54,094 bases of DNA from an uncultured archaeon (lineage in GTDB: Archaea > Iainarchaeota > Iainarchaeia > Iainarchaeales > Iainarchaeaceae), in assembly GCA_902386385.1 (NCBI GenBank), contig CABMIU010000025.1, positions 1 to 54,094 on the forward strand. The letters run 5' to 3'. A program made the translations under genes and the position numbers. Of the stretch, positions 1-54,094 are shown one piece after another. The notes under the pieces were generated by a model that worked only from the letters and a program-made list of their open reading frames with translations, had not been told where the DNA came from and made no database searches. Position 1 is the stretch's first letter. Each line of letters opens with the position of its first letter.

Positions 1-627
1 AATGCCAATGGTGTTTTACTTGTCGCTATTACCTCAAGGGCAGGCGTGCCAAAAATTAAAACTGAAACCGAGGAAACTATGAAAAAGCTCGGAATTGACC
101 CGAAACTTTTCGCAGGCATAAAATACTGGCTATTAAGGCTAAAGCTGGAAATCTACACAGTTCCTGATTCCACAAACCTGATTCGCAGCATGAAAAGGGA
201 TTTCAGAGTTTCTGACGAGGAGCTCACACGGTTTTTCAAGTCACTAAAGGCAGAGCCTGCGGAAATCAGGAGGGAATTATTTCCCGCAGTCGTAAAAGCA
301 TTCCAGATACACGAAGTTATGAAAGCACGCGGAATAACCGCGAAAAATGCGATTATGGTTGGTGACAACCCGCTGATTGACCTAGCTGCAGCGAGGCTGC
401 TCGGAATACAGCACGCATCCGCGAATTTTGACAAGTACAGTTTCCGTCCTTTCGAAAATACAATTGGGGCAAAAAGGCGGATTTCACTGGGTGATGCATC
501 GAAAGCCAGCCGAAAAAGGCAGTTGCAAACAACCGTGGCAAAAAAAACGGGCATTCATAGAAGCCCACAGGACCTCGGAATAAGGTGGCATAGGCAAAAA
601 GCAATAAAGGCTTTTTTAAGGCGGTAA
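1..627 (+). CDS. HAD-superfamily hydrolase, 5'-truncated by the window edge
   Basis: Frame 1 is open from nt 1. It contains GVLLVAITSRAG (HAD motif II-like) and AIMVGDNPLIDLAAARLLG (the GDxxxD motif). The stop is TAA at 625-627. The last ~60 aa are basic and low-complexity, which is atypical for the family. Confidence 0.6.
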   Translation, partial: NANGVLLVAITSRAGVPKIKTETEETMKKLGIDPKLFAGIKYWLLRLKLEIYTVPDSTNLIRSMKRDFRVSDEELTRFFKSLKAEPAEIRRELFPAVVKAFQIHEVMKARGITAKNAIMVGDNPLIDLAAARLLGIQHASANFDKYSFRPFENTIGAKRRISLGDASKASRKRQLQTTVAKKTGIHRSPQDLGIRWHRQKAIKAFLRR

Positions 628-628
628 T

Positions 629-1195
629 TCACATATCCATTCCGAGCAGCATTTTGTGCATAAAAAAATTCTTCTCTGTTTCCGGGTGGAATGTTCCAAC
701 GAGGACATTTCCTTCGCACACAAGCACAGGATGCCCCTCGAATTCCGCCAGAACTTCCACTTCCTTGCCGATTTTTCTTATAACCGGCGCCCTGATGAAA
801 ATGCCATTCAGCCTGCCATGGCCCTTCACATCAAGCCCTGTCTCGAACGAGTCAACCTGCCGCCCGTATGCGTTGCGCCCGATTTCGATGTCAATCAGCC
901 CAAGAGGCCTGAACCTTTTCTCGCCTGCAACCTTTTTCGCGGCGAGGATTGCCCCCGCACAGGTTCCGTAGAAAGGCATCCCTTTTGAAACGCGCTTTTT
1001 TATTTCCTTTGCGAGGCCGGAGGTTTCCAGCAGCTTTGCAATTGTAGTGCTCTCCCCGCCAGGGATTATCAGGCAGGTGCACTTCTGCAAATCCGCAATT
1101 GAGCGCACCTCTATTGCGGGAATGAATTTTTCCTTCAGCAGGGCAAGGTGCTCCCTGAAATCGCCCTGCAGTGCGAGCACGCCTACAAGAACCAT
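629..1195 (-). CDS. pdxT: Pyridoxal 5'-phosphate synthase glutaminase subunit PdxT
   Basis: 188 aa with MVLVGVLALQGDFREH.. and ..FYGTCAGAIL.. (class I glutamine amidotransferase Cys). It lies downstream of pdxS on the same strand. Stop is TGA. Confidence 0.9.
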   Translation of the reverse strand: MVLVGVLALQGDFREHLALLKEKFIPAIEVRSIADLQKCTCLIIPGGESTTIAKLLETSGLAKEIKKRVSKGMPFYGTCAGAILAAKKVAGEKRFRPLGLIDIEIGRNAYGRQVDSFETGLDVKGHGRLNGIFIRAPVIRKIGKEVEVLAEFEGHPVLVCEGNVLVGTFHPETEKNFFMHKMLLGMDM

Positions 1196-1358
1196 GCAAC
1201 CGAACTCTCCATTTGCTAATTTTCACTCAAGCGACCTGCGCCGCTCCGTAGCACCCCGTGAAAACGCAGGGGGCAGTATTGTGGTGGAATAAACAAGCTT
1301 TGCCCTTTTGGCGACAGGGGCTTTTGCCCTGCCATGGGTTTTCTTTTTTTCCTGCAAT

Positions 1359-2255
1359 TCACCAGCCCCTTTCCTGCATCCTAGTTTCAAGCTTTGAAAT
1401 CTCGATGCCCTGCATCGCTTCCCCAATGCCGGTGGAGACCTTGACAAGGAGCTTCGGGTCGCTGTAATGGCTCGTCGCCTCGACAATAGCGCGGGCGAAT
1501 TTTCCGGGGCTATTGGACTTGAAAATGCCGGAGCCGACAAATATGCCGTCAACCCCGAGCTGCATCATCAGTGCCGCATCAGCAGGAGTGGCAATCCCCC
1601 CGGCTGCAAAATTCACGACAGGAAGCCTCCCGAGGCTTATTGTTTTCTTGACCAAATCAAGCGGCACCCTGAATTTCGAGGCGGCTGCATCGAGCCGGTC
1701 GAGATGGGCGAATTTCAGGTCATCAATCTGCTGGTTCACTGTACGCACATGCCTCACTGCCTATATCACGTTGCCTGTCCCGGCCTCCCCTTTTGTCCTT
1801 ATCATCGCTGCGCCTTCATTAATCCTGCGCAAGGCTTCCCCCAAATCCCTGCAGCCGCACACGAAAGGAACCGAAAACTTCCGTTTGTCAACGTGGAACT
1901 GCGCATCCGCGGGAGTGAGGACCTCGCTTTCATCTATGAAGTCAACGCCCATCTCCTGCAGGAGCTGCGCCTCGGCAAAATGCCCAATCCTGCATTTTGC
2001 CATCACCGGAACGGAAACGGCTTTCATTATTTCCCTTATTTTCCCGGGGTCAGCCATGCGTGCGACGCCCCCGGCTGCGCGGATGTCCGCCGGGACCCTC
2101 TCAAGGGCCATCACCGCGCATGCGCCGGCCTTCTCCGCTATTTTAGCCTGCTTTGCATTAATGACATCCATTATTACGCCGCCCTTGAGCATTTCCGCAA
2201 AGCCCTCCTTGAGCCTGAAGGTTCCCTTCAATGCCTTTTTCCCCGAAACAGCCAT
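1359..2255 (-). pseudogene. pdxS: Pyridoxal 5'-phosphate synthase lyase subunit PdxS, interrupted by one in-frame TAG (1761-1763)
   Basis: Two same-frame ORFs (1761..2279 and 1359..1757) together give a full-length PdxS, with motifs ..KGGVIMDV.., ..[19 protein letters not shown].. and ..[20 protein letters not shown]... The probable start is the ATG at 2255 ([11 protein letters not shown]..). Confidence 0.85.
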
Positions 2256-2370
2256 AAAAACCACTCGCCGACAAAGCAAAAAAATGCAATTTCCAGTAAA
2301 ACTATTGCTCCAATTAGTAATTAAAAGGTTATTAAAGGAAACCTCCCACCTACTTGTAAAAAATAAATTT

Positions 2371-2919
2371 TTATAGCATGCCCCCGATAAGCAGAATAAT
2401 GAAAATTCCCGCGGTATTCAGGACATAGGAAATCATGGCAAAGCGCCCAATCGAAATGTTTCTTGATGCCGCTAGAAGGGAAACCCCGATTTCGTCCGGA
2501 AGCGGCGAGGCAATTATAATGCCTGCAAAAACCGGCACCAGGTATTTTTTCAGCAGGCCTGGCGTGCAGCGGTTTATGCCAGACATTATCCTTTCCCTGG
2601 AAAATTCCTCGATTTCGTCAGCAAATGAGTAGCGTATGAACCTGAATATTAGATAGTCACTCACCAAGGCCCCAAAACCCCCCAGAAAACCGGCAAGGAA
2701 AATGTTCTGCCCTTTTGCAAGCATAAGCAAAGCGGCAGTTGCAGGCCCGGCGGTGAAGCCATAAGCGAAAAATGCGCCGGCAATGAACGTGCCCGCATAG
2801 CCGGACGACAGGACATAAGCCCTGAACGGGGCAAAGACGCTTCCAGAAAAAAGAAGGTAAGAAAGCGAAAATGTCAGCAGCAGCAAAAGCAGCTTCGGGT
2901 ACTTGATAAGCACAGCCAT
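2371..2919 (-). CDS. Integral membrane protein, function unknown
   Basis: 182 aa counted from the internal ATG at 2919 ([17 protein letters not shown]..), with several hydrophobic helices. The upstream part of the 267-aa ORF does not look protein-like. Confidence 0.5.
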
Positions 2920-3263
2920 AACCAATGTAAAATAAGATTTCAGAAAATATAAATGCAAAGGTTTAGCCTTGAACCGGGACAGGCTCAACACGCACAAAAA
3001 AATCCAGCGATTTGAACAAAGGACTGGCCAGGGTTGCAATGCAATGTCTGAACATTGACATGGAACGCGTGATGCCCCCTCATGCTTTTTATGGCCAATG
3101 TAAGCCAAATCAACCATATTTTGACATGCCCTCGCCAGTTGCCGGCGCGCTGCGGGATAAACACAGGGCAGCAATCTCTTTCAAAATGCCATTTTTTTCA
3201 TTTTGGGGACTTTCCGTAGGATTATATATTTTTCTTCCTCTATTGAAGCAGGAGGGCTGCAAA

Positions 3264-3485
3264 ATGGGTTTAGGTGAAGCGGTACAAATAGGCACTATGC
3301 TGACAGTGACAGCGATTTCTTCGGTATTATTGATTGTTCTTGGCGTAATTTACTTTGCAGTAAGCCTCGTGATAATAAAGGTTTCCGCGGGGCTGGTGGG
3401 ATACTCGGCGGTTTCGGCAGAAACCGCGGTCCTGAGCGCCGCTATATTGAGCGCTGCCTCGCTTGTGGCAAGCAACAGGAAATGA
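3264..3485 (+). CDS. Small (73 aa) two-helix membrane protein, hypothetical
   Basis: The ATG at 3264 is preceded by GGAGGG (3251-3256). The product (MGLGEAVQIGTMLTVTAISSVLLIVLGVIYFAV..) is hydrophobic. Its 3' end overlaps the convergent gpgP-like gene by 44 nt. Confidence 0.35.
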   Translation: MGLGEAVQIGTMLTVTAISSVLLIVLGVIYFAVSLVIIKVSAGLVGYSAVSAETAVLSAAILSAASLVASNRK

Positions 3486-4278
3486 TGGCATCATCCGGGC
3501 CGGCCAGAATGCCTGCAATTATTTCAATCCATCCTTTCTGACCCTTTGCCTTGGCCTTTTTGAATTTTTTCGATGCATACCCCCCGTCCGGTTTCCTCAC
3601 CAAGTAAGCGTCGTCTGCCGCGGCCAGCATTGCAATGTCGTTCTCGCTGTCGCCTATTGCAATTGAGTTGATTTGCCCGAACTCCTTTTTGTAAAGGTAT
3701 GCCAGTTTTTTAACGGCCTTGCCCTTGTCGTGGCCGATGCAAAGGTGGCAAAAACCCCCCCCCATCAAAAAAATAAGCCCTTTTTTCCTGGCAATTTTTG
3801 CAAGTTCTTTTGCACTTCCAGAATGGAGCAGGAAGCATTCGTCAAATTCCCTTTTCTTTGCCTTTGCTGCAAGTGCCCTGCCCATGCCGGTTAGCTCCAT
3901 TGCCCTCTGCAGGCCCATTTCCGAAAGCGATTCAGTTTCAAAGCCTTTTTTTCGCATTTCCGCGAGGAATTTTCTTGGCTTGGAAACCCCCTTTGACAAT
4001 TTTATTTCAAGCAACCTGCCGGCAGAAACAGCCCCGCTGGCCTTGAAGCTGAAATATTTTTTCGGGATGAAAATCGCGGCACCGTTCTCGCTGATGAATG
4101 GGCCATGCAGCCCCAGCTTTCTCTGCCAGTATTCAAGCTCGGCCCTTGTTTTGCTGGAAACCGGGACAACCGGGATTTTTTTATTTCTGAGCATCGCCAG
4201 CGAAGCCTTTGCGCCATCTGAAGGACCCTGGCCATTTTCAAGCAGGGTTCCGTCAAGGTCTGTGAATACCACCTTCAT
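3442..4278 (-). CDS. gpgP: HAD-IIB glucosyl/mannosyl-3-phosphoglycerate phosphatase family protein
   Basis: MKVVFTDLDGTLL.. (DxDGT nucleophile motif), ..VVPVSSKT.. and ..IAIGDSENDIAML... The start overlaps the stop of the upstream GT81 synthase gene (ATGA). Stop is TAG. Confidence 0.75.
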   Translation of the reverse strand: MKVVFTDLDGTLLENGQGPSDGAKASLAMLRNKKIPVVPVSSKTRAELEYWQRKLGLHGPFISENGAAIFIPKKYFSFKASGAVSAGRLLEIKLSKGVSKPRKFLAEMRKKGFETESLSEMGLQRAMELTGMGRALAAKAKKREFDECFLLHSGSAKELAKIARKKGLIFLMGGGFCHLCIGHDKGKAVKKLAYLYKKEFGQINSIAIGDSENDIAMLAAADDAYLVRKPDGGYASKKFKKAKAKGQKGWIEIIAGILAGPDDAIISCCLPQARQRSI

Positions 4279-5273
4279 TTTGACGCCTCTTGCCAGCCCA
4301 TGAATTTTTCGCGGTACTCTTTTATTGTAACCATCGGCGGCCTGTGCTTGATCAGGAATAGCTTCTTTGCCAATGCGTATTCTATTTTCTCACCGCTCAA
4401 TTTTGGCTCGATGAGGGTGTACATCTGGTTGATTTTATCGAGATTCACGAAAACGCCGAGGGAATTGGATTTTTCGGAAAAAGCCTGGAGGATTTCAAAC
4501 GACATTTTGCTCAGGTCATTCAATGGCCTGTTCCTGTGTTCCCTTGTCTCAAGGTCGACCTGTGCCATGGAGTCCAGGCCAAAACTCCTTTCAAGGTCAA
4601 TAAGCAGCCCCATTTCAACGCCATAGCCAGTGAAGAAAGGGACTTTTTCAAGGACTTCGCGGGTGCCGGCATATTCCCCGCTCAGAGGCTGTATGAATCC
4701 CGCGAGCTGCGGGAAATAGGCGTTGTAAAGCGGCCTCATAAGAAGTTCTGTGACCCTGCCGCCTTCGAGGTTTTTCAGGCCACCCCCCACATCAAGCGGC
4801 CGCTGGTAAAAAGCCTTTGAAAAATTAATGTTTCTGTACTTTAGAATCGGGCCTACAAGGCCATAAACGAATTTCGGGTTTATGTTCTTTATGTCTGCAT
4901 CAACCCAGCAGATTATGTCCCCTGCCGAGACAAAAAGGCTTTTCCAGAGGTTCTCCCCCTTCCCTTTCGCATATCCTTCGCCCGGCAATATATCCTTGGC
5001 GTAATAAAAAAGCGCACCGGCTTCCTCCGCAACCTTTTTCGTGTTGTCTCTTGACCCGGAATCTATTACAATTATCTCGTCAATCAGCCTTGTTTTTTTC
5101 ATTAGCGTATCCCTGAGCTCACGGATGACATTGCCAACAGTGACCTCTTCATTAAGCGTCGGGATTACGCACGAGATTCTCTTTTTTTGCTTTTTCTTTA
5201 TGTCCACGAGCTCATCCAGCGAAAAATCCGTTGCAATGAACCGGTTCTTTTCAAACCACTTTTCAACATCCAT
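4275..5273 (-). CDS. gpgS: Glucosyl-3-phosphoglycerate synthase (GT81 glycosyltransferase)
   Basis: 332 aa with ..ISCVIPTLNEE.., ..IIVIDSGSRDNT.., ..GKGENLWKSL.. and ..ICWVDADI... This resembles the GpgS/MpgS family, and the gene is coupled to a HAD-IIB phosphatase gene. Confidence 0.8.
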   Translation of the reverse strand: MDVEKWFEKNRFIATDFSLDELVDIKKKQKKRISCVIPTLNEEVTVGNVIRELRDTLMKKTRLIDEIIVIDSGSRDNTKKVAEEAGALFYYAKDILPGEGYAKGKGENLWKSLFVSAGDIICWVDADIKNINPKFVYGLVGPILKYRNINFSKAFYQRPLDVGGGLKNLEGGRVTELLMRPLYNAYFPQLAGFIQPLSGEYAGTREVLEKVPFFTGYGVEMGLLIDLERSFGLDSMAQVDLETREHRNRPLNDLSKMSFEILQAFSEKSNSLGVFVNLDKINQMYTLIEPKLSGEKIEYALAKKLFLIKHRPPMVTIKEYREKFMGWQEASK

Positions 5274-5445
5274 GCCAAAAAAAGAAACAGACCAATCATT
5301 AAAAACATTTATTTTTTGCTGAAAAACTGGTTTTTACGCCGATTGTCCAGCATTAAGTAATGCCTGCATTTTGGCCGGAACAACTCTCGCTATGGCCAAA
5401 CAGGCAGGGTTCGGCATTTGCCCCAATTGTTAATTAAAGGCTATT

Positions 5446-6285
5446 GTGGAAAAGTCTGTAATGCTGACGCAGGAAATCGAGGAAAGGCTCATGGACTACC
5501 TGAAAGAGGATTTCGGGACAGGCGACATCACCTCCGCAATTACCCCTTCAAGGGAATGCCTCGCGTCGATAAATGTAAACGAACCATGCACGCTCGCGGG
5601 AATGGAGGAAGTCTCATTCCTGATGCGCTACATGGGCCTGAAAGTGAAACCCCTGAAGGCTGACGGCGAGGCAGTGAAAAAAAGGGAAAAAGTGCTGGAA
5701 GCTTACGGCGAAAGCAGGAAAATCCTTTCAGCCGAGCGCGTCTGCCTAAACATACTCGGCAGGATGAGCGGCGTTGCATCAATGTGCGCCAAGGCGAGAA
5801 AAATCTGCGTGAAAGAAACAATCGCCTTGACGCGCAAAACAGTCCCCGGCTTCCAGCTGCTGGATAAGAAAGCCGGCCAGGCAGCAGGGGCATGGACACA
5901 CAGGAAAAATCTCGCGGAAATGATGCTGCTCAAGGACAACCACCTGAGATTCTTCGCCGGTTCCATTGAGGCGGCAAAAACCGCAAAGGCCTCAGGAAAG
6001 ATGTTCGAAATAGAGGCAGAGAACGCTGAGGACGCCCTCGCGGTTTTGCAGGCAAATCCTGACATGATAATGCTGGACAACTTCAATCCACAGGATGCGA
6101 AGAAGACAATCTCAAAACTCAGGAAAGCCGGGTTCCATGGAAAGATTGAACTCTCGGGCGGAATTACCTTAAAAAACCTGAAAACATATTGCAATATGGG
6201 CGCTGACATAATTTCGATGGGCGAGCTGACGAAAAAGGCGAGAATTGTTGATTTCAGCCTCGACATCACAGATATTAAGGCTTAA
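5446..6285 (+). CDS. nadC: Nicotinate-nucleotide pyrophosphorylase (quinolinate phosphoribosyltransferase)
   Basis: 279 aa with ..DFGTGDITS.., ..ERVCLNILGRMSGVA.., ..LKDNH.. and ..IMLDNF... The start may instead be the ATG five codons downstream. Confidence 0.9.
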   Translation: MEKSVMLTQEIEERLMDYLKEDFGTGDITSAITPSRECLASINVNEPCTLAGMEEVSFLMRYMGLKVKPLKADGEAVKKREKVLEAYGESRKILSAERVCLNILGRMSGVASMCAKARKICVKETIALTRKTVPGFQLLDKKAGQAAGAWTHRKNLAEMMLLKDNHLRFFAGSIEAAKTAKASGKMFEIEAENAEDALAVLQANPDMIMLDNFNPQDAKKTISKLRKAGFHGKIELSGGITLKNLKTYCNMGADIISMGELTKKARIVDFSLDITDIKA

Positions 6286-6315
6286 ACAACAATTAATTCC
6301 AAAAAGGGCGATGTC

Positions 6316-6834
6316 TTGAAACGGGGACTTTTTGTAGGGCGATTCCAGCCGTACCACAGCGGCCACCACAACGCGCTGAAGAACGCGCTGAAAGAAGTAG
6401 ATGAAATGGTTATCGTCGTCGGCTCGGCGAAGGAAAGCTTCCAGCTCGAAAACCCATTCACTTCAGGGGAGCGCATTGAAATGACAGGCCTCGCGCTGAA
6501 GGAGGACAAAATATTCGACAAATGCTATATTGTAGCGGTTGATGATATTTCAGAATTCGCCCTGTGGACGCAGCGCATAAGAGCCTATTGCCCTAAGTTC
6601 GACGTTGTTTACACTAACAACCCCCTTGTGAAGGAACTCTTCGAGGCAGACCATTGCCCTGTGAAAAAACTCGTGAGCAACAGCAGCGAAATCGATTCCA
6701 CAAGGATAAGGGAAAACATCGCAATCGGGGAAAGCATCTCAGGGATGGTGCCGAAAGCCGTTGAGAAGTTCCTCGAAAAGATAGACGCGCGGAAAAGGAT
6801 ACTTTCTATAACGCAGGACGAAGTCAAGCAGTAA
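6316..6834 (+). CDS. nadM: Nicotinamide-nucleotide adenylyltransferase, archaeal type
   Basis: 172 aa beginning MKRGLFVGRFQPYHSGHHNAL.. (the (H/T)xGH nucleotidyltransferase motif). TTG start. Confidence 0.85.
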   Translation: MKRGLFVGRFQPYHSGHHNALKNALKEVDEMVIVVGSAKESFQLENPFTSGERIEMTGLALKEDKIFDKCYIVAVDDISEFALWTQRIRAYCPKFDVVYTNNPLVKELFEADHCPVKKLVSNSSEIDSTRIRENIAIGESISGMVPKAVEKFLEKIDARKRILSITQDEVKQ

Positions 6835-6837
6835 AAC

Positions 6838-6941
6838 AACCTTTTCCTTTCTATTTAGAAGAGAAAGTAAAAGGTCCTTGTCCCTTTAGGGACGAGGTCT
6901 CATGCTCTTTAGGGCACAAGATAATCAAAAGGAAAGAGAAC
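6838..6941 (+). repeat. Structured intergenic element, copy A (pyrimidine tract, purine tract, two hairpins, second purine tract)
   Basis: CCTTTTCCTTTCT (6840-6852) pairs with GAAAGTAAAAGG (to 6874). A hairpin CCTTGTCCC-TTTA-GGGACGAGG spans 6876-6897, and a weaker hairpin with a TTTA loop spans 6898-6921. The element ends in AAAAGGAAAGAGAAC. It is related to 31247-31348. Confidence 0.6.
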
Positions 6942-6953
6942 AGCTTCGTAAAA

Positions 6954-8414
6954 ATGAAGATTATGCCAGAAAAATTTGATTTGATTGTAGTTGGCTCCGG
7001 GATTGCAGGCCTCAGCGCCGCCTTGGAGGCTGCAAAATCAAAGGGAAAATCCATCTGCCTCATTGACCGGTTCGATGAATCGCACTCTAACAGCTTCTGT
7101 GCACAGGGCGGAATTGCGTGCGCATTCGCTAAAAATGATTCATGGCAGAAGCATGCACAGGATACATTGGCGGCCGGAGCGGGCTTGTGCAACAATGAAA
7201 TAGTGAATCTTGTCACAAAAAAAGGGCCTGAGGCGATAAAAGAACTCATGGATTCGGGGCTTGAATTTGACGGCGGGAACGCGAAGCCCGAATTCGGGCT
7301 GGAAGGCGGTCACTCGGAGAAAAGGGTGCTGCACATCAAAGGCGACCAGACAGGGAAAGAGGTTACAAAATTCATGGCAAGGCTCGCAAAAGAACAAGGA
7401 AATATCCAAATCATCGGCAAGGCATTCATGGCAGGCATAGCGGCAGGCAACAATGGGTTTATTGGAATTGAGGCAATAGGCAAAGCCGATGCCATTTCAG
7501 GGAACGCTCTCGTAATTGCCACAGGCGGCTACGCAGCGTGCTTTGAAAAATCAACCAACCCTGAAACAACACTCGGAAGCGGGATTGCTGTTGCAGAGCA
7601 GGCCGGGTGCATCCTCGGGGGAATGGAATTCGTGCAGTTCCACCCCACAACCCTGCAATCAGCAATAGGCTCAAACTTTCTGGTGAGCGAGGCAGTGCGC
7701 GGCGAAGGCGGGAAAATAGTGGACGGAAACAACAGGGCGATAGTGAACCCACTGTGGACAAGGGACAAGGTAAGCATCGCCATTTATGAAGAGCTTGCGG
7801 CTGGAGGAAAAGTTTTTTTGGACGCCCGTGAGGTCAGGGCAGATTTTGCTGAACGGTTCCCTTCAATTTACGCAGAGCTGCTGAGGCACAAAATCAACCC
7901 TGAAACCGACCTGATACCCATTGAAGCCGCGGCACATTACACGATAGGAGGCATAAAAACCAATGAAAGGGCAATGGCAAGCATAAAGGGAATTTATGCC
8001 GCGGGAGAATGCTCCTGCTCCGGGCTGCACGGCGCGAACAGGCTTGCATCCAATTCGCTGCTAGAAGGCCTCGTGATGGGGAAGATTGCAGGGGCGAATG
8101 CCATTAGTGAAAAATCCGGCAAGCAAAGCCCCACAAAGCCAAATCTAAAAATTTCGCCTGAGAAGGGCGGCTTGTCCCAGGCAATTGCCCTGAAGCAGAT
8201 GAGGCAAGCAATGTGGGCAAATTGCGGAATCGTGCGCGAAACCGCAAAAATGGAAAGCGGACTCGCGAAAATAAAAATGCTTGAAAAAGAAATCGAAGTT
8301 TCTGAAACAATTGAAAATGCCGTTGCGCGGAACGCCTTGCTGGTTTCGCGAAGGACTTTTGAGGCGGCACTTGCAAGAAAAGGGAGCGTGGGATGCCATT
8401 GCAGGATAAACTAA
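6954..8414 (+). CDS. nadB: L-aspartate oxidase
   Basis: 486 aa with DLIVVGSGIAGLSAAL (FAD dinucleotide fold), ..HSNSFCAQGGIA.. and ..GLHGANRLASNSLLEG... Confidence 0.9.
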   Translation: MKIMPEKFDLIVVGSGIAGLSAALEAAKSKGKSICLIDRFDESHSNSFCAQGGIACAFAKNDSWQKHAQDTLAAGAGLCNNEIVNLVTKKGPEAIKELMDSGLEFDGGNAKPEFGLEGGHSEKRVLHIKGDQTGKEVTKFMARLAKEQGNIQIIGKAFMAGIAAGNNGFIGIEAIGKADAISGNALVIATGGYAACFEKSTNPETTLGSGIAVAEQAGCILGGMEFVQFHPTTLQSAIGSNFLVSEAVRGEGGKIVDGNNRAIVNPLWTRDKVSIAIYEELAAGGKVFLDAREVRADFAERFPSIYAELLRHKINPETDLIPIEAAAHYTIGGIKTNERAMASIKGIYAAGECSCSGLHGANRLASNSLLEGLVMGKIAGANAISEKSGKQSPTKPNLKISPEKGGLSQAIALKQMRQAMWANCGIVRETAKMESGLAKIKMLEKEIEVSETIENAVARNALLVSRRTFEAALARKGSVGCHCRIN

Positions 8415-8430
8415 AGTGAATTGGGATAAT

Positions 8431-9303
8431 TCACTTCCCTATTTCTATCATCCTGTCCAATGCCTTTTTCGCCTTTTCGCGGACATTCTCAGGCACCTTG
8501 ACCTCAAACATTTCCTTCTCAAGCGCCTCGAGCACATTCTCGAGCGTTATTTTCTTCATGTAGGGGCAGATGCTGCACGGCGTTATGAATTCCTTGTCAG
8601 GGAACCTCTCGCGCAGCAGGTCGGACATCCCGCATTCGGTCGCGATGAGGAAGCGCTTTTCCTTGCTCGCCGCGATGTAATTAATCATGTCAGTTGTTCC
8701 GCCCGCCATGTCCGCAAGCGAAACAACCTCGGGAAGGCACTCCGTATGAGCAAGCACTTTCAAGCCGGGATATGAGTGCCTATATTCCAATACCTGTTCC
8801 GCGGAGAATGAGTCGTGCACAATGCATTTCCCGCTCCAAGCGATTATTTTCTTTTTTGCCCTGGCCTGAAGGTTGGCAGCCATGAATTTGTCAGGCACGA
8901 AAATAACCTCGTTGCCGGGCATTGCCTCAATCACTTTGAGGGCATTCGCGCTTGTGCAGCAGACATCACATTCAGCCTTCACTTCCGCACTCGTGTTCAC
9001 ATAGCACACGGCAGGCACGCCAGGATGCTCTGACTTCAGTTGGCGGACATCCTTGGCAGTAATGCTTTCCGCGAGAGAGCAACCGGCCTCAAGGCTGGGA
9101 ATCAAGACTTTTTTCTGCGGATTCAGGATTTTGGCGGTTTCAGCCATGAAATGGACGCCGCAGAACGCGATGACATCGGCATCGGTTTTCCTGGCCTCGA
9201 CGCTGAGGCCGTAGCTGTCCCCCGCAAAGTCAGCTATGCCGAGCAGAATCTCCGGGCGTTGGTAATTGTGGCAGAGAATCACCGCGTTCTTCTGCTTCTT
9301 CAA
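8431..9303 (-). CDS. nadA: Quinolinate synthase
   Basis: 290 aa with ..AVILCHNYQ.., ..FCGVHFMAETAKIL.. and ..CSICPYMK... It is convergent with nadB. Confidence 0.9.
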   Translation of the reverse strand: MKKQKNAVILCHNYQRPEILLGIADFAGDSYGLSVEARKTDADVIAFCGVHFMAETAKILNPQKKVLIPSLEAGCSLAESITAKDVRQLKSEHPGVPAVCYVNTSAEVKAECDVCCTSANALKVIEAMPGNEVIFVPDKFMAANLQARAKKKIIAWSGKCIVHDSFSAEQVLEYRHSYPGLKVLAHTECLPEVVSLADMAGGTTDMINYIAASKEKRFLIATECGMSDLLRERFPDKEFITPCSICPYMKKITLENVLEALEKEMFEVKVPENVREKAKKALDRMIEIGK

Positions 9304-9534
9304 CCAGTTGATTTTAAGGGTGAGCGGGGCAAACTGGAGGCAATCATCTTAAGAATAGCCAATCTTCGACATTTTAGAGTGCAGTCGCCTTGCCTCCACT
9401 GCAATAACATCCTTGCTGCCCTGCCACGCCCCATCGCCTGGTCCGAAGGAGTCGTCCTGGAAAATGCCGCCACTTGCCATAAAAGTGTATTCTGCGGTTC
9501 AGGGTTATAAACGGATTGGGGCAAGAGCAGTAAT

Positions 9535-10176
9535 TCAGTGCTCGCGCATGAGAACTTCCACTTCGTGCCTCGAATGCCTTTTACCCAGGCCAAGGATTAC
9601 TGCAATCGCCTTCATGAGAAGGGCAACCACTCCAAAGAGGAAAACCGTTTTCCCGCTGACGGTTGTGAGAAAATAGCCGGACCTCAAAAAGGAGAGGTGA
9701 ATCAGCATGAACACGAGCGCAGCATACCCTATTGGCTGCAGGGATTTCCAGTTACCGAACCCAATTCTTTCAAGGTAATGCGGAAGCGATGCAATTGCGA
9801 GGCCGCAGAGGACTGCAAGGCCAAGCACCCAGAAAACCCATGCCAGAAAGTCAGGGTTCTGGGCAGAGAACATGAAAAGGAAATCAAGCTTGTATGCACC
9901 CACCGCAGCAATGCCAAAATAAAGCAGGGCAAACAATGTGCCTGCGTATGCAACCGGCTTCCTGTAAAGGAGGTCATGGCTGAACTTTTTCGGGAATACG
10001 CGCGACAAAGGGCCGAGGACAAGGGCAACCGAAACCATTATCATCGAGGCGACAAGCAGCGAGCGCCCTGTGTTTTCCCAGAAGCCGAAGCCGTTGCCGG
10101 AAATAAGGTTGAATGTCAGGAAAAAAAGCAGCACGAGGAACGAATTCACATAAGCCCTGAACTCGCCCCAGTACAT
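9535..10176 (-). CDS. Polytopic membrane protein, function unknown
   Basis: 213 aa with about 6 hydrophobic helices. I recognised no motif with confidence. Confidence 0.5.
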   Translation of the reverse strand: MYWGEFRAYVNSFLVLLFFLTFNLISGNGFGFWENTGRSLLVASMIMVSVALVLGPLSRVFPKKFSHDLLYRKPVAYAGTLFALLYFGIAAVGAYKLDFLFMFSAQNPDFLAWVFWVLGLAVLCGLAIASLPHYLERIGFGNWKSLQPIGYAALVFMLIHLSFLRSGYFLTTVSGKTVFLFGVVALLMKAIAVILGLGKRHSRHEVEVLMREH

Positions 10177-10384
10177 GCTGAAATTAATGGGAAAACGGAT
10201 ATTTATTACTTACTTTGCCTCCGTCCCCAACAAAAACAAAAAAATGCCCGAAGCCTCGCAAGGCAAAAAAGGACAATTGGCAAAATGGCCTTTTGATTTT
10301 GTGGTACAGCGAACTGGAATTTTGCCGAAGCTGCATTAGTGTTTTAATCTCTTCATCTTTCCATTCTTCCGCGGGCAGGGTGAC

Positions 10385-11167
10385 ATGCAGGGGCTTTCGG
10401 CTGCAAAACAGGAAATAGAGAAGGGCGTTCTGGCGAAGAGCATGCTGACCATAGTCGGCGACTGCTCTGTTGACTACTTAGGCAGGGCTACCTCCACCCT
10501 TGCGATGGGAAAGCGGCTCGTGCTTATAAAGGGCGACGGCTCGGTTTCAATCCACCAGAACAGGCTCGTTCGCCCCACGAATTACATGGTCGGGACAAAA
10601 ATATCCTGCGAGCTATGCAACGGGGGCAGCAATCTCGTGCTGAGGGCGAGCAAGCAAAGGCCAAAGGAAGACCTGACAATAATATTCAGCGGCATTGATG
10701 ACCTCAAGGCGTATGAAATGGAGATTGTGAATGACCTTAGGCTCAGCGGCTCCGAACGCGACCTAAACGAGATGCTGATGCAGGACCTTTCAATGATAGA
10801 GCCAGGCCTGAAACCGGTCAACCAGCAGCAGCATTTCCAGAAAGGGGTATGCGACATCATTGCGGAGGACAGGGAAGGCAATTTCGTCGTCATCGAGCTC
10901 AAGAGGAGGCAGGCGGATTACGCAGGTGTCACCCAGTTGCACCGTTACATGCATGAAGTGCAGAAAATGAAGGGCAGGAAAACAAGGGGAATCCTCCTTG
11001 CGCCAGATATAAGGAAGAACGCAAAGAATCTCCTCGAACAACTCGGATTGGAATTCGCGAAGCTCGACTTCGAGCTCACGCCGAGCGGGGAGGAAAAGGC
11101 GAAAATAAAGGGACTGGAGAGGAAACAGAGCAAAATCACGGAGCACATGCACCCGCAACAGGGTTGA
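10385..11167 (+). CDS. nucS: Endonuclease NucS (EndoMS)
   Basis: 260 aa. The N-terminal ..LTIVGDCSVDYLGRATSTLAMGKRLVLIKGDGSVSIHQ.. and C-terminal ..GVCDIIAEDREGNFVVIELKRRQADYAGVTQLHRY.. segments match the two NucS domains. Confidence 0.8.
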   Translation: MQGLSAAKQEIEKGVLAKSMLTIVGDCSVDYLGRATSTLAMGKRLVLIKGDGSVSIHQNRLVRPTNYMVGTKISCELCNGGSNLVLRASKQRPKEDLTIIFSGIDDLKAYEMEIVNDLRLSGSERDLNEMLMQDLSMIEPGLKPVNQQQHFQKGVCDIIAEDREGNFVVIELKRRQADYAGVTQLHRYMHEVQKMKGRKTRGILLAPDIRKNAKNLLEQLGLEFAKLDFELTPSGEEKAKIKGLERKQSKITEHMHPQQG

Positions 11168-11213
11168 TGCATTAGCAGAAACCAAGCGAGAATTGGATTT
11201 TATTCGGTTTTAT

Positions 11214-12482
11214 TTATTTTTTGAACTGGCTTTCGCCTGCAAACAATGCTTTCTTTCCAAGCGCTTCCTCAATCGCGAGAAGCCGGTTGTATTTCGCCGT
11301 GCGCTCGCCCCTCGCGGTTGCGCCGAACTTGCTCTGGCCCGCGCCAATGCCGACGCAGAAATCGGCAATGAAGGAATCCTCGGTTTCGCCGGAGCGGTGC
11401 GAAACAACGACTTTCCAGCCCGCTTTCGAGGCGAGCTTTGCGGCTTCAATCGACTCGGAAACGGTGCCTATCTGGTTCAGCTTGAGGAGGAGCGCATTGC
11501 ATGCTTCCATCCCAATGGCCTCCTTGATGCGATTTGGATTGGTAACCAGGAGGTCATCCCCGACAATCTGCACCTTCGCCCCGAGCCTTGAAGTGAGACC
11601 CATCCAGCCCTTCCAGTCGTCCTCCGCAAGGCCATCCTCGATTGAAATTATCCTGTGCCTGCTGGCAAGGTCGCTGTAAAAATCAATCAGCTCCCCTGAA
11701 GAAAATTGGGCGGATTCCACTTGGTATTTCTTGCCGTTGAAGAACTCGGAAGCTGCGCAATCAAGCCCCAAAAAAACCCTCCCTGAATAGCCCGCATCCT
11801 CAATTGCCTTTTCCATCATCACAAGGCGCTCCCCGAAAGCCAGGCCAGGGGCAAATCCCCCCTCGTCCGCGAGGTGCGTTCCTGCTGCCCCGAATTTGCC
11901 TTTCATCAGGCTCTTGAGGCAGTGATAGGATTCCACGGATGCCTGCAAGGCCCCCGAAAAAGAATTGAACTTCAGCGGAATGAACATGTGCTCCTGTATG
12001 TCGTTCTCCTTTCCGGCGTGCTTGCCGCCGTTGATTACATTAACCATCGGCACGGGCAGGGCAAATTTTTTGTTGCCGGAAATCTTCCCGATGCACTCAA
12101 ACAGCTCCGTTCCCTGTTCGGCCGCAATTGCGCGGGTGAATGCCATTGAAACCGAAAGGATTGCGTTCGCGCCGAGCTTTTCCTTGTTTTCGGTGCCGTC
12201 AAGGCAGATAAGGGAATCATCGAGCTCCTTCTGCGAAGCGAAATTTTTTCCCGATATTTTTTTTGCGATTGCGGTGTTCACGTTTGAAACAGCCTTAAGG
12301 ACGCCTTTGCCCATCCATTCCTTTGCATTGTCCCTCAGCTCATGGGCCTCATGGCTCCCTGTCGAGGCCCCGCTCGGGACCATCGCGGAAAAAATGCCTT
12401 CCCTTGTCGCGAGCCCGCACTGCACAGTCGGGAAGCCCCTGCTGTCCAGCACCTGAAGCGCATGAACGGATTTTATCTTCAT
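11214..12482 (-). CDS. eno: Enolase
   Basis: The start was moved to the ATG at 12482 (MKIKSVHALQVLDSRGFPTVQ..). Motifs include ..SGASTGSHEA.., ..VGDDL.. and ..SHRSGETED... Confidence 0.95.
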   Translation of the reverse strand: MKIKSVHALQVLDSRGFPTVQCGLATREGIFSAMVPSGASTGSHEAHELRDNAKEWMGKGVLKAVSNVNTAIAKKISGKNFASQKELDDSLICLDGTENKEKLGANAILSVSMAFTRAIAAEQGTELFECIGKISGNKKFALPVPMVNVINGGKHAGKENDIQEHMFIPLKFNSFSGALQASVESYHCLKSLMKGKFGAAGTHLADEGGFAPGLAFGERLVMMEKAIEDAGYSGRVFLGLDCAASEFFNGKKYQVESAQFSSGELIDFYSDLASRHRIISIEDGLAEDDWKGWMGLTSRLGAKVQIVGDDLLVTNPNRIKEAIGMEACNALLLKLNQIGTVSESIEAAKLASKAGWKVVVSHRSGETEDSFIADFCVGIGAGQSKFGATARGERTAKYNRLLAIEEALGKKALFAGESQFKK

Positions 12483-12639
12483 GGAAAGAAATTGCGCAGT
12501 CCAGTATTTATTGGTTTGCACTGCAAGCTGAGAATTATCACTCCAACAAAAACGCCAAGACAGAATCAAGACGTCTGACAATTTTGGTTTTGGCCATGAA
12601 TGTTTTTGGCAGATTAATTCATACAGAATACTGCAAAGT

Positions 12640-13365
12640 TCACGAGCTCCTTATTTCCCTAGCTTTTTCAGCTGCTTTTTTCACGATGCCGGAGAAGTCA
12701 ACATCCTTGAGCAGGACCCTCGCAATGCTGGAGGAAATGTGGCCCTGCAATGCGCTCGTGTCGGTCTCCGGCAGTTTCCCTGAAACCAGTTTTTTCAGCT
12801 CTTCCTCGGTGAAGGATATGTATTTCAGGCCCCGCAGGCGCAGTTCGGTCGGGCTGCCTTTCTCGCTCAGGATTTCTGAAACAAGGGCGAAATCTATTTT
12901 CGAGAACCGGGAAGTGTAAAAGGCGTCAAACATGAGGTCGCGGCCGAGGAGAATGCAGGATTCAGCCGAAACCCTGCCTGAAGCGATAAGGCCTTTTATT
13001 GCCTCCTGCTTGTAGTACTCGTCAACAAAGCCGGGGCTTTTCATTGACTCGAGAAGGCGGTTGCGGTCAAACTCCAGCTTGGAATTGATATATTCAGGAG
13101 TAAGGAAAATCGTGTTCTCGCCCCTGAAAAAACCACTTATGCCAAGTTCGCCAATCTTTGCCATTGCCTGCTCTTCCTTCTGCCCCGCAACCAAAAAAAG
13201 CTCAACAACGCCCTCTGACTCAAGCTTTGAAAGGCCTTGCATTGCCGCCAAGGCAGCGGCTGAAGCAGCCCCCTCGCCTTTCCCGCTTTCGCGCGGGAAG
13301 GATTCAGGCGTAAAAATCAATGCCTTCGTTGGGCTGTTTTTTTTGTACGGCGCCATAAGAATCAA
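12640..13365 (-). CDS. Hypothetical protein
   Basis: 241-aa ORF with protein-like composition and no recognised motif. It is divergent from prs. Confidence 0.45.
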   Translation of the reverse strand: MILMAPYKKNSPTKALIFTPESFPRESGKGEGAASAAALAAMQGLSKLESEGVVELFLVAGQKEEQAMAKIGELGISGFFRGENTIFLTPEYINSKLEFDRNRLLESMKSPGFVDEYYKQEAIKGLIASGRVSAESCILLGRDLMFDAFYTSRFSKIDFALVSEILSEKGSPTELRLRGLKYISFTEEELKKLVSGKLPETDTSALQGHISSSIARVLLKDVDFSGIVKKAAEKAREIRSS

Positions 13366-13394
13366 ATGCCCTGAAAAAAACAGGCTAAAAAAGG

Positions 13395-13402
13395 TTTATA
13401 TT
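13395..13402 (+). promoter_or_regulatory. TATA box candidate for prs
   Basis: AAAGGTTTATATTAAG. The same AAAGGTTTATAT core recurs at 14857-14869. Its position favours the ATG at 13432 over 13408 as the prs start. Confidence 0.4.
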
Positions 13403-13431
13403 AAGCCATGCCCAATAGTATATCGAGAAGC

Positions 13432-14373
13432 ATGAACAGCGAAAGCAGCATACTCCTTTTTTCCGGCAAAAGCAACCCCGGGCTGGCTTCCGAAGTCGCA
13501 AAGGACCTCAAAATACCCCTTGGAAAGGTCGAGTTGACAAAGTTTGCCGACGGCGAAACCTATGTCAATTACGGCGAGACACTGAGGGGAAGAGACGTTT
13601 ACATAATGCAGAGCACCTGCAACCCGCAGAATGACAACCTCATGGAAATGCTCATAATGGTTGATGCCGCGAAGCGCGCGGCGGCCCAGAGGATAACCTG
13701 CGTGATACCCTACTATGGCTATGCAAAGCAGGACAGGAAGGCTCATGACCGTGAGCCAATAACGGCAAAGCTCATTGCAAAGCTCATTCAGTCGGCAGGG
13801 GCTGACGCGGTCCTCACCATGGATTTGCATGCTGACCAGATTCAGGGCTTTTTCGACATCAGGGCGGATTTCCTCTATGCTTCCGGGGTGCTCACGAAAT
13901 ATTTCCTGCAGAAGGACCTGAAGGACATCATGGTTGTAGCGCCTGATGTGGGCAGCACAAAGAGGGCCCGCAAGTACGCGAAAATACTCGGAAGTGATTT
14001 GGCGATAATAGACAAGCGCAGGCCAAAGCCAAATGTGAGCGAGGTGGTCAACCTCATCGGGGATGTCAGCGGAAAAGTCTGCCTCATCGTGGATGATGAA
14101 ATCAATACTGGCGGGACAATAGTCAATGCCGCCGAGGCCCTGATAAAGAAAGGCGCAAAGGAAGTTTATGTCATGGCCTCGCACGCGGTTTTTGCGGGAG
14201 AAGCAATCGGGAAGATAGAGAAAAGCAGCATTAAGGAAATCATTGTCACAAACAGCATACCTGCGCGCTCTGAAAGCCGTAAGATTAAAGTTGTTTCAGT
14301 CGCCCGCCTCTTTGCGGATGCGATAAGATGCATGCACACAAACAAATCCCTGTCCGAACTACTCGGAAGGTAA
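13432..14373 (+). CDS. prs: Ribose-phosphate pyrophosphokinase
   Basis: MNSESSILLFSGKSNPGLASEVAKDL.., ..YYGYAKQDRK.. and ..LIVDDEINTGGT.. (PRPP-binding loop). An alternative start lies at 13408. Confidence 0.9.
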   Translation: MNSESSILLFSGKSNPGLASEVAKDLKIPLGKVELTKFADGETYVNYGETLRGRDVYIMQSTCNPQNDNLMEMLIMVDAAKRAAAQRITCVIPYYGYAKQDRKAHDREPITAKLIAKLIQSAGADAVLTMDLHADQIQGFFDIRADFLYASGVLTKYFLQKDLKDIMVVAPDVGSTKRARKYAKILGSDLAIIDKRRPKPNVSEVVNLIGDVSGKVCLIVDDEINTGGTIVNAAEALIKKGAKEVYVMASHAVFAGEAIGKIEKSSIKEIIVTNSIPARSESRKIKVVSVARLFADAIRCMHTNKSLSELLGR

Positions 14374-14525
14374 TCATCCAAGGCTGACCGAAGGCCACCT
14401 CCCTTCCGATAAGCTCCCGGATTGGACAAATGACGTCCTTGCAGGGTTTTGCAAGGCAAATTTCCAAAAGCCCTTAACCTTTTCACCGGATTAACTTTGA
14501 AACGCGCCATAGTTCCAGAAAGTAA

Positions 14526-14534
14526 TTTATATAA
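14526..14534 (+). promoter_or_regulatory. TATA box candidate with no long ORF downstream
   Basis: AATTTATATAAG. The expected transcription start, near 14555, precedes a structured segment at 14590-14662. Confidence 0.3.
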
Positions 14535-14861
14535 GAAAGGGTCCAGATGGAAAATGAGGTGATGATAGAGACAAGGTCTATCAAACTTCGATGGCGTTGG
14601 GGTCAGGCTCACTCGGCTTTGAGAGGAGAACTGCTAAGAGTTCTATGTGATCCCAACCCATCACTCTTATCCTGCTTTCCGAAATACCCCGCTCTTTCAG
14701 ACCATTAGGCATTGCCCTAATGATTTCAAAAAAGGCTTATTTTCCAGCGCCTGGATTTATTGCATGAAATACCTCCTGATGATTGTCATGGCAGTCGTAA
14801 TCACCATTGTGCAATGGCGCCTTTCAGCAGGGTAGAGGCTCCGAAAAGCCATATGGAAAGG

Positions 14862-14869
14862 TTTATATA
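14862..14869 (+). promoter_or_regulatory. TATA box candidate upstream of a 27-codon ORF
   Basis: AAAGGTTTATATAGGG, with the same core as the prs promoter candidate. Confidence 0.3.
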
Positions 14870-14975
14870 GGGTTGCCAGGAGGAGTACTTCAGAAAGAAG
14901 ATAAAATGCAATAACAGAGCGATTCTGGAAATCATTCTATTTCTTTCAATATCCAAAAAATCAGAGGTGAATTCA

Positions 14976-15059
14976 ATGATACAATTCAAGTACTGCAGGC
15001 AGTGCCACGAAGTGACACAGGAACCTGCAAACGCGTCAGAGCAGCACAAATGCTTCTGA
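14976..15059 (+). CDS. Candidate micro-protein (27 aa, MIQFKYCRQCHEVTQEPANASEQHKCF)
   Basis: The ATG is preceded by GAGGTGA (14964-14970) at Shine-Dalgarno distance. The product has CxxC plus a C-terminal HxC. It is too short to appear in the ORF track. Confidence 0.2.
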   Translation: MIQFKYCRQCHEVTQEPANASEQHKCF

Positions 15060-15240
15060 AGCCGGCCTTGAAAGGCCATTATATTTGGAAGGCATGATGG
15101 GCAATCACAACTACACGGGGCCCAATGCTTTACAAAAGCTGCCCGCCAATCAAAATGAACGGGGGCGGGCGGCAAAAAATAAATTTATTTCTCCAGCGAG
15201 CCACGCTTTTATTCTTGGCACAGCTTTTCAGCGAAGCTGA

Positions 15241-15293
15241 CACTTTTCTTTTTGGTAAAGCTTTTTCTTTTCGTGTCAACGAAAAGAAAAAGG
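15241..15293 (-). repeat. 53-nt repeat, copy 1 (3' trailer of tRNA-Pro); contains the hairpin CTTTTTCTTTTCG-tgtcaa-CGAAAAGAAAAAG
   Basis: 47 of 53 positions are identical to 15412-15464, and only the central 6-nt linker differs. The oligo-T runs directly after the tRNA 3' end could also act as the terminator. Confidence 0.8.
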
Positions 15294-15330
15294 TTTGGGG
15301 TCGGGAGGATTTGAACCCCCGCCGCAGCGT

Positions 15331-15468
15331 CATTCGCAGCCTTTTTCTTTTTCTTGATAAGAAAAAGAAAAACGCTGGCGAAAAAGAAAAAGAACAGCCC
15401 ATAGGGCATTACACTTTTCTTTTTCCCCAGGCTTTTTCTTTTCGTGTCAACGAAAAGAAAAAGGCTGA
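15331..15468 (-). other. tRNA-Pro intron (BHB type, 138 nt)
   Basis: The BHB reads CAGCG/CGCTG, then a 4-bp TTCG/CGAA helix flanked by the 3-nt bulges GGT and TGA, then CAGCC/GGCTG. Confidence 0.8.
15412..15464 (-). repeat. 53-nt repeat, copy 2 (5' part of the tRNA-Pro intron)
   Basis: See copy 1 at 15241-15293. Confidence 0.8.
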
Positions 15469-15660
15469 CCCGAACGCTGAATCCTACCAGGCTAGACTAC
15501 GACCCCGAACAACAATATTCAAAATATTTGACTTCTATGCCCGTCATTTTAGGCAGAAACTTTTGCGGTGGGCATGACAAGGAAAATTTTGCATGAAAGG
15601 CTTAAATACCCGAAGGGGCTAATGTTTTAATTTGATTTCAGGGGAGTGGGGGAATAATTT

Positions 15661-17370
15661 TTGGACGAGAAGTTCCTTGCGAGCATAAGCGACAAGTCCA
15701 GCGGCGAGCATTTTTCGGCTTTTCCTGAAGGGTATGAGAAGGGCAGGACAAAATTCGTTATAATCACCGGTTCCGTGATGAGCGGCATAGGGAAAGGCAT
15801 TTTTTCCTCCGCATTGGGTAAGACCCTGCAGGACAGGAACCTGAAGGTCGCGCCGATAAAGGTCGAGGCTTACCTCAACATCGATTCAGGCACCCTGAGT
15901 CCTTACAGGCATGGCGAAGTATTCGTGCTCGACGATGGCACTGAAACCGATATGGACCTCGGCAGCTACGAGAGGTTCCTTGACATGGAGCTTTCAAGGG
16001 ACAATTTCACCACTCACGGCCAGATTTACAAGAGGATTATTGAAAAGGAGAGGGCGGGCTTTTACCAGGGAAGGGATGTGCAGTACATTCCGCATGTCAC
16101 TGGCGAGACGAAGATGGTGCTCAGGAACCTCGCGATGAAGTCGAAGGCGGATATTGTGCTCATTGAAATCGGGGGCACTGTGGGCGACTACGAGAATCTG
16201 TTTGCGATGGAGAGCGTGAGGGAGCTAATTTATGAGGAAGGAGCACAGAATTGCTGCTTTGTCAACCTCACATACATCCTTGAGCCGCACCACCTCGGCG
16301 AGTTCAAGAGCAAGGCAGCGCAGATAGGCCTGAGGCAGCTCATGGGCCTGGGGCTCCAGCCAGACCTGATTGTGTGCAGGAGCGAGCACCCCATAACGAG
16401 GACAGTGAAGGAAAAAATTTCAATGAATGCGAATGTTCCTATCGAGAGGGTTTTCAACACTTATGATGTCGGCAACATTTACGAACTCCCTCTGTTCTAC
16501 AGGGAACAGGGCGTTGACGAGGCAATACTGCAGGTGCTCGGCATGGAGAAGAAGTTCAAGGTGAACGGCAGCAGGAGCCTGAGGGATTGGACGGAGAAGA
16601 ACATCCTGAAACCTGAAAAGGAAGTGACTATCGGGGTTGCCGGAAAATATACTGGAACAAGCGACACTTATATCAGCATTGTAAAGGCATTGGAGCACTG
16701 CTCGGCAGTGCTGAACGCAAAGGTTAACGTGAAGTGGATTGAAGCCACTGATGTCGAGAACGGCAAGAGCAGGATTGAGGAGGAAATGCAGGGCGTGGAC
16801 GGGGTAATCGTGCCTGGCGGATTCGGAACGCGCGGGGTAGAAGGAAAAATTGCGTGCGTCAAATACCTGCGTGAGAACAAGGTGCCTTTCCTCGGGATTT
16901 GCTACGGGTTCCAGATGGCGGTTATCGAATTCTGCCGCAGCATCTGCGGGGTAAAGAATGCCAACACAGAGGAAGTGAAGAAGGATTCCGAGAATAATGT
17001 AATATGCATACTGCCGGAGCAGGAAGAGGTAGAAGGCCTCGGGGGAACGCTCCGCCTCGGCGGGTTTGACATAAAGGTGAAGAAAGGGACCCTGGCATAC
17101 GAGCTTTACGGTAAAAAGGACAAGGTGCGCGAGAGGTTCAGGCACAGGTTCAATGTGAACACAAAGTTCATTGACCTGATTGAAAAGAACGGCATGGTAT
17201 TTTCAGGGATGGCTCCGCAGAAGAGGATAATGCAAATCCTTGAATTGCCGGGGCATCCTTTCTTTGTCGGGACGCAGTATCACGCGGAATTCACCTCAAG
17301 GCCCCTGAAGCCGAACCCTGTGTACCTAGGGTTCGTGAAAGCTGCGCTGAAGAAGAAGTACGGGAAATGA
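15661..17370 (+). CDS. pyrG: CTP synthase
   Basis: 569 aa with ..FVIITGSVMSGIGKG.. and ..PFLGICYGFQMAV.. (GATase Cys). TTG start. The N-terminus is about 28 aa longer than in typical PyrG proteins. Confidence 0.95.
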   Translation: MDEKFLASISDKSSGEHFSAFPEGYEKGRTKFVIITGSVMSGIGKGIFSSALGKTLQDRNLKVAPIKVEAYLNIDSGTLSPYRHGEVFVLDDGTETDMDLGSYERFLDMELSRDNFTTHGQIYKRIIEKERAGFYQGRDVQYIPHVTGETKMVLRNLAMKSKADIVLIEIGGTVGDYENLFAMESVRELIYEEGAQNCCFVNLTYILEPHHLGEFKSKAAQIGLRQLMGLGLQPDLIVCRSEHPITRTVKEKISMNANVPIERVFNTYDVGNIYELPLFYREQGVDEAILQVLGMEKKFKVNGSRSLRDWTEKNILKPEKEVTIGVAGKYTGTSDTYISIVKALEHCSAVLNAKVNVKWIEATDVENGKSRIEEEMQGVDGVIVPGGFGTRGVEGKIACVKYLRENKVPFLGICYGFQMAVIEFCRSICGVKNANTEEVKKDSENNVICILPEQEEVEGLGGTLRLGGFDIKVKKGTLAYELYGKKDKVRERFRHRFNVNTKFIDLIEKNGMVFSGMAPQKRIMQILELPGHPFFVGTQYHAEFTSRPLKPNPVYLGFVKAALKKKYGK

Positions 17371-17403
17371 GTATACTGCAGATAATCCGGCGAAGCGCAG
17401 AAT

Positions 17404-17985
17404 TCAGCTTTTTCCGAGAGCCTCATTGAACAGGCCGGAAGTTTCCTTGTTTTTGAAATTCATGCTGCTTACAATTACTTTCCCTTTTTCCGAAAGGCGG
17501 CGGTACATGAATCTTATCTTGTGCAGGGCTTTTTCCCTGCCGTTCCGTTCAAGGTAGAAAGGGATATTGTATTCCATGAAAGCAAGGCTGTCGGCTTCCA
17601 TGAGCAGGTTGGAGTCATCATTCCCGCCGGATTCATGCCGTTCAACTGCGTTGGCCATCCGGCTTATTTCTTCGTGGCTGAAGCCGTGCTTTTCCATCAT
17701 TTGGCTGAGGATGCCAGCCGACCTTTTCGCGTGCTCTCTTTTGAACTCTTCGTACCCCGAAAATCCATCGAGGCCTTTTTCGGTTATTCCGGTTACTGCT
17801 CTTTCGATGTCATGGCCAAAGGCGGCGATTTTCATTGCGTCCCCGCAGCCAGGGCTGAGTTTTATGAGCCATTTAAGCACGAGTTTTGCGTGGCAAAGCT
17901 CGTTCTTCAGCGGGGAACGCGGAAGAGTGCCCTCGATTTCCTTCTTTATCGCATTAAAGCCAGCCATAAGCAAAAAGCCATGCAA
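17404..17985 (-). CDS. HD-domain-like protein of unknown function
   Basis: 193 aa with ..IAAFGHDIERAV.. (HD dyad) and ..ERHESGG... Confidence 0.55.
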   Translation of the reverse strand: MHGFLLMAGFNAIKKEIEGTLPRSPLKNELCHAKLVLKWLIKLSPGCGDAMKIAAFGHDIERAVTGITEKGLDGFSGYEEFKREHAKRSAGILSQMMEKHGFSHEEISRMANAVERHESGGNDDSNLLMEADSLAFMEYNIPFYLERNGREKALHKIRFMYRRLSEKGKVIVSSMNFKNKETSGLFNEALGKS

Positions 17986-18003
17986 TGGAAATGGCGGGTT
18001 AAT

Positions 18004-18945
18004 TCATTTTTCCTTGTACTTCCACTTGCCCTCGCCGAGGCCCATGAACCTGCCCTGGCCTGATGAATCCTGCCCGCTGCTTAGCGGCAGGCCGTGCTCA
18101 TCCTTCTGCGCATAGATGCTGGATTCACCCATTTTCTGGCGGATGAATTGCGCGGAGAAAAGGAAAATGACTATTACAAGGACAACCCCGATGAGGTACA
18201 TCATAGGCGTTGCCGCACCGGAGGCAAGGCTCACGAATGCTGCTGCAGGGGCATCGTTCTTTTTGTTTGCCATGCCGCTCACCTGGGCCTGCTGCAGCTC
18301 ATAAATCTTCGAGGCAATTGACTGCGCGCCTGAAAGCTGCTCCGAAAGCGATGAAACCTTGGAATCGAAGTAGCGCGACTTGCCTATGAGGAAGGACACC
18401 TTGTTCGAGTCATCCGCTATCTTGCGCCACATGGTGTTCCTGTCTGCATCGTTGCCGGAAAGGCGAGAATCTACCTCGGAGAATTTTTCCTCAGCCTTCA
18501 GGCCGAATGACTCGTCAAGGGAGGTGAATGATATAACCGTCTTTGAATCTGAGCCTGATTCGGATGAAACGGATATTGAATGCTCGCCCTTGCCCAGTCC
18601 CATGTGCGAAACATAAAGCACGAGGCCGCCAGTGGAATTCGTGTTCTCATCCGCGAGGAATGCCTTGATTGCGAACTGGCCGTTGTAAGGGTCTGTTGTT
18701 ATTGTGCCGTTGGAGTAAACATCTAGAAGGGATGCATTGTCCACCTTTACAGTCGCCCTTGACCATGACTCGGTCGGGTCAAGCACAACCTTGAAGCCCC
18801 ATGAGACATTTTCAGGGACAGCGGCAGGCGCCTCGACTGAAATTGAATACGCAGGGCATGCAATAATCAGCAGGGCAAATGCCGCTAGGGCAGCCTCGGC
18901 GAGTAGGCTGTTGCCCGGCCCAGGTTTAATCAGCGGTATCATCAT
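18004..18945 (-). CDS. Secreted protein with a C-terminal membrane anchor, hypothetical
   Basis: It has an N-terminal signal-like segment (..AALAAFALLIIACPAYS..), N-x-S/T sites, one C-terminal helix (..MMYLIGVVLVIVIFLFSAQFI..) and a short cytoplasmic tail. Confidence 0.5.
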   Translation of the reverse strand: MMIPLIKPGPGNSLLAEAALAAFALLIIACPAYSISVEAPAAVPENVSWGFKVVLDPTESWSRATVKVDNASLLDVYSNGTITTDPYNGQFAIKAFLADENTNSTGGLVLYVSHMGLGKGEHSISVSSESGSDSKTVISFTSLDESFGLKAEEKFSEVDSRLSGNDADRNTMWRKIADDSNKVSFLIGKSRYFDSKVSSLSEQLSGAQSIASKIYELQQAQVSGMANKKNDAPAAAFVSLASGAATPMMYLIGVVLVIVIFLFSAQFIRQKMGESSIYAQKDEHGLPLSSGQDSSGQGRFMGLGEGKWKYKEK

Positions 18946-19071
18946 GGAAATAAGCGGTCAGATGTTAATAAAACGGATACAGGTAGTTTTCGCTGGTGGC
19001 TGATTCCTGCCCCTGGCATTTGCCTGAAAATTGCGTCCATTTTAAAAGGGAAATATGGGGAAATCTATCCG

Positions 19072-20232
19072 ATGCCGATCGAAAGGGTTAAGTTCGGAGA
19101 AAAGGAGATACTCCTCCTCGGAACGGCGCACATTTCAAAAGCCAGCACCGATGAAGTCAAGGAAGCCATCGAAAATGAGAAGCCGGACATTGTAGGGGTC
19201 GAGCTTGACATCAAGAGGTTCGAGCAGCTGCGCAACGGCGAGCGCTGGCAGAACATGAACATCGGCGACGTCATTTCATCGGGGCAGACATACCTTTTCC
19301 TGCTAACGGTTCTCCTAACAAACCTCCAGAGGTCCCTCGGCCAGCAGCTCGGCGTGAAGCCGGGCTCGGAAATGATACAGGCGATTAATGCAGCGGAGCA
19401 GAAAGGCATCCCCGTTGCGCTCCTGGACAGGGACGTGAATATCACCCTGAAAAGGGCGATGCAGAAAATGAGCATTGGCGAAAAACTGCATTTCGGGATA
19501 TCCGCAATAGCTGGGTTTTTCCCTGATGAGAGAAAGGCCCTTGACTCTGAAGCGGTTGAGAAGCTGAAGGAAAAGGACCTGCTGAGCGAGCTTATGAAGC
19601 AGCTCGCAAAGGAGCTACCTTCCGTTAAGTCAGTGCTCGTGGATGAGAGGGACGCTTACATCGCGAACAGCATCGCGAGCGCGCCGGGAAAAAAAGTGCT
19701 TGCAATCGTTGGCGCTGGCCATATCGAGGGGATAAAGGAATCCATTGGCAGGCCTGTTGACATCGAGGCCATTTCAAGAGTGGAAAAAAGCAGGGGCATT
19801 GACTGGGCAAAAATAATCCAGTGGGCAATCCCTGTTTCCTTCGTAATCCTCCTCGGCAGCCTTTTCCTTGCAAAAGGGCTGAACGTGACTCTGACCGCAA
19901 TGGTTTATTGGTTCCTTTCAACCGGATTGCTTGCAGCCCTAGGAACCTTTATTGCGGGAGGCCACCCGCTTTCTGTCCTTGCGGCATTCCTCGCAGCGCC
20001 GTTCACAACTCTGCACCCGCTCCTCGCAGCGGGCTGGGTAGCGGGATATGTCGAGGCAAAAATCAGGAACCCCAAGGTCAGGGATTTCGAGGGACTGGCG
20101 AACCTGAATTCCTTTGGCGATTTCACCAGGAACCAGGTGACAAGGATACTGCTCGTTGTCGGGTTGGCGAATATCGGCGCGACAATCGGCGTGATAATAG
20201 GGCTGCCGCTGGTGGCGTCGCTGCTGGGGTAA
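19072..20232 (+). CDS. TraB/PrgY-family protein
   Basis: 386 aa. The N-terminal ..ILLLGTAHISKASTDEV.. and ..IVGVELD.. motifs, followed by a C-terminal polytopic membrane domain, are typical of the TraB family. Confidence 0.75.
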   Translation: MPIERVKFGEKEILLLGTAHISKASTDEVKEAIENEKPDIVGVELDIKRFEQLRNGERWQNMNIGDVISSGQTYLFLLTVLLTNLQRSLGQQLGVKPGSEMIQAINAAEQKGIPVALLDRDVNITLKRAMQKMSIGEKLHFGISAIAGFFPDERKALDSEAVEKLKEKDLLSELMKQLAKELPSVKSVLVDERDAYIANSIASAPGKKVLAIVGAGHIEGIKESIGRPVDIEAISRVEKSRGIDWAKIIQWAIPVSFVILLGSLFLAKGLNVTLTAMVYWFLSTGLLAALGTFIAGGHPLSVLAAFLAAPFTTLHPLLAAGWVAGYVEAKIRNPKVRDFEGLANLNSFGDFTRNQVTRILLVVGLANIGATIGVIIGLPLVASLLG

Positions 20233-20239
20233 AATCGCG

Positions 20240-20872
20240 TCACTTTTTCTTCAGGTAAGGCAGCACCGTGCCTGCCTTCTCCGCCTCTTCAATCAGCTTC
20301 TTCGCATACAAAATCCTTTGCACCGAGCCGATTAGTGCCACAATTGCAATAGCCAACAAAAATATTTCAAGGCCTTTAATTCCAGCAATCGAAACAGAGA
20401 AAACCGAGGCAAGCAGGCCAAGCAGGAGCAGTATCATCCGCTCCGCGTGCTCTCCGATTGCCGGCCAGTCGCGGTTGTCGGTTATTATCACCAAGCCAAC
20501 GCGCGGCTTTGCGTAGGAATTAAGCATCGAAAAGCCGAGGGCGCAGGAAGCCGCAACAGGGTACATGAATGCGCATGCAATGAAGAGGATTATTTCCACG
20601 ACCTTGTCAACCATTGTCTCGAAATAATTCCCGAAAAGGGATTCCTTCTCCTGCAGGCGCGCAACCGCACCGTCAAAGAGGTCGATTGAGACAGCGAGAC
20701 AGGAGAAGATGAATGCAAAAAGGAAATTTTGCGAAGCGATGAAATATGCCGCGATTATTGCAAGCGGGATGGCAAGGAAGCTGAAGATGTTCGGATTGAT
20801 TCCAAGGGCCGCGAAAGGCTTTGCGACAGCTTCCGCGAAATGCCTTGTACCTTGCCTGATTTTGCCGAGCAT
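20240..20872 (-). CDS. CDP-alcohol phosphatidyltransferase family protein
   Basis: It contains ..DLFDGAVARLQ.. (the D-x2-DG-x2-AR signature) and is a polytopic membrane protein. The start was set at the ATG at 20872 (MLGKIRQG..). Confidence 0.8.
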   Translation of the reverse strand: MLGKIRQGTRHFAEAVAKPFAALGINPNIFSFLAIPLAIIAAYFIASQNFLFAFIFSCLAVSIDLFDGAVARLQEKESLFGNYFETMVDKVVEIILFIACAFMYPVAASCALGFSMLNSYAKPRVGLVIITDNRDWPAIGEHAERMILLLLGLLASVFSVSIAGIKGLEIFLLAIAIVALIGSVQRILYAKKLIEEAEKAGTVLPYLKKK

Positions 20873-20932
20873 ATGGTTCAAAATTAACAATGCACTAACA
20901 CACTTAAAAGGAAATAAGTGCATTTTACTACC

Positions 20933-21934
20933 ATGAAAATATCCTTCTTCGAGACCGAAAAGTGGGAGCAGGAGTATCTAGAGGAAAGGCTAAGTGGGCA
21001 TACCCTTTCTTTTTCCGCTAAAAATCTCGGCCCAAGCCAGGCAAAAAAAATCAGCGATGCTGAAGCGCTTGGCATTTTTATCTATTCCCCGATAGACAAG
21101 AAGGCCCTTGATGCCTTGCCAAGGCTCAAGCTTGTCACGACAATGTCCACTGGTTACAACCACATTGACCTGAAGGAATGCGCAAAGAGGGGCATAACAG
21201 TCTGCAACGTGCCGACATACGGCGAGAACACCGTTGCAGAGCACACCTTTGCGCTGCTGCTGGCCCTGTCGCGCAGGATACACCAGTCTTATGAGCGCAC
21301 AAGCAGGGCGGATTTCAGCGCAATCGGCCTGCGCGGCTTTGACCTCAAGGGCAAGACGATAGGGGTGGTTGGATGCGGGCACATCGGCAGGCACGTCGTG
21401 AGAATCGCGAAAGGCTTTGAAATGAATGTTATCGCCTATGAGAGGTTCCCTGACAGGAAACTCGAGAAAGAGCTCGGCTTCGCGCATGTTTCGCTCGAAG
21501 AACTTTACAGGCAATCGGATATAATTACATTTCATGTGCCGCTGAATGACGGCACACGGCACATGTTCGATGCAGATTCCCTAAAAAAAGTGAAAAAAGG
21601 CGTGACAATCCTAAATACTTCACGGGGGGAAATCATTGACACAAATGCGCTCATAAAAGGGCTTGAAAGCAAGGCAATCGGCAGCGCCGGCCTTGATGTC
21701 CTTGAGGGAGAATGCTTAATCCGCGAGGAAAAGCAGGTCATTGACCAGAATTTCAAGAAAGAATGCGACCTGCGGCAGGTGTTGCGGAACCACGTCCTCC
21801 TGAAGATGCAGAACGTGCTTATAACGCCACACAATGCATTCAACAGCCAGGAGGCGCTTGAAAGGATACTGAATACGACAATTGAGAACATTGAGGCATT
21901 TGCAAAGGGAATGCCGGTTAACATTGCCAAGTAA
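20933..21934 (+). CDS. D-isomer-specific 2-hydroxyacid dehydrogenase
   Basis: It contains ..GKTIGVVGCGHIGRHV.. (NAD fold) and ..ILNTSRGEIID.., and the catalytic His context ..ITPHNAF.. is present. Confidence 0.85.
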   Translation: MKISFFETEKWEQEYLEERLSGHTLSFSAKNLGPSQAKKISDAEALGIFIYSPIDKKALDALPRLKLVTTMSTGYNHIDLKECAKRGITVCNVPTYGENTVAEHTFALLLALSRRIHQSYERTSRADFSAIGLRGFDLKGKTIGVVGCGHIGRHVVRIAKGFEMNVIAYERFPDRKLEKELGFAHVSLEELYRQSDIITFHVPLNDGTRHMFDADSLKKVKKGVTILNTSRGEIIDTNALIKGLESKAIGSAGLDVLEGECLIREEKQVIDQNFKKECDLRQVLRNHVLLKMQNVLITPHNAFNSQEALERILNTTIENIEAFAKGMPVNIAK

Positions 21935-22045
21935 GGCGGGCGGCTTAAAAAAAACAAATTGATAATAATTAATTTTAATTGGAGTGGTAAGTTGATTATT
22001 ATATTGAAATCATTTTGAACGGTATAGTTTGTGAAGTGAGCAAAA

Positions 22046-23014
22046 ATGGTTGTCTGCATTATTGCCCTGTTTGTTTTCGGCATCCTGAGCATTTTCTCTG
22101 CGACGCACAGGCCGTTGTTCAAGGAGGCACTGGACTGCGTTTTCAGGAAAGCCACCTTGCGGCCATGCAACACAGGCCTCGACAGGCGCCTGAAGATGCT
22201 TGTTTCGGTAAAGGTGATGAAACGCAATGAAGGCCTAGGCAAATTCATCAACAAGCACTTTGAATCAATCTCAACATTGTTCACGCTCATTTTCATCGGC
22301 AGCATTGCATTCACCGGAATCGGCCTCTACAATTTCTGGGCTTACGGCAACTGCAACGGCCCGAACACGAACGCATTCTGCCCGCTGAGCCCTGAAACAT
22401 ATTCAGGGACAAACCCCCTTGAATGGCTTTTCCCTCCCTCGCCGGGGCAGGTAAAGATGGTTCCATTCGAAGGCCTCCCGATGAAAGGGAACGCGGATGC
22501 GCAAGTGAAGATTATCGAAGTCGGGTGCTTCACCTGCCCCTACACAAAGTCAACGGAATACCTTGTCCAGGAGGTTCTTGACAATTACAACGGGGCGGAT
22601 GGCAAAGGCGGGAAAGTTGCGCTTTATTTCAAGTACTTCCCCCTGCCAACGCACAATTATTCCTTCAAGGCGGCGGAGGCGGCGGAATGCGCGAGGGACC
22701 AGGGCAAGTTCTGGGAATACAAGGATTTGCTTTTCAAGAGGCAGCTCGAATGCACCCAAACCCCGGATGAAAGCCAGCTGCTGCAGCACTACAAGGGATT
22801 CGCCGCTGACCTGAACCTCGACACAACGTCGTTCAACGCATGTCTTGATTCAGGCAAGTATACGCAGCACGTGCAGCAACAGAAGCAGGAATCCATAAAC
22901 GCGGGCATCTACGGCACGCCGACATTCTTCATCAACGGAAAAGTGCTTGTCGCGCCGAAAACCATCGAGGAATTCTCTGCAGTGATTGACGCGGAACTGG
23001 CGAAGGCGAAATAA
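22046..23014 (+). CDS. Membrane-anchored DsbA-like thiol:disulfide oxidoreductase
   Basis: Two N-terminal helices are followed by a thioredoxin-fold domain with CFTC (..IIEVGCFTCPYT..) and a ..GTPTFFING.. cis-Pro loop. Extra Cys pairs occur at C31/C41 and C103/C112. Confidence 0.7.
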   Translation: MVVCIIALFVFGILSIFSATHRPLFKEALDCVFRKATLRPCNTGLDRRLKMLVSVKVMKRNEGLGKFINKHFESISTLFTLIFIGSIAFTGIGLYNFWAYGNCNGPNTNAFCPLSPETYSGTNPLEWLFPPSPGQVKMVPFEGLPMKGNADAQVKIIEVGCFTCPYTKSTEYLVQEVLDNYNGADGKGGKVALYFKYFPLPTHNYSFKAAEAAECARDQGKFWEYKDLLFKRQLECTQTPDESQLLQHYKGFAADLNLDTTSFNACLDSGKYTQHVQQQKQESINAGIYGTPTFFINGKVLVAPKTIEEFSAVIDAELAKAK

Positions 23015-23040
23015 TTCGGCTGAGAGTTTTGGCATCCGAA

Positions 23041-23304
23041 TTAATGCTGCAGCTTGTACCAACATTCATATTCTTTGTGGCCGCCAACGAAGTAGAATCT
23101 CACTTCGTTCGCCTGCTCAAAAACCCTATAAATTATCCTGTGCTGCCCGACTTCACCGACAAAAAATCTTGCGCCAGCCATCAAATGCCTTTTTTGCGGA
23201 TGCTCCAGAATTTTCTGGATTTTCTTTCCGACACGAACCTGAAGCTCTTTCTCCAGTTTCCGGAAATGCCAATTCCATTCAGCTTCAAATACAGGCAAAT
23301 ACAT
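23041..23304 (-). CDS. RelE/ParE-family type II toxin
   Basis: 87 aa with ..KKIQKILEHPQ.. and ..GQHRIIYRVFEQANEVRFYFVGGHKEYE.., which fits the RelE/StbE pattern. It lies 6 nt downstream of a small RHH gene. Confidence 0.7.
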   Translation of the reverse strand: MYLPVFEAEWNWHFRKLEKELQVRVGKKIQKILEHPQKRHLMAGARFFVGEVGQHRIIYRVFEQANEVRFYFVGGHKEYECWYKLQH

Positions 23305-23309
23305 AAAAG

Positions 23310-23579
23310 TTATTTTTTCTTCAGGTATTTCGCATATTCACCCAAAGCTTCTTCTGCAGTGAGAAGCTTCCTCTTTCCCTCAGCGACTTCCCTGTCCATC
23401 TGGTCAAGCTTCCTGTTCACAAGCTCGGCCTCACTCAGGCGCTCCTTGCCAAAGTTAATGACCGCGAGCCTCACGGCCTCCGATTTGGTGTTCGCAAAGC
23501 CCTGGCGGACCATTTCATCGAGTATTTCCATCGATTTCCCCCTGAAAACCACATTCATAAAAGAATCACCAAAAACCAT
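23310..23579 (-). CDS. Ribbon-helix-helix antitoxin candidate
   Basis: It contains ..MEILDEMVRQGFANTKSEAVRLAVINF.. (RHH-like). The start is uncertain and could be 23579 or 23558. Confidence 0.55.
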   Translation of the reverse strand: MVFGDSFMNVVFRGKSMEILDEMVRQGFANTKSEAVRLAVINFGKERLSEAELVNRKLDQMDREVAEGKRKLLTAEEALGEYAKYLKKK

Positions 23580-23991
23580 TAACCCCACAAATGCTTTAAA
23601 TATGTGCATATTTGGAGCATAATTGGAACATAAATTCAAAATCACAAACACCACTACAATAATATTCGGCAATCAACGTAAAAAGGTTTTGGTTTTGGAT
23701 GCCAAAAACAAGCCAAGAAACAAGGTGGCGATTGGCCAAATGGATAAGTGAAGCACAAATAACTTTTTCTATTGCCTTGCACACCGATAGTACAATATGC
23801 TTCCGGTGCTTTCTCCCCTTGCTACAATGAAAAGGCAAATATGGAAAACCACATTGAAGAAGTGCACAAGCTGCAGAAAGAGGAGGCTATCTGACACTTT
23901 TTACTCATCGAGGATGGCAGAACTGATGGCTCGGCAAAAATGCGGTCCCGCAACCGCAACAATTAAACATTGAACTTTCTTTTACTTTTCC

Positions 23992-25209
23992 ATGATTTCC
24001 GAGAAAATCCGCCAGGAGTTTCCCGCGCTGCAGAACAACCCCGGCCTTGTTTACCTTGATAACGCCGCGACAACCCTCAAGCCCAAATGCGTAATCGATG
24101 CCGTGCGGTCGTATTACGAGGAGTTTCCGGCGAACGTGGGCAGGGGTTCACACAGGCTCGCGCGCAAGGCAACTGAGAAATACGAGGACGCGAGGGCAAC
24201 TGTCGCAGGCTTTGTCGGAGCAAAGGAAAATGAGTTAGTTTTCACTAGGAATGCGACCGAGAGCATTAACCTTGCCGCGGTGTCACTGGAAAGGATGGGA
24301 CATTTCAATGCAGGCGACGAGGTTTTGGTTTCTTTCCTCGAGCACCACGCGAACCTCCTGCCATGGCAGCAGCTGTGCGAAAGAACAGGCACAAAATTGA
24401 AAGTGGCGAAACTCAACCCGGATTATACTCTGGACATGGGGGACCTCGCCAAAAAAGTTTCACGCAAGACCAAAATTGTCGCAATAGCCCATGCCTCGAA
24501 TACCGTCGCATCAATCCAGCCGGTTTCGGAGATTGCGAAGATTTGCCATGACAACGGCGCATTTTTCCTCGTGGACGGTGCACAGTCTGTTCCGCACATG
24601 GAAGTTAACGTGAGGAGAATCAACGCCGATTTTTACGCTTTCTCCGGCCACAAGATGCTCGGCCCGACTGGGACCGGGGCCCTTTATGGAAAAGAGGATT
24701 TGCTCGCAAAAATGCCCCCTTACAATTACGGCGGCGGAATGATAAGGAAAGTCACGGTTGAAAGGACGGAATTCGGCGATGCACCGCAGAAGTTCGAGGC
24801 CGGGACTCCCGCAATAGCCGAAGCTATAGGGTTTGGCGAAGCCTGCAGTTTCCTGAGGAAGCTCGGGATGCAGGACGTGCGCAACCACGAGAAGCAGCTC
24901 ACCAGGCACGGCCTCGGCAAAATCAGCAGTATAAAAGGGGTGAAGGTCTACTGCCCGGCGGATGCGGAGAAGCAGGCAGGCATCGTGATGTTCGGCATTG
25001 ACGGCATTGATGCGGTGGATGTCGCGGCAGCCCTTGATGAATCAGGGAAAATCGCGGTGCGCTCTGGGATGCACTGCGCCGAGCCCATCGTGGGAAGCAT
25101 AAATCCGCACGGCCTTGTTCGCGCGAGCTTTTACATTTACAACACTGCCGCTGAAGTTGACCTGCTCTGCAGCGAAATTGAAACCATTTCAAGGGCATTC
25201 GGCAAGTGA
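23992..25209 (+). CDS. sufS: Cysteine desulfurase (class V aminotransferase, SufS/Csd-like)
   Basis: 405 aa with ..YLDNAATTLKP.., ..FSGHKMLGPTGTGALYG.. (PLP Lys) and ..RSGMHCAEP.. (active-site Cys). Confidence 0.9.
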   Translation: MISEKIRQEFPALQNNPGLVYLDNAATTLKPKCVIDAVRSYYEEFPANVGRGSHRLARKATEKYEDARATVAGFVGAKENELVFTRNATESINLAAVSLERMGHFNAGDEVLVSFLEHHANLLPWQQLCERTGTKLKVAKLNPDYTLDMGDLAKKVSRKTKIVAIAHASNTVASIQPVSEIAKICHDNGAFFLVDGAQSVPHMEVNVRRINADFYAFSGHKMLGPTGTGALYGKEDLLAKMPPYNYGGGMIRKVTVERTEFGDAPQKFEAGTPAIAEAIGFGEACSFLRKLGMQDVRNHEKQLTRHGLGKISSIKGVKVYCPADAEKQAGIVMFGIDGIDAVDVAAALDESGKIAVRSGMHCAEPIVGSINPHGLVRASFYIYNTAAEVDLLCSEIETISRAFGK

Positions 25210-25320
25210 ATCTGACTGGAAATCTGCAGGGCAAAAAACCCGGAATATCGGCAATCGGCATAAAAATCATTTTGAGACCGCGGGGGGTATTTATATATGT
25301 TCTGCACCGAGTCCTAACAA

Positions 25321-26280
25321 ATGGCAAGAGTCGACATTTCGAATCTTTTCGGCGCCGCGGGCATAAAGCACAGCGGCTTTGTCGACATCAGCGGAAAAAT
25401 GCCGCAGATAGAGGAAAATCCAAAAGAGGACTGGCTTTACCTCTCGCTGATTGCGTTCAGGAAAGCTGAAAGCCTTTTCGGAAATAGCATTTCAAGCGCG
25501 GCTGCAATCGGCAGCGGCAACGGTGTTGACGCGATTGCAATGCTGCGCACATTCAAAAATCTAAGGCGGCTTCAGGTGACGGACATCGTGCCAGAAATTC
25601 TGCCGAAAATAAGCCAGAACATAAAGAAGAATTCAGCAGACATTATAGAGGGCAGGGAAATATCATATAAGCCTGGCAGAGACTGCCTGCCAGTCGAAGG
25701 GAAAGTCGACCTGATATACGCAAACCTGCCTTTGATGATGGCGTCCGGAAAATCATTCGGCAGGCTGAATTCAAATGTAGCCCTTGCTGACATGGGCTGC
25801 TATTTCGGCCTTTCAAACGGTAAAGAGGACCTGCTTTACAGGTATTCCCTCCTGCCGCAGCTCGGTTTCCTGCTCTCTGCAGGGGACAAGCTCGGCAAAA
25901 ATGGCAGGGTACTTACAATGGTCGGGGGAAGGCTGCCTGGAAATGCATTGGACGAGTGCTTTTCAAGGGCAGGAATGAAATATGAAAAATTTGCCTGCGC
26001 GTTCAAGAGCCACAGCGACATCGCTTTCCTCGAGGAATACGCGAGGCACGAGGCGGAAAACGGCCTGAGCTTTGAATTTTATGACTATGAAAAGGCAAGG
26101 GACAGGATAAGGGAAAAAATTGGCGTTGAGCCTCCTGCGGCAATGGACAAGGTCAACTGCACTAAGATGAAACCAATGATTTCCAGCGCAAGGATAAATG
26201 CAGCCGAAGCCCTGGCTCTTCACAGGAAAGGCGGGAAGATAGGGCACATAGCGTATGCGCTGCTCGCCTGCAAAAAATGA
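25321..26280 (+). CDS. Putative SAM-dependent methyltransferase
   Basis: It contains ..AAIGSGNGVDAI.. (motif I-like) and ..VDLIYANLPLM.. (motif IV-like). The family assignment is tentative. Confidence 0.45.
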   Translation: MARVDISNLFGAAGIKHSGFVDISGKMPQIEENPKEDWLYLSLIAFRKAESLFGNSISSAAAIGSGNGVDAIAMLRTFKNLRRLQVTDIVPEILPKISQNIKKNSADIIEGREISYKPGRDCLPVEGKVDLIYANLPLMMASGKSFGRLNSNVALADMGCYFGLSNGKEDLLYRYSLLPQLGFLLSAGDKLGKNGRVLTMVGGRLPGNALDECFSRAGMKYEKFACAFKSHSDIAFLEEYARHEAENGLSFEFYDYEKARDRIREKIGVEPPAAMDKVNCTKMKPMISSARINAAEALALHRKGGKIGHIAYALLACKK

Positions 26281-26339
26281 AGATGGCAAAAGGAACAGCG
26301 AGTCAGTGACCGCTCAGCCAGCACTAAAAACCGGTTTGC

Positions 26340-26423
26340 ATTATACCCCCTCGAAGAGGGAACCTCCGTCGCTCCGAAGCGGCGAAAGGCTTCGCGGGCC
26401 TTTCCGCGCGGGAAACCTTTTTT
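26340..26423 (+). terminator. Three consecutive hairpins followed by T6
   Basis: The hairpins are CCCTC-gaa-GAGGG, CGTCGC-tccgaa-GCGGCG and GAAAGGC-ttcgcgg-GCCTTTC. TTTTTT follows at 26418-26423, downstream of the methyltransferase gene. Confidence 0.4.
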
Positions 26424-26448
26424 AATCTAACCCACGGCATGGTTTGTA

Positions 26449-26814
26449 ATGGATAGCGGGCATGGTGAGGGCCCGGAAATAATCAGGACTGGATTCCGGA
26501 TGCAGCCAGCGAAAGCTCTTTGCGCGAAAGGCGGAAAAAGCCGCGGTCTTTGCATGCGTGAGCGGGCTTCGCTCAGGGAATTTTCTGTTTCTTTTGTTCT
26601 CCTGCAGGCTTTCCCGCTTTTCCTGCTAGCGGCTTTTGCAGTAATTGCGGGGACAAAGCTCGGCGTAATCGGCATCAACAAGGGACTTGCAATAATGCTC
26701 GTGCTTCTTGCCGGCTTCTACACGATAATGCCAAAACTCATTTCAAGGGTTTTCGACGGAATAATCGCGCTCAGGGAGGCGAGGATTTCATCAAGGCAAA
26801 GGGGGGTTTTGTGA
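26449..26814 (+). CDS. Small two-helix membrane protein overlapping the atpH start, hypothetical
   Basis: The hydrophobic core is ..FVLLQAFPLFLLAAFAVIAG..GLAIMLVLLAGFYTIM... The stop TGA overlaps the atpH GTGATG start. The true start is uncertain. Confidence 0.35.
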   Translation: MDSGHGEGPEIIRTGFRMQPAKALCAKGGKSRGLCMRERASLREFSVSFVLLQAFPLFLLAAFAVIAGTKLGVIGINKGLAIMLVLLAGFYTIMPKLISRVFDGIIALREARISSRQRGVL

Positions 26815-27131
26815 TGGACGAGGACGGTTTTGCGGAAGAGCTCGCTGAAATAAGGGCCGCGGAAAAGGAAAAGGAGAAAATCATTGCGCAGGCCAAAAAA
26901 GAGGCGGAAGAGATTGTTGCCAAGGCAAACGCCGAAGCGAGGAAAATCGGCGAGAAGGCATCCGCAGAGGCGGCAGTCTCGGAGGCGCGCATGGTTGAAG
27001 AGGCAAGGAAAGGAATCGAGGATGAAGAAAAGAAAATCTTTGAGGCTGCGGCCAATGAATCAAAAAGGACAATGGAAATGACCGTGCCTTTGCCGTTTGC
27101 GAGGAAAGTGGCGGAGGAAATACTTGAATGA
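26811..27131 (+). CDS. atpH: A-type ATP synthase subunit H
   Basis: 106 aa, rich in Ala, Glu and Lys, predicted coiled coil. It is the first gene of the atp cluster. Confidence 0.7.
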   Translation: MMDEDGFAEELAEIRAAEKEKEKIIAQAKKEAEEIVAKANAEARKIGEKASAEAAVSEARMVEEARKGIEDEEKKIFEAAANESKRTMEMTVPLPFARKVAEEILE

Positions 27132-27208
27132 AGCCGGAATGGCGGGCGAATGCGGCATTTTGCCGGGCATGGCCATGATAAATAATTGAATGAAAAAAAG
27201 GCGATTGA

Positions 27209-29107
27209 ATGTTTTTCCCTGAAAAGATGTGCAAGGTAAGGGTGATAGAGCGCAAGGCCAGCCTTCGGAAGGCAATAGACTGCCTGGAGTCGTTCGGCGG
27301 CGCGGAGATAAAGAGGTTCAGTTCCGAGGAAATAGGGAACTGCCCTGCTCTCGAGGGCCTGCAGGCAGGCAACGAGAGGCTTGTGAGGCTTGATGCGATT
27401 CTTTCAGGCATGAAGGGCAATGGCCAGAGGCAGAAGCTTACAAGGAAGGAAGCAGCAGAGTTCCTGAAATCAGGGGAAGCACGACAGGCAGAGGAAAGAG
27501 CTATCGCGATAGGGATTGAGCTGGAGAAATTGCAGTCGGAAATTGACTCGGCAAAAGAGGACATTGCAAGGGTGCGTGAGTTTTCCTCTTTCGGGATAGA
27601 TTTCGGAAAAATCCAAAGCGGCAGCATTGAAATCATTGCAGGCACTGTGCAGAAAAAGGACGAGGCAAAATTCGAAAAGGCCCTCGGCCAGGAAGGGGTT
27701 CTGAAGCACACCCAGAAGCCGTCCATGAAAAATTCAGGGATGCACCTTGTTGCGGTTTTAAAAGGGGATGAGGCAACAATCCATGGCCTTTCAACGGCCG
27801 GCCTTGAGAGAATGCCAATGCCGAAAATAAACGGGACACCGCAGGCTGAAATAAAAGACGCGGAGAAAAGGATTGCCTCGCTGCAGGGAAAAATCGGAGC
27901 GCTCTCAAAAGAGCTTGCAAAAGCAGGGGAAAGGCACAGGGCACAGTTCGCGGCAGCGAGGGAGCATCTCTCAATAGAGGCGGAAAAGGCAGCGGCGCCG
28001 CAGAATTTCGGCAGCACCGGGCATTCCTTTGTCCTCGAGGCATACCTTCCGGAGAAAAATTACGGCGAATTCGAGAGAGCCGCGAGGGAAAGGATTGGGG
28101 AAAAAGTTTTCATCCAGAAGTTTTCAAGCAGCCATTTGGCGAGGCACCACGAGGAAGCCCCAACGCTCCTGAGCCACCATCCGCTGCTCGAGCCTTTCGA
28201 GTGGCTCACTAAATTCATGTCCGTGCCAAAGGGCAGCGAAATCGACCCAACAGTGATTTTCCTCATTTTCTTCCCGGTCTTTTACGGGATGATGGTGGGC
28301 GACTTCATTTACGGCATAATTTCATTCCTCATCGCGCGCTGGCTCATGCAGAAATTCCCGCCAGGCGGGATAATGAACCCTGTAGCGAAAATGTGGATGT
28401 GGAGCGCAATCCCGACAATAATATTCGGGGTCATATTCGACGAGTATGCCGGCATGAGCCACATGCACCTGCTTGAAAAGTTCGGGCTGCACGGTATCGA
28501 GCTATACACAGGAATCGAGAGGCTTACCAACATCAACCTACTGCTCACGGTGACAATCCTCGCAGGAGTATTCACAATGGCATTGGGATTCCTGCTTGGC
28601 TTCGTAAATGCGATGAAGCACGGGGAGAAAAAGCACGCGATTGCAAAGCTCGGCTGGTTCGGCATCGTGACATTCGGCACACTGGTAGTAAGCACTGCAA
28701 TGTTCAAGGCATTGCCTGAAGTCGTGCTGTTGCCCTCTGCCGCAATGTTCGTTGTTTCGCTCATTGCAATGGTGAAGCAGGAAGGCGTAATGGGGTTGAT
28801 TGAGCTTCCGGGGGTTATGGGCAACGTTCTTTCTTTTGCGCGAATACTGGCGGTTGGGCTTTCGGGAACTGTGATTGCACTTATCCTGAATGACATGGCG
28901 TTTCCCAGCCCAGACAAGGGGCTGATGGCATTGGTGCTACTGCCGCTTTTCATTTTCGGGCATGTCTTCAACGCGTTCCTCGCCATGTTTGAATCATTCA
29001 TACAGGGGGCGAGGCTCAATTACGTCGAATTTTACTCAAAATTTTTCGAGGGCGGCGGGAAGGAATTCACACCGTTCAAATTCGAGAGGAAATACCTGAA
29101 GGATTAA
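27209..29107 (+). CDS. atpI: A-type ATP synthase subunit I (a)
   Basis: 632 aa, beginning MFFPEKMCKVRVI.., with a soluble N-terminal half and a polytopic C-terminal half that includes ..LSFARILAVGL.. and ..RLNYVEFYSKF... Confidence 0.9.
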   Translation: MFFPEKMCKVRVIERKASLRKAIDCLESFGGAEIKRFSSEEIGNCPALEGLQAGNERLVRLDAILSGMKGNGQRQKLTRKEAAEFLKSGEARQAEERAIAIGIELEKLQSEIDSAKEDIARVREFSSFGIDFGKIQSGSIEIIAGTVQKKDEAKFEKALGQEGVLKHTQKPSMKNSGMHLVAVLKGDEATIHGLSTAGLERMPMPKINGTPQAEIKDAEKRIASLQGKIGALSKELAKAGERHRAQFAAAREHLSIEAEKAAAPQNFGSTGHSFVLEAYLPEKNYGEFERAARERIGEKVFIQKFSSSHLARHHEEAPTLLSHHPLLEPFEWLTKFMSVPKGSEIDPTVIFLIFFPVFYGMMVGDFIYGIISFLIARWLMQKFPPGGIMNPVAKMWMWSAIPTIIFGVIFDEYAGMSHMHLLEKFGLHGIELYTGIERLTNINLLLTVTILAGVFTMALGFLLGFVNAMKHGEKKHAIAKLGWFGIVTFGTLVVSTAMFKALPEVVLLPSAAMFVVSLIAMVKQEGVMGLIELPGVMGNVLSFARILAVGLSGTVIALILNDMAFPSPDKGLMALVLLPLFIFGHVFNAFLAMFESFIQGARLNYVEFYSKFFEGGGKEFTPFKFERKYLKD

Positions 29108-29180
29108 GTGAATATCTGAATGAGTATACAGATATTGCAGATATAATCGAAAGTAAACAAAGCATCGGAGGTGCAGAGAA

Positions 29181-29405
29181 ATGGTCGCAATAGAAACAGC
29201 AGGCATGGCGGCAATAGGCGCTGGCCTGGCAATAGCAGGAGGCGCGATAGGGACTGGAATGGCACAGGCCGCAATCGGTTCCAGCGCAATGGGAGTGATA
29301 GCAGAGAAGCCGGACCAGGCATCGAAGCTGATAATCTGGGTCGCAATCCCGGAAACAATCGTGATATTCGGCTTTGTCGTGTCACTGCTGCTGGTCCTGA
29401 AGTGA
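29181..29405 (+). CDS. atpK: A-type ATP synthase proteolipid subunit K (c)
   Basis: 74 aa helical hairpin with a Gly-rich helix 1 and ..AIPETIVIFGF.. (ion-binding Glu). GGAGGTG lies upstream. Confidence 0.9.
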   Translation: MVAIETAGMAAIGAGLAIAGGAIGTGMAQAAIGSSAMGVIAEKPDQASKLIIWVAIPETIVIFGFVVSLLLVLK

Positions 29406-29497
29406 GGCCGGTGGCCAATAATCAATCAAATAATTAAATATTAACCAAAAAATCAGATGAAAAAAGGGAATATGATTTCGGAAAAGGGGTAATTCAG

Positions 29498-30076
29498 ATG
29501 TCTCTGGAAGAACTCAGGAAAGGCCTACTGCAGGAAGGCAAAAGCGAGGCGGCAAAGGCAAAAAGCCTTGCTGAAAAGCGGGCCTCGGAAATAATCGGGG
29601 CTGCAATGCAGGAAGCCTCGAAATTGAAGGAAAAAGCTAAGGCGAGGGCCGAAGCCGCAATAGCTTCCGAGAGGAACGAGAGGATAGGGGCAGCACAGCT
29701 CAAGGCAAAGAAAATCGTGAGCGAGGCAAAGAACAGGGTCATAGAGCAGGCGCTCGAAAAAATATGGAAGGAATTCGGGGCTGTGCCGAACAACAGGGCT
29801 GGCTACGAGAAGCTCATGAAGGGAATAATCTCAAAGGCGGAGAGGGAACTCGGAAAAGGGGCTATCGTTTCCGTCAACGCGAGGGACAAAACCCTTGCAA
29901 AGAGGCTCGCAAAGAATGTTTCAGGAGAGAATGCGGACATAGAGGGCGGGGCAATCGTTTCCAACAGTGATGGCACGGTGGCAATTGACTGCTCGCTCGA
30001 ATCAATATTCGGCCAGGACAGCGAGAAGCTGAGGAAGCTCGTGTATTACGAGCTCTTCGGGAAGGGGAGGAAATGA
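29498..30076 (+). CDS. atpE: A-type ATP synthase subunit E
   Basis: 192 aa with an N-terminal coiled coil and a globular C-terminus. Operon position supports the call. Confidence 0.85.
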   Translation: MSLEELRKGLLQEGKSEAAKAKSLAEKRASEIIGAAMQEASKLKEKAKARAEAAIASERNERIGAAQLKAKKIVSEAKNRVIEQALEKIWKEFGAVPNNRAGYEKLMKGIISKAERELGKGAIVSVNARDKTLAKRLAKNVSGENADIEGGAIVSNSDGTVAIDCSLESIFGQDSEKLRKLVYYELFGKGRK

Positions 30077-30169
30077 AGCAGGTTGCAGGAGCCTTTGAGG
30101 CAAGGCGGGATAATACAAGGCGTGACGAGGCAATGCATTGAATGGAAGATTCAGGCAATTGGTGTTGTT

Positions 30170-31243
30170 ATGGGGATGAATCTGCGCTCTTCGCTGATGT
30201 ACAGGGTAATGGCTTTCGGCTATGCTAACGCGCGCGTCAAGGCAATGAAGCAGGGCCTCCTAAGCCAGAGGGAAATGGACACTCTGATGGCGGCAAAGGG
30301 CGTCGGGGAAGTGTTTGCTGCACTGGAGAAAACAAGCTACAGGCAGGACCTTGTCGCGAGTGCCCTGAGGGAAAAGAGCCTCGCGGACCAGATTGAACTT
30401 GCGGCAACAAAGAATTTCTCGGCAGTGCTTAGGAGGATAGTTAGGATAACCCCGAAGGAAGCAAAGGGAATGGTGCTCGCGCTCTTCGACAGGTATGAAA
30501 TCAACAACATCAAGATAGTGCTTCTCGCAAAGCATCTCGGCCAGAACAGGGAGCAGTACAACCAGTTCCTCATGGAGATAGGCATCCTCTCAAGGGGAAA
30601 ATTCGCGAAAATGCTCGAGGCAAAAGGCGTGAGGGAAACCGTCATTGAACTCGCGGGCACGCCTTATGGAAAGGTCCTTTCAAAGGCAATGAAGGAGTAT
30701 GAAAAGGACAGGGACACAGGCCATATGCTCTCCGCGTTGGACAATTATTATTACGCGAGGCTCTCGGGTGCCGGGGCAGGACCATTCTGGGACGAGAGGG
30801 CGATAATGAAAATGCTGAAGGCACAGGCTGATGCAAAGAACATTTCTAGCATACTCAGGTCAAAGAAAGAGGGCTTTGGCGAGGAAAGGATAATGAAGGG
30901 AGTAATGTTCACGGGAAACATGGGCCGGGAAAGGCTAAGGCAGGCCGCGGGGGCGAAGAATGTGGAGGAATCAGCAAAGCTCCTCGATAGGGGGCTAGGC
31001 CTTTCAAAGGCAATGGAGTCATTCAGGAAGACAGGCAGCCTGATTCCGGTAGAGACCGCCGCGGAAAAAGGCGTTGCAAAGAAAGGCCTCAAAATACTGA
31101 GGAACAGTGTTCTGTCAATCGGCGCAATAGTGGGCCTTGTCCTTCTCAAGGAGGAAGAGGTTTCAAACATACGGAAAATCGTGAGGGCAAAGGAATTCTC
31201 GCTTCCGATGGAACAGTTGCAGGAGATGATTGTACAAGTCTGA
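30170..31243 (+). CDS. atpC: A-type ATP synthase subunit C
   Basis: It contains ..YANARVKAMKQGLLSQREMDTLM... The start was set at the ATG at 30170; the ORF itself opens at 30083. Confidence 0.85.
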   Translation: MGMNLRSSLMYRVMAFGYANARVKAMKQGLLSQREMDTLMAAKGVGEVFAALEKTSYRQDLVASALREKSLADQIELAATKNFSAVLRRIVRITPKEAKGMVLALFDRYEINNIKIVLLAKHLGQNREQYNQFLMEIGILSRGKFAKMLEAKGVRETVIELAGTPYGKVLSKAMKEYEKDRDTGHMLSALDNYYYARLSGAGAGPFWDERAIMKMLKAQADAKNISSILRSKKEGFGEERIMKGVMFTGNMGRERLRQAAGAKNVEESAKLLDRGLGLSKAMESFRKTGSLIPVETAAEKGVAKKGLKILRNSVLSIGAIVGLVLLKEEEVSNIRKIVRAKEFSLPMEQLQEMIVQV

Positions 31244-31246
31244 TAC

Positions 31247-31348
31247 AAGCTTTTTCCTTTTCCCGGAAAGACCTTGTCCCCTTTGGTACGAGGCCTCGGC
31301 CCTCTAGGGCCGAGGAAAGTAAAAAGCTTGAGCAAAAAGGAAAAGAAC
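31247..31348 (+). repeat. Structured intergenic element, copy B
   Basis: The outer stem is AAGCTTTTTCCTTT (31247-31260) paired with AAAGTAAAAAGCTT (31316-31329). It encloses CCTTGTCCC..ACGAGG and a perfect 9-bp hairpin CCTCGGCCC-TCTA-GGGCCGAGG (31294-31315). The tract AAAAAGGAAAAGAAC follows at 31334-31348. Confidence 0.65.
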
Positions 31349-31356
31349 CGGGATGA

Positions 31357-31704
31357 ATGGTGTTTATGGAAAAAAACGATGTTGCACTCGTGAAGATTGT
31401 CGTCGTTGCAGACGGCCCCACTTGCACTGGCTTCAGACTTGCGGGCATACAGGAAATTTTTCCGAGGGAAGGCCGCGAAGCGGAGGCAAAAATAGAGGAG
31501 CTGCTGGGCACCGAAGACACAGGGATTATAATCACCAGCGAGGCAATAATGGAAAAGATGGATTGGCGCCTCAAGAAGCGCATTGAGAGGCAGGCCAAGC
31601 CGGTGGTGATAGCGGTGCCGGACAAGGGCGGGCCAGTTGCAGGGGAAGCGGACTCGCTGAAGAGCCAGATAAAGAAGGCACTGGGATTCGAGATTATGGC
31701 ATGA
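31357..31704 (+). CDS. atpF: A-type ATP synthase subunit F
   Basis: 115 aa with ..[18 protein letters not shown]... Its stop overlaps the atpA start (ATGA). Confidence 0.85.
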
Positions 31705-33491
31705 GCCAAGTGAGGGGAGAGGTGAAAAGAATGGGAGAACTGAGGAAGATAAGCGGCCCCGTCGTCATCGGGGAGAAAATGCTCGGCGCGAAAATGTACG
31801 ACGTTGTGAAGGTCGGCGAGCTGCAGCTAATAGGCGAAATAATAAAGCTCAGCGCTGACACCGCGACAATTCAGGTTTACGAGGACACTTCAGGCCTCAA
31901 GCCGGGCCAGGTAATCGAGAACACGGAAATGCCCCTCTCCGTGGAGCTCGGCCCAGGCCTGCTCGAGTCAATTTATGACGGAATACAGAGGCCCCTCAAC
32001 GAGATAATGCGGAAAACAGGCGGATTCATAGGCCGCGGAGTAACGGCAAATGCGCTTGACAGGCACAAGAAATGGGAATTCACCCCTACAGCAAAGAAAG
32101 GGGACAGCGTGCACGGCGGAGACATAATAGGTGAAGTCCAGGAAACCGAAATAATCACGCACAGGGTAATGGTGCCCCATGGGATAAAGGGCGAAATAGC
32201 CGAGATAAAGAAAGGCACCTATACTGTCGAGGACACCGTAGCAGTTGTAAAGGACGGCTCACAGAAGCATGAGATAAAGCTTATGCAGAAATGGGAAGTA
32301 AGGAGGCCGAGGCCGTGCAGGGAAAAGCTCGCGCCGACAACCCCGCTTGTAACGGGGCAGAGGATACTTGACACGTTCTTCCCGATTGCGAAGGGCGGGG
32401 TTGCAGCAATACCGGGGCCGTTCGGCTCGGGCAAGACTGTCACGCAGCAATCGCTCGCAAAGTGGAGCGACGCGCAGATAATTGTCTACATCGGCTGCGG
32501 CGAGCGCGGCAACGAAATGACCGAAGTGCTCACGGAATTCCCGGAACTCATTGACCCGAAGACAAAGAAGCCGCTGATGCAGAGGACCGTGCTCATTGCA
32601 AACACCTCGAACATGCCGGTCGCTGCGCGCGAAGCTTCTGTTTACACAGGAATAACAATCGCGGAATATTACAGGGACATGGGGTATGACGTGGCGCTCA
32701 TGGCTGATTCCACCTCAAGGTGGGCAGAGGCGATGAGGGAGATTTCAGGAAGGATTGAAGAAATGCCAGGGGAAGAGGGGTATCCCGCATACCTCGCGAG
32801 GCGCCTCGCGGAATTTTACGAGCGGGCAGGAAGGGTAATCTGCCTCTCAAAGAAGGAAAGGTTCGGCTCCGTGTCGGTCATTGGGGCGGTTTCCCCGCCA
32901 GGGGGGGACATCTCGGAGCCTGTTTCGCAGAACACCCTGCGTGTCACAAAGGTGTTCTGGGCGCTTGACGCAAAGCTCGCGCAGAGAAGGCATTTCCCCG
33001 CAATCAACTGGCTGAAGAGCTATTCGCTATACACCGACTCGCTTGACGCGACATACGCAAAGAACGTTTCAAAGGAATGGGCGGACAACAGGAAAAGGGC
33101 GATGGCATTGCTCCAGAAGGAAGCCGAGCTGCAGGAAATCGTGCAGCTTGTAGGGCCGGACGCCCTGCCTGAAAAGGAGCAGGCAATCCTCGACGCGACA
33201 AGGATGATAAGGGAGGATTTCCTCCAGCAGTCGGCATACAGCGATGTCGACGCTTCCTCATCGCTGGAAAAGCAGTTCCTGATGCTTGGAAAAATCCTTG
33301 TCTTCCATGACAGGGGCCTCAGGTGCCTTGAAGCAGGAGCCCAGCTGAAGGCAATAACTGGCCTCAAGGTAAGGGAAGAGATTGCGAGGATGAAGGAAGT
33401 GCCTGAAAAGGACATGGAAAAGAGGGCGATAGAGATTGAAAAGGAAATGAATTCACAGTTCGATAAAATAACAAGCGAGGCAAAAAGGTGA
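31701..33491 (+). CDS. atpA: A-type ATP synthase catalytic subunit A
   Basis: 596 aa with ..[10 protein letters not shown].. (P-loop) and ..[12 protein letters not shown]... Confidence 0.97.
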
Positions 33492-33495
33492 GCAC

Positions 33496-34893
33496 ATGGC
33501 AGGGATGATAAAGGAGTACCAGACAGTGAAGAGCGTCGAGGGCCCGATCGTCTTCGTGGAAAAAGTCGAGAACGTGGGCTACAACGAGATAGTTGAAGTG
33601 AAACTCCCCAACGGGGAAAAGAGGAAAGGCCAAGTGCTCGAGACCTCGAAAGGCCTCGTGGTGATACAGATATTCGGGGTGACAACCGGCCTTGATGTAC
33701 AGAAGACCAAGGTAAAGTTCCTCGGCGAGACGATGAGGCTCGGTGTTTCGGAGGAAATGCTCGGAAGGGTATTCAACGGCCTCGGGGAGCCGATAGACAA
33801 GGGGCCGCCCGTGATTGCCGAGAAGAAAATAGACATCAACGGCGCCGCGATAAACCCTGTCGCGCGAATCAAGCCATCTGATTTCATACAGACCGGAATG
33901 AGCACGATAGACGGCCTGAATACGCTGGTGAGGGGCCAGAAGCTCCCTATATTCTCCGGGGCGGGACTGCCGCACAACGAGCTAGCGGTGCAGATTGCTA
34001 GGCAGGCAAAGGTCAAGGCAAAAGGCGAGAGCTTTGCAGTTGTCTTTGCGGCGGTCGGGATAACGCATGAAGAGGCAAGCTTCTTCATGAAGGACTTTGA
34101 AAGGACAGGCGCCCTCGAAAGGAGCGTGCTTTTCCTCAACCTCGCGGATGACCCGAGCGTCGAGAGGATAATCACGCCGAGGATGGCGCTCACGACAGCG
34201 GAATACCTCGCTTTCGAGAAGAACATGCACGTGCTCGTCATAATAACGGACATGACGAACTACTGCGAAGCCCTGCGCGAAATCGCAGGGGCAAGGAAAG
34301 AGGTGCCCGGAAGGCGCGGCTATCCCGGGTACATGTACACGGACCTTTCGACAATATATGAGAGGGCGGGAATGATAAAAGGCAAGAAAGGCTCGGTGAC
34401 ACAGTTCCCGATACTGACAATGCCCTCGGATGACATCACTCACCCGATACCTGACCTCACGGGGTATATCACAGAAGGCCAAATCGTCGTTTCGAGGGAA
34501 CTGCACAGGAAAGGAATCTACCCGCCGATTGACGTGCTGCCTTGCCTCTCGAGGCTGATGAACCTCGGCATTGGCAAGGAAAAAACCCGCGAGGACCACC
34601 GCGGGGTCGCTGACCAGCTTTATGCAGCATACGCGACAGGAAGGGACCTCCGGAGTCTGAGCGCAATCGTTGGCGAGGAAGCGCTCGGGGAAACCGACAG
34701 GAAATACCTGAAATTCGCGGATGAATTCGAGAAGCGCTTCATAAGGCAGGCAAAGGACGAGGACAGGACAATAGAGCAGACGCTCGACCTCGGATGGGAA
34801 CTCTTCGCGATGCTGCCTGAAAAGGAGCTCAAGAGGGTGAAGCTCGAATACATAGAGAAATATGGAAAGAAGTACAGGAAAGAGGAGAAGTAA
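33496..34893 (+). CDS. atpB: A-type ATP synthase subunit B
   Basis: 465 aa with ..[13 protein letters not shown].. and ..[14 protein letters not shown]... Confidence 0.97.
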
Positions 34894-34985
34894 TCTGGGC
34901 AGGATAAAACCCAAAACCAAAAAAGTCAGACGCCCGACGGCTTGCGACCTCGGGCAAATTTTGGGCATAGGCAAAGCGGTTAGGC

Positions 34986-35630
34986 GTGATTTGGATGGCT
35001 GAAGACGTCAAGACAACGCGATTGGAGCTCATAGAGACTCGCAACAAAATCCGCCTCGCCGAGAACGGCCACAAGCTGCTCAAGCAGAAGCGCGATGTCC
35101 TCGTGCTGGAGTTTTTCAAGATACTCAAGGAGGCAAAGGACCAGCGCAAGGAACTGAATGGAAGGATGCAGAACGCATTCAATGCCCTCGCGGTCGCGCA
35201 GGCGCACCACGGCGTGCTAGAGGTAGAAAGCATCGCAATGTCGGTGAAGCGCGCACCACTCATCGATGTCAAGCCAAAGAATGTCATGGGCGTCCACATC
35301 CCAGCGATAAAAGGCGAATACGTCTCGAAAACTCTCAGCCAGCGCGGCTACAGCATTGCCGGCTCATCAGCGAAAATAGACGAGGCCGCGGAAGGCTTCG
35401 AGAAGGCGCTGGAGATAATACTCAAGCTCGCTGAAACCGAGAACGCGCTCAAGAGGCTCATAAAGGAAATCGAGAAAACCAAGAGGCGCGTGAACGCGCT
35501 CGACTATGTCATGATTCCCAACCTGAAAAGCACGGCGAAGTACATAATAATGCGCCTAGAGGAAATGGAGCGCGAATCATTCATCTCACTCAAGACAATA
35601 AAAGCCAGGCTCGAAAAGGAAACGGCCTGA
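34986..35630 (+). CDS. atpD: A-type ATP synthase subunit D
   Basis: 214 aa with ..TRLELIETRNKIRLAENGHKLLKQKRDVLV... The start may be the ATG at 34995. Confidence 0.9.
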   Translation: MIWMAEDVKTTRLELIETRNKIRLAENGHKLLKQKRDVLVLEFFKILKEAKDQRKELNGRMQNAFNALAVAQAHHGVLEVESIAMSVKRAPLIDVKPKNVMGVHIPAIKGEYVSKTLSQRGYSIAGSSAKIDEAAEGFEKALEIILKLAETENALKRLIKEIEKTKRRVNALDYVMIPNLKSTAKYIIMRLEEMERESFISLKTIKARLEKETA

Positions 35631-35656
35631 GCACCTGCCGAGAACCAATAGCATAT

Positions 35657-36496
35657 TCAGCTGGTTTTTTTGGAAACCTGCCACAGCATCTCAAAATACT
35701 TCCTGTAAGCATCAGCAATATCCTTGTTTACCATGACAAAGCAGAGCGGGTAATCGCCTTTCCAGAGTACGTTCACTACCCTGTCGCCGAAAATATTGAT
35801 TACCGCGGGGTTGGAAATATGCGGTGGCAGGAACCTGCTTTCAGCATGATAAGGCCTCTTTGCCATTGGCGAGTTTTTTGCATCCGCCTTGTAAAGAATT
35901 CTTATTTTAATCCCGAGCCTTTTTCTCTCGCTATTCCATTTCTCAAAGAACACAGGCAGTACCTTGTCCTCGCGTGCAATGGCGCCAATCATCAGGTGCT
36001 CGCCCTTCGCATGCTTGAGCAAATCCCGCCTCATCGCCTTGAAACCCTCAACGCCCTGTAATATGTATGCCTCCGCAGTAGGTTTTGTTTCGCGGAATTT
36101 GTTCAGTTCAGGAATATGCCCCCTAATTTTTGTTATTTTATTTTCAAGCGAAATCTTTTCCTCTTCCAGGACATCAACTATCTTCTCGGAGGAGGTTGCC
36201 TCGAAATATGTGACATTCCCCTTTTTCACGAAGCTCACAAGCCCCTTTTCCACGAGCCGATTTAGCCCCTCATACACCCTTGAGCGGTGAAGACCGGTTT
36301 CAAAGGTTATCCTGCCTGAAGCAGCGGAGCCGAGCATAAGCAGGGCCGAATAAATCTTTATCTCGTTCTGCGTAAGCCCAAGTTCCTGCAAAAAACCAAA
36401 GTCCACGCCAATATAACAATCCGCCAAAATTATAAATCTTGCTTTTGTGTCCTCCTCAAAAAGGAAGACACACATATATGAATCGCCGCACTGCAT
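35657..36496 (-). CDS. TrmB-family transcriptional regulator
   Basis: It contains ..LQELGLTQNEIKIYSALLMLGSAASGRITFETGLHRSRVYEGLNRLVEKGLV.. (winged helix). The start is uncertain (36475 ATG or 36406 GTG). It is divergent from the ABC transporter. Confidence 0.75.
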   Translation of the reverse strand: MQCGDSYMCVFLFEEDTKARFIILADCYIGVDFGFLQELGLTQNEIKIYSALLMLGSAASGRITFETGLHRSRVYEGLNRLVEKGLVSFVKKGNVTYFEATSSEKIVDVLEEEKISLENKITKIRGHIPELNKFRETKPTAEAYILQGVEGFKAMRRDLLKHAKGEHLMIGAIAREDKVLPVFFEKWNSERKRLGIKIRILYKADAKNSPMAKRPYHAESRFLPPHISNPAVINIFGDRVVNVLWKGDYPLCFVMVNKDIADAYRKYFEMLWQVSKKTS

Positions 36497-36517
36497 TCAT
36501 TGCAGGGGGATTGAAAA

Positions 36518-37516
36518 ATGGATGAACTGTCAAAAATCACAGTGTTGCTTTCACTTGCAATTTTTGCAATTATAATCGGCTTTGGTGGATGCACTTCACA
36601 GCAGAATCCGCAGGAAAACAGCCAGGCAAGCGGTAGCCATGTGCTTATCGGGCTGCAGATGACTCCTGCCAGTACCTTGGTGCAGGTCGCAGATGAAAAA
36701 GGCTTTTTCAAGAAGAACGGGATTGACGTTGAAATAAAGGAATTCACCGCGGGAAAATTCGCTTTTCAGGCACTCCTAGCGAACAGCGTGGACTTTGCTG
36801 TTGTCGGGGACATCCCTGTGGCGCTAGCTAAAATGCAGGGCAATGAGTTTTATGTTGTGTCCGAAGTTGGAGGAAACCGCAATGAGGCTCCGCTCCTTGT
36901 TGCGGATGACAACTCGAAAACAATGGAGGAATTCTTTTCAAAGAAAAGGAAAATAGCCACTTCTATAGGCGGAACGCCAGAATTTTCCCTTTACCTGAAC
37001 TTAAAGGAGCACAATGTAAGCAAAGAAAATGTGGAAATCATTTCCCAGAAGCCTGAGGAAATGATTGGAGCTTTTTCAAATGGGTCTGTTGACGGCATAA
37101 ACATTTTCGAGCCATACCCAACAATTGCGGAGGAAAAAAGCGGTAGGCAAACAAAAAGATTTGCCCTTCCAGCAGAAATTTACACTGCAAGATACCTCTT
37201 GACTTCCAGAAAAGACCTTGCCGACAAGAATCCGGAAACTGTGAAGGCAGTCCTCAAGTCTCTCAAAGAAGCTGAAACATTTGTCAGGGAAAATCCTGAA
37301 GAGGCAAAAGCATTAGTGTCTAAGCGTACAAAGTTCGATAGGGCGATAATAGAAAAAATATGGGGCGACTTTGACTTCAGCGTTCCAATCACCGAACAGT
37401 TATCCAAAAACCTTGAAATGGAAAGCAAATGGGCAGTTGAAACCGGAAAAGCAAAGCCGGGAAACACCGATTTCTCGCCAATAATGCGGAAGGACCTGCT
37501 TGCAGGCGCAGGCTGA
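36518..37516 (+). CDS. ABC transporter substrate-binding protein (NMT1/THI5-like, NitT/TauT family)
   Basis: It has a lipobox-like N-terminus (..IIIGFGGCTSQ..) and SsuA/ThiY-like periplasmic-domain features (..VDFAVVGDIPV..). Confidence 0.75.
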   Translation: MDELSKITVLLSLAIFAIIIGFGGCTSQQNPQENSQASGSHVLIGLQMTPASTLVQVADEKGFFKKNGIDVEIKEFTAGKFAFQALLANSVDFAVVGDIPVALAKMQGNEFYVVSEVGGNRNEAPLLVADDNSKTMEEFFSKKRKIATSIGGTPEFSLYLNLKEHNVSKENVEIISQKPEEMIGAFSNGSVDGINIFEPYPTIAEEKSGRQTKRFALPAEIYTARYLLTSRKDLADKNPETVKAVLKSLKEAETFVRENPEEAKALVSKRTKFDRAIIEKIWGDFDFSVPITEQLSKNLEMESKWAVETGKAKPGNTDFSPIMRKDLLAGAG

Positions 37517-37517
37517 G

Positions 37518-38273
37518 ATGGTTCGGATGAAAATCAACTGGAAGGCCGCTGCCTCCCTCGCTATCGCCATTCTTTTATGGGCCGCAATCTCAGATGTTGG
37601 GATAGTGCAGAAGAGCCTTTTTCCCGGGCCGGAAAAGGTACTTGATGCCGCCATTGAATGGTGCGCTGGAGGAAGGATGGCAGAAGATGTTTTCAGCAGC
37701 CTTTGGAGAATAACTGCAGGTATAATAATCGGCTCTGTCATTGGCGTGGGCGCCGGCCTACTTACAGGCAGGATTGTCTTGTTGGAGGAATCTGTTGGCC
37801 CTCTTTTTCACATGCTAAGGGCTTTCCCGCCAGTTGCAATGGTCCCGCTGGTCATCTTGTGGTTCGGGATAGGCGACACAGCAAAAGTGTTCTCAATATC
37901 TTTTGCAGTATTTTTCACTGCATGGCTGAGCGCATTAATCGGCACAAAAGCCATTAATTCCGACTACATTAAAACCGCTAAGGTTTTCTCCAAATCCGCA
38001 AAGGAAACATATGAAAAAGTCATTTTCCCGGCAATTGTCCCTTTCATTGTGAATGGTATAAGGGTCTGGATAGGAACTACTTACACTCTTGTTTTTGTCA
38101 GCGAAATGGCCGGCGCATCTTCGGGAATAGGCTACCAGATTGCAATCTCGCAGATAACTTACCGCGCTGACATGATGATTGCCGGACTCCTTGTGCTTGG
38201 AATCCTAGCTTATTCTACAGACTTCTTTTTCGTGGCTCTTTCAAGAAGGGTTTTCCACTGGGCTGATTTGTAA
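37518..38273 (+). CDS. ABC transporter permease (NitT/TauT family)
   Basis: It is a polytopic protein with an EAA-like loop (..FVSEMAGASSGIGYQI..). The ORF opens at 37500 (TTG). Confidence 0.85.
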   Translation: MVRMKINWKAAASLAIAILLWAAISDVGIVQKSLFPGPEKVLDAAIEWCAGGRMAEDVFSSLWRITAGIIIGSVIGVGAGLLTGRIVLLEESVGPLFHMLRAFPPVAMVPLVILWFGIGDTAKVFSISFAVFFTAWLSALIGTKAINSDYIKTAKVFSKSAKETYEKVIFPAIVPFIVNGIRVWIGTTYTLVFVSEMAGASSGIGYQIAISQITYRADMMIAGLLVLGILAYSTDFFFVALSRRVFHWADL

Positions 38274-38959
38274 TGGCAAAAGAGCATGTTTCAGTAAAGG
38301 GGCTCGCAGTGGAATTTAACGAACGGGTCCTTGAGGATGTGTTCCTGCAAATGAGGAAAGGGGAATTCGTATCAATTGTCGGTAAAAGCGGCTCAGGAAA
38401 AACGACTTTCCTTAACGCGCTCGCAGGATTGGTTCCTGTAAAAGGTGAAATAAGGAGGCCTAAACAACTGGCAATGGTTTTCCAGAACTACTCGCTTTTC
38501 CCGTGGATGAATATAAAAGAAAATATAGCATTCGGGCTGAAAGAAAATGATGAAAAAAAAGCGCAGGAAATAATTGAGAAAATAGGCCTGTGTGGGAAGG
38601 AATATTTTTACCCGAAGCAGCTTTCAGGCGGGCAGCAGCAAAGAGTCGCAATAGGGAGGGCAATTGCTGCAAAACCGGAGCTGATTCTGCTTGACGAGCC
38701 ATTTGCAAACCTCGACAGCTTCTCAAGGATGCAGATGCAGGACTGGCTGAACGGAATCGCGAATGAAAGCAAAACCACGACAATACTCGTGACTCATGAT
38801 GTTGACGAGGCAATACTGCTGAGCGACAGGGTGTTCGTTCTGAAAGACAAATCCCTACAGCAGGAATTCACAATCCCATTCACAAAGCCAAGGAAAAATG
38901 AGATAAGATACGACCAGCTTTTCCAGGAACTGAAAAAAGAAATAATAAAGTCCATTTGA
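38273..38959 (+). CDS. ABC transporter ATP-binding protein
   Basis: It has Walker A (GKSGSGKTT), the signature LSGGQQQRV and Walker B (LILLDEP). Its start overlaps the permease stop. Confidence 0.9.
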   Translation: MAKEHVSVKGLAVEFNERVLEDVFLQMRKGEFVSIVGKSGSGKTTFLNALAGLVPVKGEIRRPKQLAMVFQNYSLFPWMNIKENIAFGLKENDEKKAQEIIEKIGLCGKEYFYPKQLSGGQQQRVAIGRAIAAKPELILLDEPFANLDSFSRMQMQDWLNGIANESKTTTILVTHDVDEAILLSDRVFVLKDKSLQQEFTIPFTKPRKNEIRYDQLFQELKKEIIKSI

Positions 38960-38975
38960 AAATGCATTGCCAAAA

Positions 38976-39422
38976 TTACTTCCTGATGTCCTCTAAAGAA
39001 ATGTCTTCCACGCACTCCATAATCTCAAGCACCTTTATTTTCATGAGGTGCCGCGGGTCCCCTCCTCCGCATACCACTTCATCCTTCTCCGAAACAGCCT
39101 TGTCCATTATTGTCTTGATACCGTAAATTGAAATCGGGGGCACGCCGCCGATTTCATAACCGGTGATTTCAATAACTTCCTTGGGCTGGCAGAGGCGCAC
39201 ATCCGCAACACCGAGGATTTTTTTTATTTTCGCGAAGTCGGCCCTGTCCTTGCCGAGCATGATTACGAGCAGGGGGCTTTGGTTCGAGTCAATTAGCACA
39301 ATTGATTTTGCCACTGCTTCCTCGTCCCCAGTGAATTTCATGGCCTTTGCAGCTGTGTGGGCATCATCACAGGGGAAAATAGTCGCGGAAAGCCTGTTGA
39401 CCTTGATAAAGTCATCGAGCAT
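38976..39422 (-). CDS. YbaK/ProX-type aminoacyl-tRNA deacylase domain protein
   Basis: 148 aa with ..KSIVLIDSNQSPLLVIMLGKDRADFAKIKK.. and ..GYEIGGVPPI... Confidence 0.75.
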   Translation of the reverse strand: MLDDFIKVNRLSATIFPCDDAHTAAKAMKFTGDEEAVAKSIVLIDSNQSPLLVIMLGKDRADFAKIKKILGVADVRLCQPKEVIEITGYEIGGVPPISIYGIKTIMDKAVSEKDEVVCGGGDPRHLMKIKVLEIMECVEDISLEDIRK

Positions 39423-39493
39423 GGAAAAAAGCCCCAGAAAACCAATTTTGACCTGTGTGTTGAAACCATGGCTTTGGCCTTAATCCGGGTTTT

Positions 39494-39850
39494 TTACCCT
39501 ACCATTTTTCCCGGGTGGTTTTCCCTCGCGAAAGCCTCTTCCGCACTGCCGGGCTTCCTCTTCTGGCCGAGGTAATCCTTCATCTTCTGCCAGAGCTTTT
39601 TGCCCTTCGCCTCGCTAAGGATTGCGGAAACCTCGTGCTTCGGAACCGGGGCGCCGCCTACTGCCACGGGCGAGTAATCAACAATAACAATGTCATTCGG
39701 CTTTACGGCTTTTGCTATTTCAGGCGAAACCGAGAAAATAATCATGTTCTCGTCCCACATCTCGACCAGCGCATGCGTCGAGGCAGAGCTGAACTTCGAG
39801 CCTTTCTCCTCCGGAGACATTACTTCAAGAACCTTTGCGACATGATACAA
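39494..39850 (-). CDS. Hypothetical protein
   Basis: 118-aa ORF with protein-like composition and no recognised motif. Confidence 0.4.
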   Translation of the reverse strand: MYHVAKVLEVMSPEEKGSKFSSASTHALVEMWDENMIIFSVSPEIAKAVKPNDIVIVDYSPVAVGGAPVPKHEVSAILSEAKGKKLWQKMKDYLGQKRKPGSAEEAFARENHPGKMVG

Positions 39851-39950
39851 GCGACCACCGACAATAGATGTAAACCGACATTAATTTATTATAGAAAGTC
39901 AGCCAAGCCTGAAGCCACACAAAAATTATTTTGGGCGCAGCATGAAAAAT

Positions 39951-40334
39951 TTAATGCCTCACCTTCAGTTTTTCTTTGGCAACCCTAACCAGCCTTTCCA
40001 TCTCTGCCAAACGTGCATGCGCTTCTACAAGCTCTACAAGATGGCCTACAGTATAAGTCTCAACCGATTCAAGTTGGCTAATTCTTTCCTGAATCTGCTT
40101 AATCATGCGCTCCCCGGCATAGTGCCGCAAGCCCAAAGGAGCCTTTTCATAAAGCACTCTCATCTTGTCAAATTCAACTGTTTTTCTGCTCATGAGCGCG
40201 TCAATTTCTGAAAAAAAATTTGGGGCGTCTTTAGGCGCCAAATGCACGAGCTTTTTTCTGCCCCTTGACAAAGCCAAAACAGCGGCCCTGTGCGGAAGGC
40301 CCCTTTTGCGCAGAGTATGTTTTATTCTTGCCAT
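39951..40334 (-). CDS. Hypothetical basic, coiled-coil protein
   Basis: The start was set at the ATG at 40334 (MARIKHTLRKRGLPHR..). A TATA-like TTATATAC lies upstream on the minus strand. Confidence 0.4.
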   Translation of the reverse strand: MARIKHTLRKRGLPHRAAVLALSRGRKKLVHLAPKDAPNFFSEIDALMSRKTVEFDKMRVLYEKAPLGLRHYAGERMIKQIQERISQLESVETYTVGHLVELVEAHARLAEMERLVRVAKEKLKVRH

Positions 40335-40470
40335 GATTCTCAAGTAACTTGGCTTCAAGAAAACACCATTTAGATTAGGCAAAACTAGTATATAATCAAT
40401 ACTCAATTCTGAGCATCGCGGACTAAAGCCCGCGGGACAGGAGATTTAAAAAAAAATGAAAAAGAAGCGG

Positions 40471-41646
40471 CTACTTCAAGCCGGCTTCCTTCGCTGCCTT
40501 TTTCAGTTCCTCGGCCTTGTCGGCCTTTTCCCATGTGAAGTCTGGGTCATCCCTCCCGAAGTGGCCATAGGAAGCGGTTTTCCTGAAGATAGGCCTCTTG
40601 AGATTCAGGTGCTTTATTATCTGGCTGGGCCTGAAGTCAAATACCCTCTGAACGATTTCCTCTAGCTTCTCGTCAGGCAATTTCCCCGTTCCGAAGGTGT
40701 TCACATAAACCGAAACAGGCTTCGAGATTCCGATTGCATAGGCGACCTGTATCTCGCACCGGTCAGCGAGCCCTGCTGCCACGATGTTCTTTGCGACGTA
40801 GCGCCCGAAGTATGCGGCGCTCCTGTCAACCTTGCTCGGGTCCTTCCCTGAAAAGGATCCCCCGCCGTGGTGCCCCACGCCCCCATAGGTGTCAACGATT
40901 ATTTTCCTTCCAGTGAGGCCTGAATCGCCCACAGGGCCGCCGATGACGAACCTTCCTGTCGGGTTAATGAAATATTTTGTGCCCTTGTCGAGCCACTTGC
41001 CGCAGACAGGCTTGACTATTTTTTCAATCACGGTTTTCTCAATCTCATCATGCTCAACTTCAGGGCCGTGCTGTGTGCTTATCACGACCGCATCAACCCT
41101 CTTCGGGACGCCGTCAGCGTATTCAACAGTAACCTGGCTCTTGCCGTCAGGCCTGAGCCACTTGATTTCGCCCTTCTTCCTGGCTTCCGCGAGCCTCATC
41201 GTGAGCCTGTGCGCGAGAGTTATTGAAAGGGGCATCATTTCAGGGGTTTCGTTTGTAGCGTAGCCGAACATCATTCCCTGGTCTCCGGCCCCCTGCTCCT
41301 TGTCGATGCCGGAGCCTTCGTTCACGCCTAGAGCGATGTCGCCACTCTGCTCCGAAAGCGAAATCAGCACCGAGCAGGCGTCCGCATCAAAGCCGTACTC
41401 AGGGTTCGCATACCCTATTTCCCTCACTGTTTCCCTCACCGTTTTCTGGATGTCGACGTAAGTCTTTGTCGTCACCTCGCCTATCACAAGTATAAGGCCT
41501 GTTTTTGTCGAGCACTCGACGGCAACCCTCGAATTCGGGTCGCCTTCAAGCATCTTGTCGAGTATTGCGTCAGCCACCTGGTCACACAACTTGTCGGGAT
41601 GCCCTTCAGTTACTGATTCAGACGTGAAAAAATACTTCCTTGCCAT
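40471..41646 (-). CDS. metK: S-adenosylmethionine synthetase, bacterial/eukaryotic type
   Basis: [30 protein letters not shown].., ..[12 protein letters not shown].. and ..[19 protein letters not shown]... The protein ends ..EAGLK followed by TAG. Confidence 0.95.
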
Positions 41647-41749
41647 GAACAATACCTCCGAAAAAACTGCTTTCTATAAAGCAAGGCGGAAAGGTTAATA
41701 ATAATTACTGCTTTATATATTCCTATAAGAATATAGCGATTCCGGCTGC

Positions 41750-42394
41750 ATGGATTCTGGCTGCAAAACTGCCAATGCCGGAAAAAGCCAACTCAAAAAA
41801 AAGGTGATGGCAATGCTCCCTGAGCTTTCAGAGATCCCGGTGAAGAGGCGGCGACTCGGCCTAACGCAGGCGCAGCTCTCGGAAAAGGCAGGGGTGAGCC
41901 AGTCCCTCATAGCGAAGATTGAAGGCGGGAAAGCCATGCCTTCATATGACAACGCGAAGAGGATTTTCGGCTTCTTCGAGGCTGCGAGCATGCAGAGCCT
42001 GCTTAAGGCGAGCGATTTCATGACCTCAAAAGTCATTTTCATAGGGCCGGACATGACCCTGAAGGAAGCGGCGCGCTGCATGAAGAAGGCCTCTGTCTCA
42101 CAGCTGCCTGTGTTAGAGGACGGCAGGAATGTCGGCACGATCTCCGAAAAAATCGTCCTGGATGCGCTGAACAGCGCAAAGGACATGAAGGACGTGAAGG
42201 AAATCAAGGTCAGCGAAGTTATGGCAGAGGCAATGCCCGTTGTAAGGGAAGACACGCCTTTCAAGGCAGTGAGCGCCCTGCTTGAGCTGAATTCCGGAGT
42301 CCTCGTGGCGAGGAAGGGAAAAACCGCCGGGATAATCACTAAGGCGGACCTGCTCAACGCAGTGCTCGAGAAGGGCAATGAAACAAAAGCCTGA
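41750..42394 (+). CDS. XRE-type HTH plus CBS-pair domain protein
   Basis: It contains ..RRRLGLTQAQLSEKAGVSQSLIAKIEGG.. followed by two CBS-like motifs (..VSQLPVLEDGRNVGTISE.. and ..VLVARKGKTAGIITKADL..). A TATA-like CTTTATATATTCC lies around 41712-41724. Confidence 0.75.
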   Translation: MDSGCKTANAGKSQLKKKVMAMLPELSEIPVKRRRLGLTQAQLSEKAGVSQSLIAKIEGGKAMPSYDNAKRIFGFFEAASMQSLLKASDFMTSKVIFIGPDMTLKEAARCMKKASVSQLPVLEDGRNVGTISEKIVLDALNSAKDMKDVKEIKVSEVMAEAMPVVREDTPFKAVSALLELNSGVLVARKGKTAGIITKADLLNAVLEKGNETKA

Positions 42395-42512
42395 TTTTCG
42401 CCCAAAAAAGCCTACAATAAAACCACTTATTTTGCCTATTTGACACAGTTTAAGCCACTTTAAGCCGAAAATGACTCTTAGCTCGCCGAAACAATACTAT
42501 TAAATATTCTGA

Positions 42513-45197
42513 ATGTCACTATATAATAGTAATGAATTAATTTTGGGGGTTGCTTTAATGTCTTCCAGTTTTTTGTATAAGGGATTGCTTTCGGGCAAGG
42601 CTTTTTCAGTGGCATTGATTGCCTTTTTCATGGCTTTTTTCTGCTTCCCTGTTTTTGGGGATAGCCCTGCATTCAGCACAATACCGGAGTTGAGAGTAAG
42701 CCAGACTGCTGGCCCGACAATCAACGCGGTTGACCTCTGGCAATATGCCTCTGATGCCGAAGACACGGATGCAAACCTCACTTTTTCCATGAGCCAGAGC
42801 GACAGCACCCTGATTAATTGCTATATCCAGAATGATGCATCTTCAAAAAATCGCTACATAGGATGCTCCAGCCCTTCACCCGGCAGGACAGGCATAAACA
42901 CGATTACCGCCAGGGCAATTGACACAAACGGGCAAAGCGCAACTGCAACTTTCAATGCCGTGATTTTCGCTGACGTGAACCCGAACACTAGCCCTGCAAT
43001 TTCAGGCCTGCCGGACCTCGCATTCCGGGATGATGTGGGAACACAGGCAAGACTTATCGACCTTCACAATTATGCAAGCGATTCCCAGTCGCCAAAGGAG
43101 CAGCTAACCTTCACCAGGGCACAGTCAAACCCCGGACTCATAAATTGCTTCATTGAAGGCGGCCGCTATTTCAGCTGCGATGCCCCGCAAAGGAACGGAA
43201 GCGGGACAAGCACAATAACGATAGAAGCAAGGGACCCGCAGGGAGCGACAGCAAGCGACTCATTCACGGTGACAATCTACAGGAGCGGGCACTACGGCGA
43301 TTATTACAATGGAGATTACTACGACAACCACTATTACGATGATTATTACGGGAATGGCAGTGCGCCTTCGCTCAGCGGCCTGCCGGATATAAGCATCGGC
43401 ATGAACGCGAGATACAGGTCAGGACTAATCGACCTCTGGGCAAATGCATACGACAGCGAGGACAACCCGGAAGACCTGCGGTACACTGTTGAAAGCCAGT
43501 CTAACACCTCGCTCATTTTCTGCAGGATAACTGACAACCGCTACTTCGAGTGCGAAGCCCCTGCAAGGGACCGCGAAGGCATCAGCGAAGTCACGATAAT
43601 GGCCAGGGACAGGAGCAACCGGACAGATTCCGAAACAATAGAAGTGCGCGTGGGCGACAACGGCGGAAATTACGGAAGCTGCGCGAATCTGGACGTGTCA
43701 ACAAGGACAATATACATGTCAGGCAACGAAACAAAGAGGGTTTCATTCGACGTACACAACAACGCCAGAAGGGACATGAGGATACGCAACGTCGAAGTTT
43801 CGGGGGACAACAGCCCTTATTTCAGTGCAAGGCTGGTTGACTATGACTCATATATAAATTCAGGGAGCTATGGCAACATTGAAATGGAACTCAGCTCAAA
43901 CAATTACAGCGGCTATCGCGAGGCGACTGTTTACATCGATATAAGCGGAGAAAGCGCGAGCACGAGCGGCTCATATTACAATGATTACTACAATGACTAT
44001 GGCCATTACAACGGAAGCTACTGCAGCAACGGCACGAGGACGGAATCGTTCAAAGTAGTGATTTCCGGATACAGCTCAGGCTCTTACGGCACATGCGGCG
44101 AAACAAGGCTCAGCGCATCAGACATCGAAGTGCCTGAAAAATCGAGGCAGGAACAGCGCGTCACGATAAGGAACAACAGCTACCGCGATTTCCAGGTTGA
44201 CACAGTCATAGTGAACGAGTCCAACATATATTTCAGCGCCTCGGTCGACAGCAGGCCTTCAGTCGTCCCCGCCAACGGCAGTGCCGACATAATCCTTTCA
44301 ATAAATTCAGATGCAGTTAGCGGCAACAAAAGCGGCAATGTAAACGTGAGCGTTGCGGGAAGGTACAGCAACGGCAATTACTGCTCAACCGCAGCGATAT
44401 ACCGCGACTTCAAAGTGACGGTGAAAGACACCTCTGCAGGCTACGGAAGCGGTTACGGGACAGGAAACGATGGCCAGGCTGCGGAAGACATAGACATTTC
44501 ATTCTCCGATTCATTTGTACAACTCGAGCAGGGCCAGTCAAAGAACGTGAAGGCGGCAATAACAAACAACACTTACTCCAGGAAATGTATCGGCCTCGAA
44601 GTGACGGGCGGCAGGGCATTCGATGCAAGCATTTCAAAAACCAATGCCTGCATTGACGCAGGCACAAGCATGGATGCCACAATCACGATAAAGGCAAATA
44701 CCCCTGGCTCAGGAAGCGCAGAACTGAAGGCAGCCTACGGAAACGCCTCGAAATCTAAATTCATTTCGGTAGAGGTCAGGGAAAGCCAGGCAAAGCTGGA
44801 TTTCGCGGTAACCTCAAAGGAATCGCAGGAAGGGAAGGCAACCCTCATCGTGGAGAACACCGGAAGCGACCTTACAAACGCGAAAATAACGGTTGAAAGC
44901 CCGGACAGCAGGGTGCAGTTTGAAGACGTTATAAAAGGATTCTGGAAGAATGGCGAGCAGGTCACTATAGAGGGAAAGGCATACGGCAACGCAATTGTAA
45001 CAGGCAATGTGAAAGTCTCAAGCGCCCTTGGCGACAAATCCGCCCCGTTCGAGCTTGAAATCAAGGGACAGGGCCAGGACATTAATGCGGGCCAGACAGG
45101 CCTTGCCGGCCTCGCAACAACAGCGGCAATGGCTGTTGCCCTTGTCGCAATACTCGGCCTCGCAGTAGTCGGCATAATGTCAATCATAGGCAGATAG
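42513..45197 (+). CDS. Large secreted surface protein with three ~95-aa Cys-containing Ig/cadherin-like repeats, Tyr-rich linkers, beta-sandwich repeats and a C-terminal anchor
   Basis: 894 aa. A signal-like segment (..VALIAFFMAFFCFPVFG..) is followed by the repeats ..DLWQYASDAEDTDANLTF.., ..DLHNYASDSQSPKEQLTF.. and ..DLWANAYDSEDNPEDLRY... The protein ends in a C-terminal TM helix. The start may be the ATG at 42558. Confidence 0.75.
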   Translation: MSLYNSNELILGVALMSSSFLYKGLLSGKAFSVALIAFFMAFFCFPVFGDSPAFSTIPELRVSQTAGPTINAVDLWQYASDAEDTDANLTFSMSQSDSTLINCYIQNDASSKNRYIGCSSPSPGRTGINTITARAIDTNGQSATATFNAVIFADVNPNTSPAISGLPDLAFRDDVGTQARLIDLHNYASDSQSPKEQLTFTRAQSNPGLINCFIEGGRYFSCDAPQRNGSGTSTITIEARDPQGATASDSFTVTIYRSGHYGDYYNGDYYDNHYYDDYYGNGSAPSLSGLPDISIGMNARYRSGLIDLWANAYDSEDNPEDLRYTVESQSNTSLIFCRITDNRYFECEAPARDREGISEVTIMARDRSNRTDSETIEVRVGDNGGNYGSCANLDVSTRTIYMSGNETKRVSFDVHNNARRDMRIRNVEVSGDNSPYFSARLVDYDSYINSGSYGNIEMELSSNNYSGYREATVYIDISGESASTSGSYYNDYYNDYGHYNGSYCSNGTRTESFKVVISGYSSGSYGTCGETRLSASDIEVPEKSRQEQRVTIRNNSYRDFQVDTVIVNESNIYFSASVDSRPSVVPANGSADIILSINSDAVSGNKSGNVNVSVAGRYSNGNYCSTAAIYRDFKVTVKDTSAGYGSGYGTGNDGQAAEDIDISFSDSFVQLEQGQSKNVKAAITNNTYSRKCIGLEVTGGRAFDASISKTNACIDAGTSMDATITIKANTPGSGSAELKAAYGNASKSKFISVEVRESQAKLDFAVTSKESQEGKATLIVENTGSDLTNAKITVESPDSRVQFEDVIKGFWKNGEQVTIEGKAYGNAIVTGNVKVSSALGDKSAPFELEIKGQGQDINAGQTGLAGLATTAAMAVALVAILGLAVVGIMSIIGR

Positions 45198-45269
45198 GGG
45201 CAGTAAAAGCATGGAGCCTGAACCGGAAAAACCGGCAAACCCACCTCCAAGGCCTGAAGCGAAAAAAAT

Positions 45270-46133
45270 GTGAAGCATATGCAACCGAAAATGAAAACAT
45301 GGATGGCAGTAATATTCGCGGCCCTGATGCCGTGCCTTGCATCGGCATTCGTGGAAGGGCAGTCATACATCAGCATAGGCGAGACGCCTTATGATTACGC
45401 ATTCACTGTCGAAAACGCCTCAAGCCAGAAGAAAGCGCTGGAGGTTTCATTCTCAATGCCCGTAAAATACGAGGCCAATGATGTGCCACAGTGGGTAATG
45501 CCGGATTCAAAGGAAGAAGTCAAAATCCGCATTTTCCCTGAAACCGGCTTTGAAGGCACAACCTACGCCGCAAAAATCAGCATAAGCCTCGGCGGGGATG
45601 TTGCAGAGAAAACACTCAACATCACTTTTGCAAATGAGAACGGCTGTCCCGTCACCGCGAAAATAACCGGCACGACAAGCGGCAATAACGGCAAAAATAC
45701 AGCATCATTTGAATTCATGAACAAGTCATACAAGCCAAAAGAAGTCAAAATATCCGGTGTCGCGGCAGGCGGCTTCGAGACCACCGGAGCACAGGAAAAA
45801 CTAGCCCTCGGGCCTTTCGAAACAAGGCCTTTCGAGGCAATACTTGAAGGCGACAAAAGCTATGAAGGCATGGCTGAATTCACCCTTGAATGCGCGGGCT
45901 CTGCCGAAAAGGCGAAGGCGATTGGGAAGGTCAAGCTCGAAGGCAAAGCGGGCTTCATTGCAAGCGGGCTTGCATTGCTCTCCGGGATAGGCAACGCGTC
46001 AGGCGGGGCCGCAAAAGGAAATCCAGGGCTTGTCGAAACCACGGTTGACGTTTTCCTCGCCGCAATTGCGGCAATACTTCTCATAGCGTTCATAGCAAGG
46101 CTGGTTAAGTTCACGAAAAAAGGGGTGCAGTGA
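45270..46133 (+). CDS. Secreted protein with a C-terminal anchor
   Basis: 287 aa with a signal peptide (..MAVIFAALMPCLASAFVEG..) and a C-terminal helix followed by KFTKKGVQ. The stop overlaps the next gene's start (GTGATG). Confidence 0.6.
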   Translation: MKHMQPKMKTWMAVIFAALMPCLASAFVEGQSYISIGETPYDYAFTVENASSQKKALEVSFSMPVKYEANDVPQWVMPDSKEEVKIRIFPETGFEGTTYAAKISISLGGDVAEKTLNITFANENGCPVTAKITGTTSGNNGKNTASFEFMNKSYKPKEVKISGVAAGGFETTGAQEKLALGPFETRPFEAILEGDKSYEGMAEFTLECAGSAEKAKAIGKVKLEGKAGFIASGLALLSGIGNASGGAAKGNPGLVETTVDVFLAAIAAILLIAFIARLVKFTKKGVQ

Positions 46134-48085
46134 TGCAGGGCGAAACCAACAAGAATGCGAATGGAAACCGGCCGCACAAAGGCGGAAAAGGCAGTGCGGC
46201 AGGCAAAGGCAAATACGCGGGCATCGCGAGCAGGGCAGGCAACGCAATATTGAAATTTTTCGCCCCTATGCTCATTGCATTCATCCTTCTGGCAGTACTC
46301 CCCGGCTCGGCTTCCGCGGAAATTTCCAACGCCGACGTGAATTTTTCCGCAGGAACTGATTTCCTGTCCCTCGAGCCAGGGCAGGACACTGGCGTTATGC
46401 TTTCAATCAGCAACAACACCTTTGACAGGCATTGCTACCGCATAGAGGCAAGCCTCGGCGGCAATGATGCGAAACAAAGCATCGAAATGAGCAGGCCTGG
46501 GCCATTCTGCCTGAATGGAAAGGAGACAACAAGGTTCAGCGTAATTGCAACAGCGAAAAGGGACGCCTTCTTCGGCAATTACACTATAAGCCTTGCCCTT
46601 GAAAGCGATAACGGCAGCACGCTTGCATCGGAAACAATTGCAGCCACAATCGACAGCCCCGCAACACCGATAGAAATCGAGAGGGGCGGCCAATATTACA
46701 TCTGCAATGAGCCCTATACAAAGGAAGTGCCTGTAATCGTTTACAATGGCTCTTCAGGCCAGATTGACGTGTCAAAACTCACGGCTGAAAACAGCGCCCT
46801 GATGCCTGAATTCGAGGATGCTGGAACAACTATTCCGGCAAATTCCTCAAAGGAACTCACAATGAAGATACATTTGAACGATACGACGCCCGCGGGCGAC
46901 TACCGGATCTCTGTTTCCGCTTTTTCGCAGGGCAGGGAAACGAAATCTGAAATAACACTTGGGCTGCAGGACTGCCTCGAAAGCTCATACCGCATTTCCG
47001 TAACCCCGGAAAAAAGGCAGATGAAGAGGGGCGAGTCAAGGGAATACAATATAAGGGTTTACAATGAAACAGACAAGGAGCAGGAAATCCTGCTCGGGGC
47101 CGAAGGGCCAGCAGGAATAAATGCTGAGCTTGGCTCCGAAAGGCTTTTCATTGCGCCGAATGGCGCCAGGGAAACGACCCTCACCGTGACCGCATCAGAC
47201 AACGCGGAATTCGGGAAACAGGAAATAACCCTGATTGCTTCAGGCCGGAAAGGGGAGAAAACCAAAAAAATAAATGTTGAAATAACGAGGGAACATGTGC
47301 TGAGCCTTTACGCAAAGGACAACAGTTTTGACCTCAGGCAGTGCTCTGTTTCCGCGAGCGAAGCATTCGAAGTCGAAATAAGCAACAGCGGCGGATACAC
47401 CGAAACAGTGTACTTCAGCACGGACAACCCAGACCCGAAGATAAACGCAAGGCTTTCGGACAGCACAATGACCCTCCTGAAAGGAGAGACGAAAAAAATC
47501 TATGTTTTCGTCGTGCCGGGCCAGGAGGCAAAAATCGGGACTCATTATGTAACGCTGGTCGCTAAGGCTTCCGGGGAAGAGGAAAGGCTGGACCTCAAGT
47601 TCAGGGTCATAGCCGCCCAAGTCCCAGGCATTATTGAAATCACTTCATACCCAAAGGAAATTTCCGTTGATGCCGGCACCGACAAGCAAATCATGTTCAC
47701 CATTGCAAACAGGGGAAGCGAAAAGCTGCAGAACGTCAGGCTGAAAATGAAAGGAGCGGGAAACGGCATTTATTTCTTCCCGAACGACGGCATTTCAATC
47801 GAGGCGGGGCAGAGCGCAGAGATAAGGGCAAAAGTGCATGCTGTCGATACAAATGAAAACTCCACGAGCTTTGCATCGGTCGAGGCAACTTCCGGCGATG
47901 CAAAGGACTCAAAGGGCGTGACAATGAAAACAATCGGCACGGGCCAGTCGGGCGCCCAGCCTGGAAACGGCAGCCTGATAACTGGTCTCCTTAACCTCAC
48001 AGGCTCATCGCTCACTGCAGTAGCAATTATAATTGTTCTCGCAACAGCATTATTCGTGGCTTACGTTGCGGGAACCAGGAAATAG
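46130..48085 (+). CDS. Secreted multi-beta-sandwich (CARDB/NEW3-like) surface protein with a C-terminal anchor
   Basis: 651 aa with a basic N-terminus and a TM/signal segment. It has repeated ..S(I/V)xxxNxGxxxxxY.. style domains and ends ..ITGLLNLTGSSLTAVAIIIVLATALFVAYVAGTRK. Confidence 0.7.
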   Translation: MMQGETNKNANGNRPHKGGKGSAAGKGKYAGIASRAGNAILKFFAPMLIAFILLAVLPGSASAEISNADVNFSAGTDFLSLEPGQDTGVMLSISNNTFDRHCYRIEASLGGNDAKQSIEMSRPGPFCLNGKETTRFSVIATAKRDAFFGNYTISLALESDNGSTLASETIAATIDSPATPIEIERGGQYYICNEPYTKEVPVIVYNGSSGQIDVSKLTAENSALMPEFEDAGTTIPANSSKELTMKIHLNDTTPAGDYRISVSAFSQGRETKSEITLGLQDCLESSYRISVTPEKRQMKRGESREYNIRVYNETDKEQEILLGAEGPAGINAELGSERLFIAPNGARETTLTVTASDNAEFGKQEITLIASGRKGEKTKKINVEITREHVLSLYAKDNSFDLRQCSVSASEAFEVEISNSGGYTETVYFSTDNPDPKINARLSDSTMTLLKGETKKIYVFVVPGQEAKIGTHYVTLVAKASGEEERLDLKFRVIAAQVPGIIEITSYPKEISVDAGTDKQIMFTIANRGSEKLQNVRLKMKGAGNGIYFFPNDGISIEAGQSAEIRAKVHAVDTNENSTSFASVEATSGDAKDSKGVTMKTIGTGQSGAQPGNGSLITGLLNLTGSSLTAVAIIIVLATALFVAYVAGTRK

Positions 48086-48232
48086 CCGGAAATGAGGCAT
48101 CACAAATACAAAAAAATCCAAGGCCGTTAGCCAAGACGCCAAGGCAAATTGAAATAATGCAGATATGCAACCAATACAAAGTCCAATATAGAGAATCAAT
48201 GCCAAGGGCAACAGGAAGGGGGGTGTGGGAAA

Positions 48233-51200
48233 TTGAAGCCAGCAATAATAATGTCAGGTATACTCTTGGTCTTGCTGGGCATATACGCCCACAGCGTCGA
48301 ACTCGAAGGCAGCTTCGAGGCAAAGGCACTGCAGTGTGAACTATCAGCAACAGGGCTGCAGGTGCGCAACACTTCAAACAGCACAGCCACTTATGCGCTT
48401 GGAGTTTCAGGCGCGGAAACCAACTGGTTCAGCGTGATTCCGGGTTCCGTAACTTTAGGGCCGGGAGATTCGGCAACTGCAAGGGTTTTCGCAATAGCGG
48501 GCTGCTATGCTTCACCCGGGAATTATTCTGCGGACATATTCGTCTCCGGGAACGGCGAAAAGGCCACAAGGAAATTCAGCCTTGAGCTGGAGCAAGGCCA
48601 CTTTGTCGGCATCAGGCTGCTCGAGGCAAGTCAATCAGCAACGCAGGGCGAGGAGAAAATTTATGCTGTCGAACTCACTAACAACACCCTTGTACCGAAC
48701 CAGTCCATCGAGAGGGTTGACCTCAGCGTCCATGGCCTTCCAAGCACATGGTATTCAATTGACGAGCCAAGGGTGCTTGTCGAAAAAGGGAACCCGAAAC
48801 AGGCGAAGATACGGGTAAAGGCACCGATAGATGCGGAACTGGGGGATTATGAATTCACGGCAAGGGCTTCGCTGCCAAATCCGGAATTCTACTCGGAGAC
48901 AAAGGCAACCCATTCCATAAGGCAGGGGCAGGAATTCAGGGCAATCCTGCCGGAAGAAGCTGTCGGTGGCACTGTAAGCGCGTGCCTCGAGGAAAAAACA
49001 AAGGCGATAGTAAAAGTCCAGAACGCAGGAAAGCAGGACGACAACCTAAAGCTCAAGCTCGAAGGCCCTAAGTTTGTCTCGCTGGGACAGAATAATGTCT
49101 CAATCGGGAAAGGAAAAGAAAGCCAGATAGGGGTACTGATTGACCCGGAAGGGGAAAAAGCAGGGGACTATAATTTCACGGTCAGGATTGAAAGCGCGGT
49201 TTACGATTACTCGGCATCAAAAGAATTCAATGTGAAGCTCCTTGACTGCTACGGGGTTGAAGTTGAAAAGCTCGAGGGCAGTGAAAATGCATGCACAGGG
49301 GAAACACCGGTATATAGATTTAGGCTAAACAATGACAGGGCAAAGCCGATTGAGCTCAATGCAAGCCTGACGGGCATCAGCGGAAAGGTCGAGCCTGAAA
49401 AAATCACTATCCAGAACGGTGCGCAGGCGGAACTTAAGGCGACCCTTGACGTGAACGGCTACGCAAAGGAAGCAAAGGCGGGGCGCAGCGACCTCGCGGC
49501 AGAGCTGATTATAGACACTTCTGGCTCGATGTCGGAAAAGCAAGGCAGCGTCCAAAAGATGGAAATAGCGCGTTCGGAAATAATAAAGCTGGTGAACAGC
49601 ATAAGCGCAATTGATTTCGGCATGAGGGTAATAGGCCAGGGAAGCCTGTGCGAGCCTTCTGAACTCGTTGTGCCGCTGAAAAAACTCGACATTGCAGCAG
49701 TGGCCAAAAAAATTTCAATGCTGGAGCCCAGAGGCAAAACCCCCCTTGTCCAGGGCCTGAGTGCTGCTGCGAATGATTTTCCCCCCGGAAAGGAAAAAGC
49801 CATAATACTCGTGAGCGACGGCAAGGAAACCTGCGACGGGAACATTGAAAGCACGGCAAGCGAGCTGGCAAAAAAAGGCATTGCAGTTTACGCGATAGGG
49901 TTTGACATCGACAGGGAAGGAAAGGCACAGCTGGAAAAAATCGCGGGTGCGACAAAAGGCGGATACTTCGAGGCGCAGGATTCAAACCAGCTTTCTTCCG
50001 TGCTAGCGGAAGTATCAAAGGAACTTGACATTGCAGCGGGCAGCAAAGGCAGGCGCACATTCACGATATCCCTCGAATCCGAAAAATTCAGTTTCGAAAA
50101 AGATTATAGCATGGAGGTCAGCGACTGCCACAATGCTGCAATGGCCCTGCCGGAATTATACATCTGCCCCGGGGCTGAAAAAAACGACACGATAACAATA
50201 GCAAACCTAGGCACGCAGCAGCAGGAATTCGCATTAGCATATTCCCCGAAATGGGTGAGCGGACCTGCAAGCGTTTCCGTCGGCCCGAACTCAAAGAAAT
50301 CCATCCAGATAAAGGCAAGCCTGCCAAAAGGCGATTCAAGGCAGCGGCAGGCAAACCTTGTCGTGAATGCCGCCTCGCAGGGGCTTTCAGTATCCAGGGA
50401 AGCGCCCATACATTATCTCCAGGACGCCATATGCTATGGCATTGACCTCCTTCTGCCGGAATCTGAAATCGATGCGGCTGCATGCGAAGGCAAGAGGCAG
50501 AAGCTTTACATAGAGAACAGGGGGATGGTGGAACAGGAAGTTTCCCTCAGCACGGACAAGGCATACACAAAGCTTACGGAAGGCACGATAAATGTCGGGC
50601 CGGGCGAAAGGAAGGAAGTGGACTTCTTTGTGACTCCGCCGTTCGACCTGCCTGAAACGACTTTCATAACAATCAGCGCGGAAACAAACAACGGCTTTTC
50701 AACAGAGGCAAAGGCAAAGCTTGTCGTGAAAGGCAACCAGGATTCCTTCGGGACTTGGCAGCCCGACATAAGAGTAAGGGACCTGAACGTATCCACGCCA
50801 AAGGGCCTGAATTACAATGCTGAAATTGAGATTGAGCTGTTCAATGACAGCAGCAAGCCAATGAAAGTTTTCAATGCGGTGGCAAAGGGATTCAATGCGG
50901 TTTTCCAGATGCCTGAAACGACAATCCCTTCGGGGAAAGCCGCGAATGCCAGGCTCCTTGTCGGGATGCCTGCAGACGCAAAATCCGGCAGCAAGACAAT
51001 CCCCCTCATGATTGAAACAAGCCTTGGCACTTTCACGAGGGACGTGGAATTCGATTACAATGCTGCAGGCAAAACAACAGACGCCAACAAAAATTCAAAG
51101 GACATCAATTCGCTTGTTTCGGACGCGGCATCAAAAAAGCAGCCGGATGAAAACAAGGCAGGCAAGCTAATTAATGACAGTAACGGCACAGGGCGGGCAG

Positions 51201-51397
51201 ACCAAAACGGAGAAATTGCCCAGAAGGAAAAGGCTAAAGAAAGGATTGTGGTCGGCACAGGCCTATTCAACCTCGCCGACTTCACGACAGCCGCACTCAT
51301 AGGCCTTGTCGCGCTGGTAATACTGCTGATAGGGCTGAGCGCATACAACGCCGTGCAGGAAGAGAAGGAAAAGGCGGAAAAAGAAGAAAAGGAATAG
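48233..51397 (+). CDS. Giant secreted surface protein with a central von Willebrand factor A domain and a C-terminal anchor
   Basis: 1054 aa. The vWA domain has a MIDAS-like ..IIDTSGSMSE.., ..GKTPLVQGL.. and ..IILVSDGKETCDG.. (about 49495-50020). It is flanked by beta-sandwich repeats and followed by a C-terminal helix and an EKEKAEKEEKE tail. Confidence 0.8.
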   Translation: MKPAIIMSGILLVLLGIYAHSVELEGSFEAKALQCELSATGLQVRNTSNSTATYALGVSGAETNWFSVIPGSVTLGPGDSATARVFAIAGCYASPGNYSADIFVSGNGEKATRKFSLELEQGHFVGIRLLEASQSATQGEEKIYAVELTNNTLVPNQSIERVDLSVHGLPSTWYSIDEPRVLVEKGNPKQAKIRVKAPIDAELGDYEFTARASLPNPEFYSETKATHSIRQGQEFRAILPEEAVGGTVSACLEEKTKAIVKVQNAGKQDDNLKLKLEGPKFVSLGQNNVSIGKGKESQIGVLIDPEGEKAGDYNFTVRIESAVYDYSASKEFNVKLLDCYGVEVEKLEGSENACTGETPVYRFRLNNDRAKPIELNASLTGISGKVEPEKITIQNGAQAELKATLDVNGYAKEAKAGRSDLAAELIIDTSGSMSEKQGSVQKMEIARSEIIKLVNSISAIDFGMRVIGQGSLCEPSELVVPLKKLDIAAVAKKISMLEPRGKTPLVQGLSAAANDFPPGKEKAIILVSDGKETCDGNIESTASELAKKGIAVYAIGFDIDREGKAQLEKIAGATKGGYFEAQDSNQLSSVLAEVSKELDIAAGSKGRRTFTISLESEKFSFEKDYSMEVSDCHNAAMALPELYICPGAEKNDTITIANLGTQQQEFALAYSPKWVSGPASVSVGPNSKKSIQIKASLPKGDSRQRQANLVVNAASQGLSVSREAPIHYLQDAICYGIDLLLPESEIDAAACEGKRQKLYIENRGMVEQEVSLSTDKAYTKLTEGTINVGPGERKEVDFFVTPPFDLPETTFITISAETNNGFSTEAKAKLVVKGNQDSFGTWQPDIRVRDLNVSTPKGLNYNAEIEIELFNDSSKPMKVFNAVAKGFNAVFQMPETTIPSGKAANARLLVGMPADAKSGSKTIPLMIETSLGTFTRDVEFDYNAAGKTTDANKNSKDINSLVSDAASKKQPDENKAGKLINDSNGTGRADQNGEIAQKEKAKERIVVGTGLFNLADFTTAALIGLVALVILLIGLSAYNAVQEEKEKAEKEEKE

Positions 51398-51578
51398 GCA
51401 ATACAACCGGCCATTTTATTTTTGCATGCCAAGGCCTTCAGCCAACCACCGCCCCAATCTTTCTCGAATGGCCCTTTGCCCAAAGCACCCCGACACCCCG
51501 CATCGGTTGCGGCAAAAGCAAAAAAAAGCCAGCTAGTCTAAAATAAAAATGCTTCTGCCTTTTTCTGGTTAGGATAAG

Positions 51579-52790
51579 ATGCACCCTATTCTGCCTGCAA
51601 GGCGAACAGCAGGAATCAAGCACGCTACCCGCGATGTTGTGCCTATTGCACAGCAGGTCGAGAAAAGCGGGAAGAAAGTGCTCTACCTGAACATCGGCGA
51701 CCCGATGGTCTATGATTACAGGACGCCGGAACACCTGTGGCAGGCAATGAACGACAACCGCAAAAAAGCCGAAGGCTACTCCGATTCTCTCGGAACAGCC
51801 GGCGCAAGGCAGGCTGTTGCAGATTATGCCAAGAGAATGGGCGTCCAAGGCGTAGCAAAGGAAGACGTGATGACCTTTGTGGGGGGCAGCGAGGCGATAA
51901 TGCTCGCAATGCAGGGCCTTTTCAACCCGAAGGAAAACTGCCTCATGCCCTGCCCAGTTTATTCAATATTCACTGGCGAACTCTCGTTCCTCGAAGCTGA
52001 ATCTAACGAATATTACCTTGACGAGGAAAACGGGTGGCAGCCGGAGACAGAGGACATTGAAAAGAAAATAAACGAAAAGACCAGGGCAATCGTGGTCATC
52101 AACCCGAACAACCCGACAGGCTCGGTTTCCTCGAAGGCGACGCTCAAGAAAATCATTGACATCGCGGGCTCGCACAACCTTGTCGTGTATGCAGACGAAA
52201 CCTACGACCAGCTGCTCTTTGACCGCGAGAAATTCACGCCGATGGCCTCGATAGCGGATGACGTGCCAATGCTCTGCTTCGGCAGCATATCAAAGAACTA
52301 CCTCGCCCCGGGATTCAGGGGAGGATGGATTTACAGGCACGACCCGCAGAACCTCATGAAAGATTACTGGGAAGCGATACAGAAATTCTCGCGCCTCAGG
52401 CTATCGACCGTCGCCCCCGTGCAGTACGCGATGGAAGCCGCCCTCAACGGGCCACAGGACCATTTCATGGAACTCGTGCCAAAGCTCCAGAAAAGAAGGG
52501 ACCTGACTTACAGGAGGCTGAACGAAATAGAGGGACTGAGCTGCGTAAAGCCCAAAGGCGCATTCTATGCCTACCCCCGCATAAATTTCCCCCTTCCGAA
52601 CGATTCAGACAGGGAATTCGTGATAGACCTTTTAAAGGAAAAAGGGGTGCTCTGCGTCTACGGCGAAGGCTTCGGCCAGAAGAAAGGAACGCACCACTTC
52701 CGCATAGTGTTCCTGCCGCCAGAGGAAATCCTCTCGGAAGCATTCGACAAAATCGAGGAATTCGTGAAAGAAAAATATTTGCGCAAATGA
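51579..52790 (+). CDS. Class I/II pyridoxal-phosphate aminotransferase (alanine/aspartate aminotransferase-like)
   Basis: 403 aa with ..LNIGDP.., ..NPNNPTGS.. and ..GSISKNYLAPGFRGGW.. (PLP Lys). Confidence 0.9.
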   Translation: MHPILPARRTAGIKHATRDVVPIAQQVEKSGKKVLYLNIGDPMVYDYRTPEHLWQAMNDNRKKAEGYSDSLGTAGARQAVADYAKRMGVQGVAKEDVMTFVGGSEAIMLAMQGLFNPKENCLMPCPVYSIFTGELSFLEAESNEYYLDEENGWQPETEDIEKKINEKTRAIVVINPNNPTGSVSSKATLKKIIDIAGSHNLVVYADETYDQLLFDREKFTPMASIADDVPMLCFGSISKNYLAPGFRGGWIYRHDPQNLMKDYWEAIQKFSRLRLSTVAPVQYAMEAALNGPQDHFMELVPKLQKRRDLTYRRLNEIEGLSCVKPKGAFYAYPRINFPLPNDSDREFVIDLLKEKGVLCVYGEGFGQKKGTHHFRIVFLPPEEILSEAFDKIEEFVKEKYLRK

Positions 52791-53056
52791 ACGCCAGCCC
52801 CCCCCTCAGCGCCGCTCCAAAAAAAATAAATTGCGTATCCATCGCCTCGCCTATACCGCACGAACCAGCCGGTTAGCCAAACAAAAAACGCCAAATGCCG
52901 AAAAAACAACCCGCACGAAAAAAGTTTTGGAAAATTATTGCACAAAAATATTCCTTCGGGAATTTTTTCCAGAAAACAGAAAAAGATATTTAAAGAGAAG
53001 CAGTGCATATTGCTACTGCGTATTGGGAGTTAAGGGGGTAAGCCATACTGCAAACG

Positions 53057-53131
53057 GTGGGGGAAACATCGGCTCGTTTGCAAAGGCGAGTGAGCAGTTC
53101 CCTGGCTTACCTTCTTTCACTTATTCTAACT
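53057..53131 (+). ncRNA. Candidate structured RNA (nested helices), identity unknown
   Basis: GGTAAGCCA (53057-53065) pairs with TGGCTTACC (53123-53131). This stem encloses TGCAAACG (53069-53076) paired with CGTTTGCA (53095-53102). A TATA-like ATATTTAAAG lies around 53006-53015. Confidence 0.25.
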
Positions 53132-53245
53132 TTAATCCCGCCCCGGACAGCCCCTTTTCGAGGTTCCGACAAGCCTTTTTAACCTTAACACGGGGATTTT
53201 CTATCGGAAAGGAAAAGGCAGCCGGCTATTTTCGCCGAAGGCAGG

Positions 53246-53299
53246 CTCTTTTTCTTTTTGGTTCAGCTTTTTCTTTTTCTCTCCGAGAAAAAGAAAAAG
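53246..53299 (+). repeat. Mirror-repeat pyrimidine tract plus a perfect 15-bp polypyrimidine/polypurine hairpin in the tRNA-Ser 5' leader
   Basis: The sequence reads CTCTTTTTCTTTTT (53246-53259), ggttcag, CTTTTTCTTTTTCTC (53267-53281), tcc, GAGAAAAAGAAAAAG (53285-53299). The element ends 4 nt before tRNA position 1. Confidence 0.85.
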
Positions 53300-53303
53300 G
53301 TGA

Positions 53304-53520
53304 GCGGGGATGGCAGAGCGGTCTAATGCGCACGCCTGGAATAACCCTTTTCTTTCTCTTGCGAGAGAAAGAAAAGCGTTAGCGGAAAAGAAAGAGAAGC
53401 TGGCAAGGCTTTCTTTTCTTTTTTCGCCAACGTTTTTTCTTTTCTTCGCGAAGAAAAGAAAAAAGGTTGCGGCCAGCGTGTTCCTTCACAGGAGCATGGG
53501 TTCGAATCCCATTCCCCGCG
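53304..53520 (+). tRNA. tRNA-Ser (anticodon GGA, class II) with a 133-nt intron at 37/38
   Basis: The 5' exon (53304-53341) is GCGGGGATGGCAGAGCGGTCTAATGCGCACGCCTGGAA. The 3' exon (53475-53520) is AGCGTGTTCCTTCACAGGAGCATGGGTTCGAATCCCATTCCCCGCG. The acceptor stem is GCGGGGA/TCCCCGC, a long variable arm is present, the T-arm is ATGGG-TTCGAAT-CCCAT, and the discriminator is G. Confidence 0.85.
53342..53474 (+). other. tRNA-Ser intron (BHB type, 133 nt)
   Basis: The BHB reads CACGC/GCGTG, then a central CTGG/GCGG helix (3 of 4 positions pair) flanked by the 3-nt bulges AAT and CCA, then AACC/GGTT. Confidence 0.75.
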
Positions 53521-53642
53521 TCCCGTTTGCGTCCGGGAATAACGCGAACGTCCAGCCCATCGCAAGCGATGGGCCATAAATTGAAAACAAGCAGGGGGAA
53601 AATAAGCAACTAATAAAAAGAGATAGCTGCCGAATAGTTTTT

Positions 53643-54094
53643 ATGGCCACAAAGGTTCCGACAAAGAGGATTAAGAGGGAAATCCGCACGCTCCGGAGGG
53701 GGCTAAAGCAGGAAAAGAAAAAGGCTATTACGCTCAAGAAAGGGATAGCCGCGGTAAGGAAAAAGTCAGTGAACACCGCTAGGGCGGCTGCAGCAAGGAC
53801 CGCAAACCTCCGCAGCGAAATGGAGAGGCTCAAGGCGAACATCACGCAACTGGCCAACAATAAAACCCCTAAAAAGCAGCTTTCCGAGTACAACCTGTTC
53901 ATGAGGCGCCAGCTCAAGGCGGGAAAGAGTTTTGCCCAGGCAGTGAGGCTATGGAAGGCATACCGCAGGGGAATGGCAGTCATTAAGACAAGGGTTGCGA
54001 GGAAAATAATTGCGAAGCCCGTTACAAGGGTGCGCACAGTCATAAGGCGCGTTCCTGTCACGAAGGCAAGGACAATAATCAAAAGGGTCCCGGT
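53643..54094 (+). CDS. Lys/Arg-rich hypothetical protein, 3'-truncated by the window edge
   Basis: The ATG at 53643 opens a frame that runs off the window end (150 codons, MATKVPTKRIKREIRTLRRGLKQEKKKAI..LSEYNLFMRRQLKAGKSFAQAVRLWKAYRRG..). It is missing from the ORF track because it has no stop. The listed antisense ORF 53486..54082 overlaps the tRNA and looks like a shadow. Confidence 0.45.
   Translation, partial: MATKVPTKRIKREIRTLRRGLKQEKKKAITLKKGIAAVRKKSVNTARAAAARTANLRSEMERLKANITQLANNKTPKKQLSEYNLFMRRQLKAGKSFAQAVRLWKAYRRGMAVIKTRVARKIIAKPVTRVRTVIRRVPVTKARTIIKRVP

Follow-up and report, generated by a model that had tools for sequence, protein, structure and literature searches.

An inverted pair of ~58-nt repeat units forms the body of a tRNA-Ser(GGA) intron in a DPANN archaeon

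Introduction

Introns in archaeal tRNA genes typically measure no more than a few tens of nucleotides. The locus studied here raises the question of what a tRNA-Ser(GGA) intron of 133 nt is made of, and how it came to share its architecture with the intron of an unrelated tRNA. The gene lies in contig CABMIU010000025.1 of an uncultured archaeon, all 54,094 nt of which were analysed (hereafter the window). A first-pass annotation, made from the sequence without database searches, had proposed a splice motif for the intron and, inside it, a pyrimidine-purine (Y-R), an R-Y and a Y-R hairpin around a four-way junction, and it had described the same arrangement in a tRNA-Pro intron 38 kb away on the opposite strand.

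Results

The tRNA-Ser(GGA) gene and its intron

ARAGORN run without its intron option called no tRNA in the window, and Rfam at gathering score found nothing there. With introns allowed, the gene is laid out as follows.

53304-53520, + strand: tRNA-Ser(GGA), whole gene (ARAGORN with introns allowed)
53304..53341, + strand: 5' exon, positions 1-37 (ARAGORN with introns; spliced cloverleaf)
53331..53346, + strand: 5' side of the BHB motif, from the sequence: stem CACGC (53331-35), central helix CTGG (53336-39), bulge AAT (53340-42), outer helix AACC (53343-46)
53342..53474, + strand: BHB intron at 37/38, 133 nt (orthologous intron in contig L135)
53347-59, + strand: Y1 CTTTTCTTTCTCT, followed by loop tgcg and R1 AGAGAAAGAAAAG (53364-76)
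53377-84, + strand: CGTTAGCG, after the R1 hairpin
53385-53400, + strand: R2
53409-25, + strand: Y2
53425-32, + strand: CGCCAACG
53433-46, + strand: Y3 TTTTTTCTTTTCTT, followed by loop cgcg and R3 AAGAAAAGAAAAAA (53451-64)
53465..53480, + strand: 3' side of the BHB motif: outer helix GGTT (53465-68), central helix GCGG (53469-72), bulge CCA (53473-75), stem GCGTG (53476-80)
53475..53520, + strand: 3' exon (ARAGORN with introns; spliced product)

Removing 53342-53474 in silico leaves an 84-nt tRNA-Ser(gga), which ARAGORN calls without the intron option and which is a class-II cloverleaf with a long variable arm and the 7-nt anticodon loop CTGGAAA. The proposed intron length, its cut at 37/38 and the resulting loop are all borne out by this splicing and by ARAGORN with introns, and every string quoted for the splice motif and for the hairpins stands at its coordinates. 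The cuts are predicted after 53341, in bulge AAT, and after 53474, in bulge CCA. Both flanking helices are present, h being CACGC/GCGTG (the anticodon stem) and h' being (U)AACC/GGUU(G) inside the intron, and between them the central helix is made of C-G, U.G, G-C and one G.G mismatch, with both 3-nt bulges in register. The mismatch, noticed already in the first-pass annotation, is retained in the orthologue of contig L135, where GCGG has become GCAG and the U.G pair U-A. At the level of sequence the 133-nt insert is confirmed as a genuine intron of this tRNA gene, with a bulge-helix-bulge (BHB)-like splice motif. Its host is a DPANN archaeon related to 'Diapherotrites' (Iainarchaeota), as judged by the names of aminotransferase homologues. 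No splicing endonuclease gene was found in the 54-kb window; one for a protein of 169 aa (tRNA_int_endo) lies on the related contig L137.

The minimum free energy fold of the pre-tRNA-Ser reproduces the three proposed hairpins on their four-way junction, at -97.5 kcal/mol (z = -6.6), an energy equalled by 0/200 shuffles. The architecture is indeed common to the second locus:

15296..15506, - strand: tRNA-Pro(CGG) with a 138-nt intron, 15331-15468 (ARAGORN with introns)

Here too the gene minus its 138 nt (15331-15468) is called by ARAGORN without the intron option; the hBHBh' motif is perfect, and the z-scores of the folds at the two loci are -6.6 and -7.7. A further candidate spans 3031-3635, has a 509-nt intron and was labelled 'tRNA-Pro(tgg)' by ARAGORN under relaxed settings. 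It was rejected as a false positive: it appears only at the lowered threshold, and its interval is without paired repeat-type Y/R arms.

The repeat unit

The basic repeat of these introns is not the set of three hairpins; it is a unit of about 58 nt, and each intron is an inverted pair of such units. The unit is laid out as Y_H, a 7-8 nt linker, Y_W, a loop of 0-8 nt, R and GGYTG. Y_W and R form a near-perfect, A/U-rich hairpin of 12-14 bp, lengthened where the CARC of the linker pairs with GYTG, and Y_H is a mirror copy of Y_W, which makes it parallel-compatible with R. When two units face each other in an intron, their termini CARCC and GGYTG pair as the outer BHB helix h', and their two Y_H-type strands are opposed in the imperfect middle arm. 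The units nearest to the Ser intron, and the one beside tRNA-Pro, are the following.

53340..53399, - strand: unit, 5' half of the Ser intron (covariance model R1, 73.8 bits, E = 5e-12)
53409..53471, + strand: unit, 3' half of the Ser intron (covariance model R1, 74.2 bits)
53246..53305, + strand: unit in the tRNA-Ser 5' leader, sense (covariance model R1, 66.8 bits)
53170..53184, + strand: putative promoter-like caagcCTTTTTAAcc, upstream of the Ser leader unit
15241..15298, + strand: unit in the Pro 3' trailer, antisense to the tRNA (hairpin end 3 nt past the tRNA)

In the transcript, the 5' half of the Ser intron (53340..53399) reads as hairpin Y1/R1, CGTTAGCG and purine strand R2, a mirror image of R1 along 13 nt. 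The 3' half (53409..53471) reads as Y2 (a candidate Hoogsteen strand), CGCCAACG, hairpin Y3/R3 and GGTTG, and its Y2 matches R3 in the parallel register for 14 positions in a row. The hairpin of the Ser leader unit ends 4 nt ahead of tRNA nucleotide 1 and has a counterpart in the leader of L135. The Pro intron is built of two units in the same way, the Pro trailer unit being a near-copy of its 5' unit, and the Pro and Arg introns combine perfect 4-bp central BHB helices with the CARCC/GGYTG outer helix, in a BHB layout that further introns share.

Could the resemblance of the Ser and Pro introns be mere low-complexity likeness? Some similarity does come free with arms that are purely runs of T/C or A/G. 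The pattern TTTTCTTTY..RAAAGAAAA, however, matches the window six times against 0.00 expected from shuffles, with 6/6 matches at the two tRNA loci, and covariance model R1 has exactly six full-length matches in the 54 kb, again all at these loci, in the two introns, in the leader of tRNA-Ser and in the trailer of tRNA-Pro. The same model, built and searched as the first-pass annotation had proposed for finding further members, gives 117 matches in 0.5 Mb of related DPANN contigs; the whole collection comprises 131 non-redundant units, and its members come from dozens of independent assemblies. Composition would not account for the conserved junctions either (CGYTRGCG/CGYCARCG and CARCC/GGYTG), as CGYCARCG and GGYTG are not repetitive, nor for run-length patterns that covary in three strands. 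The shuffle counts, the three-strand covariation and the 117 model matches refute chance similarity, to which we give virtually no credence. Rfam has no match covering a unit in the window or at 38 related loci, and no Rfam family or paper was found that describes the unit or an intron built from it.

Two observations lie outside the scope of the first-pass annotation: the occurrence of units beyond the introns (Ser leader 53246-53305, Pro trailer 15241-15298), and the ~58-nt unit itself, with its inverted pairing and a mirror-repeat outer strand having triple-helix potential.

Symmetry of the three strands

Across the aligned units, 95.8% of the cells of the Watson-Crick stem are paired, with 11/15 pairs changed on both sides and 0/500 shuffles as good. 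The parallel register between Y_H and R is kept just as strictly: 96.6% of cells are T:A or C:G over 12 positions, compared to at most 64% when the strands are slid, at most 78% in antiparallel orientation and a mean of 80% for shuffled rows. At the four most variable positions compatibility is 98.3%; both partners have changed in 39 cells, and the covariation score is 0.608 compared to 0.319 after shuffling. The covariation is as strong as in the Watson-Crick stem. The mirror relation is perfect in 36/59 units and has no more than one mismatch in 52/59 (z = 10.7 against shuffled partners), the units being related by descent, so that shuffle statistics overstate their independence. The middle arm of the Ser intron obeys this mirror rule better than it does Watson-Crick pairing, as each unit departs from the mirror at a single position (in 14 and 15 nt), while strict Watson-Crick pairing fails at three positions in 13. 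The imperfection of the middle hairpin is explained by this mirror symmetry of the outer strand in each unit.

The symmetry of Y_H and R is the one expected of an intrastrand Y·R-Y triple helix. Two observations bear on the level, RNA or DNA, at which such a helix would act. The mirror rule is equally valid for antisense units, in whose transcript the third strand is a purine strand; as RNA does not readily form triplexes of the purine motif, this points to a constraint at the DNA level or one independent of strand. Likewise, the hairpins of sense units have 0 mismatches in 221 pairs and no enrichment in G.U, and near-perfect hairpins of this sort are more typical of young DNA palindromes than of old RNA structure. 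Mismatches number 5 in 456 pairs overall, too few for the asymmetry between G.U and A.C by orientation to separate selection on RNA from selection on DNA.

These features give some weight to the idea that the unit is a selfish or unstable DNA repeat, similar to potential-intrastrand-triplex (PIT/BoxC) elements, REPIN-type doublets or H-DNA, whose symmetry serves its own propagation or arises as a structure of single-stranded or supercoiled DNA. The intron would then be an inverted doublet that fell into the anticodon loop, is useless to the tRNA and has survived there only through the accident that its ends complete a BHB motif. The almost perfect palindromes without G.U pairs, and the independence of the mirror rule from orientation, speak for it; the other evidence concerns where the units lie and how they spread.

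Placement around tRNA exons

The placement of the units follows a strict rule. The 13 units in leaders are sense and, with few exceptions, lie 1-6 nt away from the tRNA 5' end. The 11 units in trailers are antisense, their distance from the 3' end being 2-8 nt in almost every case. Introns combine the two, first an antisense and then a sense unit. In leaders, trailers and introns alike, it is always the hairpin end of the unit that faces the exon. In related DPANN contigs the unit occurs in the introns of at least eight tRNA species, and also in T-loop and D-loop introns, in leaders and in trailers, the contigs bearing it being of Diapherotrites-type, Micrarchaeia and Nanoarchaeia. Some units precede protein-coding genes.

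This arrangement invites a reading of the units as transcription punctuation, either T-tract terminators or insulators against read-through, or TATA-like elements some 22-36 nt before the RNA start. Trailer units do place a T5-T6 tract 2-8 nt past the tRNA 3' end, a polymerase arriving from either side would meet two T-tracts, and both tRNA nucleotide 1 and the ATG of an L40e-like gene in contig L151 are preceded by Y_W at roughly -22 to -36. However, BRE/TATA-like boxes are found upstream of the leader units in the window, in L135 and in L138, so that the units would have to be transcribed through; the window's caagcCTTTTTAAcc has its counterparts at the orthologous place, caagcTTTTATAAcc in L135 and caacgTTTATAAcc in L138. 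Moreover, units also sit inside introns, where termination would be harmful, and neither role needs the mirror and inverted symmetry or explains loops varying from 0 to 8 nt. We regard punctuation as improbable.

Alternatively, the unit or unit pair could be a functional small RNA freed by RNase P, RNase Z and the splicing endonuclease, the product being the excised, probably circular intron, in resemblance to the box C/D RNAs of tRNA-Trp introns or to tRNA-linked small RNAs. Units adjoin every type of tRNA processing site, the folds are very stable (z = -6.6 and -7.7), and the sequence is conserved in several DPANN groups (the Diapherotrites-type, Micrarchaeia and Nanoarchaeia contigs). Yet there is no conserved single-stranded segment resembling a guide, the two orientations would release two different RNAs, no Rfam family is matched, and units stand ahead of protein-coding genes as well; such a product seems to us just as improbable.

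Outside the DPANN, a scan of GTDB genomes with CTTTTTCTTTT..AAAAGAAAAAG yielded, among the matches listed, mostly bacterial ones away from tRNAs, along with five useful DPANN loci. The three-block motif is dispersed in bacterial genomes far from tRNA genes and, because of this, is not in itself tied to splicing; the gene context of the bacterial units is uninformative, ORF calling having been crude. The 14 viral matches to AAAAGCGTT..CGGAAAA all lie inside coding sequence and were discarded as chance.

Gain, loss and spread between tRNA genes

L135 has the Ser intron, whereas the syntenic loci L138-140 and also L170 lack it. The intron is recent, since some near relatives have it and others do not. 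The Ser leaders of the intron-less L138-140 and L170 carry the intron's 3' unit, the identity between that unit in the window and the leader units of L138 being about 95%. That the L138 leader and the intron are homologous along their full lengths was considered and rejected, as only the 3' ~60 nt are clearly homologous and the similarity upstream is too weak. Similar intron sequences also occur in different tRNA species: the Pro(CGG) intron and an Arg(CCG) intron in L152 have nearly identical 5' units, including the loop gttgacac, and Ser(GGA) and Ser(UGA) are a second such pair. Duplicated 5' gene fragments adjoin units in L148, L180, L144, L175 and L143. No transposase was found in the window, and the only Y1_Tnp encountered, that of L138, matched only L138/L139 in tblastn and is not flanked by units.

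A selfish repeat would explain much of this distribution, namely the patchiness of the Ser intron among close relatives, the near-identical copies across different tRNA genes and flanks, the dispersal of the three-block motif in bacterial genomes, and the duplicated gene fragments, which fit the instability reported for bacterial intrastrand-triplex repeats (PMC4666352). It does not explain the strict orientation, the distance of 1-8 nt from mature tRNA ends or the location of 6/6 window units at tRNA loci, as random insertion followed by selection would be insufficient for such placement without a targeting mechanism. Nor is there an associated transposase, the Y1 transposase being confined to L138/L139 and unflanked by units, and the unit termini are exactly the BHB outer helix. 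A purely selfish origin is, in our view, possible but doubtful.

Discussion

The interpretation that best accounts for these results, and which we hold to be probable if by no means secure, is that the Ser intron is a BHB intron assembled from two inverted ~58-nt units that bracket exons, fold by themselves, may be capable of forming a triplex and have spread among tRNA genes. Each unit would fold independently within the pre-tRNA and, judging by the symmetry of the strands, the U-rich Y_H of the 3' unit could lie in the major groove of its own hairpin as a U·A-U / C+·G-C triple helix. This way the intron would behave as a rigid, self-contained cassette that avoids mispairing with the GC-rich tRNA body and displays its two 3-nt bulges to the splicing endonuclease. 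Cutting after 53341 and 53474, and ligation of the RtcB type, would then give the loop CUGGAAA. Leader-type and trailer-type units that duplicated or recombined may have carried the cassette from one tRNA gene to others. Besides the mirror rule of antisense units, the near-perfect hairpins and the bacterial occurrence of the three-block motif, what counts against this interpretation is the G.G mismatch in the central BHB helix of the Ser intron, and the U-rich T5-T6 tracts, at which some archaeal transcription termination would be expected inside the intron.

It is tempting to go further and speculate that in DPANN archaea the ends of tRNA exons are capped by a dedicated RNA module, found at 5' ends, at 3' ends and on both sides of every kind of intron, that marks or protects processing sites and whose terminal pentamers build the BHB motif. 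The module would be an intramolecular helix of 12-14 consecutive U·A-U / C+·G-C triples, which is longer, to our knowledge, than in characterised natural RNA triple helices. We put this forward only tentatively, as it probably claims too much. If true, the intron would be a trailer-type module fused to a leader-type module, and the locus a living example of the gain and interconversion of BHB introns and split tRNA genes.

Whatever the function of the units, they have practical consequences. Default ARAGORN and Rfam miss both tRNAs of the window and several more in related contigs, an omission that helps to account for reports of DPANN genomes with incomplete tRNA sets (PMC5829648); exons hidden in this way can be found with covariance model R1 and the orientation rule. 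The duplicated 5' gene fragments at neighbouring loci look like intermediates and, together with the recent intron and the identity of leader and trailer units, make the origin of archaeal tRNA introns and split genes testable by comparison of related genomes.

The Ser and Pro introns resemble canonical archaeal BHB (hBHBh') introns at 37/38 in their position, in having two 3-nt bulges on either side of a central helix (a perfect 4-bp one in Pro, a mismatched one in Ser) and two flanking helices, and in that their removal restores a normal tRNA. They differ in being 133-138 nt long with a body of two inverted units, and in drawing their outer helix from a conserved repeat terminus, the Ser copy having a G.G mismatch in addition. 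Closer in behaviour are the transposed introns of Thermoproteales (Fujishima et al. 2010, summarised in PMC4033280), where similar sequences in different tRNA species imply gain by spread, just as closely similar introns occur here in tRNAs of different identity (Pro/Arg). As far as that summary describes the Thermoproteales families, ours differ from them in belonging to a DPANN lineage, in consisting of a homopyrimidine/homopurine unit with mirror and inverted symmetry, and in that the unit also occurs, in fixed orientation, in leaders, in trailers and before protein genes. Like the split tRNAs of Nanoarchaeum equitans (PMC4033280), the Ser gene has complementary exon flanks that build the BHB motif, and its intron reads as a trailer-type unit fused to a leader-type unit. 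Unlike them, its halves are contiguous and presumably co-transcribed, and the flanks are a shared repeat instead of gene-specific GC-rich complements.

As dispersed, intergenic hairpins found singly or as inverted pairs forming a longer foldback, the units also recall REP/REPIN sequences; in contrast to REP/REPIN-RAYT systems, no RAYT/Y1 transposase is flanked by units, there is a third, mirror-symmetric strand, and the sites are at tRNA ends and inside tRNA genes. The proposed triples, mainly U·A-U with few C+·G-C in the major groove, are of the kind known from ENE-type U·A-U RNA triple helices (reviewed in PMC13541005). Here, however, the unit lacks an internal loop, so that no U-rich loop clamps an A-rich tail, and the third strand lies 5' of the hairpin, the order being third strand, Watson-Crick pyrimidine strand and purine strand, with 12-14 consecutive triples proposed.

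The closest relatives in sequence design are the PIT motifs of bacteria, including the BoxC and TMECO repeats (Hoyne/Maher 2000; Holder et al. 2015, PMC4666352). Both have three homopurine/homopyrimidine blocks on one strand, two forming a Watson-Crick pair and the third in Hoogsteen register, and the unit shows antiparallel Y/R pairing of 95.8% and a parallel third block of 96.6% over 12 positions; the sense unit fits PIT class IV and its complement class II. The linker of 7-8 nt is beyond the ITxF limit (1-6 nt) and within that of Hoyne et al. (0-10 nt), part of it, CARC, pairing with GYTG, and the hairpin loop measures 0-8 nt. PIT repeats and units are both dispersed and linked to local rearrangement. 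PIT repeats are G/C-rich, whereas the units are A/T-rich, archaeal, placed at tRNA exon boundaries and part of the pre-tRNA. For bacterial PIT elements no function has been found (PMC4666352). If the triplex forms, the units would be a naturally occurring case of a long triple helix of the pyrimidine motif, either in precursor tRNA or in the DNA of the gene, and would provide a function for prokaryotic 'intrastrand triplex' repeats that have so far been without one.

tRNA-Ser(GGA), tRNA-Pro(CGG) and their introns

Standard annotation of the 54-kb window would yield zero tRNAs: neither default ARAGORN nor Rfam at gathering score sees any RNA gene there, including the two tRNA genes that appear once ARAGORN allows introns.

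tRNA genes of the window and the bulge-helix-bulge (BHB) motif of the Ser gene
53304-53520, plus strand: tRNA-Ser(GGA), ARAGORN with introns
15296-15506, minus strand: tRNA-Pro(CGG), ARAGORN with introns
53331-35 and 53476-80: Ser anticodon stem, CACGC/GCGTG, read from the sequence
53336-39 and 53469-72: Ser BHB central helix, CTGG/GCGG (C-G, U.G, G-C and a G.G mismatch)
53340-42 and 53473-75: Ser BHB bulges, AAT and CCA, read from the sequence
53343-46 and 53465-68: Ser BHB outer helix, AACC/GGTT, read from the sequence

Every element of the splice motif and of the three homopyrimidine/homopurine arms that the first-pass annotation had described for the Ser intron body was found in its place. 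Deletion of 53342-53474 (133 nt) in silico recovers the predicted loop CTGGAAA within an 84-nt class-II tRNA-Ser, which ARAGORN calls with the intron option off, and deletion of 15331-15468 (138 nt) likewise makes the Pro gene callable without that option. By this in-silico test the insert of the Ser gene is a valid intron, and its splice motif is BHB-like with one mismatch. Folding of the pre-tRNAs against shuffled sequence gives z = -6.6 (Ser) and -7.7 (Pro); the four-way junction proposed for Ser is its minimum-free-energy fold, and that of Pro is an alternative rod, possible because all arms are alike. The hairpin pattern has six matches in the window, where none is expected, all confined to the two tRNA loci, and chance as the source of the Ser/Pro likeness has a practically negligible probability. 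At a lowered threshold ARAGORN also calls tRNA-Pro(tgg) at 3031-3635 (minus strand), with an intron of 509 nt; the interval has no paired repeat-type Y/R arms listed, and the call is probably a false positive.

The introns as inverted pairs of a repeat unit

Both introns are built from two inverted copies of a unit of about 58 nt, in which a homopyrimidine block (Y_H, the candidate third strand) is followed by a linker, a hairpin of pyrimidine and purine arms (Y_W, loop, R) and GGYTG. The covariance model of this unit (model R1) has exactly six full-length matches in the window, at 61-82 bits.

Full-length matches of model R1 in the window
53246-53305, plus strand: Ser leader, outside the intron
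Ser intron, 5' half, minus strand
Ser intron, 3' half, plus strand
Pro intron, both halves
15241-15298: Pro trailer, outside the intron; near copy of the first hairpin of the Pro intron and the purine tract after it

The further members implied by the first-pass annotation also came to light as 117 matches in 0.5 Mb of DPANN-type comparison loci; the finding is real, and its scope wider than that annotation, whose reading is supported, had seen. Within the Ser intron, purine arm R2 (53385-99) mirrors purine arm R1 (53364-76) across 13 nt, and pyrimidine arm Y2 (53409-25) is parallel-compatible with R3 across 14 nt. The middle hairpin is two third strands face to face, with three strict Watson-Crick mismatches in 13 against one mirror mismatch per unit (14 and 15 nt). 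In comparison contig L195 two units differ in pattern, and each third strand matches its own hairpin.

Pairing and mirror symmetry

Scanning metagenomes for the junction TTTTTCGYCARCGTTTTT(N)CTTTT gave 59 loci, and 131 non-redundant units were parsed from all fetched DNA into Y_H, linker, Y_W, loop, R and post-sequence; pairing and covariation statistics refer to an alignment of 47 DPANN units. The Y_W/R stem with its CARC/GYTG extension has 95.8% of cells paired, with both sides changed in 11 of 15 pairs, and none of 500 shuffles was as good. In parallel register Y_H and R are 96.6% T:A/C:G over 12 positions, with a covariation of 0.337, as opposed to at most 0.046 when slid and 0.07 on average for shuffled rows, antiparallel compatibility being at most 78%; the four most variable parallel positions are 98.3% compatible, with both sides changed in 39 cells. 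All three strands covary. Y_H is a perfect mirror repeat of Y_W in 36 of 59 units and has at most one mismatch in 52 (mirror score z = 10.7 against shuffled partners, 59 units), direct-repeat alignment being clearly worse, and run-length patterns are unit-specific and always mirrored (e.g., 5,4; 6,4,2; 4,3,1,1; 3,3,1,2; 4,2,5; 5,0,4). Since duplication or inversion cannot produce mirror repeats, selection for a parallel-third-strand structure is indicated, and the sequences point to a pyrimidine-motif triple helix, Y_H*R-Y_W, as its candidate form.

The same symmetry would result from an H-DNA motif (Y_H/Y_W in the duplex) that overlaps a cruciform motif (Y_W/R). In the main rival reading the symmetry acts in DNA, the unit being a selfish or unstable repeat of the potential intrastrand triplex (PIT)/REPIN or H-DNA type. 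Antisense units obey the mirror rule too, the hairpins are almost perfect and free of G.U pairs, and units adjoin duplicated 5' gene fragments, all of which suits such a repeat. No transposase is associated. We regard this reading as less likely than not.

Two observations concern the hairpin itself. In the unit alignment, linker and post-sequence bases covary (CAGC with GCTG in 10/10, CAAC with GTTG in 17/22), a pairing that lengthens the hairpin by 4 bp past a conserved G.G mismatch, although with two states only they could mark two subfamilies instead. At 6839-6875, between convergent ORFs 6316..6834(+) and 6851..7249(-), a Y-R hairpin CCTTTTCCTTTCT..AGAAGAGAAAG lacks a third strand, matches only the hairpin part of model R1 (27 bits, both strands) and is perhaps a common terminator that works in both directions.

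Orientation and distribution

Among DPANN-type loci, the 13 leader units are sense, their hairpin end nearly always 1-6 nt before tRNA nucleotide 1, the 11 trailer units are antisense, theirs nearly always 2-8 nt past the 3' end, and in introns a sense unit comes after an antisense one, so that hairpin end and pentamer point to the exon in nearly every case. On the sense side this pentamer reads GGYTG, on the antisense side CARCC, and in introns these unit termini pair as the outer BHB helix (h').

BHB motifs of further introns
Pro: CAGCG-TTCG-GGT-CAGCC...GGCTG-CGAA-TGA-CGCTG
Arg: CGAGC-TTCC-GGC-CAGCC...GGTTG-GGAA-TGA-GCTTG

Introns of at least 40 nt occur in 16 of 39 distinct tRNAs of these loci, 12 of the 16 with unit-type tracts; the tRNAs with tract introns are Ser GGA, Ser UGA, Gln, Arg CCG, Gly GCC, Gly CCC, Pro CGG and Thr GGU. 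Units also lie in T-loop introns (Gly-UCC in L177, one more tRNA in L195, His in L016) and at a D-loop position (L016), and Micrarchaeia and Nanoarchaeia contigs have them too.

Non-canonical unit sites
L177: 150-510, minus strand
L195: 2150-2560, minus strand
L016: 4880-5180, minus strand
L016: 7940-8000, plus strand

These non-canonical tRNAs were all missed by ARAGORN with introns and by Rfam, as was a probable tRNA-Ala(UGC) at ~1700-1800 of L154, where a 16S rRNA gene lies about 550 nt upstream. In L151 the ATG of an ORF for a small L40e-like ribosomal protein (MARFKEAEIRIF...) has a sense unit (2119-2175) that stops 8 nt short of it, so units are not restricted to tRNA genes. At several loci a gene's first 16-27 nt, starting exactly at tRNA nucleotide 1 or the ATG, are copied upstream and followed by an antisense unit, a 17-45 nt spacer and the complete gene, which is tRNA-Thr, tRNA-Leu, an ahcY-like ORF (two genomes) or a tandem-repeated short ORF (L143). 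Such fragments could be intron-gain intermediates or products of repeat-induced instability.

Loci with duplicated 5' fragments
L180: 1200-1480
L148: 215-470
L144: 1380-1700, minus strand
L175: 2060-2400, minus strand
L143: ~8700-9000, minus strand

The Ser intron in relatives

Genes of the window include A-type ATPase, enolase and CTP synthase, and for the adjacent aminotransferase the best homologues with a name come from 'Candidatus Diapherotrites' MAGs (76-81% identity), on which ground the organism is assigned to the DPANN archaea. The orthologous tRNA-Ser(GGA) of L135 (GCA_016202305.1) has the same leader and the same intron with five substitutions; in the central BHB helix one substitution turns U.G into U-A, and the G.G mismatch is kept. 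The intron is absent from tRNA-Ser(GGA) in syntenic L138-L140 and in L170, which has the same leader unit as these, and is therefore polymorphic among close relatives, with gain and loss between them. In these intron-less contigs the ~60-nt CTTTTCTTTTTTCGCCAACGTTTTTTCTTTTCTggAAGAAAAGAAAAAAGGTTG, which shares ~95% identity with the 3' portion of the Ser intron in the window, stands directly 5' of the intron-less tRNA-Ser(GGA) and of tRNA-Ser(UGA): the 3' half of the intron is a leader element elsewhere. L138 also has, 69 nt downstream of tRNA-Ser(UGA), a Y1 transposase gene of the IS200/IS605 type (17022-17498, minus strand); it has no flanking repeat units, and none of the other fetched loci carries it.

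Promoter-like boxes upstream of leader units
Window, 53170-84: caagcCTTTTTAAcc
L135: caagcTTTTATAAcc
L138: caacgTTTATAAcc

Given these boxes, the leader unit should belong to the primary transcript. Their position speaks against the units acting as strong terminators or as the promoter of the tRNA, and transcription punctuation is an improbable role for the units; that the unit is a hitch-hiking small RNA has likewise a small chance.

What the units may do

The reading we find fairly probable is that the intron units fold in the pre-tRNA and aid splicing. They would fold autonomously, prevent pairing between intron and exons, and offer the bulges to the endonuclease; a 169-aa splicing endonuclease is encoded on L137, a related contig. 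The 3' unit could add Y2 as third strand, and the triplex part of this proposal, drawn from sequence symmetry, is tentative, at somewhat less than even chances.

A three-block motif in bacteria

Among the genome-scan matches listed, bacterial loci have a three-block mirror architecture as well (z = 7.2), and 0 of 92 bacterial units are near a tRNA. Among the matches listed for bacterial MAGs (L001-L120), the mirror-plus-inverted motif occurs in Eubacteriales/Clostridia, Bacteroidota, Melainabacteria and Selenomonadaceae (e.g., L001 6716-6751; L014 2746-2800; L062 2702-2760). Many Eubacteriales copies have in common a loop of 14 nt, GCGCCTnnTnGnnC, and a GCYAAG linker. The copies match no Rfam family, and the motif could itself be a conserved element new to description.

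Comparison with known systems

More frequent disruption of tRNA genes, and tRNAs that escape prediction, have been reported for DPANN (Kaneta et al. 2018, PMC5829648), in agreement with the tRNAs hidden here, and a full-text literature search found no paper tying repeats of this kind to the introns, leaders or trailers of archaeal tRNAs. By position and motif, with one mismatch, the Ser intron belongs to the archaeal BHB introns, and its behaviour resembles that of the transposed intron families in Thermoproteales (PMC4033280). The unit is neither a REP/RAYT system, nor an ENE, nor a member of any Rfam family. It does fit the definition of the potential intrastrand triplex motif, the sense strand as class IV and the complement as class II (Holder et al. 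2015, PMC4666352); exon caps made of triple helix, if true, would be categorically new.
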